From NCBI GenBank assembly GCA_010093815.1, contig ML996565.1: a stretch of DNA of 64,000 nucleotides; one strand, given 5' to 3'. A program made the translations under genes and the position numbers. How positions within the stretch are numbered: the first letter of the stretch is position 1; the number at the start of each line of letters is the position of its first letter. This document shows, piece after piece, positions 1 through 64,000 of the stretch. The DNA is from Pseudovirgaria hyperparasitica. Its lineage: Eukaryota. The notes under the pieces were generated by a model. The model saw only the letters and a program-made list of their open reading frames with translations, was not told the origin of the DNA and did no database searches.

Positions 1-918
1 TTGCCGTGAACTACGAGAACGTTGATGAACTTAGAAACATTTTACAGCAAAACAACGTAGAAGTTGTGATCTCAACGCTCCTCCTCTCCTCTGAAACGGT
101 CGCACGAGCTCAGCTCAACCTCATTCGTGCCGCTTCTCAAACAAGTACAGTAAAGAGGTTTATTCCCAGCGAGTTCTACATAGACTTCAACGTCCCGATA
201 CCGTAAGTATTGCACATTGATCTCTTTCTTTGGTCCTGCATTCTTTTGCCTTTCATAGTCTTAATCCTTAACCCCATTCAGTGGCTCATCCCACCTCGCA
301 ACACACCAAGTCGCCGCCGAAAAAGAGCTGGACTTACACCCAAACCTCACATACACCCTCCTCCGCTGTGGCATTTTTCTCGATCACCTTGCAATGCCAC
401 ATGATCCCAAACCCACACACATAGCTCCATTCTGGTGTTTCGTCGATATGGACGCCGAGCAATGTGTGATCCCAGGTGATGGCGACTATCCACTAGTCCT
501 CAGTCACTCAACGGATGTAGCACAATACATTGAGAAACTAATTGGTCTGCCTGCGATAGATTGGCCTCGTGAGAGTCTAGTGGCATCGAACAGAATACTT
601 GTCAAAGACCTCCCAGGTATTGTAGCAAGAGCAACAGGGAAAGAGTTTAAGGTTGCGGTCGACCATGCCGATCACATTCGCGAGCATCGCATAACGCCGT
701 TGCCTTCGAATAAGGCAATATTTGATGACCCGGACAGGGGCGATGAGATGCGTGAGGTAGAGTTGCAAGTTATGTTGTCGATGTTGAGCAGAGCGCACGA
801 TCTGCCTGGAGAAAACCTTGGGGAGGTGTTTCCTGGCGTCAAACAAACAAACATAGAGGAGTTTCTAAGAGCCGGATGGGAAATCAAGGTCGAAGGCAAG
901 AAAGCTGAAACATGTTAA
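1..918 (+). CDS. NmrA-like / isoflavone-reductase-like NAD(P)-binding oxidoreductase, 5'-truncated by window edge (exons <1-202, 282-918)
   Basis: VEVVIST...AQLNLIRAA...VKRFIPSEF motif. Intron 203-281 (GTAAGT..CAG) joins in frame to GSSHLATHQVAAEKEL...YTLLRCGIFLDHLAMP and the 394-918 ORF. Confidence 0.85.
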
Positions 919-1464
919 CAAAGGGTAGTGGTCTTGTCAAACACACAACGTCTTTCTTTAGTAGTGTTCAGTGTCCCACGTTTACTGGATGGTGGTATAC
1001 ACGCTGTACTTCGCACAAGCTGACGTTATGAATGACGCGCTAGCAACTTTCACAATGTCAAGATTTCTGCGCCCGATTGACTACACAGAGCGGATACCTA
1101 ATACTAATTGGATGATGAATGCCTAGTTGTAGCAGGCCTATTAAGACGAACGTAAACCTATAGCCGACATTCTTTTTTTTCGACCGATGGCCACGATAAC
1201 AACGCTAGTCCTCTTAGCCAGCTGTCGTGGAATGTGAATATTTCGTGAATAATTTCGAAAAATGTTATCTGGGAAAGTGCAATGTGGACGCAGCTGCATC
1301 ACTGGGTGATCTTGGAAGTATACACTGTTTGATTTCGATATCATTGTTTGGAACAAGTGACATCTATTCAACAATAAGCCATGCAGCCAAAGCCAGTTTT
1401 AGCTGTCTTATTGTGTGTGTCAAGCCTCTATTGAAAGCTTCTGATGCGCACATGGACCTGATTT

Positions 1465-2142
1465 GTGCTATCAATACATAAGTCTTCTTTGGGCACGGCC
1501 ATCCGTCCCATAGTATCCTTACAACTCTCAACTTACGGAAGTACGAATATACTGTCCTCGGATGAGATACCTTTTTGTTTAAGCCGTCGTTATACCAACG
1601 GCCTGCAAATCAGGCATCACCCAATTCAAGATGTGAATGATACTCGTTTGATCACCCACCGTCTGAATATCAACCGTCCGAATACCAATAGTCTGAACAT
1701 AAATCGTCCGTTCAGCAACCGTCCAAGCATCAGGAATTCGGTCAACAACCACAAGATCACCAAACCTCCGAGAACCAACTGTCCAACCACAAATCATCTC
1801 ACAGCCCACAGTCGAAACACAAACCGTCCTGCGACCACTCTTCATAACAGTGCCTCCTCCACGCCCCCAACACCCACCCTCAGTGACGCCGACGCGCTGT
1901 GTCTCTTCGGTCTTCAATCCATACACCATAAACCTACCAGCCCCAACGCCCACGCCTTCTCCATGCGACGATGTATTCACCGCTGCAATGAGGAGGATCC
2001 CGCCCTAGGGAGCCTCCTGATTTTCGACCAGGATGTGAAGCTACGATACTTCTACACCTGGTGGGCAATGACGCATACCATGGGGAATCGTGATGATATC
2101 AAGTTGAGAAGACAGAGGTACGAGAAATTTGATGAGTTCTGA
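1465..2142 (+). CDS. Possible orphan hypothetical protein (N/R/P/T-rich N-half with short LNINRP repeats); start uncertain
   Basis: 225-codon open frame with a duplicated ~30-nt unit at ~1670-1730. No recognisable domain and no clear ATG start. Confidence 0.25.
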   Translation: MLSIHKSSLGTAIRPIVSLQLSTYGSTNILSSDEIPFCLSRRYTNGLQIRHHPIQDVNDTRLITHRLNINRPNTNSLNINRPFSNRPSIRNSVNNHKITKPPRTNCPTTNHLTAHSRNTNRPATTLHNSASSTPPTPTLSDADALCLFGLQSIHHKPTSPNAHAFSMRRCIHRCNEEDPALGSLLIFDQDVKLRYFYTWWAMTHTMGNRDDIKLRRQRYEKFDEF

Positions 2143-4520
2143 CATGGCTGTGGAGGAAGATCGATGTGAGGTTGCATTGACTCAGTACACTGTACGGCAC
2201 ATCGGTAGGAAAACAGGATTGGGGATGCACGCTTGCATATAGGTGTGATCCGCAAGCAACAGCAGGGATCCAAGTCTTGCTGTGAGGCGGCAGAACTAAA
2301 GTGTTCTAGATGTTATATCATTCGCTCATAATCATCCTATTGACCTTCACGTCCACATTCGTTCGAACCAAAGAATTATTGACATCTCAGATGAAGTTAG
2401 ATATATGGCTGTGCACCCTTGGGATATGTCCATTGAACTTCAATAACTTATCAAGCTAGGCACCAACCCGGCGAAAGATCAGGCCAAACTTCGGTACTTC
2501 ACATGCATGAAATGTAATCACATTGAAATAGCCCACAACGTCCGCATTACGCACACAACCATACGGCCCTCAACATCTTAGGCCAAAGGCTACACATGAT
2601 GACATTGTCCTTGGGTAGGTGCTGAGTATCTGAATGAGGAGATAAGATATGGCCTTGATCATGTGTTCAATCTCATGAGGTCTTCAAGACATAATAGATC
2701 CACTCTACTGCCCAGTATGACATTAAGTTCTCGTGTCGTAAGCTACCAAATTAGCGTTCGCCATATTCTTTAATAGATACGAGCCTTTTGATCAAGGGTA
2801 GCTTTGAGATACAGCGAAGATAAGATTGATAGGAGAAGGTTACACAGGCGTGCGAAGGTTCAATCGGGGAGCACAAATTATGCAGAATATGTAGAAAGGG
2901 AGAATAAAGCACCACCGTTACAATATGTGCGCATGACGAGTGCGGAATGAAGCTGTCCCCTCGCTGCTGCACGATCGTGCCGGCTGTCGATTCTGGACTT
3001 GCAAGATCGCTTTCGAGGAGTGGAGACTATGGGCGATCTATACGTGCGTACGATCATCCTGCACTATGGCAAAGCATACCCTACTAATTAGCAGACCCCT
3101 TCTAAATGAGTAAGGGGTATAGCTCTCATATTACATTTGACTCAGCATTGATAGCGCTTTGTTTGTGCGAAACCTCCCAAGCCCATCCAACCATTAGACA
3201 ACCTCTATCTCAACATCCCCATAAAGCTGCAAACACTGACCTTCAGAGTAGAAAACCATCTTTCCCCCAAGTGCTTCCATGAAATGTTCCACAAGACCAT
3301 TTTATACCCTAGAAGCGAAGTTTACCGCTGAACACTGAGTGTGCGCTATGAAGAGTGAATCTGTCACAATAGTCTACGTCCAGTGGCAAGACAGCAAAAA
3401 ACAAGCGGTTAGGTAACAAACTAGGTATTCTGGTATTGAAAAGAGATTTTTGATATATTCTATGGTGTTATGCAGTGAGATCCTGGGTTCGTGACGCATG
3501 TTGGAATGTTGCAGATAGATATATGTATATCTGTCGAGTAATTATAAGGCTACGCTGTAGTGTTTGATAGGAGTGTGGAGATGGGCGCATGCAGTGAGCA
3601 TATATGCAATACTATATACATTGGACTAGCCAAATTGAGCATGTCTTGATAGGATTTAACACGCCTGAGACTGGCTGGTAGTTAGTTAAACAAGTGACTA
3701 GGTTACCATCCCGCTGGTAGCTCGATCGATCGGGTCTGAAGGTACCACGGAGACTCATGCGAGATCTGTACACTAGCTTACTGCAATGAACCAGGGTTAT
3801 CGGCCAATCATATAAATTCTTACCTGACCCAATATAGCTGGCAGAAACTGCGCCTTAGAGCTACCTTAGCACTTTGTGAATTGCTAGCTAACGCTACCCA
3901 AGTGTGCTGGTGAGGTTGTATTGGACAACCTAGCCTTGATTAGGCTGGCATTAGTTGGCCCAAGTGAGAAATAGAGGCTTCGATTATTTAGAATGCCTCA
4001 GGTCGGTTAAAGCTGTATTTCCAATTGCTATTCTGCTGGTTAAACTATCCCCAGACTATATCAACATTCGTACTGAATAAGCAAACGCTTTTGGAAATAT
4101 TCAATAGAAGACACACAGGTCTCTATAATGAACGAACTTGAACGCTAGAAAAGACGCCGTGAGAGACGAGTGCGCAGCCCGAACTATGGATAGACCCAAC
4201 ATGTGACTATATATCTAATGCAACGCGAATATATCATTTGCAATTAGCTGCAAGTGGGGTTGTGCACATATAAACTCCTTGAAAGTACCAATCGCTAAAT
4301 GCAATGAACGTCCCGCATGACTCTGTCGCAAATGTATGAAATGCCTGCATTGACAGACTGCTTATATTGCAGTTCAAGCGAGCTGTCGTGTATCGTAAAG
4401 GTGTTATTATGGTTTGTCGGTAGCCGTGCGTGGTGGGTATCTGGAAGCCGAAACGACGAGATTGCAGTGCATAGGGATAAAATAGGGCAGAAAAAGTAGC
4501 GAATATGATCGAACCCAGGA

Positions 4521-6303
4521 TCAAGAGTCCCAGATAGGTCCGTACGCGGGGATGCCACGCGACTCCATACCATACACGATCTGCACATGTTAGCAAGATC
4601 CCGGCAGGTAACAAGGGGTGCACAAAGGCGCATAGGCTGTGCAGCCTGGTGACACTTACCTTACGCGTGAGCATGGGATTGCTGATGACAAACACTGCCT
4701 CCGCCTCTGACTCTTTGTACATATTATATGCCAGCTCAATCATATTTGGTCGTCCCTGTGTCCGTGTATCGATAATGGCAGCCTGTGGATCGACATCCTG
4801 CACTGCTTTGAGGACCTGCGGGCCATATATGCCCAACACTGAGGGCGCACTCCAGAGAACACGTACGGCGACGTGGCGCTGGCGTACAGCATCAAGCATC
4901 ACGCCGAGACAGGGGCCGATGCCGGACCCGGTTGTAACGATGACGACGCGTTTGAAGATACAGGCCATGCTAAGTACACCTGTGCGTGGGAAGCCGCGAA
5001 CCCAGTATTGCGGTTCTGGGTCGCTGGCAGTTTTGCGGGTCCAGTCACCAGCAATAGAAACGATGAGAGACCCTCCACCAGATTTCTTCAAGCCTGACTC
5101 CTCGTCAGGTATGGCTGGGAATGTAGCGAATGGATGCCATTCCATGAGTGGAGACTTAGAGATGGAGATGCCCACGAAAGGTTGAAGGGTCTGATCGAAG
5201 TGAAGTCTGACTGCGTGGTTTGAGAGCTTCTCGGCTCGAAATGTCCATTTGCGAAGGAACACCCAGGGCCAGATGGCGTGAAAGGTAATGACGATAAGAA
5301 ACCAGAACGCTGGTTCTTTGACCAATGCAGAAGAAAGGCTTTGGTCACTGACAGAATCGCGAAGGGAAATTATGATCTGGAACCAGAACAAAAGGATAGC
5401 TGTCCAGCCACCAAATCTGTGCGAGATTTCGAACCAATTGTGGTGCTTAAATCGGACACCAGGATAGGCCATGACGATGATGGCCACCAGGATTCCAGCA
5501 AGAGAGTAGGTGACACCCAATGTAGAAGCGCCTATCGACGGCATCCGGCTCCGATAGTTCAAGGAGTTGACGACAGTCAGTATAAGGAACCAAATCGTCC
5601 CACAGATGCAAGAACTAGAGTGGACACCGCCAAACTCGTAGATCTTCGCGATCCTCCTACGAACCCACATAGGGGCAGAGTGTGGGATGAGCCAGGCAGT
5701 CCGGAACAGTACATTGATTACATAGTCCTGGCGGATCATGGTGCCAACCATAATGTTTGCGCTGGCAGCTGTTGCAAGGTGCGACGTGTTAAGCGAGCGA
5801 AAGGAGTCCAGATGTCTTAACTTCAACAACTCGACTACCATGCCGACGAGATTTGCTAATAGGACTACTGAGAATAACCGTCTGTATACATTCATAAATG
5901 TATGTCGAAGGGCGCGAATCAGGCGCAGCTGACGTTTCGGGGGTACAGGGAACCGTTTATCGACACTGCAAATGGAAGAGATACTCTGTGAGCCTGGCCA
6001 AACCTGTTCCAGGCCGCATTGCTTCTCTAGATCTCCTGGTTCCGACGGCCAGTCCAGACGCAAATTGCTGTATGAGCCATCGTTGATAGGCGCAACAGTA
6101 TCTTGAATCCAAGAGTATCGCGGTGGTGTTGAGCCTGGTGAGATCAAGCTTCCTCTTGTGTAGTGTCGAGCGTTCAGCGGCAATGGGAGTGTATCAGGGT
6201 CGTTGTAATGCACAGCATTCGGGATGGTGAGGATCGAAACTATGCTTTGGGGTCTGCCCACTCGCATCTCCCGGGAATCTCTATCGAGACTTAGATTATC
6301 CAT
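4521..6303 (-). CDS. tmpA: TmpA-like integral membrane flavoprotein (ferric-reductase-like TM region + FNR-like FAD/NAD(P) domain), ~567 aa; exons 6303-4660, 4580-4521
   Basis: Multiple TM helices, HHNWFEISHRFGGW, EWHPFAT, VTTGSGIGP, EAVFVISN. Intron GTAAGT...GCTAAC...CAG restores the family-type C-terminus IVYGMESRGIPAYGPIWDS*. Confidence 0.85.
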
Positions 6304-7389
6304 ATTGGTAACGAGTGACTTCGCGGAGAGAAAACAGTAGACTAGGATGGGAAAGAAAGATGCCTGGGAAGAAAATATATATCACAAGCGTTGGTCAAAA
6401 CAGACCGAAAGAAATTCCAGCCGAGTGGACGCGATGGGTTGTCCAAGACCAGTCAAAAAATGGCAGGAAATCCATATAGACGATAAACATACTTGAGCTC
6501 GTGGGATACATCGCGTGTTACGAAATCTAGGACCGTGCAACTGAAAGTCCGACCCTTGAAGCAAACGGCGAGCGCAGTACCCGGCGGCGAATGGGAAGCA
6601 CTTACCCATCATTCTGGTTTTGGATTAGCCCCCGCGGTGAACTGGTTTGTTCCATGTCGGCCTGGCCAACTCTTTCCTTTGCGTGTTGATATGAGGTGAG
6701 GACGTGACTGCAGCAAAGATCAAGATGATTGATGGTTCAAGTGCACGCGGCGCATTGCAATCGTATAAGAACGGATGATAAGAGTCGCAGGGCTATAATG
6801 TATATATGACATTCCGGCCATTTAGTCACTGAGCCAGTCTCTTACCCCCCTGCCAACGGCCGGAGAGTGTGCTGACCAGCACGAAGCGATAGAGGGAACA
6901 TACTCGGCGCCATTGCGGTTAGTGAAGGGATGCTGCAATCGAGAGTGGCTGATGTTCCCGTCTCATGCAATGTATTCCAAGCTGCATGACCTATGTATGC
7001 CACGGCTTGACCTCGCGACGTGATGCCTGCGAGCTGTTTCGCCATGAAAAGTGCCGCAGGTGTGAATGAGGGAAACACGCCAGGCTTCATGACTCCAGTC
7101 GCCTGCGGGCAATTCAGTAGCAGATCAGGGCACGAGTAACGTACGGTTGATGAGGCGAGAATGACGAGAATGAAGAGGTGATGCGAGTGAATGATGTGTC
7201 GTAGTCGTTGCTGAATCGTGAACGGCGCGCACGGACCACTATCCTCTGTTCGGCGGCCATGCTCCGCATGTAGTTTCCAAAAGCACACTTGCACACATCC
7301 GGACACGCGCCTTACCGTATTCGTCTTCTCGGGTCCTTTGCAAGACCCTTTCTTCGACCATAACACGCTTCGTAAATCCTCGTTCACTC

Positions 7390-7441
7390 TGCAGATGCAG
7401 ATGCAGATGCATCTGCATCTGCGTCTGCATCTGCGTCTGCA
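7390..7441. repeat. (GCAGAT)n/(ATCTGC)n hexamer array forming a ~40-bp near-perfect palindrome
   Basis: tgcagatgcagatgcagatg|catctgcatctgcgtctgca at 7390-7429, one mismatch. Confidence 0.8.
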
Positions 7442-10400
7442 CTTCCACCTTCGCTTCCCCATTGCCCTCCACTACGCCTTACAGTGAGTGCTAGATGGCC
7501 CAGCAAGGACAATGCGGATGCGGCTCCGACCAAGGCTAATCTCCTCGATGCTCCCAGATCCCCCCAATCACACAGAATCGTGGCGTCTTGCGCCTAGGCC
7601 CGGGCGCCATTCGTTTCCACACGCTTATGCAAGACTATCGTGGTGAATCTGTGCGACAGCATCATCGTCCGCCTGGCGCAATCGTCTGCAAATTCTCCAG
7701 ATCCATTCCTTCAATGTTAGCGTCGCAGTAGCACTCCGGATGTGCGGACCCGGACTTCCCTGCCGCCGTGGGATCGCACGTAGTTGGCCTTGCCTGCTGC
7801 ACTACCGCATTGAACACACTGATTGTCTCAAGCCAGGTAGTAGGTATATTGTGGACTGAAAGACTGACGCTGTTCTAAGTTCTGTCACAATCTTGCACGC
7901 CAAGATACGGGCCGTTCCCTCCACAAATGGCACATGGACGATGCATTGCACTTGTGCCGCACCCGCGCATGGCAAAAAACCTTAGATCGTGGACTAAGAA
8001 CTATCTTCTGCCTAATACGTGTTCATACAATCCATCGCGCTCTTCATCTTGCGTTAGTCAAGTCAAGCTGCAGCACATGCTCAACTTTCGAGTCGTGGTG
8101 AAGACCAGACCGCTGAGGTATTTGTGTAACAGCAGCCACCAGTGTTGTCGACCTCCGCGCCAACTCCGGACGCTGCTGTTGCATCTCGGAGTATTCACGG
8201 AGCTCTATACGCAATGGCCTTCACTGAGGCTCACTAGTTGTGGTCAAGAAGCTCTTGGCGCATTATTCCGGTGAAGTAGTCGCAATGCGTCAGCTGAAAT
8301 GCTCCAATGATAGACGAAGGCGGATTCCTTCATCAGACACGTCAACACAAGACTATTACAAATGAGTAGTACAGCGTGACCTCGAACTTGTCATTGCGTC
8401 GGTACTTGTCAGCCTTATCGGTATGTACCACAATAGATATCGTAATCGAACTCGTTACATTACGTGCAGCCAATGGTATGTCGTTGGCCAATGTTTATTT
8501 TCTGTGAGCCCGTGCAGGTCAATGCCTTCCTGAGTAACCGTCATTAGCGCGGAAGAATCATGCCAAGATGATTCCCGACAGGATATCCATCCACGGTGAG
8601 AGGTTACACATATGGCCCAATTCTATGGTGTTGATCGTCAGCTCCTTGTGATTAAAGAGCATGTCGACTTATGTCTTAGTCGTTCGACTACATGAATCAA
8701 TCGCAAATCTTCGAGAAGAACAGTCCATCTGCCGGCATGGACAGGACCGCTTGGGTCCGCTTCTGATGATCTTTTTGTCAATGTGAGCACTCATATGCAT
8801 GCCAGATAAACTCCGCATCACCACCGACCTGCATCGCTCTGAGCAGCACATGTATGTCTCTGCCACCTCGAACGCCACACGCCGTCTTGAGCAAGTTAGT
8901 CCTAGTTTGACTGACTCAGACCTTAGAGATAGACTCTCTAGATCTATATCCAACGCACGGGCTCATCATTCGCGAGACACATGGATCAACCTCAGAGACC
9001 TTTAACATGCCACTAGACAGAAAAACTCGATGATGTAAAATCGAGATCTCGCCTCAATTGTCACAAATTTAGTCTTGTTCTGTGGGTCTGGACATCTGAC
9101 TCGCCTGAAACAACGGCTGGTCTGACAAGGGAGAGTACAATAGGCCTTTGCTTTGAACTGTGCCGCTCGAACCATACTCTATCATATATTTCAACCAGCC
9201 AGCGTTCCCCCCGCAATATTCATGACTATGAGAGCTAGGGTTCAGTCGAGGTCGACTCGCGCAGAGCGTGAGCTCCAGACGTTTAGTTGGAGCCAAGGGG
9301 CAATGACATGGCGGCTAACAGGTGGTTGATACTCGGGCATCGGATGCGCAGCATACTTGTGGCGAGGGAACTGGTGTGGCGAGCACATCCATGACAGCTA
9401 GTGTTTGGCGCGAGCAATCATATCTTGCGGCCACAGCGATTCAATAGGCTCAGACATACAGGAAGGGAGATCAGTCACAGAGCTTTCCATTCAATGAAAC
9501 ACCGTGGGTCGCCTCAGATACATTTCAGGTGTGCAAAGTGTGGCATGGCCATAGACCTTGAATACAGGAACACTGCTCTGCATTATTGCGCGTCGCAGAG
9601 TATACTTTCCAAGGTTAATTGACGAAGTGATGAGGTATGTGATATGTCTGCCTATTTTCTGCTCCCCAAAATTTGACTACTTATGTCTATAGAGCTGTGC
9701 AACAGACATATCTCTTTTTACGCCTGTGCCCACAAGGAAGATGCAACCGCTTTCCAGCCGTATGTTACTGTCAAAGTCACTCAAATTGAGCCGTCAATCA
9801 TTATCGCCACTCTCACCTATCGCTATGCTCAGCACTCGCTCTCTTGCACCTCGAGTGCTATGCTTGACTTCTTGATCAGATGCACGTATCAACTAGAGGT
9901 AGACTCGACAATGTGCTGATAGTCTCGTGACATTGCTGAACATATCTACTAAGACATAGATAGTTGACGACCAGAACTTGCTTACTCCCGCTTCTGACGG
10001 TTCTGTACAGACCAACGTCATCGACGAGGTACAGAAACTGTGCCCAATTTCATTTTCATATTCACTAACGTGCTCATAATAGTTTCCAATAGCTAAGCTT
10101 CCTGAAACATGTCTATCATCATTAAAAAAAACCCTCTTCGGAAGTATACACGTGGAATCAATCTCGAATCCTCGCAGCTGCGAGTTTCCGAAACACCCCT
10201 TGGGGGAAATGACTTTGCGACAGCCTGTTCCTCTGTTGCAAAGTACTGGTTTCAGGGATAATGGCATAGGTCTGCTTGTTCCAATTCGAGATTTGCTTGT
10301 AGTGTCACATGCCTAGGTGAGAGCGGTACTTTCCCCAAACTGTAGCTGTCATTCACTACAAATATGCACAATTGTAATACTTAGCACCAGTCATTGAGTT

Positions 10401-10802
10401 GCCATCCTAAATAGATGCAGGGAGTTAGCAGACTCGGTTATATCCTCAATTCATGTCGTATTGACTCATGCAATGGGAGAGTTAGGGTGGCATAGTCTTT
10501 TGGCGGCTGAACAACCGATCTGCTGCACCGAGCATACTAAGGGTGAATGGGCAGTAATGACAAAGACCTGTGATTGAATGTAACTCATTGAAGAGATGCT
10601 ACTATCATGGTAGTACAACTTCAAGTATGTCAAGTTTAACCCACGAATATGACCAGACTGTGAATGTGACACCTTAAAGATACATAATACCACCAAAAGT
10701 ATCACTTATTTTATTCCGGAAACTTCAACATAGAGATAATAGCAGAAGCCCGGAGCTCATATCCTCAATACTCTACTCACACCATACACATCAGTCAGAA
10801 CC

Positions 10803-11270
10803 ATGCTCCTCGCCACCATTCTCGCCACCCTCCTTGCCACCCTCACTCTCGCCCACCCAGCCGCCTTCGGCTATGTATCCGACTACCAAGTCCTCGAATT
10901 CGACAACGACCAATGGTTAGCACTCCCCCAGAGTCCCGTCTCCTAGTCGTTCCTTCTAACCCCGCGCAGCAACGGCGCGTACATCCGTCTGTCATCAGGC
11001 AACGTACTCACTCAACTACTTCCACAAACCAAGCACTTCCGTATTCGCGCCGAGTACGGCGGCTACTTCACCGGCACGCCGTATCAGTGCGGGCAGGCTT
11101 TGCTGGCCGGCCATACCGAGACTTACATGTCTAAGAAGCAGGCAGAGGCGCAGGGGCGGACGGATGCGCGTACAAATGATGTGGGTGTTGCAGGTGGGGA
11201 TACGTGTTTTACGCGAGTGAATGCGAATTGGCATGGGACTTTGCAGTGTTTGATATTGCAAGGGATTTAG
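10803..11270 (+). CDS. Small secreted protein, 137 aa, 4 Cys (effector candidate); exons 10803-10915, 10970-11270
   Basis: ACCATG start, hydrophobic signal peptide MLLATILATLLATLTLA-HP, intron GTTAGC...TCTAAC...GCAG, then an uninterrupted 100-codon frame to TAG. Not in the ORF track. Confidence 0.8.
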
Positions 11271-13183
11271 GGATTTAGTGGTGAGGGATTGGGCTGCGGG
11301 CATATGCATATTGGAGGGAGTTGGGATGGGTGGCTGCTTTCATGTTGGCGGTACTGATGTTTGACATATAGGATTTTGCAATCCATGGGTAGACATATAT
11401 ACGATGCTTTGACAGCAATCGGTTGTTCTTGCACTCCGGTTCATGCAACGGGATCGAAATTCGTCGACAGCCAAAGCCTTTGCTTACCACAAAAGTACAC
11501 CTCCACATCCAAGTTCTGCCAAGTTCATCTTCAAATGCTCTATCTCAGCTCCACCTACCAGCATCCGGCCTTGCATTCTCCTCAACCTCACCTGCATCCA
11601 TGCATCGCATCACGCACAAAACCCCACATTCCCAAGCCTTATCATGCACAGTCACCCAGCGCATCGGGCATGCCGACCAGCTGGTCGGTCCGGCAGTCAC
11701 AGCCAGAGACACCATAGCCCACATCATCTTGTTCCAGAAGGACTTTATGACAAACTATGCAGCAGCCCCGTCAGGCCATGTCCACGTCCACGGTGGCGGA
11801 CACGACGCAGACGCTAGAGCAGGAGTAAGTGGGGCGATGCATTCTCCGTGATGCAGGGGGCGATGGATACGTGGGGCCTAGATGCTGACTGCCGCCGGGG
11901 AATAGATGGTACAGTCCGCGATGTCGAGGCTTTGTTTTGATTGTCTTAGAAGCATCATGGCGTAGCAGTCATCCTCCACGTGGGTTCGGGGGCGATGATG
12001 TCTATGGCAGTCATCGAGGCAATGTGGCAGTTTCCTATCGTGCTGGAGGATGGTTCGTTGAAGAGGTCGAAGTTGTCGGAGCTGGATCTGTTGGCACATG
12101 AAAGTACGTGTAGAAAGGCTTCGTTTTCGACTTTCTAGTCTGGTTATAGTTGGGCTTTTGAAGAACAAAGTGACACGAATTTATGATCCAATGTATACAT
12201 CTTACAGAGCTGCGCCCATGGCATATGAGACGACGACAAAGACTCGGCTGATTAATGATAACAGCCTGACATTGCGCGATGAACGCATTTCTTTGGCATA
12301 ATGGAAGGTCCGCCTGTCCCTCAGAATCAGCTGAACTAACCATAAGAATCACGTTGTCACTGTACAGACTTCAATTAGTCGTGTCATTAATGATCGATCC
12401 GACAATGATTGCGGTCACTGTTGAAGTCGGTAGAGCTTCGAACGCATGTGAAGATTTCCACCCTTGCGAATATAACCCTTACATCGTTGGACGATTCATT
12501 TATTCTGAAGCAGCTGGAATTCTCCCAGCAGAGGCTTCCGTTGTATCCTTGAATCCGATACTGACAACATTGTTCTCTCCTGCTCGTTATGACAGGCCAC
12601 TTCAAGACTCGTATGTAAACGCTACGACCGTCTCCTTTAGCCGATGATAACGAACGTATACATCGGCAAGACACGAGTTGGAGAGCATGGGCCGAAAGGT
12701 CTAGATATGAGACCTAGGCACTGCTAAGGGGATACTCAAACGAGCTGCCCCGGCGATTATAACAAGCTGAATAGTACCTCTTGGCCTCCATCGGCAGAGT
12801 TTGGTGACCAAACCGGCCGAGCTTTAGAGTGAAAGCTCGGCGAGAACGCGCTAATTATTTGGAAGGCAAGTTACCGGGGTGAAACAGTCTGTTTGCGAGA
12901 CAAAACAGTGTCGCTCGTGTAGTTAACCGAGATGACAAAACGCTCGATTGGACCTAAACCAGTGAGCAACGCCGAGCTATGAATATGTATCAAGACCATT
13001 GACTTACGAAACTGTTCTCATGTGGGCTCGTTTGATATCCCCTTGCCTACAGAGAAAATCCTTTCTTTGAAACTTCGATCATCCGTACTTCGTTTCGTTA
13101 CCAAGCTTCGCTCGATCAATTGGCACAGGTTCGTGATCTATAAAGGTCTATCGAGGATGCTAACAGTAATAGATACCAATACA

Positions 13184-14059
13184 ATGCCTGAGTATCGACT
13201 CGCCCTGAACGCAGAGGGAGATCTAGTTGGAAGGTTCGTCGCTAGCTAGCCAGAGCTTTTGTCAGATATTCTTCTGATACGCGAGACTGATACGCCCTAT
13301 CAGACATGTCTCTTTCCAGTCCCAGTCACATTTAGGTCTACGTTCACAGATGGAATCCCGAATCGTTTGCGACACTGAATGCCGCCGCGCGTCACAGGAA
13401 AACCTTGAGGCGCTAATAGCGGACACCGCTGCCATATGGTCCTCGCGTCGTGCGTCTGGCGAGAATGCTGAAGGACACTCCGAGTCAAGGTGGGGGATGA
13501 CTTGAATATCAGGCTAGACATGCTGACCAGCTTGTTTAGCAATTCATATACTCAGCAGGATATGGACTGGTGTTCTGCGGGTATGCTTCCATTTCTGCAG
13601 CAAGTTTTTGATTCGGTCACGGACGACACAGTACGGTATGCCAAAGAGAATCCTATACAGTTCGTAATGCGCATCCTGAGTGCCCTTGTGGTTCTCAATC
13701 CCACTACTGTGTCGATTCCAATCCTCAATCTGCTTGGATGGGGTTCTTTAGGGCCTATCGGTGGTATGTACCAAGCATTGACTGCGAGACCCAAACCACG
13801 AACTGTTGCATCGATTGATTTACTGATTTTTGTAGGCTCATTTGCGGCGTTCGTACAGACACCGCTAACTGCCGCTGGGAGCATCTTCGCAATACTTCAA
13901 AGTGCAGCCATGGGTGGCTACGGAACGACAACTGTAGCTTCTTTTGTGCGAGCCCTTGCACTCTCTCCTCACGCTTATGATTTGTTGATATGTGTGTTGC
14001 GAATGATGAATGTCGACGAACTGGCCCGAGATCTTGAAATCGCTAGAGCAGACTTGTGA
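13184..14059 (+). CDS. IFI6/IFI27 (Ifi-6-16)-like small membrane protein, ~227 aa; exons 13184-13233, 13304-13489, 13540-13763, 13836-14059
   Basis: Three phase-compatible GT-AG introns with CTGAY branch sites. Spliced C-half reads LGWGSLGPIGGSFAAFVQ...AGSIFAILQSAAMGGYG, the Gly/Ala/Ser pattern typical of this family. Confidence 0.7.
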
Positions 14060-14229
14060 AGATTGTTTGCTAGACAATGTTCATTGTAGGCTGTACAGCT
14101 GTAAAGATCATCGGCCAAAGTCTGAGGAATGCTTTAAAAAAGCTGTTGGATCTCACCTTCTTAATTGAACAATGCGGCCTAGACCTTAAGCACGATGTAG
14201 TGGATACCGATAGCTAGAACTGCCATAGA

Positions 14230-15355
14230 CTATATCTTGCTACGCTCAGAGGAGGGATTTGAAACAGGCAGATCTTTCCCGCCATTCATCGCCTTGCAAA
14301 GGAAGTCTACGGCTTTGACAGACATCTCTGTTGTCATTTGGTGCCCAACGCCGTCGTAGATGACGTCCTCGAAGTGTATAGCATCTTGAACTGTGTCATC
14401 CTGGTTATCTAAACTCTCCTTGAGATTCTTCAGGAACTGACGCCCAGCCGAGTAAGGTACGAGCTTGTCAGCGCCGCCAGATAGGTTCAAGATGCGCTTT
14501 CCGGACAGATGCTGTTTTACCTTTTCGCTAAAGCGATGTTTCAGATCTCCAACGACTTCTTCGCTTTTATTACCCTCACTGAGGTAACTAGCTGGATCCC
14601 ATTGCCGGATCGCTTCCATCAGTGCTGGCGGAAAGTCTGGTGATCCCAAGAACTCGGATCCTGGTGGACTAGTCTCCGTCCATGTCCTTAATTTGGACTT
14701 TTCTGCGCGGTGTGTCATAACGCTGGTATAATCGGGACATCCTATCACTATCACTGCCGCAGTTATGCGAGGCTCGAATAGAATGCAATGCCAGGCAGCA
14801 TGTCCACCAAGGGACACACCGAGCACGAAGTTCGACATGATTCTATGACTGTTGGTAGGGAAAGCGTATGCGGGAAGATAGGAGAGAAGTAGAGACGTGT
14901 CTTGGGCTGTGCCATCTGGAATGCAGTACATTAGCTAAAAGTCGCAGTCACAAACAAGCAGGCAACTCACGATAGCAACTAAACATGTCCTGAGCATGGC
15001 GTGGGTTCCCATTACGCCATGCTTCATTGGCGACCTTATCTACCAGACGGCTTCCATGATTTCTTTGGTCGAATGACACTGCAATAAGGCCTTTGAGGTG
15101 GCTGGTCGAGCCCTCGGCCGCTTTCTTCCTGCTATCCCATGTATATAGCAATTGTGATGCAATTGCGTCCATTGTATTTTTGGTTTGTAGTCTTGGATGC
15201 AAGAGCCAGACACATGCGACCTCATAAATGTCTGGAGGCAGCTCATCTAGCCCGTAGACCGTGGTAAGGATGCCAGCGATGGGGAAGGTTTTCTGGGAGA
15301 CCGGGTGTGTATTGTGGTGTGAGTGTGTGTTTTCTAGAGGATTCAAGCCGGCCAT
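14230..15355 (-). CDS. Alpha/beta-hydrolase fold protein, ~356 aa; exons 15355-14971, 14915-14230
   Basis: FDQRNHG, nucleophile elbow GVSLGGH, GGADKLVP, GVGH. Intron GTGAGT...GCTAAT...CAG. Confidence 0.9.
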
Positions 15356-16066
15356 GTTGGAGGAAGTCTGAGCCAGTCAGTCGATTGTATGATCAGAAAA
15401 GGGTATATACGCTTGATGGTTGACGATGTTGAACGTTATGGACAGTAAATTGTAAGCAGTGACATGACCAAACCCAAAGGCCCGAGGTCCAAAGTCGAAT
15501 GGCCGTTATTCACGGATCCATGATGGTCCAGGGCCCCTCTAGTCCTGGCATAGGCTACTATTATTACCCATACCTAGGTAGATGCCCACGTTGCGCTACC
15601 TTGATGCAGCCTAGCTGGCCGTAGCTCGGTGGCATTATCCCTGCCCAGGTAATAGCTGGTGATCAACGCCAACGCCAACTTTAATCTCCCTGACACGAAC
15701 GACGCAGAATCGTGAGCACCACCACGTTTTCACTCTTTCACATTTCTGTCTCATTACATTCTATATATTGATCTGCTCATGCTTCAGCTTTCATCAGGTC
15801 TGCAGACGTGTTTGGCAAGCCCCCCATAAGCTTCGCTGAGCTCCTAAAGACTACTCATCAACGACACAACCTTCCCAGTGGAATGCACTCTCTGTCATCC
15901 CATGATACAACAGAACAACTTTGTGGCCTGATCATTCTCAAGAGACGGGACACAGGATCATATCTGGAACCATCTGTGGCTGAACAAGGCAAGCAGGTCG
16001 TTCATCGCAAATCTTTGCAATAGGCACACCCGGTATAAGTCGACTGCGGCGAACCTTCAACCACAG

Positions 16067-19000
16067 ATGGCGACCTCCCCCGACGCGGTATCTCCGTTGA
16101 CTTCGCCAAACGCCCAAAGAGACAATTCTGCACGCCAGACCGCTCCCTCCCAACGTACTTTGCAGCCAAGCATCGTGAGGGAGAACAAGGGTACAAAGAA
16201 TGAGGATCTTCCACTTCCAGAAACACCAGGTTCTGTAAAATTTGTCTCCCAGCTCACTGAGCCCCAAGAGTTTCCTTTCCCACATGGTCGGGCTAGCAAT
16301 TCTGCTCCGGACGTTGTGGAAGGCCGATATGATGGCGGGATCGATTCGAGACCAGCATCAAAGCCACCATCCCTCGCTCCTCCGTCCCGCAAAGCAACGA
16401 ACCAAAGCGAAATAGAGTCTGTTGATCGCAGGAGTGTACAATTTGCATCGTCACGGTCTGAAACATTCGAGCAGGGCCATTCACGGAATCAATCGAGAGA
16501 AGTAGGGGATGCAGATGCGGGCTCAAAACAAGGGCAATCACTACTCTCAAAGCTCAAAGCTCTGGCGACGCCAACTGCCATGCAGACTCATGGGAGAACT
16601 TTTAGCAGTTTCACGATCGCTGGCCCCACTATCGAGGAAAAGCCACCTGGGCTGGGCACTCCCCTGTATGAAAGAGATCAACCATACTTTCCCACCGGTG
16701 ATGGAAATGAGGCAGACGCAGAAGAAAGCGGTGGTGAGGGACCATCAGACCTTAGAACGAGAAGGAGATCTCGTCGGCCATGGAATCCGGAAGGAGGCAC
16801 TCATACTGCACCGACTACGCCAAAAGCGGCTTCAAAGATGTCTTCTTTCCTCCGCGACTCACCGACGATTACCCCTACATCGCCTCGTCCGATGTTTGGA
16901 CGTCGTGCTACCATGACAGATATACCTGAAAATCAAAGAGTGGGCGTCTCTGAGGACGAGGGCCGTGATAGAATAGCAAAGAAGAGCGCTTGGGCGCGTG
17001 GTATGAACAGTGCGGCTCGGGGACTGACATACACACGTCGGAACGAAAATCTAGAGACCCCGGAAGGCAGGAGACCCATGAACCTTCGAAGATTCACAGG
17101 AATGGGTAGTAATCCGCAGGGCACAGAAGCTTCGCCATCAGCTTGGCGATTACGAGGAGAGCGTACCTCTAGTATCAGTGCCCAGAAGTGGCGGCAACTG
17201 AAAGCCGGGTTGAAAATGTTAGGCCAGAAGCGTAAAGAGGAAAACAAAGTCGACCACGCTAAGTCTGCTGAGCTCATGGCTGAGCTGTTAGCAGGCGCTC
17301 CAGCTGCGCTCTTATTGGCAAGCATGTTCCAACGTGATGAGCATGGTCATAAGAGGATACCAATTCTCTTGGAACAGCTCAAGATTCGAATTGCTGATAG
17401 TGAAAGAATTGAAAACAAAGGTGGCGATCGACATGTGCTCTTTCGTATCGAGCTGGAATATGGGAGTGGTCTGACACGGATGAAATGGGTGATTCACAGA
17501 ACATTGCGAGACTTTGCCAACCTGCACATCAAGTACAAGCTACAAGCCCAATCGGACAAGTATCTCAGCCTTGGTCTGAAAGACTCTAGCAAAAATGAGC
17601 TCCCCAGGTTTCCGAGGAGTGCTCTCCCATATCTTCGTGGAATGCGAGGCCTGGTCGATGACGGCGAGGAAGAGGAAGAGGAGGAAGAGTTCGGTGTTAC
17701 CAGTGCCCCCGAAGGAGAGGCAAGCGGCCCGGAAGGCCCTCAACGCCCACACCGACGCCGGCAAAGGTCTTCTTTTGCTTTTGCGCGGCGGAAGTCCAGT
17801 ATATCTGGCCCGCAGACTCCAGGTCTAGGCGCCGAAACAGCCAGAAATGGTAGTGTTGCGGGTGTGCTAACGTCAGCATCAGCTACCGCCGGTGGCCGCA
17901 AAGAGACGTACGCCGAACGGCAAAGGAAGAAACTCCAGATCTACTTGCAACAGCTCATAGCATACTTCATCTTCCGTGCGGACAGCAATAGACTGTGCAA
18001 ATTTCTCGAACTCTCTGCTCTTGGGGTTCGTCTAGCCACGGAAGGCGGTTACCATGGCAAGGAGGGCTTGATGGTAATCCAGTCCGGAAAAGGAATCGAT
18101 TTTCGAAGAGCCTGGAATCCTGCGCTGGTAGCGGCGAGGCACTCACCGAAATGGTTCCTGGTTCGGCACAGCTATATCGTGTGTGTTGACTCTCCGGAAG
18201 AGATGAATGTGTACGATGTCTTCTTGGTAGACTCAGACTTCAAGCTAGACACGATCAAGAAGCGTCTCCGCGACTCAAAACCACAAGAGATAGCAAGCAA
18301 GGCAAAGGCTTCAGCGACTCACCCCAAACACCACCAGCTGAAAGTGTCCAACTCGGAGAGGAAGATCAAGCTGCTTGCCAGGAATGAACGTCAGCTGCAA
18401 CAGTTTGAAGATTCCATCAAATTTATGGTCTCATTAACAGATTGGGCGAAAGAGCACCGATTCGGCAGTTTTGCACCAGTGCGGCACAACGTCTTTGCTC
18501 AATGGCTTGTGGACGGAAGAGATTACATGTGGAACGTTTCCAGGGCCATAAGTATGGCCCGTGACGTGATATACATTCACGACTGGTGGCTCAGCCCAGA
18601 GCTGTACATGCGACGACCCGCAGCCATCAGCCAGAAATGGAGACTTGACAGATTACTGCAACGCAAGGCCCAAGAAGGAGTCAAAGTCTTCGTGATCATG
18701 TACCGGAATATCAATACAGCGATACCGATCGACTCCGAATACTCTAAATTCTCACTACTGGATCTTCACCCGAACGTCTTTGTCCAACGCTCGCCGAACC
18801 ATTTAAGGCAAAACACGTTCTTCTGGGCTCACCACGAGAAGATTTGCATTATCGATCACACCGTGGCCTTCTGTGGTGGTATAGATCTCTGCTTTGGGAG
18901 ATGGGACACCCCTCAGCATTCAGTTATCGACGACAAACTCACAGGTTTTGAGCTTAGTGATGCACCAAAGGATGCTGACCACTGTCAGCTTTGGCCTGGA

Positions 19001-21591
19001 AAAGATTACTCGAACCCGCGTGTTCAGGACTTCTATAACCTGGACAAGCCGTACGAGGAAATGTATGACCGTGCCAAAGTTCCACGTATGCCGTGGCATG
19101 ACATTGGAATGCAGATTGTGGGCCAACCTGCTCGCGATCTGACTCGCCATTTTGTGCAAAGATGGAACTATATCCTCCGCCAAAGGAAACCCTCGCGTCC
19201 AACACCCTTTCTATTACCCCCACCTGACTTCAATCCTGCTGATCTAGAAGCACTCGGCCTCGATGGCACTTGTGAGGTCCAAATGCTGCGCTCTGCTTGC
19301 AGCTGGTCAATGGGTACACCTAATAGGGTCGAGGACAGCATTATGCAAGCCTACATGAAGATGATTCAAACCTCTGATCATTTTGTCTACATCGAAAATC
19401 AGTTCTTCATCAGCAGCTGTACTATCGAGGGAACGAAGATGCAGAACCACATCGGCGACGCGCTTGTCGAACGTATCAAGCGTGCGGAGCGCAACGATGA
19501 GGACTGGAGAGCAGTCATTGTGATCCCGCTTATGCCTGGGTTCCAGAGTACAGTCGACAGCCAAGACGGCAGCAGTGTCCGACTCATTATGACTTGCCAG
19601 TACCGCAGCATTTGTCGAGGTCCGACTTCAATCTTCGGCCGATTGAGGGCTGCCGGCATCGAGCCGGAGGATTACATCCAATTCTACGCTCTCCGGTCTT
19701 GGGGTAAGATTGGACCAAACAAGACGCTTGTAACAGAACAACTCTACATCCATGCCAAATGCATGGTCGTGGATGATCGTGTTGCCATCATTGGATCGGC
19801 CAACATCAACGAACGCTCCATGCTTGGATCAAGGGACTCCGAGGTCGCTGCTATCGTTCGAGATACGGAATTGATAGATTCATATATGGCTGGTCAGCCG
19901 TACAAGGTCGGGAAATTCGCACACACTCTTCGGATGCGTCTGATGCGCGAGCATCTTGGCATAGACGTTGATGAGCTGATGGAGGAAGAATGCCAGAGTG
20001 AGCAGTGGGAGCGTGAGCAGGCAGAGTTCAACTCCGAGGCCTCGATACCGTCTTCTCCAGCTTCAGACAAATTGACGGAGCAGAAATTGATAGAGTCGCA
20101 ACACAGGGTTCAGGACGAACTCATAGCCAAGGCCGACCGACTACACAGCTTCAATCACGATGTGGACTGGGAACAAGAAAACAATCCTCATCTGATTGCG
20201 AATAAGAAGGTCACTGCGGACTCACGTGTGACTAGAAACGAAGAGCACGAACGAGATGTCCGTGGCGAGGGCGCAGACAACATGCTCAAGGTCATGCAAC
20301 GGCCTGAGTTCCTTGGCCGTGACTCGCAGATCACAGACAACGGTAGAGAGGTCCTCGTTAGCAACATTGCTGCAGAAGGCAGGCCTGTTGGCTCAGTCCC
20401 GAGTCCTAAGAGACATCGCAAGACAAGGGATCGGAGCAACACGGTGAAGACTGCCACGAGCGGTTCGAGCGCAAAGACCGTTCCAAATGGAAATGCAACA
20501 CTACCGCCACCCCAAGTACAGCGCATGCTGACAGAGGCGTTGGGCCTACCGCATCTCAGCACCCTACCAGCTTTGCCGCCTATGGACGACTCCGATATTG
20601 GTGGTCCGCCTCTCCAGCGATCGTTTAGTGGTGCCACTGCCAGACTCGTCAACCCTCTAATCTCAGAGATGCGTCGCCCTATCGTCACTCCAGACTGCAT
20701 GCGTGATCCAGTTGCCGACAATTTCTTTCTCGACACCTGGCATCAGATTGCGGAGAACAACACAAAGTTGTTCCGGCTTGTGTTCCGATGCCAACCAGAC
20801 AATGAGGTGCGAACATGGGATGAATACAAAGCATACAATGCTTTCAGTGAACGCTTCAGTCAGTCTCAGGGTGCTGGTAAGAGTACAGCTCGTAGACAAC
20901 ACGAAAACTCGACTCGTGCTACTGGTCCCCCGGGCGGAGACAAGACGCACATTGCGCAGGTACCTGGCAACTTAGAGAAGAAAGCAGAGGCATTGAACGA
21001 GCATATCCACGACAAAATCGAGCACCGCAACCCACATCATCCCATGGGCAAGGTTGAGACTTGGGCTGCAGAGCAACAAGACGAGGCCTTGCGCGGATCC
21101 ACTCCCACCACTGGAGGCAAAGACGAACACTTGGATGAGAAGGCAGCGCTCAGGCAGAGTAACAGCAATTCTACGCATGATACACAGGCGACAACCGACA
21201 CGACGACATTTCCACCCCCACCTCCTATCCCCGAGGATGATGCCTTCGCCCTGCGGAATAGAGCGGTCACGTACTCGGAAGACGCAAAGCCGATTGGTAC
21301 GAGCGGCAGCCAGAAGCGACGCCGACGCGCAACCACGAAGAGCTCAGCCAAAGCATTCAGCGCGACTGACAACGACCTCATGCTTGACAAGGAGGACGCG
21401 GAGGTCCTCTTGAACATGGTGCAGGGACACCTCATCAGCTGGCCATACGACTGGCTCGAGAAGGAAGAGAGGGGTAGCGGGTGGCTGTACACGGTCGACC
21501 AGATTGCACCCCTGGAGATTTAGTAAGTGCCTGCGAGATGCGGTGTCTGTTGTTTATGTGCATTATACTTACTGGTTGGTCCAGTTCTTGA
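16067..21591 (+). CDS. SPO14: Phospholipase D1 (PX-PH-2xHKD), ~1820 aa; exons 16067-21522 and probably 21585-21591
   Basis: HKD motifs HHEKICIID and HAKCMVVD, IGSANINERS, RMPWHD, YIENQFF. The apparent TAG at 21521-23 overlaps a GTAAGT donor, giving the spliced end APLEIYS*. Confidence 0.95.
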
Positions 21592-22858
21592 TGCGTGTTA
21601 TGCATTCTTTTGCAATGTTTAGCCTTGCGACGCGACTTACGGCAGTGATGGCGGCTTGCGACGCCATTTTCAGCGCATAATTGTTACTTGCGACACAGAC
21701 TTGAGCATGTGACTACGGTTGCAACTTGTCACTTCATCAGCCTTCGGATAAGACTATCCGTCAAGTGTAGAATCACTTCTCAGCGACCCTGCGAAAAGAA
21801 ACATGACTGCCGTTTCACCTTTGGCAACAACAAGAATCACTATTGATCTCATCACAAGTTCTTTGGGTTATCATTACGCTTTGGATCGCATCACTCCAGT
21901 AAAAGATCATACAGCAGTATGACCACTGATCTTGGTCATCGGATAGTTTGGAGAAGACGCCAGGGCTTTCTCGCTTGAACCTGCCGTCAAGAGCCTATCC
22001 GTGGCTCTCCTACCTCGCCCATTTTTTCATAATTTTGAATCATCGAATGCATCAGCGCCGGCGTTTCATTTCTTGTTAGAAAAGGAAGGAGAATAAATCT
22101 TCAGCATCACCGCCCTCGAACGCCGAGATCTGGATGGGTGGAGAGATGCACATGTTGTCTCGAGTGTGAAGCTAGACGTCATATTGGTCTTTGGTCGTTG
22201 TGTGTGGGTGTGTGTGTATGGTGTATTTCTAGATCTACTATTAGCATTGCGTTGTGTAGTGTAGTTAGCGTAGCTAGGCTAGACTGGGATGGAATTGCAT
22301 CAATGGAATGTGTGTGCATGTGTGCTGCCTGCATACCCAGACCTTTTTCGAGTCTCACGTCTTTTCTGTGCAGTGATGTGCTACGGTGGTAGTAAAGTCT
22401 TAGTCGCCTGACCAATACAACCTTATATCAACATCGAAGTCAGCACTAATACCGTGCCACGGAGATAGATGTAGATGGAGATTTGAAAGTGGACGTTGCC
22501 ACATCTCAATGTCGCGATATGGTATGTTACCCCTTTCGCGTCTGACAGGCCTGTATATACCTACCTACCTCGCTCTAGATATACGTACGTGAATGCTTGG
22601 CTGATGTAAGAGTTTAGGAATATATTCATAGGTTTTGGAAGAATATATACTAGGCAGTATAATAATAGTTTAGAATAGTATCATAGTCTTGACGTGTCGG
22701 TGGATGGTAGGTACACTTTGACATAGGATCTATTCTACATAGACGTCTCTACTAGCATAGATTTTTTATCAATGTCAGCTCGCACGACAGATGTGATGGT
22801 AAGTGATTATATGTATATGCTTAAATATTGGCGCGCATGACAGAGATGAAATGATAGG

Positions 22859-22862
<4 letters not shown>

Positions 22863-22889
<27 letters not shown>
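22863..22889. repeat. (TA)n microsatellite
   Basis: About 13 consecutive TA units. Confidence 0.9.
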
Positions 22890-23005
22890 CTTAACATATT
22901 CTTTTAAACACAGCTCAATATCGGGTATCTATAACTCCTTACTCCCCTCCTCTCCCAACCAATATTCTCTCACCCTCTCCCTCTCCCTCTCTCCACCCTA
23001 CCTAC

Positions 23006-25580
23006 TCAAAACCCAACCCACCCCTCCCGAACCCCCGCAATCAACCCACCCATCAGCCCCTCCAGATCCCTCAACACGGGCAAAACCTCCAGTCGCGCCA
23101 GTTGCTCCGTCGGTCTGCTACCACCACTTGTACTCCCACTTCCAGTCCCACTACCACTCCCACTCCCACTCCCACTACTCCCACCATCCAACAATGCATA
23201 AATACTACTCTTCCCGCGCGGGCCCACACGCACGGCACTAGCGCGTGAGAGAACGGATTCGAGCGCGGCGTGCTGGGTGCGGAGGAGGGTTGTTAGGCGG
23301 GTTGCTGCGGGGTCGGTGTCTGTGTCTGTGTCTGTGTTTGGGTTTGGGTTTGTTTCTACCCCTGTTTCTGTTCCAGCGTCTGCTGTTCCTTCCGTGTGTG
23401 TTTTAGCGTTGGCGGCTGCTGCTGCTGCGGGTGATGTAGACGTCGACGTCGACGCAGCCGCGAGATGCCCGATACACGCCCTCGCGGCGTCCAGATCAGC
23501 CTTTTCTGCGCCGGAACCTGCAGCTGCACTCTCCCCCGTACTCCCACCGACAACACGCACCGCGACGCCGAAACAGAGTCCCACGCCAGCCATATACGCA
23601 GCGTGGATGCGCAGCCACCAGCGGCGATGGGCATCTGCGGGATGCGTGTTGAGTAGAGGGAGTAAGGCTGCGATCTGGCGGGCTGCGGAGGCAATGTGCG
23701 TGTGAGAATGGGCGATTTGGGCGGCGAAGGGGGCGGGCCAGGGGGGGTGTTGGTTGTGGTGGGGGAGCGGGGGTAAGGATGTAGATGTGGAGGCGGCGTG
23801 CAGGTGTGTGTAGAGGAGGATTATGGTGGAGAGGTAGAGGATCTGTTGGGGGGTGTTAGATTGATCAGAGGGAGAGGGAGAAAAAGGGGGGACATACGTG
23901 GACGAGAAGCGCCGCCTGGCGCTGTCGCGGCTCCAGGACGGCCGCGCCGACGGGCGAGACGGCGGTGAGATTGCGCAGCTGCATGAGCGGATGCAAGTCG
24001 CGCTCCCACAGCTCGATCTTGCGCAACAAGAGCGCGACAGTCTCGGCGCTGCACGCTGCCGGCGTGCGCAGCGAGGCGGCGACCTCGGCGGCCAGCACGA
24101 CGATGCTGGTGCTGTAGTGCTGAATCGCGTCGTCTGGGCCGGCGGCAACGAGGCCGAAGCAGACGCTTGCGACGTCGGTGTCGGTGATATCGGTGCTGTA
24201 GCCCAGCGTGACGCTGGTCCAGGCGTCCATGAAGATGAGGCTGCGGTAGACGCGGCGCCACATGTCTGCGTCTGGGAGGCGGGCGAAGTCCTGGTATTTC
24301 CAGCGGGCGAGGCGGAGGCCGGTGGCGGCGAGGGGCTTGCTGGTGAGGTGTTTGGACAGGGTTGCGTGGTAGGAGAGGCAGAGGAAGAGGCGCATGGTGC
24401 GGAGGTAGTCTGTGCGGGAGGGGAGGGCGGTTTCGAGGAGAGCGGTGGCGGAGGCGTGGAGGGCGTGTCGCATGGAGGGCGGGATGGAGGGTGTGTAGAA
24501 GGAGCCGAGGGAGGCGAGGACGAATGCTTCGGCGAGGGCCATGGGGTCGGTGGTGGTGGTGGAGGTGTTCGTTCCCGGGGCGTAAATCCGGGATAGGAGG
24601 GCGGAGACGTGGTCGAGTGGCCAGGCGAAGATGGTTGCGGAGGTGGAGGTGAGGAATGTGTGTGCGGCTTCGCGGACGATGTGTTCGGGTGGGAGGTTTG
24701 ATGCGGAATAGAGCTGGACGCCGGAGGAGAGGAAGTCGGCGCGCATGTGGGCGAGATCCTTCATGGCGAGGCTCATGGATTCGGTGTATTTGTCCATCTC
24801 GGGCGTGGCCACGCTGCCCATGGACATTGGACTGCCGGAGCTGGCGCGGTCGAGCAGGAGGAGCTCCTGTGATTGATGGCTCCGTGGTCGGTCGTCTGCG
24901 GTGTGAGAGGAGGGATTCCCGTATGGGGTGCCGCGGTCCTTGAGGGCGGCCTGCTTGCGGCGGAAGTCGTCGAGGTAGTCCTGGTATCTGGCATATGCGT
25001 CTGTCTTCTTGTATGCCTCCATCTGCATCTCGTACTCCTGCATTGCACGGGCGGCAGCACACTCCCATCGATGCTTGTCTTCGGCGGGGAGGTGTTGCCA
25101 GCGTCGACCAACCTCACGTGCAATGTCAACAAAGGAAAGACTGCTGACGGCCGGGTCCAGCCTGAGGTTGTCTGCAAAGTTCACATACGCGGTCCGCGGC
25201 TTCTTGGGGGCATGCTGGTCCGGCTTGGGATGTCTGCGATACCTCCTCTTCCCGCCCTCCTTGGTCGGCGTCTTGGACGGGGTGGGCGGCTGGGCAGGAA
25301 ACGGAAAAGAGTCCATGCCCGGGAAGGTGGTGGGCAGCGGTGAGGAGCTCTCGGAGCGAATGTCCGACTCGGAGAACAGCTGGGCGGCTGGAGGGAGGCC
25401 ACGGGAGTTTGCAATCTCGCGCTGCAGCGTCCGGCGATGGCCAATCTTGAAGCCGAGCTCTTTCAGGTCGTCCTCTGTCACGTCCATGACGACGTCCCAC
25501 GTCTCGAAGCCATTCTCAGACAGGACCGACAGGTACTGGGACAGACCCAGACGGTCCAGCACGTCTGCGAGTTCCGGCAT
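23006..25580 (-). CDS. Transcription regulator: N-terminal SAM domain + HMG box + fungal-TF middle-homology-like region, ~839 aa; exons 25580-23898, 23842-23006
   Basis: SAM: LDRLGLSQYLSVLSENGFETW...TEDDLKELGFKIGHRRTL. HMG: APKKPRTAYVNFA...SFVDIAREVGRRWQHLPAEDKHRWE. MHR-like: WRRVYRSLIFMDAWTSVTLG. Intron GTATGT...TCTAAC...CAG, phase 0. Confidence 0.85.
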
Positions 25581-27467
25581 TGGCGTTTGCCAGAAGGATG
25601 ATGCGGTGTATCCGGGAGACGGTCCACTGACGGTAGGTATCACGGCCAGCAACAACACGACCGAGGGAGGTACAAGAAAAGAGAAAGTGAAACACAGGTG
25701 ACGACAGAAGACGGGCACGATGGAGGCATGGCCGAGAGTGTATATCAGTAGCAAAGATCTGGACCGGGCAGATGGTCCGATGGGTGTGGGTGGGCCTAGA
25801 GAGAGAGGGTTTAGAATTCCATGTCCAGAGCAGAGGCGGTGGCCCAGTCGCGCATGGCTAGTATGGGAAAGACGGTCGATGGCAGATGGATCGGAAAGTT
25901 TGACAAGAGAGCGTGCGAGTGTATGGGAAGTGGGTTATAGTGTTGATTCTCCCATCCACCTGTTGCCCCCCCTGTCCGAATCGAAATAGAACAGCCCTGA
26001 GCGAGGTCTGGGCCCACGCGCATCCCGTGGTCTAGACTCTAGACCACCACCACCCAGCGTCTCGGGCTGCAGTGATTCCGTGCGCAGTGGCAGTAGTGAG
26101 TGACTGTGTGCCATGTGCAGACGACGGATGATATAGACTGACAGCCGACTGTTGCTGGGATGCTGCAGACCTAATGCAATGGCAGTGGTGTAGCATCGCA
26201 TTCACCATCACATCACATTCACTCGAGCAACACATTGCCATCTGCTCCTCAAACGTCTCATTTAGCGTCTTGCTTAGCGTCTCTCTTAGCGCTCTTGTTA
26301 GCGTCGATGCTGCCGGACTAGCGGGAGAGCGACAACCATCGCCGCTAGAACTCCCGGCTCAGCCCTGACGACAGGATGGGATGTGTACTACGCGGCTGAG
26401 GATGTAGTGTACGCACGCTTGCAGTCATCTGATGCCCGCCTTACATACCAATATTCAATGTACACCTCCAGCCACGCCCGTTGCCACACCATGCGCCACA
26501 CAGCATAAGATATCACTCCATCATTCCCTGCACTGCACCTCGCTCTAATTGACCACCTAGCCCTCCCTCCCGCCGTGTACGTATCTACTCATCTGCTCAA
26601 GTATCTATGCACAGCTCTTAAAACATTTTCCAAACTCTACATCATACGACTCTCGACAGCCTCTGTGTCATTTTACCCACATATCACTCTATCCACTTGC
26701 TGTCCACTTTCTATCCACCCAGGACCCATTCTGTATCCACCTACCCACCTACCACACAAGGTAATCCATGCTGCACGTCCGTACCCGCCCGAGACACGTG
26801 GTAGGACCGTACTGTTCGAGGACTGCTATACTTAGAGTCGCGTGTCAAGCCATCGTCTTTGCTTAGATTTTTTTTAATTCGTGGCTTTACGTACGGACTA
26901 ATATGATACCCTGATGTAATCCCTGTTTTGTCTTGTCTTGGTTACGCTGTATGAGAAGAGAGAAGAGAGAAGAGAGAAGATGAGGGTCGGACTTGGGATG
27001 TAGTATATATCTTAATAGACTGCTATTCTTCTTTTGTATATAGCTATCTATATTTCTCCCGGGTGTAGATTCGTTAAACACGTAATTAGATTCACTTCTC
27101 TTAGCATTCACTAGTAACCTGTTTTTTTCTTAAAGATGTAAGTCCTCTTCGTAACTAGTTCGATAATAAGCCTATCAATCGGACGAGATATGCAAATCCG
27201 AGTAGGGTATTAAGACTATATCATCGCATCTTTTGGAAAAGATGTCTCTGGTATAATTCGTCTTATGCTCGCATTATCTGTCTTAGATTAGACACTCTAG
27301 AAGTAATAAAATAACACACTCTTACTTAGAAATCCATAGATCTAGTAGTGTACTTTTATAGATGGTAGATATATATATAGACTAATCTATATCTAGCTAC
27401 TACTATTATATATATACTGAATGTAGTAGGAGAGACTAGAGAATGTATTAAGTTTAGTATAAGCAAT

Positions 27468-27700
27468 TATTAGCTATTAGCTATTAACTATTAGCTATTA
27501 GCTTCATAGCTTCATAGCTTCATAGCTTAATACCTTCATAGCTCCATAGCTTGATACCTTAATACCTTAATACCTTAATACCTGCATAGCCTGATACCTT
27601 CATAGCTTCACAGCCTGCCAGTCATATAACGGCTTCATAGCTTAATAGCTTCACACCTTAATAGCTTCATACCTTGCCAACTCCATAGCTCGCCAGCTTT
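27468..27700. repeat. Degenerate minisatellite: 7-mer TAGCTAT units grading into 8-mer A(G/C)CTT(C/A)AT units
   Basis: tagctat x4, then agcttcat/accttaat/agcttaat/accttcat variants for ~180 bp, next to a TpA-rich tract (~27000-27470). Confidence 0.8.
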
Positions 27701-28806
27701 CCACTTGCAGCCTAATAGAACAAACAGTATATAATCAACCCCGTCTCTACACCCATCCATCCTCCCATCTCCTCCCTCCTCCCAACCTCTCCCTCCCCCA
27801 AACCTCTCCATCCATCCATCCATCAACCCATCCATTCATCCTCTATGCACATCCAACAAAGCACACATCTCCCCGCAATCTAGATCCAAACTCACATCCC
27901 AACGACCCCATTCCCAACAGGCGCCGAAGAAACACCGACCGATAATTACACCACTCCCGTCCCCAGCCTTGGCACACACAGCCCGCTCAAAGTCTAGAAC
28001 ACTCCCACCAGCACCACCAGCACCACCAGCACTCCCACACCAGCACTCCTCCCATCGACAAATGCGCACAGCATCGCAGCATCGCAGCATCGCACGTTCA
28101 GGTCCAGAGTCTAGATAGAGTCCAGAGTCCAGAGTCCAGAGTCTAGAATGTCGAATCTAGAACTCGACACTTTGCACTTTGCACATGACACTTTACTCGA
28201 CACAATTTTGGCGATAAATCGTGAAAGAATCGGCGATGTAATATATTAGATAGAGATTGTTGTGGCTTTGTTCTTATTCGAATCGGGACCTTTTGACATT
28301 ATCTCTGCTGCGTGTTAGGACGTACATGCACACATACATACATACATACGTACACGCATGTATACGTACACACTCTCACATGCGTAGATCGACGATCGAC
28401 TTCACAGGACAGGGACGCAATAGATGCACGTGTTCAGGCGGCTCAACAGAAGATGCATTCGCAATATGGTATATGCCAACAACAACAACAACAACGACTA
28501 AACGCACCATTGCAATGACGGGGAAAAACAACAACCAAAACAGTTCGTCTCTCTCGTGTCCTCCAATGCAATCAAGCACGCTACTACGCAAAAAACATTT
28601 GGTATCTGCTTCCTCCCCCATCTGCGAACATGCACGTCTGGCTGCCTACATGTCCAATCTTATTCTTCCTCCTCCACCTCCACCACCATGTCCATTAATA
28701 CATCACCCGCCAAGCTGTCACTGCCACGTCTATTAAGAATGAGTCTTCTCCATACGACCGACCGTTCATGTCATGTGCTCTTTTCATTTCGCATGCATTC
28801 GTGTGT

Positions 28807-31139
28807 CTACTTCTCCTTGTGGCCCTTGATCTTCTCCTCAATCTTGTGGAAGAAGCCGCTCAGCCGGTTCTTCTTCTTCTTGCTCGCCGTCGTCTCCGAC
28901 TCCGAGGCCTTGGACGGCGCGTCTTTCTTGGGAGTGACGGGGCCGGCTTCCGTCTTCGTAGAGGCAGAGGTGGTCGTCGCGCCGGTCGTGACCGCTGGCG
29001 TCGATTGCTGCCCTACGTTAGGATGATTCTTAGTGGCCGTCTTGCTCATCGGACTCACATCACGGCTGTCCGCTGGACCTGATGGCACACTGACCGCCGC
29101 CGCCGCTGCTCCTGCTGTTGCCGGTGTTTGTGCAGGCGAGTCTTTGGAGGCATTAAACTCCTTGTCAGTAGTAGCAGTCGCTCCATCGCCGGGCGCCGTT
29201 GCAGAGGTGGATGCGGTCGTGGTAGGGGCGGGTTCGCCCTTGGAGTTCTCCTCTGGGACAGCCTTCTTGAGCTCCTCTTCGACAGCCGCCTTCTCGGTGA
29301 CGGCCACCGGATTGGTAGTCGCTTCGGCAGGCGCATCGGCCTTCGCAATCGACTCCTTCACTTCGTCCGGAACGACGGCGTCCGAGGATGGGGCCGATCC
29401 AGATTCCGCAGCCGCTGGCGCTGGCTCGACCTCCTTGAGAAGCTCAGCCTCTACGGCCGACTTGTCTGTGACTGCCTGCGCGGATGCTGAAGCTTCTGGC
29501 GCGGCGTCGGCTGCTGCTTGCGATTCGCTTACAATCTCCGGGACTTCTGCAGTCTCCTTGGGGACTTCGGCGGCAAGGGCAGCAGTGGTAGTACCTGCTC
29601 CGGCAGATGAAATTGTCGGGTCAGCAGGGGCTTCACGAGTCTCTTTTGGAACTTCGGCAGCAAGAGCGGCTGTGGTGCTTTCGGGCGCAACCGACTGGAT
29701 AGTTGGGTCAGAGGGAGCGGCGCGAGGCTCTTTCGGCACCTGACCAGCAAGGTCCGCAGTAGTAGTACCAGCTCCGGCAGACGAGATGAATGGACCGGCA
29801 ACGACATCCTCTGCAGCGTCACCACCTCCCATCGGCAGACTGGACTCTGGGATGAGAGTGCTAGTGACAGGCGGTACACCAAACATTGCAGAGCCATTGC
29901 TAGGCTTGCCGTTTTCTTGCGGCAGGGTGTCGGCCTTGGCATCATCCTCTACGGTGCTTTCGATGGTGTTTGAGGTGAGTGTGCTTGGATCAGGCACTGC
30001 CTCGTTGGGGGCAAGCGTTATTGGGTTGCCGATCCCAGCCGTAGCGGGAATTGGAGCTACAGAGAAGGTCTTCTCGGCTTCAGGCTCTGGAGTAGCGTCC
30101 TCGACAGTGCTCTGAACGGTGTTTGACGTGAGGGTGCTCGGGTCTGGAACCTTCTCTCCAGGTGCGAGGGTGACGGGGTTGCCTATACCGGCAGTCGCAG
30201 GGATTGGGGCAACCGAGAAGGTGTCAGCCTCGGCGTCTGGCTGCGAGGTCACGCCATCCTCAACGGTGGATGCGATGGTATTGCTGTTGAAGGTGCTGGG
30301 GTCTGGGACAGGTTCACCGGCAGCGAGATGGATTGGGTTTCCGACACCTTCTGAGGCTGGAATTGGGTTCACGCTGAATGTCTGGGCCTCTCCAGCAGGA
30401 GTTGCGCCAGGAGTCTCTGGGAATGAACCAGGCACGTCTTTCTCTTCTTGGAGTCTAGGCTCCTTGGGTACCTCGCCAGCCATTGTGGTGGTGGATGCTC
30501 CGGGGGCAACAGAAGATATGGTGGAGGGTGTGGTAGTGGAGTGTGCTGGGTCTGTCGTGAGGTCTTCGGGCAATAGGAAATTGTCGTAAAAGCTGCCGTA
30601 GTACTCGCCGCGAGCGTCGTCTCTGGTGACCCAATTGCCGTCGACAACGAACTGCAGGTGGGCGTGTCAGATGGGGGAGTGCAAAGAGAGAGAGAGCGTG
30701 TGTGTGTAAGTAAAGTGGATGATGAGGTGAGGAAGAATGGAGGGAAGTTGGAAACAGGAGGTGGTGACAGGACAGGGACAGGCAAGGGCGGGATCACACG
30801 GCTTTATAATAATGGAGACGGAGGCCGGGACGCGGCTTCCCAGTATGTGAAGTGTGAGAGTGTGCACCTGAAATTGCAGCAGGCGACGCGCAAATTTCCA
30901 TACCTTGTAGTAGATCTTCTTGCCTTCTTCTATGTGTTCGGCGGGGATCCTGACCGTCTTGCTAAAGAAACCACTCTTCCCCTCCATCTTTATAGTCTTT
31001 GCCCAGTCGTCGAAGAGACCGGTGATGATGACCTCTTCGGCGTTGGCATCCTCCCTGCACGGATGGGATCAGCAAGGCAATGGCTAGAGAGTGGACGGAG
31101 ATGGGAGTCAACATACCACTTGAAGGTGTAGGTAGCCAT
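28807..31139 (-). CDS. AMPK-beta-type CBM48 (glycogen-binding) protein with long acidic/Pro/Ala-rich repeat tail (Crp1/Mdg1-like), ~672 aa; exons 31139-31117, 31054-30904, 30651-28807
   Basis: Spliced N-terminus MATYTFKWEDANAEEVIITGLFDDWAKTIKM...KIYYKFVVDGNWV. Both introns are GTATG..CAG and phase-compatible. Basic C-terminus KKKKNRLSGFFHKIEEK. Confidence 0.85.
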
Positions 31140-31407
31140 GGTTCAGGCTTCGGATCGGGTTGAAAGTAGCAAAAGCTGGACGAGGAAAATGCGAAGGGAT
31201 GCAAGATGCAGCAATTCAGCAGCAGCAGCGGACCGATGAGTGGGGTGCAGCTAGTGCTAGCTTCCAAGGTTCGCGTTCTCGTTCTGTCGGACAGCCTACA
31301 GGGCTCGCAGGAGAAAGAGATATGATGCAAGAAGGGTTGGGATTGTCGAGCGACAGGTCCCGGAGAAAAGGGAGAGAGGGAGAGAGGGAGAGAGGGAGGG
31401 ATATGAA

Positions 31408-31439
31408 GGTGGTGGTGGTGGTGGTGGTGGTGGTGGTGG
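31408..31439. repeat. (GGT)n microsatellite upstream of the CBM48 gene
   Basis: About 10 GGT units. Confidence 0.85.
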
Positions 31440-33169
31440 ATGGAAGGCTAGGCGTAGTGGTAGTGTATAAGAAAGGAAGAGGTTGGGGAGGAGGCTGTTG
31501 GAGCAGAGCAGCACAAAACACGGCAGAGAGCCCCAGTCGCTATGATCAACTAGCACTGCACGCACAAACGACGATACGCCACAGGACTAATGAGTATTAT
31601 AATGAACAAGATTGCGAGAGGGAGAGAGCAATTGGTGTTTTGGCCAGGGCGGAGAAAGACAATGGAACAAAGCTAAGTGTGTTTTGTTGGGCTTCACTGG
31701 CAACAAACAGGCCAGCACCGTGCACTCAGTCAGACACAGACTCACTCATCTTGACTGTGCACAGTCTGAAGTGATGATTAGACGGTCATGGATAATTAGT
31801 AGGAGTATCCATTGTATTCAGTGGTACACTGGCTATGCTAGAGCACGAGCGCGGTCCTGACTGTGGTTGTAGATGACGTGCACTCTGCCATCTGGGCGAC
31901 GGTGAGGGTCTTGCCAGGGAACCGTAGATAATTCAGTCGAAAGAGCCAAAGCTAAACATCCGCATGACTGGTGATGGACTTAACTGAGTGCCGATTGTCC
32001 TTCTGCACGTCATCATCGTGCCTGACGATGATGTAGTTGGTGCATCTGGAGTAGATCCGCGAAAGTCCGGGTGCCCAACGTAGGTGTGTGTGTTTGTCTG
32101 TGTGTTGTCGTTGTGTTGTAGTTGTTGTTGTAGTAGAGATGCAGTATGATGGATGATTGTTCTAGCATGGCCATCCTGAGTAACTATCGTGTATAGAGGT
32201 GGTGGTGTAGTGTATTACCGGTACATATATGGCTAGCAGACGACGAGATATCGCATTGCATCATGATCGGATCAGGCCAAGGACATTCTCTCCCGACGAC
32301 TCCTGTCTGTGTATGCATGTAATGTTAAATGTCCAGTACACGCCGTGAACATCATTAGTCAATTGTCCGCGCGAACGGACATGAAGCTTCGTTGCGGCGT
32401 CTAGAAAGCTTCTCGAAGCCTGCAAAAACCACAAAACGGGCTGTGGGTGCGCGCCCCTGTCCCCGGCGTCAGGGGCTTGACTGAAGTGCAGCCGCTAAAA
32501 GAGAGTCAGTCCCCCCTTAACCGCCGCCGCCCGCTGGTGAAAGTGCTGTACCCGCTAAAAGATGGGCGGGAAAAAGCAGAATTAGCTGCCCATGCTCCCT
32601 ATTTCCGCTGCTTACGGGGGGGTCTCGGGTGCCTAAACTGGCTGCCATGGTGCCTAAAAAATACTGCGGAATAACTGCTGCAACTGCACTCATCTCTCTG
32701 TCCCCCTCTACTGTACAACTCCGCTGCACATCATCCTCTTCCACCCACAACTCTCTCTCTCTCTTGTCATCCTTCAACATCCTCATCCTATCCATCCAAT
32801 TCACCCTTTTCATACAAGAGAGTACATCCATACGCCATCAGCTGTCATCTACAATCTACCAGTCACTCGTCATTCACTCTCCACATAATACAAGAAAGAC
32901 AACAAGACACATCCACGCCTCTGCTCCGGATCGTCGTTGGATCCCCCAGTCGCTAGGACCAGCACTGCGCCCGCGCGCGCCCTGGCTTTTTTTCTGCTGC
33001 TCCTCTCCCCGCCAGCCTTTTCCACCTTGACACCACCTCCACCTCCACCCACAAAGCTCGACCCACACAACAAGCCCTTGCTTGCCCCTCTCTACTCCGA
33101 CGACACTCTCCAGCTTCATCCTGATCTCTCTTCTTCTCTTCTTCTTCTTCTTGCTCTTCTCCCTCCTCC

Positions 33170-34552
33170 ATGTCGGACCTGCCATCCGACTTCGCCAATG
33201 AACTGTCTGCCCTGACTCGCGAGTACCTGAGATCCCTGCCGACAGACCATCTCCAGTTCTGCGCCAATTACTTCCAGAAACGTCTCCAGTCTCAGCGTGC
33301 CGAGTTTGTGCTCGCACAGCAACTTTCTTCCACAAACGCCGGCGCCATGGCCACAACAAATTTCCCCGGCAGCAATCCTTTCGGTTCTTCTCCCAGTAAT
33401 ACCGCCATGCACGCCCTTCAGGAAGAGGACGAGACCGACCAGATGACCTCTCCCACCGCCTCGTCCTTTCCCCGCAACATCATGGACAGACCTGCTCACT
33501 CCTCATCCAAAGCCGAATCTGGCTTTGGAAATTTCGGCGGCTTCGCTCCGGCTGGCAGCAGTGCTACCTCCAAGTCCTCCGCTCCTCCTCCTCCTTCGTC
33601 CTCCTCCGCCTCGGATCCTCAAAGCTTTCCTTCAAACTATAACCTCAATCGCCGCACATCCGTCTCCGCTGAGTCTCTCAATCCTACATCCGCTCAGAAT
33701 GACAACTGGGCGCCACCCTTCCATCAAAAGACGGCAGATCAGTGGTCTCGACTGAAGACGGCCGTGTCGGGCAACTTCCTCTTCGCGCCCCTCGACGACG
33801 ATCAGTCTACCGCCGTGCTGGGCGCGCTGCAAGAGAAGCCGATCCCGGCCAAGGACATCAAGGTTATATCGCAAGGTGATGTTGGTGATTTCTTCTACGT
33901 TGTCGAGAACGGCTCCTTTGACATTTACGTCAATCCGTCTGGCAAGATAGCGTCGGGACCAGACGGGCTTGGAAGCAAGGTTGGCAATGTCGGTCCGGGT
34001 GGCTCTTTTGGAGAACTCGCATTGATGTACAACGCTCCACGCGCTGCCACGGTCGTATCGACCGAGCGTTCCACCTTGTGGGCGCTCGATCGCGTCACCT
34101 TCCGCCGCATCCTCATGGACAGCGCATTCCAGAGACGACGCATGTACGAGGGCTTCCTCGAGGAGGTCCCGCTGCTGACCTCGCTCACGCCATACGAACG
34201 CTCGAAGATTGCCGACGCCCTCGAAACCCGCCGCTACCCGGCCGGCACCACCATCATCAAGGAAGGCGATGTTGGCGAGGCCTTCTTCATCCTCGAAAGC
34301 GGCGATGCAGAGGTCTTCAAGCGTGGCACCGAACAGCCCGTCAACCGATACAAGAAGGGCGACTACTTTGGAGAGCTTGCCCTCCTCAACGACAAGCCCC
34401 GCGCGGCAAGCGTTGTCAGCAAGACGGAGGTCAAGGTGGCCACGCTGGGCAAGGACGGATTCCAGCGGCTGCTGGGTCCGGTAGAGGGCATCATGCGCCG
34501 CAATGATCCCTCCAAGGCTTCTGTAGAGAGCGTGGATCCTCTGGCGTCGTGA
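33170..34552 (+). CDS. pkaR: cAMP-dependent protein kinase regulatory subunit, 460 aa
   Basis: N-terminal D/D helix, inhibitor site RRTSVSAES, two cNMP domains (FGELALMYNAPRAAT; FGELALLNDKPRAAS). Confidence 0.97.
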   Translation: MSDLPSDFANELSALTREYLRSLPTDHLQFCANYFQKRLQSQRAEFVLAQQLSSTNAGAMATTNFPGSNPFGSSPSNTAMHALQEEDETDQMTSPTASSFPRNIMDRPAHSSSKAESGFGNFGGFAPAGSSATSKSSAPPPPSSSSASDPQSFPSNYNLNRRTSVSAESLNPTSAQNDNWAPPFHQKTADQWSRLKTAVSGNFLFAPLDDDQSTAVLGALQEKPIPAKDIKVISQGDVGDFFYVVENGSFDIYVNPSGKIASGPDGLGSKVGNVGPGGSFGELALMYNAPRAATVVSTERSTLWALDRVTFRRILMDSAFQRRRMYEGFLEEVPLLTSLTPYERSKIADALETRRYPAGTTIIKEGDVGEAFFILESGDAEVFKRGTEQPVNRYKKGDYFGELALLNDKPRAASVVSKTEVKVATLGKDGFQRLLGPVEGIMRRNDPSKASVESVDPLAS

Positions 34553-35672
34553 TTTTGTGTTGCTAACAGCTGTTCAGACCGCCACAGGGGCGAAGGAGAC
34601 CTGCTTCAGGCTCGGTTTCTGCTGGTGAGCCGAAAAGAGTGCGACCGTGAGAACTGGATCGGGGTGTTTGTGTGATGCGCACAACCGACCGGTATGCGGC
34701 CACGGTCGAGGACGAGATTCCGGGGCGGGCTGGCGGGCTGGCGGGCTCGACAGGCGCAGATGTTGGTTGATGCGGGGATCCTGGGGCAGACCGCTTTCCA
34801 GACGATGAACATTACCATACCCACCACCCTTTCACCTACCTAGTGTGATGAGATTCACCCGCGACTTCTTTTCTCCCTACACGGCGTTTTATCTTTCCTA
34901 CGGTCCTGTACTGCTGCTCCTGGGCGTGTAGCCAAGGGGGGGCCTGTGTCTTATTTGGCAAGCAGCCTGTATCTATTCTGGCAAGTCCACGGCGGCTTGC
35001 AAAACCTCAGTAGTGGTGGTGGTAGTAGTAGATGAAGAATATATATATATACATCACATTGCCTCATTTAGTACCTTCGCGTGGATTCAGTCTATGTCTG
35101 TCCTACTTTGTCGTAGTGTAAATAATGATTATGTGATGCAGTATCGCGAAATCCCAATGCATGCAATGCATGTTGCACGCACGGTTCACGTCTTGTTTCT
35201 ATCAATAGCGCCGCTCAACATGCCAGGGGACGGCGCGCCGGCCGGGGCGGGCGTGTGTGATACGTCACACACGTTTTCGTTCCAAGGATGGTCCAAGCTC
35301 CCTCCCTCAGCTTCTTACAGCTACCACCTGTGCATGAAACTTTCCTCTCTCTGTTCTGCCATTCCTGTTCCCTCACTAGTCGTCAAAGCTGTATACCGAC
35401 AGTAGCTTCACCACGTATCCACCACACGACCTCGCGAATCGAATCGAACCCGGAGACGTCGCGCCCTGACGATTGCGCTTTAGCTGCTGAGCTTGCCTGC
35501 CTTGCCTGCCTCGCGGTTTCGACGGAGTGTTGGTGGCTATTTTGCGGTCTCAGATCTCACTTTGCGAAACGTGTTCGATACAGCCTCGTTCATCTCCTCT
35601 GATTCTCTATCCTGAAGACTCCTCTCCTCCACCCACTCAACAACTCACCCAACCCCCTCCTCAAAGAGAGCA

Positions 35673-36238
35673 ATGGACTGCATTCCCCTCCCCATCGTGT
35701 GCTTCCAGTGCGGAACGTGAGTATAAACTCCTTTTTGCTTGGTTTGCTTGGTTTGCTGTGGGGGAATGGATGGATACTGTATAGATTTGTATCAAGAGAG
35801 AAAGAGGCTAACGCGGTAGACGAAACGGGCAGTGATCAGAACCCCTGCCATTGTAAAGTCGTAGGGCCGACGCTTGGGTTTGTGGTTACGGTTGGGATGG
35901 CGGTATGTTTTTTTCTTCTTCTACTTTTCTTCGGTTCTTTTTTCTGTTGTCACTTTTCTCACTTTTTATTTCGACGTTCTGCTGGAACGTGCTGCGTATG
36001 CTGGATGTGAACGCAAGAGGCTAACACACGTGACAGATTGTGTGCTGGCCCGCGAGTCTGCTGTGCTGTTGCTGTGCGACGGAGACGGGGAAGAAGTATG
36101 TGTTTTGTCTCTCATAACGCGGAGAGGGGATGCATAGGAGACCTGTGCGTGTGTGCTCTTGCTAATACGTTCCTGTACAGGGTGCTGGCCTTGCCGGTTG
36201 ATACGGGGAATAAGATTAGTGGGGCGATTCCGATTTAA
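35673..36238 (+). CDS. Cys-rich single-TM microprotein, 76 aa; exons 35673-35716, 35833-35902, 36037-36095, 36181-36238
   Basis: Three introns (GTGAGT, GTATGT, GTATGT donors; GCTAAC/GCTAAC/GCTAAT branch sites; CAG acceptors) give MDCIPLPIVCFQCGTDQNPCHCKVVGPTLGFVVTVGMAIVCWPASLLCCCCATETGKKVLALPVDTGNKISGAIPI*. Confidence 0.8.
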
Positions 36239-37428
36239 TGGGTGACTTTGGGGGGTATAAGAAGGAAGAAAGGGAGGAGTGGAGGGAAGATGTGTGAAAG
36301 GAGATGTATGGGAAAGGAGATGTATAGGAGAGGAGAGGAGGGATAGAAGGGGATGAGCAGGGTAATAAGGGAGTGAAGGACGATGTTTCTGATTCTGCGG
36401 AAAGTACATCTTCTTTGTCTTTTGTCTGTTGAGTCTGAGTCTGTGACTGCTCTGCTGTAGTATGCGTGGAATGTCGTGATGGTGATGATTATTATTGACT
36501 GTACTGCGCATCATCACCACTGCACTGCGCATCATCATCATCATCACCACTGCCCAAACACCATCACTACTGCCGAAACACCCATCCACCCAACACGCCC
36601 CCTTACCACCCCTTACCGCAATGCATCGCATCGCAACGCTCCGCAGCGCAGCGCCCCATACCGCCATGCATCGACGTGCGACAACTCCCCACCCACACCA
36701 ACACCATCGCCCCATTCCAAATCATGCATCGCCGTGCAATCTACACCATGGGTGTTGCAGTTTCCCCGACGACCACAACCCCACAACAGCGCCATATGCG
36801 TTCTGATTTTGCGCTGCTGTGGTGGGTGGGTGTGGTTTGTGGATAAGTGGGAGGAGGAGGGCGTGGGTGTGGGTTATATAGACAGGGGACTGGGTGCCGG
36901 GTAGGGGTGTGTGCTGAGTAGAGGTTAGAGGGTGATGGGTAGGGTGGTGTGCTGGGTGAGGGGTGCTGGTGCTGGGTAAGTTGATAAGGGAGGAGTATGG
37001 AGGCGTTTGCTGCGTATGGGGGTGTCGGGTAAGTGAAGGGTATGGACGGGTGTGTGCCGGGTAAGTGCATATAGTTTATATAAGTGGGTGCTGGGTAGGA
37101 GTATACAAGTCAGGTGACGGGTACAGATATATAGGCGAGGTAACGAGTGCATATGGAGGTGAGGTAGCGGGCATGGTTCATAGTTCATAGTATATAGAAA
37201 GGAGTGGAGAGGTTAGGGGATGTGTAGAGGTTTATAGGTAAGGTATAGGTATATTTATAGTTGTACAGTTAAGGTTATACGCATGTAGCCAAGGCAACAG
37301 TTGAGACCTATAAGGCGACCTTACGGGTAGAGGGGTAAGGTTAAGGTATAGAAGTAAAAGTAACAGGTATATAGGTAAGGTAATGTATGGCTTTCTGTGT
37401 GTACGAGTTCCAGCTACTAGAATCCCGC

Positions 37429-38988
37429 CTAGGATGTGCGCCATAAGATTGATGAGAGCCATCTAATCTTATCACCGACGCAGTGAACGGTCAGTGGGAC
37501 CTTTAGAAACGAACGCTGGAAGAGTTTGTAGAATTCCTGACAGTCGGGACACATGGCATCTCGACTGACCGTTATACATCCTCGTGGGAGATTTGTCGGA
37601 AGCACTGCTTCGAGTTCGGAAGTTACCCCTATACTTTCTTCGTCCTCGTACTTGAAGATGTAGTGCCGATTCATATAGTACGCAACCAACTGTTTCTCAA
37701 CATGAGAAGCATAGCTTTCACTGACATCGTGGCCGATCCTTGCACAGAGTTGCTTCGCTCGGCGCGTCCAGATCTTATTATTGAGAGTGTCCTCTCGAGA
37801 TGTCTGCGAATACCCACTCATTGCACTGATGACCGGGTACGAAGGCCCACGATCCAAGCGACCAAAGGCCTTTGTTCCTTCTCGGTCCCCAAGCTTATAC
37901 ATGGTATCAGCCTGGTAGAAGCACAAAGACGTCGCATCTGCTTTGTGAAAGTACCCTTGGCGAGGGCCGCCGATAGGGACTGGGAATCGGTCTCCTCGAA
38001 GCTCCTGCTCCTTCCGGCACAATAGAGCATGAATCCTTGCGCGCTGTCGGTTTGAGTCCGTACGCACTGTCATCATTCCATTAGCCCTTTCGATTCGCTC
38101 TGCGTCGTTGCGTTCTGCCACGGCTGCGAGGTCACTTGCTCGGTGTCCATTCGCGTCCATGGAGAGGACATCCGCACCATTATTTACGAGAAAGTCCACA
38201 GTCTCAAAGCGGCCCCACAGAGCGGCTTCCATGAGGGCTGTTCGACCATAATGGTCAATCCGGTCGATAGGCATACCTCTCTCCGTCAATAATTCCACCG
38301 TTTGGAGGCCATTCTCTTCTGCCGCTGCGAGTATTACTCCGTTCGCACCTTGAATGTTCACGTAACTGGCGAAGTCGTCGTCTGGATACATTCTGAAATG
38401 ATTATCGAGTTTCTGAGTATCTCCTTGAGCACAAAAAGACACATAGAATTTCCTGCGTAAATTTGGGTCTGCCATCGGATCGGTGAAACAGCGATATCGG
38501 TCAGGTTCATGTTGTCGTGGATCCGAACCTTGACTATCAGACAATGTTGTCCTTGCTAGCGACTCTGTGATGGCATCCGTGCCATCAGGACCGGGCTCGC
38601 TCTTCCCATTCCTATATTCTTCAGGATCGTCAAAATACACTCCATGCAAGCTCTCGTACTCCTCCAAGAGTCGACGTGGCGGGTTGCCGCGTCTTAAAGG
38701 ATCCTACATCAAGCCCTGGCTCGTAACGAGGTGTATCTTGCCAGAATCTTTATCCAGCTCCCAACCGTACGCGTCGGTCAAGTTGTCGATTTCGTCGGGC
38801 CAGACTATACGGTAGGATTTTCCTCCGCTGACATCGATGCAATCCGCTGAACGTCGTTCTCTTCTGCGCCTGGAATGCTCTGTAAGACCGTGACCATGTG
38901 AGTCAAGACAAAATGGACATAGCACTCGGAAGGAGCTGGCATTCCACCAAAGGACCAGTGCTGGTACCAAGTTTTCGGTATCGGGCAT
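37429..38988 (-). pseudogene. Zn-ribbon + ankyrin repeats + nucleic-acid deaminase (DYW-like/SsdA-like) gene, 519 codons, interrupted by one in-frame TAG at 38706-38704 (pseudogene or recoded gene)
   Basis: ORFs 38988-38704 and 38667-37429 are in the same frame (..QGLM*DPLRRGNPPRRLLEEY..). Motifs: CPFCLDSHGHG; ankyrin YGRTALMEAALWGRFETVDFLVNNGAD; deaminase AMSGY...SHVEKQL...MCPDC. Confidence 0.8.
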
Positions 38989-39861
38989 GTTGCAGCGTTA
39001 GTTTAGACGGTTCGCGATTTTTGACATCAAAGGTCTGTTTCAACTAGAGAGGGAATGAAGACTTGAAAGTGGCTTATGGCCGGGTGTAGCTGAGATACTC
39101 AGGGATGAAGCAAGGCAACAGCGTGAGGGGTTAGCTGAGTGCTTGTGAGTGTAAAGTGCGGGGCTTCTGTATGTGCTTTTGTAAGAATAAAACATGGTAA
39201 TGTATTGATATACGTAAACATTGATTGGTTACTTGTGATGTATTTGCTGGTTGCTGGTTAAAAATACTAACAGGGCTGTTAAACGTAGTTTGAATGGGAT
39301 GGTACCTCCCAATCTCTCACCAGGTTGCATCTGGACGAGATTGCACCCTGCTCGGGCTTCGGTTTCCAGGAATGACCTTGCCCTCACTAGATGGAATATC
39401 GTTTCATGGTAGGTAAGGTGCACTGCTGATGATCACTTTCGAGTTGGAGTTTCGCGCCATGTAGGGATGTCAGGTTGTATGCATACACGACCATCTCCTC
39501 GACGTTGCTTAGGCTGCAGGACATCTCCCCAATCCAGACAAATGCAAGGTTCTGGTCGTAGCATAACTTGGAAAATCTCCCACATGAGCGACGGAGAAGT
39601 CGTTCGAAGTGTTGGTGTCTACTTCATTCGATGCCCATGGGCTAGGTGTAGGAGTGGGTGTATGTGCATGTCTTCTTCAGGCCTGTAGCCCGCACATGCT
39701 GCAAGAGACTTCTCCAGAACTGAGACCCGGAACAGATCTCCTAGATATCTTGCTGACTACCGAAGACAACACTGGTACCGGAACATTGATGTTCGAGGGG
39801 CTCAAGTGAAGCCCGGTTGTGGTTGGCCACATTTCAAGACCGGAGGGAACTTTACAAGAGG

Positions 39862-40791
39862 TTACAAAGGCGATGAAGACCCTGAAGACTTCAGACTATG
39901 GAATAGTTCTTGTTCCGCGTTCTCGTGAATAGACCGGGCAGCCTTGCGCAGTAAGTCAACCTCTCGCAACAACTCAACCACTTTTGGTAAGAGGTGCTCT
40001 GTCCACAGACGATATCCATCGATTGAGAGATGTACATGATCAACAAGATGTTCCTTGCAGACTTTTGGCGCAGGAGCTAGATACAAGATCTGTAGAGCTC
40101 CGATATTTTCATTCATGCTGTTGACTAGATCTTGGATCTTCCCGTTCGCGTCATCAACTAGCTCATCCGATATGTCATTCCGGTAGAAGAGACCAGTAAC
40201 GAGAATCTTTGACCCAGCTCGAGCTATGTGGAGTAGCGCCTGCAATATGAGGCGCATGTAATCACGGTCCCGATCCTTCAGACCTTGCTTATGGTGCAGG
40301 TTGTTGGTGCCGCAATGTAGCACGAAAAGTTTGATATTATGAGCTCCTAATGTTGGAAGCAACCCGTCCAGGTTTTTCGCTTTTTCGCCTGCAAGCCGAT
40401 AGACGATGTTCTGAACGCCGTCACCGCCAACGCCTGTGTTGAAAACGCCATCTAGGCGTTTATGAAAGAGCGGATTGGTGGCCTTGAGTTGGTTAAAGGC
40501 TCTTCCACCTAGCATTTCGGTGGACGGCCAGGGCTCCAGACTAGCACTTTGGCCTGTGGTCTTCATACGCTCAAACATGCTGTCTCCAAGCAAGACAGTG
40601 GACAAAGCATCATTGGGGGAGAGCTTTTTCAGGTCGGCGATGTGTATACTCGATGTCTCTTCAGATCGTTGCTTCCATTTTGCGTTGTCGACGAGGAGTT
40701 TGTGCATTTGCGATCTGGAAATCTCTTGATTTTCGTTCTCACTGGAAATCGTGATGCCTGCGTCGGAAGGGGTTGTAGCTGGACCCGACAT
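39862..40791 (-). CDS. SGNH/GDSL hydrolase (PAF-acetylhydrolase Ib-like), 309 aa
   Basis: Blocks LLGDSMFE, FNTGVGGD, HCGTNN, DHVHLS. Confidence 0.88.
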   Translation of the reverse strand: MSGPATTPSDAGITISSENENQEISRSQMHKLLVDNAKWKQRSEETSSIHIADLKKLSPNDALSTVLLGDSMFERMKTTGQSASLEPWPSTEMLGGRAFNQLKATNPLFHKRLDGVFNTGVGGDGVQNIVYRLAGEKAKNLDGLLPTLGAHNIKLFVLHCGTNNLHHKQGLKDRDRDYMRLILQALLHIARAGSKILVTGLFYRNDISDELVDDANGKIQDLVNSMNENIGALQILYLAPAPKVCKEHLVDHVHLSIDGYRLWTEHLLPKVVELLREVDLLRKAARSIHENAEQELFHSLKSSGSSSPL

Positions 40792-41973
40792 GTCGAAAGA
40801 ACGGGTAGACTACTGTATCTGAAAGTGATGACAAGATGAGCTTGTTGCCTATATGACAGTCTCGTCAACTTTCGCTTGGCGTTGACGATGGTTCTGAGAT
40901 AAGGCAGCTGATGAGAAGGACTACGGTTACGAGATTTTAAATCAATATTCTGGCCATGGGTAGAATAATGGAACGCAGAACGAATATGGACCAAAGAAAG
41001 CAAGTCGATGTGTGTTGTTTAAAATCATTGAGGAGACGACACCGCAATTTCCAATCTATACGGAGCAGGCCGTCTCGGTGTCCACATTTGCGATTAATGA
41101 CACGTCGTAGCACATCGGGATCGCTGTGTGATACTAACGCAAGATCACACGATAGTCGCACTCGCGACTTCGTATCTAACCATCTTCCAAGACCTAGGCA
41201 ATATTAAGGTATCGGGTGGTAATCGCCATGAGCAAACCGGCGACCTCAGTCAGCATTTGGTATACTGGATTTTCAGAAATTTAGCTTGCCATCACTGGCG
41301 GCTAACAGCATATCAATAAGAGAGCCTTGTTGACCAAATCAAGAGCAGTTGCCAACAAAGTTTCGATATCATGAAGCAAAGATGACCGAGCATTCGATGA
41401 AACCTGAGGTCGAGATGACCTTGTAGACCAAAGAGCGCTAGCCGTTAATGGATTAGCGGTCTAACTATAAAATGCGTCCAAAGACAACCTCTCGAGACTC
41501 TCTGTCCAACATCCCACGTCGGTCTGTCCATACCATTGATCTATCAGACGTTGAGCTAAATAAGCCACTCGATATACTCATCTGTTCGGGATTAAATGAT
41601 GTGAAAGATGTTGCGAACGATTCTCACAGAGCCGAAGTCTTTTCGACGACGATAATCGATTCCTCACTCGAACGGCGCGTGCAGTCTATACAGTGGCGCA
41701 GCAATGCCAAGTGTTGCATCTCGCATATCAGAATTTACTAGTACAACATCCCATAAAGGTACAGTGTAGATGCGAACTAGAAGCCAGGGGATTGCGATAG
41801 CTGCCTGGGATGGTGGCGCAGCAGTCTCGAAGGAGACACGAGCGGCAGGAAAACTATAAAGGAGTTCTTGGTCCCTCGACCTCATCTTATCCTCCTCACT
41901 CCGCATTGGCTCTGAAACAGGCGGGCAAGTATCATTCTCATCTCGTAACTAGTGAAGCGCAACGAGCGCCATC

Positions 41974-43497
41974 TTGGGAAATAGAAACAAGTTCATCAAC
42001 AAGAGGCCGGAGCACACCTGTTCTCACAATGTCTTGCAACTTGAGAATTCACGACACGCTACAGATGCAGGCTATAAACGACCAACAGATAGTCAGCGTG
42101 TTACTGCGGCATCTTCTGGTCCAGTCCAAGCCAGGGAACGAGCTGTCCCCGACCCGAACACGTTCCCAGGTCCGCTTGTTTTGCCATATGACGACCTTGC
42201 GGACGACCCGAAGTGGCCCCCGCAGCCTTTCAAAGCTTGGAGGGATGGAAGGTGGCGGAATCCGGTAACGCCTGAGCGGCGCACTATATACCTTGCTGCT
42301 CCTCCTACCACGGCGAAGGCGTTGCAACATGTGTATGACTGGGCGAAGCCGAACCTCGACAGTGGAGAGAATGGGAAGAAAATATACGCTGACTCAGCTG
42401 CATGGCCCGGACCAGGATGGACTAGCAGATTGCAGACGGAAGTTTTTATCTCGTACATCGCAGCGTTCTACCATCCGCTCCCGGTCAAAATATTGCACAA
42501 GCGACTGAAGTTTGTACCATGGGAGAATGACCAACCAAAGACGAAGAGACAAAGGACATCTAGAAAGGAACAGCAAAACGAGATTGCAATTGCAACCGAT
42601 TCGGAGCTGATTCAGATCCGAAATCGACCTTGCCCTGATGACCTCTTTCCTCGACAGCTGAATCTCTGTGACCTTTTGGATGTTGCCATTGAGGTGTTAC
42701 CTGCAGACGCATACGCACTACTAATGCTGACTGATCACGATATTTTCGAGAATGAAGCAGACGATTTCTGCTGCGGACGTGCATTTGGGGGAAGCCGTGT
42801 CGCCGTGGTGTCCACAGCTCGCTATCTCACCGAGCTTGACGCCATGCAAGATATCGATCACGTGCACTCGTGGCCGGCGAGTCATTGCGCAAAATACGTC
42901 AACAGATACTGTGATCTATACTCTGACATAGATGAGAATGACAAGAAGAGGAAAGAGGACGCGAAAAAACTGACAAAAGGAAGAAAGAACGGGAAAGCAA
43001 AAGGGAAGTCGAAGGGTACAGTGCTATATGAATCCTCGCAACATGGTTCCGCCTCGCCTATGAGAGCGGCAATCTCAGTCTACAATGAGAATTCTGATAG
43101 GAACCTGCTTATGGCGCGCGTGGCACGGACGGCATGCCACGAGCTGGGACATTGCTTCGGTATAGACCATTGTGTGTATTACGCATGTTCTATGCAGGGC
43201 ACAAGCTCAGCCGCCGAAGATGCTCGACAGCCTCCATATCTCTGTCCTGTTGACCTGGAAAAGGTTCTTCATGCAACAGGAGGCGAGGAATTGAGCAGAT
43301 ATGATGAACTCTTAAAAGTATGTAAGCAGTGGGCCTGGGCAGAGCTGGATAGTGAGGGTTTCCGCGGTGGCGTATGGTCAAGCCATGCTGCCTGGATCCG
43401 TGAAGTTTTGAGGCAAAAGCGAGGAGACGAGGGGTATGAACCTAATTTCTTCCGCTCTTTGGTGGTCTCTGGGGGGAGGGTCACCAGCTCGACGTGA
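41974..43497 (+). CDS. Archaemetzincin-like zinc metallopeptidase (M54); true start/5' exon unresolved
   Basis: HELGHCFGIDHCVYYACSMQG...PPYLCPVD (HExxHxxGxxH plus Cys4 site) and DFCCGRAFGGSRVAVVS. The ORF begins at TTG, so an upstream exon is likely. Confidence 0.85.
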   Translation: MGNRNKFINKRPEHTCSHNVLQLENSRHATDAGYKRPTDSQRVTAASSGPVQARERAVPDPNTFPGPLVLPYDDLADDPKWPPQPFKAWRDGRWRNPVTPERRTIYLAAPPTTAKALQHVYDWAKPNLDSGENGKKIYADSAAWPGPGWTSRLQTEVFISYIAAFYHPLPVKILHKRLKFVPWENDQPKTKRQRTSRKEQQNEIAIATDSELIQIRNRPCPDDLFPRQLNLCDLLDVAIEVLPADAYALLMLTDHDIFENEADDFCCGRAFGGSRVAVVSTARYLTELDAMQDIDHVHSWPASHCAKYVNRYCDLYSDIDENDKKRKEDAKKLTKGRKNGKAKGKSKGTVLYESSQHGSASPMRAAISVYNENSDRNLLMARVARTACHELGHCFGIDHCVYYACSMQGTSSAAEDARQPPYLCPVDLEKVLHATGGEELSRYDELLKVCKQWAWAELDSEGFRGGVWSSHAAWIREVLRQKRGDEGYEPNFFRSLVVSGGRVTSST

Positions 43498-43896
43498 GCT
43501 AGAATGCGAGAGATTTGCACTGAAGACCTTGCTCCTTTGACCTCTGGACAGGGCGTATGTAGCAATAGGATAAATCTAATTGCGTCTAGAGCCCTGTCTC
43601 ATTTTTCATCAACCGGATCGATTGTCAATGTGAAGCTCAGGGGCATTTATTCAATTCTTACACCGCAACATAAGTAGAAGTCTTGTATAAATTTCATTAC
43701 AATTATGTGATTATACGATCCATTATTAAACCCACACGAGTTCACCTCAGCCGATGTAGCTTCAAGTCTTCCAGTATAGGACAACACGCAACCGTTTCAG
43801 TTTTCCACCTCCGATGTATGTATCATTGGGCGATATGATAGTCATAGTTACCCAATGATTTCGAACATCAAGTGCTAAAACCTTGTGACGAGTCCT

Positions 43897-44531
43897 CTAG
43901 CAAAACACGTTGACACCGAGGGAGCCACCGGGAGTATAAGCGCAGACAGCTTTGCCTAATGTCACATCCAAGCTCTCCAGCTTCGTAGTCGCATCCGCCT
44001 GGCACCCTGGTACGGAGTCAATAATACCGAAGGCGAGGGTATCGACGGTGGATTCGAGCGAGCGTAAGACTGCAGCAACCGGTCCAAGAAAAATGCCTTC
44101 TAGAAGCCCCGACTTTCCGATCACAATATTCAGGAGGCGCTGGTGGACGACGACAAACTGTAATTGCGTGAGCATTGTATTTATCAGAAAGGAACCAGAG
44201 GTCTTACGGTGGAGAATGCGTTGCAGACTTGTTGAGCCTCCGCATCAGGGTATTTGCCAGTCCCATCCATGTTCTCAATGTCACGCTGCGCAACATTGAT
44301 GATCTCAGAGAAACCACGGATGACAGGCTCGAAAGGGTTTTGTTGACGCTTCGCAATCACGGTTTCACCTGTTTGGATGCTTGAGGCAATCGGTTGCAGG
44401 TCTTGTGAGAGCTGGGTTATCTGGTTGATATTGGCTACCATTTGTTCGGCGGTAAGGGCACGTCTTTGCATTGTAGGCGCGGACGAGACGAGTCCAGCCA
44501 TCAGGACGTTGACAATGGTGGTGAATTGCAT
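43897..44531 (-). CDS. Secreted helical protein, 194 aa, resembling UVI-1-type fungal secreted proteins; exons 44531-44208, 44157-43897
   Basis: Signal peptide plus Kex2-like QRR, then FSTFVVVHQRLLNIVIGKSGLL...PVAAVLRSLE. Intron GTAAGA...GCTCAC...CAG, phase 0. Confidence 0.82.
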
Positions 44532-46171
44532 GATGAAGGATTTGGAGTGAAATGGATAGAGATGTGATGTTCAAGGCAGATGAGTGTGTATGAGTTGGAA
44601 TGAGAATATTTGATTGGGGACTGACTACTTATTATATACTTACTGATGTCTTTATGAGAAGCAGTAAGAGAGTTTGCTGCCATCGGAGCTAATTACCGCT
44701 CAGCGCTACATCTCGTTCTGAGCGATCTATATTCATGAACGATCGCAAGCAAACGAAAGACCGTTGAGTCTATCACAGCTTTCCAGTATTACTCGATGGC
44801 ATAGTATTTCACGAGATCTCCACGACAGTGGTCTCGCATAACATGCGTAAGGCGTTGCTAGCAGGAAGCTGAGCCTGATGACTAGATCTCTTTTTGGGCA
44901 ATGTATGGGAGCGTTTGTAGAGAAAAGATAATGATCGACGAGATGATAGAGACCAGTCGTAAAGCTAGTTGAAGCGATGATATGATCATCGAAAGGAAAA
45001 ATGTTGAGGGTACATTGGCTTAGATGTGTGAGTCTTGAAACTATTGTTAAGGCTTTTGTAACATGTCTGTTACACCCTCGCTATATCTTTCCCTTTCATT
45101 GTCGCCTTTGCTCTTGCTTCCCTCTTCTATGTTCTTGTTTCTGAATGCTAGGTTCGCTCTCGAGTAGACATTAAATTAAAGTCTACTGAAAAAGCTCTGC
45201 AGTGCGGGACGCTAGAAGATAGAGAAGTGGCCGTGAAAAAGAGCATTGACGTTGCATCCATGGGCATGGATCAGCGCCTGATCTCCCACGCAGACTAATT
45301 TTCCGATGACCGATGGTTCGACAGATCTGGCCGGCCAATATTTTAGTGTGACCGCCGCCGATTTTCCAGAGCTGAAATTGTTGTTCATCTCGAATCTTGG
45401 CACTCTCGATACCGTTCGGTATATGGTGTTCCGTGCCGTGTACTAGATCCCGCATTGAATGGCGGGATCGGAAGCTAAAATACATCTACTCAACTCGATA
45501 TCATCATGGATGAAGTAAGGCGATCTATGTTCCCTTTATGTACCAGACTTCAGCCTGGGTAGCTGCCTGAGCAGATCCAGGCTTTAGAGGGCTGATTTTG
45601 TGTCGTGGGTCAAAAGTACTTGACTTTACTCCGTTAGCAGAAACTGAACAATCTTCATCCAGCTCCGGACAATGCTTGCTAAGCATGCATCATGATCTTA
45701 TCGCTGCACAATCGTAAAGTTTATCTCAGGAATGATGTAATGTATCGTCTTCGCAACGTTGTTCACACAGTTCAACGACGCCTTAGCGAGAAAGCTACTG
45801 CGGAGGCGGATTAGTGCTCGTTCAAGCGATTTTGTGGCTACCTGAGACTGGCTTCATCGAGATCGAGGTACAATGATGGCGCCAGCTAAAGAATATAGAA
45901 GGGCCAACAATGTTGGCTTCACCAATAGGACTTGTATCTACTACATGGAAGCAGATTCGATGAGCCTGCTACTCGATCCTTCATGTATAAATTCTGGACT
46001 AGGACAAGCCCAAGCATATTTCTTCAATGGCCGGATTCATTGAGCGCCTGTGAGGAGCATGGAATAAACCGAGAACAGTATCGACCAGTGGGTATAAGAA
46101 TGAGGCTTTGCCGTCTGTTGTAGACATTACTTCCTGCATTCATAGAGCTTAATCTGCAGAAACCTCAAAAA

Positions 46172-47000
46172 ATGTCACCATTATCAACTCTCGCTATTTC
46201 TCTCATCTTCTTACCTGCATATGCACTCGCCTATACCAAGAATGGTTTGAACAGCGACCAAGAGCCTCGACAACACGCTTTGACTCTCCAAAAGTCGTCA
46301 GACTTCACCTCTCAGGGCAAAGGTTGGGGTCAGTATTGCACCAGGAACTATGAGTGTGACTCTGGCTGCTGCGATTGGGAGAAAGTCACACCTGGCTACG
46401 GCAATGGGATGTGCGGTAACTCAAATGATTGCTGGTGGTCGAGCGAAACCCAGGATGTGCAGTCGCAATCCGCACCTGCGACTGGATACTGTCCCAACCA
46501 GTTGGATTACGGTCGGGAAGGCTCCGATCAGGAAGAGGGGGAATAACCTAGAAATCGACAGGTTCGGAGACGGTACAGTGTTTTTCAGCGCTGCGAAGGG
46601 CAGTGGCATTGCTCTTTGGGTTTCCGAAGATGGCCGGCTTAAATATGTCAACGAAGGGTTAACGTTCACTGAGTCGCGCAATGACGCTGCTACTTTCAAC
46701 GTCTCCACATCACAATACGGACGAAAACTTTCTTTCCGCGACAAAGTGTTGATCAAGCACCCCGATAACGACAATGGCTTACAGATGCGGGCTGATGAGG
46801 AGAACGCTGCCCTCATTACATTTACAAAATTCATTGCCCCAACCTGGAAAGAAGATACTGGTGCATTACGAGACAAAGCATTGATTGAGTTGTTGGAGTC
46901 GGTCTGCGGGACTAATTCGACGTGTGCGACCATATTGAGTCAACATCTCCAACCTGACAACGTTGCCGACTTCACTTCGTGCGAGGAGTTTGACTCTTGA
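46172..47000 (+). CDS. Secreted protein with N-terminal 6-Cys knottin-like module; ~262 aa if the 40-nt intron 46512-46551 is spliced, otherwise 124 aa
   Basis: AAAAATG start, signal peptide, CTRNYECDSGCCDW...MCGNSNDC. The putative intron GTCGGG...ATAAC-CTAG is phase-compatible with the 46350-47000 frame. Confidence 0.65.
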
Positions 47001-48742
47001 TTGACTTTGAGACGAGACGTCTCATTATGCTGTGAGTTGGGTGGTATCACCGTTGCACGTACGACGAAACGTCTGTAGTTTGTGGACCGATCACAAACCT
47101 GTGATAGATGGGCGGCGTATCCTAATGTGCCACGATATTGTCATTAGAGTAGCTGAGAGTAGAGTAACTAATCTTGTAGCTTGAAGTCCGAACTTTCGCC
47201 ATTGGCGGTACCTAATGGTATCAAATGGGGCAAAACAATAATACCGAATTGGACTTAGGCTAGAGCGGCTGTGATCCTTGGGTCTGAACAAAGCAAATTA
47301 TCCCTATTAGACTATATTAGATGAAACGTATATCTACTAAAATCTTATTGGAGTTTGTTGGAATGACAATCTGGTTGACTGTTGTGTATAAAGGGAGACT
47401 GAGAACATCCATTAGTGAATATACGTTCGTAGACAATCATGAAAAGGCAAATAACATAAGAGTAGATATAATCCATTAACTCGGAGGGGCATCTGAGGTC
47501 TTGATTTTTGTGCCCGATAATGTCCCAACTGGGCAATGGAGCCTGATTCGACCGATACAGCGGTTAAAACAGCCTCATACGGGAATTCCTCTTGGTCAAT
47601 ATTTCCCACTCAGGATGATTTAGTGAAAAATAAACTGTGGCACAACCTGACTAGGGACGTATATGCATGCGAGTTGTAATTATTAGCGGCGATTCTTTGT
47701 CTGGAAACCTGCGCCGTAATGCGCCAAGGGAGGGGGCAGACTCCATGGCAGAATGCCATTCGTCGACTGGTGCGCTTGCAGCGTCTTGAACCAACAGTTC
47801 CGACGTGGTGCCTCGATGGTCAAGCGCGCCAGAGGCCAAGGATTTATGAATTTTCCAGATTGGCACGCCAGGCTCAAGTTGAACCAGAGTCTGTCGCAAT
47901 ACGGGCGATATGGAGGCCGTAAATTGACATGTATATGGTTAGACTAGAGAGAACAATCCAGATGAGCATCTTTTGTGTAGGAGATATAGCTAGTAATTGG
48001 TCTGTACACAGCCGCTCGTGTATCCCTCCAGAGCCGCGAAAGCGGGGATTGGGCGGGGAAGGGGGCGACAAGGGCCGCGGAGAGGTCGATACTCGAGCTG
48101 TCAATCATACCGACAGGTGATGTACATTGGCAGTGGAAGTTGGGCGCTTAGAGACAGCGACCTTCAGCCAATTGAACGGCTGGACTCGTCGTTGGTGATT
48201 TGGTCAGGCCCTCGTGGTCACAGACTTTCACTTTGATCCTCACATCATTCCGCATGTATGATGTACATACATCGTATCGACCTCGCTGCAGGCGAAGCAC
48301 AACGTGCTGGGCGCTTTTCGAAGCGCCAGCCATTGTATGACGAGATGTAGCCTCCCGGCAGAGTTCCGACCATGAACAGGATATTGGGACGATAGACGTT
48401 TTTGTTCAGATGCTGGGACCTAAGCGTGCGATCATTGGCTGATCGATGCCTCTCCACAGGCCCTGTCACCTTGTCGCGACGAAGCTAATCCCGCTGCCAT
48501 TGCCCCCCCCCCCCCCCAAATGAGGCCTTCTTCGAAAAGGGTGCGGCACAGGGCGTAAAGGCGCTGCCCCTCCAAAAACCAGGAACGGGTGGACGAACAG
48601 GTCTCCAGCCTTTCTAGTCATTATTACGATCCTCCAGACCTCTCAGACGCGCTCAAATAGACCTTAAGCGTTTAGTTGAACAGCTTCACTCGCCTGACTC
48701 CGATCTTGTCTATTTACTGTCTTGTCTGGCGACCAATGCGCA

Positions 48743-49852
48743 ATGTCTGACGGTTACTACTTCCCGCTGTTCTGCACAGTCCTAATGACCCCAGAGGTAA
48801 GAGTCTTGTGCGACGTTGGTTGTGGCATGCAGACTTTTGTGCTGATAATGCGCATGTAGGACATCAATGAAGTGCTTAAAGCTGCCGCGCGCGAAGAACG
48901 GAGAGACAAGAGGCTGAAAAACTCTTGGGTCCTTGTCCTCCTTGAAAATCAACCTATCTTTCCCATGCCCACTACCATAATAAGCCGCTTCTACGAAGAT
49001 TTCATCGACTGGAATATCTTTGAACTGGGAGACTTCTGCCGAAGACAATTTGAGCGGACTGGTTTAATCTCCAGCGAAGATTTCGCAGTTATCGATAAGC
49101 GCTCTCTTGAGGATCAAACGGTTTTGTTCGTTCGATGGGAGATTTATACTCCCGAAGACGACGCGATACTGCGCATAGTGTGGGGAGATGCGACTCCTGA
49201 GGACGAGGCAAGACTGAAACGCATTGTGCGCACTCCAGAGGACGAGGCGCTCTTAAGGAAAGTTCAAGGCAAGGCTACGATGCATGATGAGGCTCTCTTG
49301 CAAAGGGCCAAAGAAGACGCACTCCGCGAGGATCGCCCAGCGCTGGAGACGATTCAGATTGCCCAGGACGAAGCAATAAGAGTGGATGAAGATCCCAGGT
49401 CAGATGCCAGTAGACCTGACCAGGTGTTCTTGCGAGCAGTCGCAGAGGAGCAGGCGAAAGAAACACCCGATGTTCAAGCAGGGGCCGAAATGAATCCGAA
49501 GCCCAAGAGAGTTGACCCAATAGATACAACCAAAGCACAAGCCGCCCCATATCTGAATGGACAGCCAAACACTGGCACAAAGCGGGTGGCTACGCCAGGT
49601 CTCCCTGGTCACACTATATCTGGTGTGAAGAGATGGAGTAAGGGCTTCGAGATGGCCGAGCTGAGCACCCTGATCACGGGCTCGCCTATCGAGAGGAAGG
49701 ACAATGACGTGGAGATTATGGAGGGCTGGAGAACGATGCGCGTCCCGATCGAATCGGCAATGCGAGATACCAGCCTAATCTTTCGTCGTTCCATAACTGA
49801 CCTGCTAAAAATACGAGCACTCTTCGACAGCAACGGTGTCCTTCGATATTGA
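48743..49852 (+). CDS. Hypothetical protein, paralog A of a tandem pair, 348 aa; exons 48743-48796, 48860-49852
   Basis: Intron GTAAGA...GCTGAT...TAG. Shares FPLFCT, F(A/G)VID.RS..D.T, DDAILR.VWGD.T, GWRTMRVPI and RSITDLLK.R.LFD..GVLR with paralog B. Confidence 0.8.
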
Positions 49853-50553
49853 CAGCAGTTTAGCCGCCCTGCTACCGCCAATTGAGTGTATGGTCGTATC
49901 GGTGATCGAGCGTACAATAACTGGAAGGCTACATGTTTGAAATTAGCGACCATGGTTAGAGCGTTCGTACTTGTATTGTTTGTTGTTACCTGGCATGATT
50001 TGACCCGTTCATCGACTTTGGTGCGTTCAGCAGTGGCATTTCGCAAGTCCTAGGAAAGTTTATGAAGTACTGGAGTCAAAGTGACGCCTGATACTAACAC
50101 TGTCTGTGCTTTTGTATAGATCAAGGGTCTAGTCGCTATCAATAGCAGTAGCAGTGCTAGTGTCTCATAGTGCGTGACGCTTCGGTCATCTACGTCAAAT
50201 TTCTAGCATTGCAGTGTTGCCTTGAGATCTAGGATCTTGATATACTCATCTGGACCTGCCCCAATCGTCGCTTGCGCTTCAGTTTACTACGCTTGGTGTG
50301 TGTGGCTTATGAGTCGGAGGCCCACAAATGGAATCAATTCTAGAGGTTGATGCATATGCAGTCTAAGCACTCTCGTCACTCGCATGCAGTAAGGCTTGAA
50401 GGATGCTATTTTCGGCCACATGACCGAAGGCTGATCCACCTCTGATTGGTGTAAGATGAAGCTACGGTACTAATCATACCTCCGATACGGAACAGCCCAT
50501 CATCTTCTACGTTCTCCTCCTCTACCTCATGTCTAACTGAGAGGCTGTATGCG

Positions 50554-51393
50554 ATGTCAAATACCAGAGAACCTCCGTGCTTCCCGCTCTTCTGCACAAC
50601 TGGCAAGTCTTTCAGTGTGAGTGTCTTTGCGACCGCTCCTCAATCTAGCCTCTAAATCTACGACTAGCTCACGAAAGGATTGCTTCAAGCCGCTGCGAAG
50701 GACAAGGAAAATGGCCGCTCCGACCGTAAATGGGCATACATCACGTCACTCAGTCCACAGAAATCAGAAAGTCCACCACTGGAAAGCTTTAAGTCTGAAT
50801 TTTTCCAAGCTGAGATCCGACACCTAGGATTCTTCTGCAGAACGCGATTTGGACAGAATCCGGATCTTGGCCTTAGTGGTGAATTCTTTGGAGTGATTGA
50901 TGTACGGAGCGCGAAGGATCGGACTATGCTTCTGGCACGCTGGGAAGAGTACACTGCCGCTGACGACGCAATTCTTCGCTTTGTATGGGGCGACACAACT
51001 GCCCAAGATGAAGAGCTCTTCCTTCGTCATCTTAGCGACCCAAGCAATCGTCCCAAGTACAAGGAGATTACAGAGAAATGGATAACAACTGTTCCCGACC
51101 CCTTCCAGGCAGCCTCAGTAATGCAAACCCTGAAAGACGAAACTCAGCCTGTTCAGAGGGCAAGAAGGCTACGCAGTCGCGCCGATTCTGCGAATAGTGC
51201 GACGGTAGACAGGAGTGACAAGCTGCAGAGAATACTGGGTATTGGCGAAACAGAGGTTTGCCAAGGATGGAGAACAATGAGAGTCCCAATCGCTACAGTG
51301 ATGAAGGATATTGAGCTTGTGCTGGAAAGATCAATAACAGATCTGCTAAAGCACCGTAGGTTGTTTGACAAGTATGGTGTTTTGCGACGTTAA
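50554..51393 (+). CDS. Hypothetical protein, paralog B of a tandem pair, 262 aa; exons 50554-50616, 50668-51393
   Basis: Intron GTGAGT...TCTAAA...TAG, phase 0, near the same position as in paralog A. Shared motifs as listed for paralog A. Confidence 0.8.
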
Positions 51394-51838
51394 GGTTCGG
51401 AAAAGGCTCTCAGTCCCATAACTATGACGATCAAGGATTGCCTAAAGTAATCATAGAGACCCAAAGCAATCCCGCGATAAGCAGCAATTTTGTTGTACGC
51501 AGATCTCTACATAGAAATCCACTTTGGCTTAGCACCTAGGAAAGGAAGAAATGAAACCAATTTATACTCCAGTCCGATCACTGCAGACTGGCACCTACGG
51601 AAAGCCCCACATTCCCGAAGACTACTAGCGTGGTTTTAACCAAAACAACAAAACAATGCAACGGGTCAACCTTGAACGCAACCTCCTAACCCTCGTTACG
51701 ACTTTCGACACTATCTCGAGCTTACGATCCACATTTGAGGTTACTCAGTGAAGTTATCGCGCAGCTTCAGTCGCTCCCTACACTCTCATTGTCCATTGTT
51801 TCGCAGCTTTTGCTGCGAGCGGCGGCCTTCTGTCCACC

Positions 51839-53974
51839 ATGGCTTCCATCCTCTCGAACGAGAAGTTCCCTACGAAGCTACCTGCTCCACCGCCGCCGCT
51901 TCACACTCGCTCCCACAATGATATATACCAACAGCCCAGCACACCTACAGGAGAGAGCTATTGGTCTCCTACGCAGACACCACAAGGAAGCCCAAGCAAG
52001 AACAGGCTACCGCCTGGAGCTTATGATCTGCCCAACGTCTTCGACAACGCATTGAGACTCGAGCCTACCACGGCATCCCCCACAAAACTGCCGCGCTCTA
52101 CCCACGGGAAAGGACTTCTAGGTGGAGAGGAGCAGTATGGTGAGAAGACGGTACTTGAGTACCAGAGTGATACTCAAGGCAGCCCAATGCGACGATCCAA
52201 TAAAGAGAACACACCTCCGGGACCGCGCCCTGGTGTGTCGAAAGAGACAAGCTATGTCAATCAGGCCGCTGCATCACGACAAGAGCCTTATAAGCCCAGA
52301 GATGTAGACACCAACGGGCGCCAGAAGTATGCAACGGGACAGGCAATATCCACTGATGATCTGGACAAGCTTCGGAAACCTTCTGTACAACGGCTGGCTA
52401 ATGTCACCCAGCTCTGTATGTCAGACATCACACAAAATGATATTGCAATACTGACATTTGATAGACTTCTTAGATCATTACTACGATCTGCTCAGCTACG
52501 TACACACTCGTCAGAACCGCCTGTCTCAGTTCAAGGCTCAGAATCCCGCTCCTCCCGAAACGCCAAAAGAGCAGTATGATGCTGCACTGAATCAATACTT
52601 GGGAAGAGAGCGAGCGAACCTTCGCAAGCGCCGTACAAGACTTAGACACGGGGATTTCCAGATCCTTACGCAAGTTGGACAAGGTGGCTATGGCCAAGTG
52701 TATCTGGCGCAGAAGAAGGATTCAAGAGAAGTCTGTGCACTAAAGGTCATGAGCAAGAAGCTTCTATTCAAATTGGATGAGATTCGTCACGTTCTCACCG
52801 AGAGAGACATCCTCACTAATGCGAAGAGCGAATGGCTAGTGAGGCTCTTGTATGCTTTTCAAGATGAGAAGAGCATTTATCTAGCTATGGTGAGTATCAT
52901 TCAGATCATAGAGCTCAAAGCACTTACGTTTGAATAGGAATACGTACCAGGTGGTGACTTTCGCACCCTACTCAACAATACTGGCGTACTTCACAATCGA
53001 CATGCTCGGTTCTACATTGCAGAGATGTTCGAATGTGTCGATGCGCTACACCAGCTTGGCTATATCCATCGCGATCTGAAGCCTGAGAACTTCCTGATCG
53101 ATAGCACCGGTCATGTCAAGCTAACGGATTTTGGTCTTGCGGCTGGTATGCTTGCACCTGCAAAGATCGAGTCATTGAGAGTAAAACTCGAAGCGGTTGG
53201 TAACGTCGCCGTTCCTTTCGGACGACCTATGGAGGACCGTACGGCTGCAGAGCGTAGAGATGGCTACCGATCTCTTCGGGAACGGGATGTCAACTACGCG
53301 AAAAGCATTGTGGGCAGTCCCGATTACATGGCTCCTGAAGTACTCAAAGGAGAAGAATATGACTTTACTGTCGATTACTGGAGTTTAGGGTGTATGTTAT
53401 TTGAGGCGTTAGCTGGCTACCCACCTTTTGCCGGAGCGACTGTCGACGAGACGTGGCAGAATCTCAAGCAGTGGAAGAAGGTCCTGCGTAAACCCGTGTA
53501 CGAGGATCCGAACTACTTCCTCTCCAAGAGAACATGGGATCTGATCACACGGCTGGTCGCATCTAAGACATCTCGCTTCCGTGGCATTAGTGAGATTCAT
53601 GGTCATGCTTACTTTGCTGAGGTTGATTGGTCCAAACTGAGGGAGCAGAAGGCACCTTTCGTTCCAGAGCTCGACTCGGAGACTGATGCTGGCTATTTCG
53701 ATGATTTCGGCAACGAGGCTGACATGGCCAAGTACAAGGAAGTGCACGAAAAGCAGAACGCACTCGAGAGTATGGCCGACCGTGATGAGAAGATGAAGAA
53801 GGGTTTGTTCGTAGGATTTACATTCAGGTATGACAGCGTGCATTTTGAACTCAAATTAGTTGCTAACGAACCCGACCTAGGCACCGCAAGCCAGCGACTG
53901 ATGATACCGGCAAGCCTACCAGTCCACGCAAACCGCTGCCGACTGTTGATGAGTCCTTCGGGACCATTTTCTAG
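51839..53974 (+). CDS. DBF2: NDR/LATS-family Ser/Thr kinase Dbf2/Sid2 (SIN/MEN), ~661 aa; exons 51839-52415, 52465-52889, 52938-53827, 53881-53974
   Basis: LRKRRTRL, GQGGYGQV, HRDLKPEN, DFG, SIVGSPDYMAPE and hydrophobic motif FVGFTFR. All three introns are GT-AG and phase-compatible. Confidence 0.95.
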
Positions 53975-54894
53975 TCATGATCCACATGAGTTTGAGAACC
54001 TGGAGTTTTCAGTCTATCTCTACTAGCAGGCTCGATTCAAGATTATCCTATTGTATTACTAGTACATCATGTCCCAGCGTTTATTGCATTCTAGCTCATG
54101 ATTATTGTCGACCCGAGAAGTAATGCGATGCGGCACGCACTAGAGGAGTAATGGAGTCGGGATTTTTGATCCACCGTATCATGGTATATTGCATCCATGC
54201 AAAGCAATGATTTCGGTTGCAGTAGTTGCGCGTTCAATGTATGTTAGCAAAACAATGACATGAAGTATTATAGAAATCTACGCAATTTTCAGTTGTATCT
54301 ATCATACGATGTGCCTCAAGGAGCTGTTGGTCAAGGAGCTGTCTGTGGCCGTCGCTCTCTTACGACAATTATATTTCCAGGTGTCATGCAGATAGTCGCA
54401 CGAACAGTCGTAAGCTTTCTAGTCTTTGCACTCACTTCAATCAGCAAGATCCACAAAGGACTACGCGTCGATTCTTTATTTGGCTACTTCTAAGGATTCG
54501 CTCGAGGTATCCACAACAACAAGACAAGAATAGCCATACATGCTTCATTGCTTTAAGCCTTGCGCTTGGATGGATCATGTAATTAACTACCCAGATCCAC
54601 CTTCTCTACTCGCCAAGTCCAGAATCTTGCAGGCGCTGGGACATGCCGGTAGCTCAATCAAATATGCCGAGGTTTACATTATTAGGGCATATGATAGCGC
54701 GAATCAGCAATACGTCACGTCTAGGCCGCTGTGAGGCGGCTGGCACACGATGCGATCTAATGCTTTAGCGTAAGCGGAAATTGAGTCGACCATCGTGCAG
54801 CTGCTGGCGGGGTTGATATATAGTTCTGGTGGGTTGCAGAAGAGTTCGTCCCTGCATATATTACTTTATCCTTCTGTCTGTTCTTGTTCTCAGG

Positions 54895-56689
54895 ATGGCC
54901 CCGCAGAACCCTTCGAACGCAGTGGCTTGCTTGCTGCTGGGGATTGTGGAAGCTTTCCTATGGAATAACTTCTACGACCCTAACCTGCTCTTCTCGAGGA
55001 TTATCATTCGCGCGTCGATTTTCAATATCGTGGTCTGGCTGGGGTATTGTTCGTTTATATACCCCAACTTTGTCAGTCCGCTGAGGCATCTGCCGGGACC
55101 AAAGGTACATCCATGTTTCGCGAAATGAATGCGGTTATTGACATGTTCCAGAATGAAATTCCCATCATCGGATCTGGCTTCAAGGCCTTTAGGAAGCCAA
55201 TCGGTGGCTATCACCTCAAGATGATTCGTGAGGTTCCCACAGAGAACGGCCTCATTCACTATCATGGCTTCTTTGGCACCGACTCACTCTTCCTCGCTGG
55301 ACCACGCGCCATCGCTGATGTTTTCGTCCACAAGCCATATGACTTCGTAAAGCCAGAGCGAGTAATCAAGTTCTTATCGACTGTCTTAGGAGACGGTCTT
55401 TTGTTGGCCGAGGACGACGAGCACAAGTTTCAACGTAAGAAGATCATGCCCAGCTTCAGCTTCAGGCACATCAAAGACTTGTATCCGATTTTCTGGAAGA
55501 AAAGCAAAGGTCTAGTCGAGGCCATATCATCAGAGATCCACGAGAACCCGTCGACATGGAGCGGCGGAGACGATAAGGGAGGCCCGTGTGGAAAGGTCGA
55601 AATGAACCATCTTGCGACACTGGCTACTTTTGACATCATCGGCCTTGCCGGTCTGGGCCACGACTTCAACACCCTCAAGGATGAGAAACACGAGCTCGTC
55701 GACACTTACGAGCAACTGCTCGAGACGTCCACTGAGAAGGCTATCTACTTCGCCGCAAACATGATTCTTGGAAATAAGACAGTGCAGATGTTGCCATGGA
55801 AGGAGAACGAGAGGATGAAGCACAGCGCCACCACGCTGCGCAAGAATTGCGATCTCCTAGTCCAGCAAAAGAAAGCTGCCATGAAGACCGGGGAGGATTC
55901 CGACCACGTCGACATCCTCAGTATCTTACTCAAGTCAAACGACTTCTCAGACCACAATCTCAGCGACCAACTCCTCACATTCCTCGCTGCAGGGTACGTT
56001 TCCGTTCCCACTAGATTATGACATTTCCTTCAAATTCTAACCATACCAACAGCCACGAAACCACCTCCTCGGCCCTGACATGGACCACCTACAACCTCGC
56101 CACACACCCTGAAAAACAAGCAAAACTCCGCGCCGAGTTACGCGACGCTCTGCCCCAACGCGGCGGCGTCTGGAACGATGACCTTCCACTCACCCAAACC
56201 CTTGAGTCCCTCCCATACCTGAACGCCGTCTGCAACGAAGTCCTCCGCCTCTTCCCGACCGTCCCCATCACCATCCGTGAAAACGTCCGAGACACGACCA
56301 TCGCCGGGACCTTTGTGCCCAAGGGCACGAGGATTTTCATATCGCCCTGGGCAGTCAACCGATCGCCGCATTTCTGGGGTGCGGACGCCGAGAAGTTTGT
56401 TCCGGAGCGCTGGATCGATGCTGAGACTGGTAAAGTGACGAACGAAGGCGGTGCAGTGACGCATGATGGAAAAGGCGCGAATTATGTGAATCTGACTTTT
56501 TTGCATGGGCCGCGGAGTTGCATTGGGCAGGGTTTTGCGAAGAGTGAATTGAGGGCGCTGGTGGCGGCGGTTGTGCGGAGTTTTGAGTTTGAGCTTTGGA
56601 ATAAGGAGCAGGAGGTAGAGGTTGTCGGGGTCATCACGACCAAGCCCAAGGGTGGTATGTTGTTAAAGGTCAGGGAGACATTAGATTGA
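54895..56689 (+). CDS. Cytochrome P450 monooxygenase, ~562 aa; exons 54895-55104, 55152-55993, 56053-56689
   Basis: N-terminal TM and PGP hinge, I-helix FLAAGHETT (across an intron), EVLR, PERW, heme motif FLHGPRSCIG. Confidence 0.93.
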
Positions 56690-56843
56690 GGGAATAAAAG
56701 GGAAGGATGGGCGAACGAATGAACGGCCAGATATCCTTCAAATTGCTGTAAATATACCTATGAGAAGAAATATGCCTGTATCATGGAGAATTCTATTTGA
56801 ACACCAATAGTGAGCCACGCGCAGTCCAGAAATGTATCACGTT

Positions 56844-58438
56844 CTATGCGTGTTGGTGCAGGAATGTAATCATATCAGGAGCATCTGGCTCGTAAGCTCT
56901 CAGTCCGCAAACTTCATTGAAGTCTCCAATCTCGACCATTCTCTTGCGCGTCCAGCTGAGAAAGTCGTCGAGTGGACAGCTGTGTCCTGGTCCATTCTGA
57001 CAGCCAGGTAAAGCGACAATGCCATCATTCATGTTGATGCGGACATGTGGTACTTTCTCCTTCAAACCAACGTCACAGGTCATACGTTCAAATATTATGC
57101 GACCACCCATAGGAGTAATCTGTGATGTTCGCCATGCCCGGCTGTCGACACGGTGGGTGGTTGGGAGATCTTCATCGTCATGGAAAATATCTAGGGCAGA
57201 TAGGAGAGGGGTCATGTCACCGTCATGGACGCTGTGTATCTGTCAACAAGATTCAGAAACACTGAGGGCGTAGAGTAAACTTACAAACTGAAAAAGAAAG
57301 GTCCAGCCTCAGGACCCTGCTCAAGGAGTTTGGCAGTCGCATTAAGATAAAGACCACCCATGGTTGCTGCATACGGTGTACCTGGTCCAGCACGGTAGTA
57401 GTGGATCACATCTCTAGCATACTCAAAGTTGAGCCAATCTTCTCGTGAGAAGACATCGCACCAAAGACTGCTCCCTCGGGTGGTGATTTCGAACGCACAT
57501 AACTCCTGCATGGCAAATACCTCCTCATTCGTGAATTTGAACTCAGGATTGTCTTTCAGAAGTCTCTCCTTTGCAGCGCCGATATATGTATCACGAAATT
57601 CAACGATCTTGGAGTAGCCCTGGTCGTGCCCTTTCTGCATGTCATGAAGATATCGCTTGCATGTGTCGCCTGGTGTCAAAGTATCACCACCTCTTTCTGC
57701 GGTTTCAGGTATGACATGTAAAGTTGAGGTGTCTTCCCAATTGAGGCCAAAGAAGCCAGCTCCAAAATGCCTTGCAGTTTCAATGACTCGAGCGCTGTCA
57801 CTGGCCCAGAAGTTAGTCTTACCATTAGGCGCGAGCCTTTTGGGTAGAAGATGAGCATAACGGGTGCGAAGCTTAATGCCAGTCGTGAATGCACCAAGCT
57901 TCCCGGCAAAAGGACCTGTCGACGTGAGCTGTTCAAAATGCGTCTGTGGATCAGAGCTGATGAAGTCCCAGTCGCTCACGAACGCCAAATCACCAGCGGG
58001 CTTCACATCAGCTTGTTGCTGTATTCGCTTCAGAGGCTTCATTATTCGAACGCCAGCTTTGGTCGTGGGATATCGTTCGGCATGCCGAGACATCATATGG
58101 ACCTGGTCGACAACGCAACCCTTAGGTACCATGATGCCACCTTCTACAACACCATCAATCTTCTCAACCCATGGCCCATTACCACCTAAGTGATACAGTA
58201 TGTTCCAATCCTTCGCATAACGTCCGCCGTCTTGCTGAGGCAAGGTACCTGCCGTAGGTTCATCACCGTAACCCCATTGTCGTTGCGGGTGGAACCAGCT
58301 CGTCCAGCTTGCAGCGTGAGGGTTACGAAGAGAGGACAGGTGAATGATGTCCACGGAGGTGGAAAGGTAGTGAGATATCTGGTAGAAGCATAAGGCACTG
58401 AAGCCCGCGACTATAGCCAGAAGAAAGTGACTTGACAT
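56844..58438 (-). CDS. Histidine acid phosphatase / 3-phytase-like, ~513 aa; exons 58438-57285, 57231-56844
   Basis: RHAERYP and spliced FVHDGD catalytic motifs, N-terminal signal/anchor, CQNGPGHSCPL. Confidence 0.92.
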
Positions 58439-58811
58439 TGCTACGCGGTATACCAAGACTCCGGCGTTGCGATTGGCGGGGTGAGACAGTGAATCCTCCG
58501 ACCACTCCTTAAGGAACGCACCGTATTTTACGGAGTAAGCACGGAGCCTAAACAACCTTGGGAAGTTAAATCCTAACGAGTCTCTTATCGACTGGTCATC
58601 ATGCACGATGTTTGCATCGATTGACAACTGCTACGATCAGTATTTGTATTTTGTCCGGTATAACCCATTAAGATATGCATCTCGGACGTCCCAGCGGGCG
58701 CAAACAAGACCAATGACGCAGTGGGACATCACAGTACTCACTTAGGACTCAAAGTAATGATACATATCCACATGTTACGTACGAGCATCCTTATCACCAC
58801 CAATATGTTTG

Positions 58812-60071
58812 TTAAAACCCTCCATTGGGGTGTATGAGGACCTTGGTATACCCTTCGACTCGTTTGTCGAACTTCTCGTAAGCTGTTGGAGCGTCCTCAA
58901 TTCCAACCTCATGCGATACGACAAAGGAAGGTTTCGCACGTCCAGAGACGATCAGATCTCGAAGGTAGCGATTGTACTTCTTGACGTTACATTGCCCAGT
59001 TCCAAGTGAAAGTCCCTAACGAACCTCGTTAGAGCAATTTGGCTGTAGCTTTCAACCAACTTACCTTTTCGAACAATTTACCAAAGGACAAAAGAATCTG
59101 GCCCTTTCCACTCTGTGCATCAGGAGCCCCAGGGTCAGCTGGGACGTACAGACCGGGAATTCCAAGTCCTCCAGTAGGCCTTGTCACCATGATCAGTTGA
59201 TCGAGCACGATGTTAGGCTTCTCCTTGCTGCCTGAAGCATCGACTGCTTGGTAGCCTACCGCATCCACAGCTCTGTCAACCATACCATCGTTAGCCTGTA
59301 TGATCTGCTCCACTGGATCACCCTTGCGAAAGTTGATAGGGGTACATCCTATCTTTTCAGCCGCTTGTAGTCTTGCGTCAACTTGGTCGACCACGTATAC
59401 TCTGCATGCACCACGAATAAGTGCGCTGTACGCCGCCATCAATCCAACCGGTCCAGCTCCCCATACAGCGACTGATTCACCAGGTTTAAAGCCCGCCAGC
59501 TCCAGACCATGCCATCCAGTGGGGAAGATATCAGCCAGTAGCGCAAAGTCTGCCTCGTGTTCCTTACCAGGTGGCAGTACAAGAGCATTGAAATCAGCAT
59601 ATGGCACTCGCAGGTACTGTGCTTGTCCGCCTTGATAGGGTCCCATAGCGACATATCCGTAAGCACCACCCGCAAAACCTGGGTTTACTCCAGTACAGAA
59701 AGCTGTGTAGCCGCGCTCACAATTAGAACATCGACCATCAGCAACATTGAACGGAAGTACAACGCGATCTCCTTTCTTTAGGAGGGTCACGCCGGTCCCA
59801 ATCTCCTCAACGATGCCCATGTTCTCATGACCGAACACGATACCGTTCTCGGCTGCAGTACGACCTTCGTACATGTGGAGATCGCTGCCACAAATTGCTA
59901 AGGAATTATATTAGCGATGTGCGGTTTAGATTTCGATGTCGCTATCGACCTACCTGCCGTCGTTACTTTGATAACGACATCATCCGGGTGCTCGAGTTTG
60001 GGACGCTCGACCTCCCTGACGGACACTTTGAAAGGACCCTCGTACGACAACGCTTTCATTTTGTCCGGCAT
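58812..60071 (-). CDS. Zn-dependent MDR dehydrogenase, glutathione-independent formaldehyde-dehydrogenase-like, ~384 aa; exons 60071-59954, 59897-59065, 59015-58812
   Basis: ICGSDLH, GHENMG, ADGRCSNC...FC, LADIFPTGWHG, GAGPVG, DAVGYQA, GIPGLY. Both introns are GT-AG and in phase. Confidence 0.92.
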
Positions 60072-61093
60072 CTTTACTTGGTGCTTCTGTTTACGAGGAA
60101 GAGCTATGGGAGATACTTAATATGGATGATGTCAATTCGACTACTTAATATGGTTGTTAGGGATAGTACGGGAGTATTATATCGAGTCCTCCTGAATCGC
60201 AGCCGACCGTACCAACTGCCGCCACCTCAAACAATTGGTCAACTCGCGCGTGCCCCACCGGCTTCGACATGGCCTGGAACGACTGTCGTCATATCGCGGG
60301 GAAGCTGATACCTAGACTAGGTAAGGAAGCTCCTGCGAATGGCGGGGTGTATGTTCCGGACCGGCGGATTCTATCCATACGCTCCTCGGTCGACTCGACT
60401 CAATTCTTGCCATTCACATCTACATCATATTCTTTATCCTTTTCCTAAAGGTCTTGACTACACACTGCAGGTACGAGCTCTGAGTCGTTTTTCGCAAGTA
60501 TCACAAGCGTCGTTACCCAAGCTCTAAAGTCGCGTCGATATCGTTTTAGCCACTTCGAATCGGATATAATTCTCCAAGTTGAGAAGCATCAAGTCACTTC
60601 GTTTCATAGGCTTTGTATCAACACGCTATGCCAAGACCACAGACTTTTCGCACTTGCGAACAAAGTTTCGACCTATTGCATCAAAGCTACAACAATCGCT
60701 ATTAGGCGGAAAGTTGTATGTAGCGCATATCTACGTGCATTAGTACACGTTCTTAAACGACTTCAAACTTTTGATCTAACGCCACAGTTCTTGTAGCACA
60801 CTTATTCATCTACATTCTACATCTGTCTTTTAACGGCTGGGCAGTCTATATTTGAGATGATGCCGGTTTCAGATCTGCGATGACGAAAAGGGTGACAGAG
60901 ATCATTGACTCATCGTTGAAATTAAGACTCTTCCTGTTCAGGATCTGAAGTACGTTCCAAGAAGCGGAAATGCTCATTGTCAGGGAATTTCGGTGTTCGA
61001 CCTTCGCCATCGCAGCCAAGATAAGTATTGCTGTTTGGTATGCAAGGGAAAGAAACAGTCTAGCGGGGGTCAGTTATAACATGTGAAGCTATA

Positions 61094-61229
61094 TGATCCT
61101 GATTTGTCTTGATCCTGATTTGTCTTGATCCTGATTTGTCTNNNNNNNNNNNNNNNNNNNNNNNNNNNNNNNNNNNNNNNNTGATCCTGATTTGTCTTGA
61201 TCCTGATTTGTCTTGATCCTGATTTGTCT
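61094..61229. repeat. 16-bp tandem repeat (TGATCCTGATTTGTCT)n spanning a 40-N assembly gap (61142-61181)
   Basis: Three perfect units on each side of the N run. Confidence 0.95.
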
Positions 61230-61991
61230 GTCTCGAGATCACATTTGAAGATAATAAGGTTACACGTGACTCGCTGAATCACTATTGGATTCAATGTTTG
61301 CTGGACGTTCATGCAAAGCATCTTGGTGCCGTCTGAACGCATGATTAAGCTTATATGGCGATACAGTGAATTAACCTAATTAGTCTAACTAATATCCTAA
61401 CCCAGGTCTTCCTTCTCATTCTACCGATGAGTCTTTAAGGGCTGTTTTTAATATTCGTCGACTTTACCTATCCCTTATACACCTATCTTTTATTCAGTAC
61501 TTATGTTAGGCTACATTTAGGTATTATCTCTGCCTAAGGCATAAGCCTTGGAACATATGCCTTAGGCAGACATAATGTCTGAATATAGCCTGAAAGAAGG
61601 CCCGGGCTATACTTATTTCGTGAGCTGTTAACATTCTTTATGTTGATAGAGCAGCCGGCTAGTAAGATACTTGAAACTAGTGAAAGATAACATATATTAT
61701 AAGGACTCTCAGCGAAGCGAGCCAATTGCTGCCCTGTCTGATATGCTCTAATCCAGAAGCGGGGATGGTATTGACCTCGGTCAAGTACCCCAGAATCCGC
61801 TGCATAGGTGCACGCTAATCCGCGGCTACGCATCGCCAGCCGTCCTAGTCGGAAACGTCACCTTAGAAGTTAATTACTATATTTGGGCTGTTTCTTGAAC
61901 TTGAAGCTTGCTTCATTCTCAAGTGACTGCCACTGCTCATAAAGCAAGAAAGGCTTGTTCCATATCAAGTCCTTTCGGGTGTTCGATCAAT

Positions 61992-63885
61992 ATGGCGAGT
62001 ACAGCGCATACCACGGCCAGCGGTACAATTTACCATCCGGCGGAGACATTCGATATTCCCCGATTGGACTTATTGTCCCTTCTATTTGGCAAGTATACTC
62101 CGCAAATCCGATGCCCATCAAGATGTGTGATTGCTGATCTCTCTAGACTCGAAATGCACCGATTCTCAAGAAGACACTGTCATACATGCATCTGCTGCCA
62201 ATCCATCTATCGCGTTAACCAAAGCCGAATTGAGAACACAAACCCGTCGAACTGCTCACATGCTCCGCAGCACCTACGGCATTGGTGCGAACGGACCTAA
62301 CAAAGACATTGTCACAGTAGTCTCAACCGGCAGCCAATTCGTCCCACTCCTCTTCTACGGTATAATCGCCGCCGGTGGCGTGTTCTCTGCTGTCAGCCCT
62401 GCAAGCACCACATCCGAACTCGCCCGCCTTATCTCCACCGCAGGAAGCAAATGCATCATCTGCAACGAAGCCACCAAAGATCTCACCATTCAAGCCGCCG
62501 GTGAAGCCGATCTACCGTACGACTCAGTATGTGTCATCAGCGAGGGTGCCACATGGAGTGTTCGCAAGCTCGGACACGAGCAGAATCTTATCACCACACA
62601 GGAGCTCGATTGGCAGCGCATCACAGATCTGAAGACACTCGAGGAGAGCTTGATTGTGCTAATTTATTCGAGCGGCACCACAGGCCTGCCCAAAGGCGTG
62701 TGTCTCTCGCACACCAATCTTGTCTCGGAAGCCGTCGTAACTCTCGAACTCACGAAGAAGCGCTACAAGATAGTCGGCAAGGAGAACTTCCAGTATCGCA
62801 CTCTGGCCCATTTGCCCATTGCTCATATTGCGGGCATTCAGGGGTACTTCATTAACCCTTTTTATATGAACGGAACGACATATTGGATGTCCAAGTTTTC
62901 TTTCCCCGAGTTTCTTGAGTACAACAAGAAATATAGGATCACGTTCTTCTTCACTGTACCACCTATCTATCTACTCATTGCCAAAAGCCCTCTGGTCAAG
63001 GATCATTTTGATACATTGGAGCACGCAGTTAGTGGAGCGGCGCCCCTGGGCAAAGAGTTACAGTATGCAGCTAGTGCGAAGTTAGGGAAAGGGAAAACGT
63101 TTGTGAGTCAAACATGGGGGTTAAGTGAGACTACGGGGAGTATCACGGCTATGCCGTATGGTTTGAATGATGATACAGGCAGCGTGAGTAGCTTGGTGCC
63201 GAACTGCTATGCGAGGTGGGCCCATCTTCTATTCCTCTCCCTCATTTCTCCAGCATACCTTGTTAACCATGCTTAGAGTTGTCGACGAAACCGAGAAAGA
63301 TGTACCCGTCGGCGAGCGCGGTGAGCTCTGGGTTAAAGGCCCGGTCGTGACGAAGGGCTACTACAGTAATGCTGATGCAAATGCTGACGCATACACTGAT
63401 GGCTGGTTCCGCACTGGTGACATCGGCTACTTCGCCAACGGGCTTTTCTACTGCGTTGATCGCATGAAGGTACCACCCAGCTTCCCCTTCCATCACCCTA
63501 TTTATCTCTTATATCTTTCACTCAAACGGGCAATTAGCTCTTGACTAATGCTGCCCAGGAACTCATAAAATACAAAGGCCTCCAAGTCGCCCCCGCTGAG
63601 CTCGAAGCCTTGCTCCTCACGCATCCGCTTATCGCTGACGCCGCCGTTATCGGTATCACCACTGAGGACGGCACAAATGAACTCCCGCGAGCCTATGTCG
63701 TTGCAGATAATTCCGCCATTAGTGAAATGGACATCAAAGACTGGGTGGCAACTAAGGTCGCTGGCCATAAGCAATTGAGGGGTGGTGTAGTATTCGTGGA
63801 CGTGATACCGAAGAGTCCGTCGGGGAAGATCCTGAGGAAGGACTTGAGGGCACTCGCAAAGAGAGTTGATGGGGCGAAGCTTTGA
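61992..63885 (+). CDS. Peroxisomal 4-coumarate/phenylacetate-CoA-ligase-like acyl-CoA synthetase, ~561 aa; exons 61992-62088, 62147-63215, 63277-63469, 63559-63885
   Basis: [55 protein letters not shown]-terminal PTS1 -AKL. The first intron is GC-AG. Confidence 0.93.
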
Positions 63886-64000
63886 GAATTTTCTAGCAGT
63901 ATGGATTCTGGATTCGAATGTAGACCCGCGCCTGGTGAAGATCGATGATGTAATATGTCTCCGTATTCTTGTAGTAGATATACTGCTTGTCTTGCTAAGA

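Follow-up and report, generated by a model that had tools for sequence, protein, structure and literature searches.

The FXYD, Pmp1 and sarcolipin-type single-span regulators of P-type ATPases, the PMP3/RCI2 stress proteolipids and the CYSTM proteins are all tiny membrane proteins. Several of them have an invariant short ectodomain motif, a conserved glycine in the helix and juxtamembrane cysteines with basic residues, and are connected with ion or stress tolerance in fungi and plants. They are brought in here as functional analogues of the protein described below, with no claim of membership; in sequence no relationship was detected, as 95 members of the present family gave no Pfam match to these groups at E<=10, including CYSTM (PF12734) and PMP3/RCI2 (PF01679).

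The second described system is a family of plant proteins of 74-77 residues that bear the UniRef names "Little protein 1" or "Cold-regulated protein". The link of this family to rice OsSALP1 is by name, through the UniRef entry "Little protein 1" (Oryza meyeriana P0189), a review and a gene table. The review places "little protein 1 (SALP1)" at the plasma membrane and notes its up-regulation in moss during desiccation, and the gene table equates Os01g0644200 with SALP1. As summarised in a citing paper, OsSALP1 increases proline and the expression of OsP5CS and makes rice more tolerant of salt. A 2.41-fold rise under salinity was measured for a wheat probe matched to Os01g0644200, and Physcomitrella "Little protein 1" stands among listed drought-induced genes. 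As represented in the papers that cite it, functional study within the plant family concerns the rice gene only (Yuan et al. 2016). LOC_Os01g45640, considered as the rice family locus, proved to be an unrelated gene.

The DNA analysed here is a stretch of 64,000 nucleotides from Pseudovirgaria hyperparasitica, called the window. It carries a gene for a protein of 76 amino acids that is a new fungal member of this known, barely studied family. The reading of the locus as a whole, in which the gene would be a fungal orthologue of the plant family and its product a single-span, stress-linked accessory subunit, is given a probability of about 0.72.

Gene structure, transcript and surroundings

Positions 35673-36238 (+) hold what is almost certainly a genuine, transcribed, four-exon protein-coding gene. 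The exons join into an ORF of 231 nt for 76 residues, ten of them cysteines, and introns 1-3 are all of the GT..AG type. The same exons and the same peptide had been proposed in the initial annotation, and the joints between them are present in two contigs. The features are as follows.

33125..34552, + strand: neighbouring open frame, pkaR (PKA regulatory subunit), with RIIa (E 3.9e-8) and two cNMP_binding domains (E 2.3e-40)
35353..35672, + strand: 5' UTR, about 320 nt, without upstream ATG; its start is the contig start, and the true 5' end may differ
35673..35716, + strand: exon 1, coding part, 44 nt, from Met1 to the first two bases of codon 15, with Cys3, Cys10 and Cys13
35717..35832, + strand: intron 1, 116 nt, phase 2, donor GTGAGT, CTAAC at 35808-35812 with branch A at 35811
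35818-19 and 35831-32, + strand: acceptors of intron 1, the unused proximal AG and the used distal AG
35833..35902, + strand: exon 2, 70 nt, the nearly invariant core from Asp16 to Ala38, with N18-P19-C20-H-C22-K and the G26-P-T-L-G30 start of the predicted membrane helix
35903..36036, + strand: intron 2, 134 nt, donor GTATGT, branch-like CTAAC, joint in both contigs
36037..36095, + strand: exon 3, 59 nt, the second half of the predicted membrane helix (C41-W42-P43), the Cys48-51 run and G56-K-K
36096..36180, + strand: intron 3, 85 nt, donor GTATGT, branch-like CTAAT, joint in both contigs
36181..36238, + strand: exon 4, coding part, 58 nt including TAA, the C-terminal helix (predicted) and the conserved I74-P75-I76 end
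36239..36950 (end approximate), + strand: 3' UTR, about 0.7 kb; contigs unbroken to 36700 and beyond

All three intron junctions, for which the initial annotation had proposed a check, were found in contigs from two public runs (X1 and X2), which belong to one sample of one study, have their kind given as '?' and are not recorded as RNA. They are taken as cDNA because the introns are missing from the contigs. Each run gave one contig (1256 nt for X1 and 1262 nt for X2) with no mismatch to the window and with joints at 35716>35833, 35902>36037 and 36095>36181, such that every intron is skipped exactly, and depth is zero in bins that lie wholly within introns. The contigs start at 35353 (X1) and 35366 (X2) and carry 243 and 262 further letters, respectively, beyond 36700. 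The ATG of the microprotein is the first of the ~1.27-kb transcript, with none in the 320 nt before it.

The reading frame needs the distal AG of intron 1, as had been recognised, and both contigs use it (35832/35833). The proximal AG had been said to give an immediate stop and thereby a possible splice switch. A stop does follow, but it is reached after four further codons, leaving a protein truncated after 19 residues, and the idea of a switch found no support: the proximal AG is not conserved and lies 8 nt past the branch A, the distal one 21 nt, and AGs as near to the branch A as 8 nt are normally skipped in splicing. An AG at the proximal place was found in 0 of 29 related introns, and other AGs 4-11 nt upstream of the acceptor in 5 of the 21 introns with a homologous acceptor. 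Only the distal AG appears in the contigs, which drop rare isoforms and would miss a minor use of the proximal one.

It is highly improbable that the transcript acts chiefly as RNA, or that alternative acceptors of intron 1 turn the protein off. The transcript is admittedly long for an ORF of 231 nt, with its 3' UTR of about 0.7 kb, and splicing at the proximal AG would truncate the protein; however, that AG is too near the branch A for normal use, neither contig shows its use and none of the 29 related introns has an AG at its place, conservation of the DNA is confined to coding exons, the protein sequence is kept across kingdoms, and an Rfam search returned no family at threshold. The sole Rfam match over 35000-37200 was archaeal sR11 on the minus strand (21 bits against 39, E 0.52), which is chance level, so that there is no sign of an intronic snoRNA.

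Comparison of the transcript region with related metagenome loci gave 68 DNA matches from 53 of 80 loci, all of them on exon 1 (15), exon 2 (31) and exon 3 (22); none fell in the introns, exon 4 or the 3' UTR, and three extend 29 nt into the 5' UTR. A break near profile position 37 is common to 55 of the 80 loci and the full window-like pattern occurs in 35; most loci also have, from about position 56, a separate terminal segment. Exon 2 alone matches 39 of 40 candidates. The evidence for the ORF, drawn from DNA and contigs, makes up a pattern well outside what chance would give. A Pfam search with a His-rich ORF inside the 3' UTR gave no match.

The upstream gene is pkaR, as first annotated, since its open frame encodes RIIa and two cNMP-binding domains. 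Linkage to pkaR was found at 9 of 80 loci (5 of 42 with at least 2.5 kb upstream and 4 of 38 with shorter flanks) and, being lineage-limited and uninformative on function, was dropped as a functional clue. The stress element CCCCT/AGGGG occurs three times in the 800 nt upstream; the mean for the window is 0.94 and the 95th percentile 4, so that this count is not significant.

Family range and descent

The suggestion in the initial annotation that small land-plant proteins share this pattern, making a cross-kingdom family, turned out to be right. A profile search returned 178 cluster representatives at E<=1e-3, 86 of them at E<=1e-10, and the minority of matches that carry names span fungi (Pezizomycotina, Saitoella and three chytrids) and Viridiplantae (chlorophytes, Spirogloea, bryophytes and angiosperms). 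The fungal profile finds plant proteins with E 1e-13 to 1e-16 over positions 8-76 of 76, among them Punica P0086 (E 2.8e-13, positions 8-76) and P0065 and P0066 (~7e-16). The window peptide is 40.6% identical to Punica P0086 and 44.9% to Oryza meyeriana P0189 over 69 aa, and its identity is 92% with the Paraphaeosphaeria protein and 43% with that of Chlamydomonas. In Protein Atlas the best score among named clusters was 0.77, without a family; unfiltered, its own ascomycete cluster scored 0.94 and a Streptophyta cluster 0.93, a plant lead that was confirmed by HMMER.

Fungal, algal and plant members share one order of motifs: CxxCG, NPC-x-CK, GPTLGF, W-P, G with basic residues, P, and a carboxyl terminus I-P-I/F. 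Plant Little protein 1 proteins differ in having Glu-Trp-Pro and an Arg/Lys-rich RHxKGRR, where the fungal ones have Cys-Trp-Pro, the Cys cluster and GKK. It is very probable that the 76-residue product is of the same family as these plant proteins. Across 84 aligned members from fungi, algae and plants, G26, P27, P63 and P75 never vary, and conservation is at least 90% at C10, C13, G14, N18, P19, C20, K23, T28, G30, F31, P43, G56 and I74. Eight Pezizomycotina share 35 invariant columns, and a core of ~20 residues is almost invariant throughout this group, unchanged across classes.

Orthologues from Pezizomycotina (for example Paraphaeosphaeria, Pyrenochaeta, Alternaria, Zymoseptoria, Aspergillus and Histoplasma) are 59-92% identical over the full length and have the same exon logic. 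Dozens of Pezizomycotina carry them under the label hypothetical protein, none with a described function; in the databases many of the models stop short or run on through introns, and a few bear unrelated names. The exact window peptide was absent among 292 fetched proteins. None of 95 members reached a Pfam cut-off, and in the copy searched the family has no Pfam model.

The initial annotation had left the choice between vertical and horizontal inheritance to a phylogeny, and the tree looks vertical. It needs one change each for Fungi and Viridiplantae and branches in the order of species, namely chytrid, Saitoella and Pezizomycotina on one side and chlorophytes, Spirogloea, bryophytes and angiosperms on the other; it was built from only 78 columns, and the separation of the two kingdoms is weakly supported (36/0; 31% of bootstrap trees). 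Transfer between plants and fungi in place of common descent is considered very unlikely, even if the distribution looks patchy, since animals, Basidiomycota, Mucoromycota and Saccharomycotina are all missing among the named matches. The one change per kingdom and the species-like branching tell against it, and with members in three chytrid lineages and in chlorophytes any transfer would have been very ancient. Intron positions also seem to differ between the lineages, as suggested by read-through models: the intron lies after CRCK in the three such models nearest the green-lineage members, and after CGT, near GPTLG or Met-Ala, and after GKK in fungi.

Predicted architecture of the protein

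The architecture is predicted from the sequence and from structural models. A short N-terminal beta-hairpin would be clamped by four conserved cysteines (C10, C13, C20 and C22) and followed by one membrane helix of about 23 residues. This helix would open with G26-P-T-L-G30, an invariant packing motif of the GxxxG type, and carry W42-P43. The Cys cluster C48-51 would stand at the end of this helix, ahead of Lys-Lys, and a second helix would run to the carboxyl terminus with its conserved I-P-I. The hairpin and helices at ~26-48 and ~55-74 are common to two AlphaFold2 models with pLDDT 76.7 and 69.3, a moderate confidence, the other four models of each run scoring 53-68. The hydrophobic segment of 24 residues has a mean hydropathy of 1.79, and 90 of 96 sequences contain the GxxxG motif.

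The N-terminus would lie outside or in the lumen and the C-terminus in the cytosol, and this single-pass N-out topology is favoured slightly over the alternatives. In this orientation the N-terminal cysteines would be paired in disulfides, and C48-51 would be sites of S-acylation. Of 94 sequences, 65 have more positive charge on the C-terminal flank than on the N-terminal one, 23 have the same on both and 6 have less; the flanks of the window peptide carry 0 versus +1, and orientation is weakly determined in fungi. The CCCC run pointed out in the initial annotation exists in the window peptide but is lineage-specific, other fungi having CGCC or CGCG and plants one Cys or none.

A second possibility, which leaves the gene and the family as they are, is a monotopic, zinc-binding, membrane-anchored protein like LITAF or BRI3. 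The four N-terminal cysteines would then bind Zn in the cytosol, both ends would be cytosolic, and the 23-residue stretch would be a hairpin in the cytosolic leaflet, kinked at Trp-Pro, in an endosomal or vacuolar adaptor. The likeness to these families lies in small size and in a Cys knuckle (here the CxxC...CxC set directly N-terminal of the hydrophobic stretch) beside a Pro-containing hydrophobic membrane segment, after which come Cys and basic residues. The stretch has at its centre Pro43, which at least 90% of members keep; in plants Glu-Trp-Pro occupies this place, the Glu falling in the middle of the hydrophobic stretch, which is odd for a plain membrane-spanning helix. Two Saitoella members match Pfam BRI3 (PF10164) weakly (E 0.011 and 0.018, profile 63-96 of 106), but these are the only 2 of 95 members to do so, and the better of them, at 16.7 bits, stays below the gathering threshold of 25.9 bits, which no member reaches, so that membership in BRI3 was rejected. 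A second Cys knuckle after the hydrophobic segment is a defining trait of LITAF and BRI3; no member has such a CxxC in the alignment, and as the LITAF-like zinc ribbon (PF10601) also gave no Pfam match at E<=10 among the 95 members, membership there was rejected too. Both models moreover show one continuous helix of membrane-spanning length, and the four-Cys set is not kept in every lineage (Saitoella, Diaporthe, Monoraphidium and others are without one or two). The LITAF/BRI3-like arrangement is accordingly regarded as unlikely.

Among PDB sequences a profile search found no match at E<=10. Foldseek against the PDB gave a best E of 7.1, and a wide VIA-align search a best Z of 4.9, to unrelated generic helical hairpins. 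Prediction of a two-copy complex (homodimer) scored 0.00 with the verdict 'no answer', which is evidence in neither direction.

Possible function and significance

The family had been called one of unknown function. For plants this is not quite true, because the name "Little protein 1" is tied to rice OsSALP1. For the fungal gene, a literature search with generic terms, locus tags and motifs found no phenotype or expression study.

In the secretory pathway or plasma membrane, the GxxxG helix of the single-span protein would pack against a conserved membrane partner. The protein would act as a small accessory or regulatory subunit that aids tolerance of osmotic or salt stress, as has been reported for rice OsSALP1. 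Such a stress-related accessory function is put forward tentatively. A more specific and rather speculative proposal is that an ancient single-span microprotein, inherited vertically in fungi and green plants, could serve a conserved membrane transporter as its obligatory regulatory subunit, comparable to FXYD or Pmp1 on P-type ATPases. The nearly invariant ectodomain knuckle and the GxxxG helix would dock on the transporter, and the acylated Cys cluster would tune the contact. If this were true, the fungal gene and rice OsSALP1 would control ion and osmotic homeostasis by one shared, undescribed mechanism.

The locus reveals a deeply conserved eukaryotic microprotein for which neither a Pfam model (in the copy searched) nor a mechanism is available. 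It also exposes an annotation problem: because the exons are only 44-70 nt long, gene callers cut the gene short in many genomes, run on through its introns or give it a wrong label, so that a family profile would repair many models at once. Through the link between fungi and plants, plant stress biology gains a tractable fungal system, and fungal biology gains its first pointer to a function, which may lie in osmotic or salt stress and membrane homeostasis.

Structure and splicing of the microprotein gene

The four-exon microprotein gene of Pseudovirgaria hyperparasitica is real and its model exact, with transcription and splicing that follow the prediction. Its parts, and the neighbouring features discussed below, are as follows.

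Exon 1: 35673-35716 (+), 44 nt
Intron 1: 116 nt, donor GTGAGT, acceptor AG, CTAAC shortly before the acceptor
Exon 2: 35833-35902 (+), 70 nt
Intron 2: 134 nt, donor GTATGT, acceptor AG, CTAAC shortly before the acceptor
Exon 3: 36037-36095 (+), 59 nt
Intron 3: 85 nt, donor GTATGT, acceptor AG, CTAAT shortly before the acceptor
Exon 4: 36181-36238 (+), 58 nt including the stop
3' UTR: 36239-36950 (+), end approximate
His-rich open reading frame within the 3' UTR: 36464-36901 (+)
pkaR: 33125-34552, upstream
Ankyrin-repeat open frame: 37432-38703 (-)

The exons joined by coordinate amount to 231 nt, that is 76 codons and TAA, and encode the same 76-aa, 10-Cys peptide as proposed in the initial annotation; retention of any of the three introns brings in a stop. 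A search of public runs for the locus found two matching runs of unrecorded kind, X1 and X2, from one sample and one study. Each yielded one contig (1256 and 1262 nt) that was placed on 35300-36700 with 0 differing letters, in the segments 35353 (or 35366)-35716, 35833-35901, 36036-36095 and 36181-36700, and that extended another 243 or 262 letters beyond 36700. All three expected joints are present in both contigs and, given a +1 cut at intron 2, are GT..AG as predicted, while depth was 0 in both runs over bins wholly within introns. Because the introns would be covered if the library were DNA from this organism, we infer that the contigs are spliced-RNA assemblies from this single study; they reveal neither true transcript ends nor rare isoforms. 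The ATG of the microprotein is the first in the joined transcript, the preceding 320 nt being devoid of ATG.

The 3' UTR, of about 0.7 kb, is long relative to the 231-nt coding region, and no DNA-level conservation was seen when it was compared with related loci. The reading frame inside it comprises 141 codons from an ATG, is His-rich and of low complexity, and had no Pfam match.

The dependence of the frame on the second AG of intron 1 (35831-32) was borne out, since the proximal AG (35818-19), if used, leads to a stop four codons later, and the distal AG is the sole intron-1 acceptor used in both contigs. The further suggestion of a splice switch between the two found no support. The A of the branch-like CTAAC is at 35811, 8 nt before the end of the proximal AG and 21 nt before that of the used one; AGs as near the branch point as 8 nt are normally skipped. 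Of 29 distinct related introns, 21 share the acceptor AG at the homologous position and none shows an AG 13 nt upstream of it; other AGs occur 4-11 nt upstream of the acceptor in 5 of those 21. As related introns lack a counterpart of the proximal AG, the alternative acceptor is not conserved; minor proximal use may still occur, the data being those of contigs.

Genomic neighbourhood

The upstream frame 33125-34552 is pkaR, as its RIIa and two cyclic-nucleotide-binding domains establish, and the position first assigned to the microprotein gene, downstream of pkaR, thus stands. In 80 related metagenome loci (L001-L080), a same-strand upstream pkaR was found in 5 of the 42 whose upstream flank reached 2.5 kb or more and in 4 of the 38 with a shorter one, and in two more loci pkaR lies downstream. 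The linkage is lineage-limited, and no functional conclusion is drawn from it. The distance from the pkaR end to exon 2 is near-constant (738-782 nt) in seven of the loci (L051, L053, L054, L057, L059, L061 and L062), all with the exon pattern of the window, which are probably one fungal lineage repeatedly sampled.

On the opposite strand, the 424-aa frame 37432-38703 carries ankyrin repeats (Ank_4, E 2.8e-11) together with a C-terminal match to Pfam SsdA_C (E 2.2e-7; 31.8 bits, the cut-off being 27). SsdA_C is the C-terminal domain of single-strand DNA deaminase toxin A, and the pairing is unusual for a fungal gene.

A family common to fungi and green plants

The first homologue search, with the unaltered window stretch of exon 2 and its read-through (58 aa) as query, gave 39 matches among 40 candidates, mostly 57-100-aa 'hypothetical proteins' from Dothideomycetes, Eurotiomycetes and Leotiomycetes. 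A second search from the closest of these gave 100 matches among 106 candidates, the named ones all Pezizomycotina. The window peptide is 92% identical to a Paraphaeosphaeria protein and 89% to Pyrenochaeta and Alternaria proteins, which marks the source as a Pleosporales-like fungus; its exact sequence was absent among 292 proteins fetched. Eight full-length members share 35 invariant columns, 22 of them consecutive (C11 to F32 in the numbering of the family protein P0007).

At the DNA level, the transcript region gave 68 matches from 53 of the 80 metagenome loci: 31 in exon 2, 22 in exon 3 and 15 in exon 1, three of the last extending 29 nt into the 5' UTR. Introns, exon 4 and the 3' UTR had no match. 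The 80 loci are broken into exons at matching profile positions (about 13, 37 and 56). Exon patterns, counted as loci and not lineages since one organism may recur across metagenomes, were window-like in 35/80, without intron 1 and with a break at 37 in 20/80, without intron 1 and with the second break at 29-34 in 20/80, and other in 5/80. Intron positions thus vary in the family, intron 1 occurring in about half of these loci and the second intron at about 37 or about 29-34. In three unnamed read-through models (P0134, P0153 and P0165) the intron would instead follow CRCK; the labelled members closest to these models belong to the green lineage.

When a profile built from the eight fungal proteins was run over 1.84 billion representatives, 178 of them matched at E<=1e-3, of which 86 reached E<=1e-10. 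Thirty matches were looked up by exact sequence, and 19 of the 30 clusters held named members.

Named members of the family found with the fungal profile
Angiosperms: Punica, Nelumbo, Dioscorea, Oryza, Linum, Fragaria
Mosses and one liverwort: Physcomitrium, Ceratodon, Sphagnum, Calypogeia
Streptophyte alga: Spirogloea
Chlorophytes: Chlamydomonas, Monoraphidium
Chytrids: Caulochytrium, Geranomyces, Gonapodya
Taphrinomycotina: Saitoella
Further Pezizomycotina: Diaporthe, Trichophyton, Pseudogymnoascus, Xylariaceae

Animals, Basidiomycota, Mucoromycota and Saccharomycotina were not seen among the named matches, which are a minority of all matches, so that this is not evidence of absence. Searching from the Oryza member gave 40 matches among 43 candidates, the named ones all land plants. 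Identity to the window peptide over 69 aa is 40.6% for the Punica, 44.9% for the Oryza and 43.5% for a Chlamydomonas protein, and an Atlas look-alike search returned a Streptophyta cluster at 0.93, in agreement with the plant link. On this evidence the resemblance to land-plant proteins, proposed in the initial annotation, is real, and the family is common to fungi and green plants.

The choice between vertical and horizontal transmission was addressed by a maximum-likelihood tree of 33 members, which needs one change of the Fungi/Viridiplantae label and follows species order within each kingdom. Both features favour vertical descent, and we read the history as old vertical descent with losses, with a kingdom split that is weakly supported (36/0). 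A long Geranomyces branch lies on the plant side. The Physcomitrium and Ceratodon members fall inside the angiosperm clade beside Vitis (83/83), with Sphagnum and Calypogeia branching earlier; this placement could reflect paralogues or short-alignment noise.

Orthologues are already present in many genomes as annotated hypothetical proteins, and Pfam thresholds were reached by 0/29 and 0/66 members with matches listed to E<=10. Database models are often wrong, with introns read through (inserts after CGT, after GPTLG or Met-Ala, or after GKK/GKE), truncation or a frame shift after exon 2. A few bear unrelated names ('polyol transporter 2', 'COP9 signalosome complex subunit 1', 'CWF19-like protein mug161', 'Nucleic acid-binding OB-fold'), and P0162 (Gonapodya sp., 578 aa), with the family domain in its first ~40 residues, is probably two adjacent genes merged by the annotator.

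Several plant members are named 'Little protein 1' or 'Cold-regulated protein' in UniRef, and by name the family is linked to rice OsSALP1. The Oryza meyeriana member has 74 residues, which we take to be the length of OsSALP1 as well. In the literature, Os01g0644200 and SALP1 appear as the same gene in one gene table, Yuan et al. is cited as the OsSALP1 reference, and a citing paper states that OsSALP1 raises OsP5CS expression and proline, with better salt tolerance. A wheat array has a probe matched to Os01g0644200 induced 2.41-fold by salinity, a review describes a cluster of three duplicated 'little protein 1 (SALP1)' genes up-regulated in a desiccating moss, and a Physcomitrella table places 'Little protein 1' among drought-induced miRNA targets. 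The literature searched contained no papers on the fungal genes.

Protein anatomy and a possible working

Residues are numbered on the window peptide, which coincides with the 76-aa Paraphaeosphaeria alignment reference. In 84 members G26, P27, P63 and P75 are invariant, and 90% or more of the members have C10, C13, G14, N18, P19, C20, K23, T28, G30, F31, P43, G56 and I74; C22 reaches this level in a 66-member set. Two AlphaFold2 runs on different alignments agree in fold plan, with moderate confidence (best models 76.7 and 69.3, others 53-68): a predicted small beta-hairpin pairs CxxC with CxC and is followed by a helix at ~26-48, a short loop with C48-51 and a second helix at ~54-74. A 24-residue segment has a mean Kyte-Doolittle hydropathy of 1.79, and the GxxxG pair occurs in 90/96 sequences. 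Of 94 sequences, 65 carry more positive charge just after the helix than just before it, 23 carry the same and 6 carry less (mean charges +2.1 after and +1.0 before); by the positive-inside rule this favours an N-terminus out, C-terminus in orientation, the signal being clear in plants and weak in fungi.

From this topology onward, each step is one that we infer. The four N-terminal cysteines would lie in an oxidising compartment and form two disulfides, and the Cys cluster beside Lys-Lys would lie at the cytosolic face. Cys clusters next to basic residues at that face are commonly S-acylated. A monotopic, zinc-binding anchor resembling the membrane-anchored zinc-ribbon-type families LITAF and BRI3 (PF10164) is the main rival; it would suit the Trp-Pro at the centre of the hydrophobic stretch, the Glu before it in plants and two weak BRI3 matches in Saitoella, but the second knuckle is absent, BRI3 matched just 2 of 95 members and both models have one continuous helix, which makes it unlikely. 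For the single-pass protein, the invariant GxxxG helix start and the strictly kept free C-terminal I-P-I/F would point to fixed contacts with other proteins. Topology, helix start and C-terminus together suggest a subunit that assists or regulates a conserved membrane partner and, if the rice reports serve as a guide, may have a part in osmotic or salt stress; such a stress-related function is put forward tentatively, at a probability of roughly 0.3.

The fungal gene is a new, uncharacterised member of a known, barely studied family and not a new kind of system. Its interest lies in the extreme conservation of a tiny protein, in the missing mechanism and in the link that makes the family testable in fungi.
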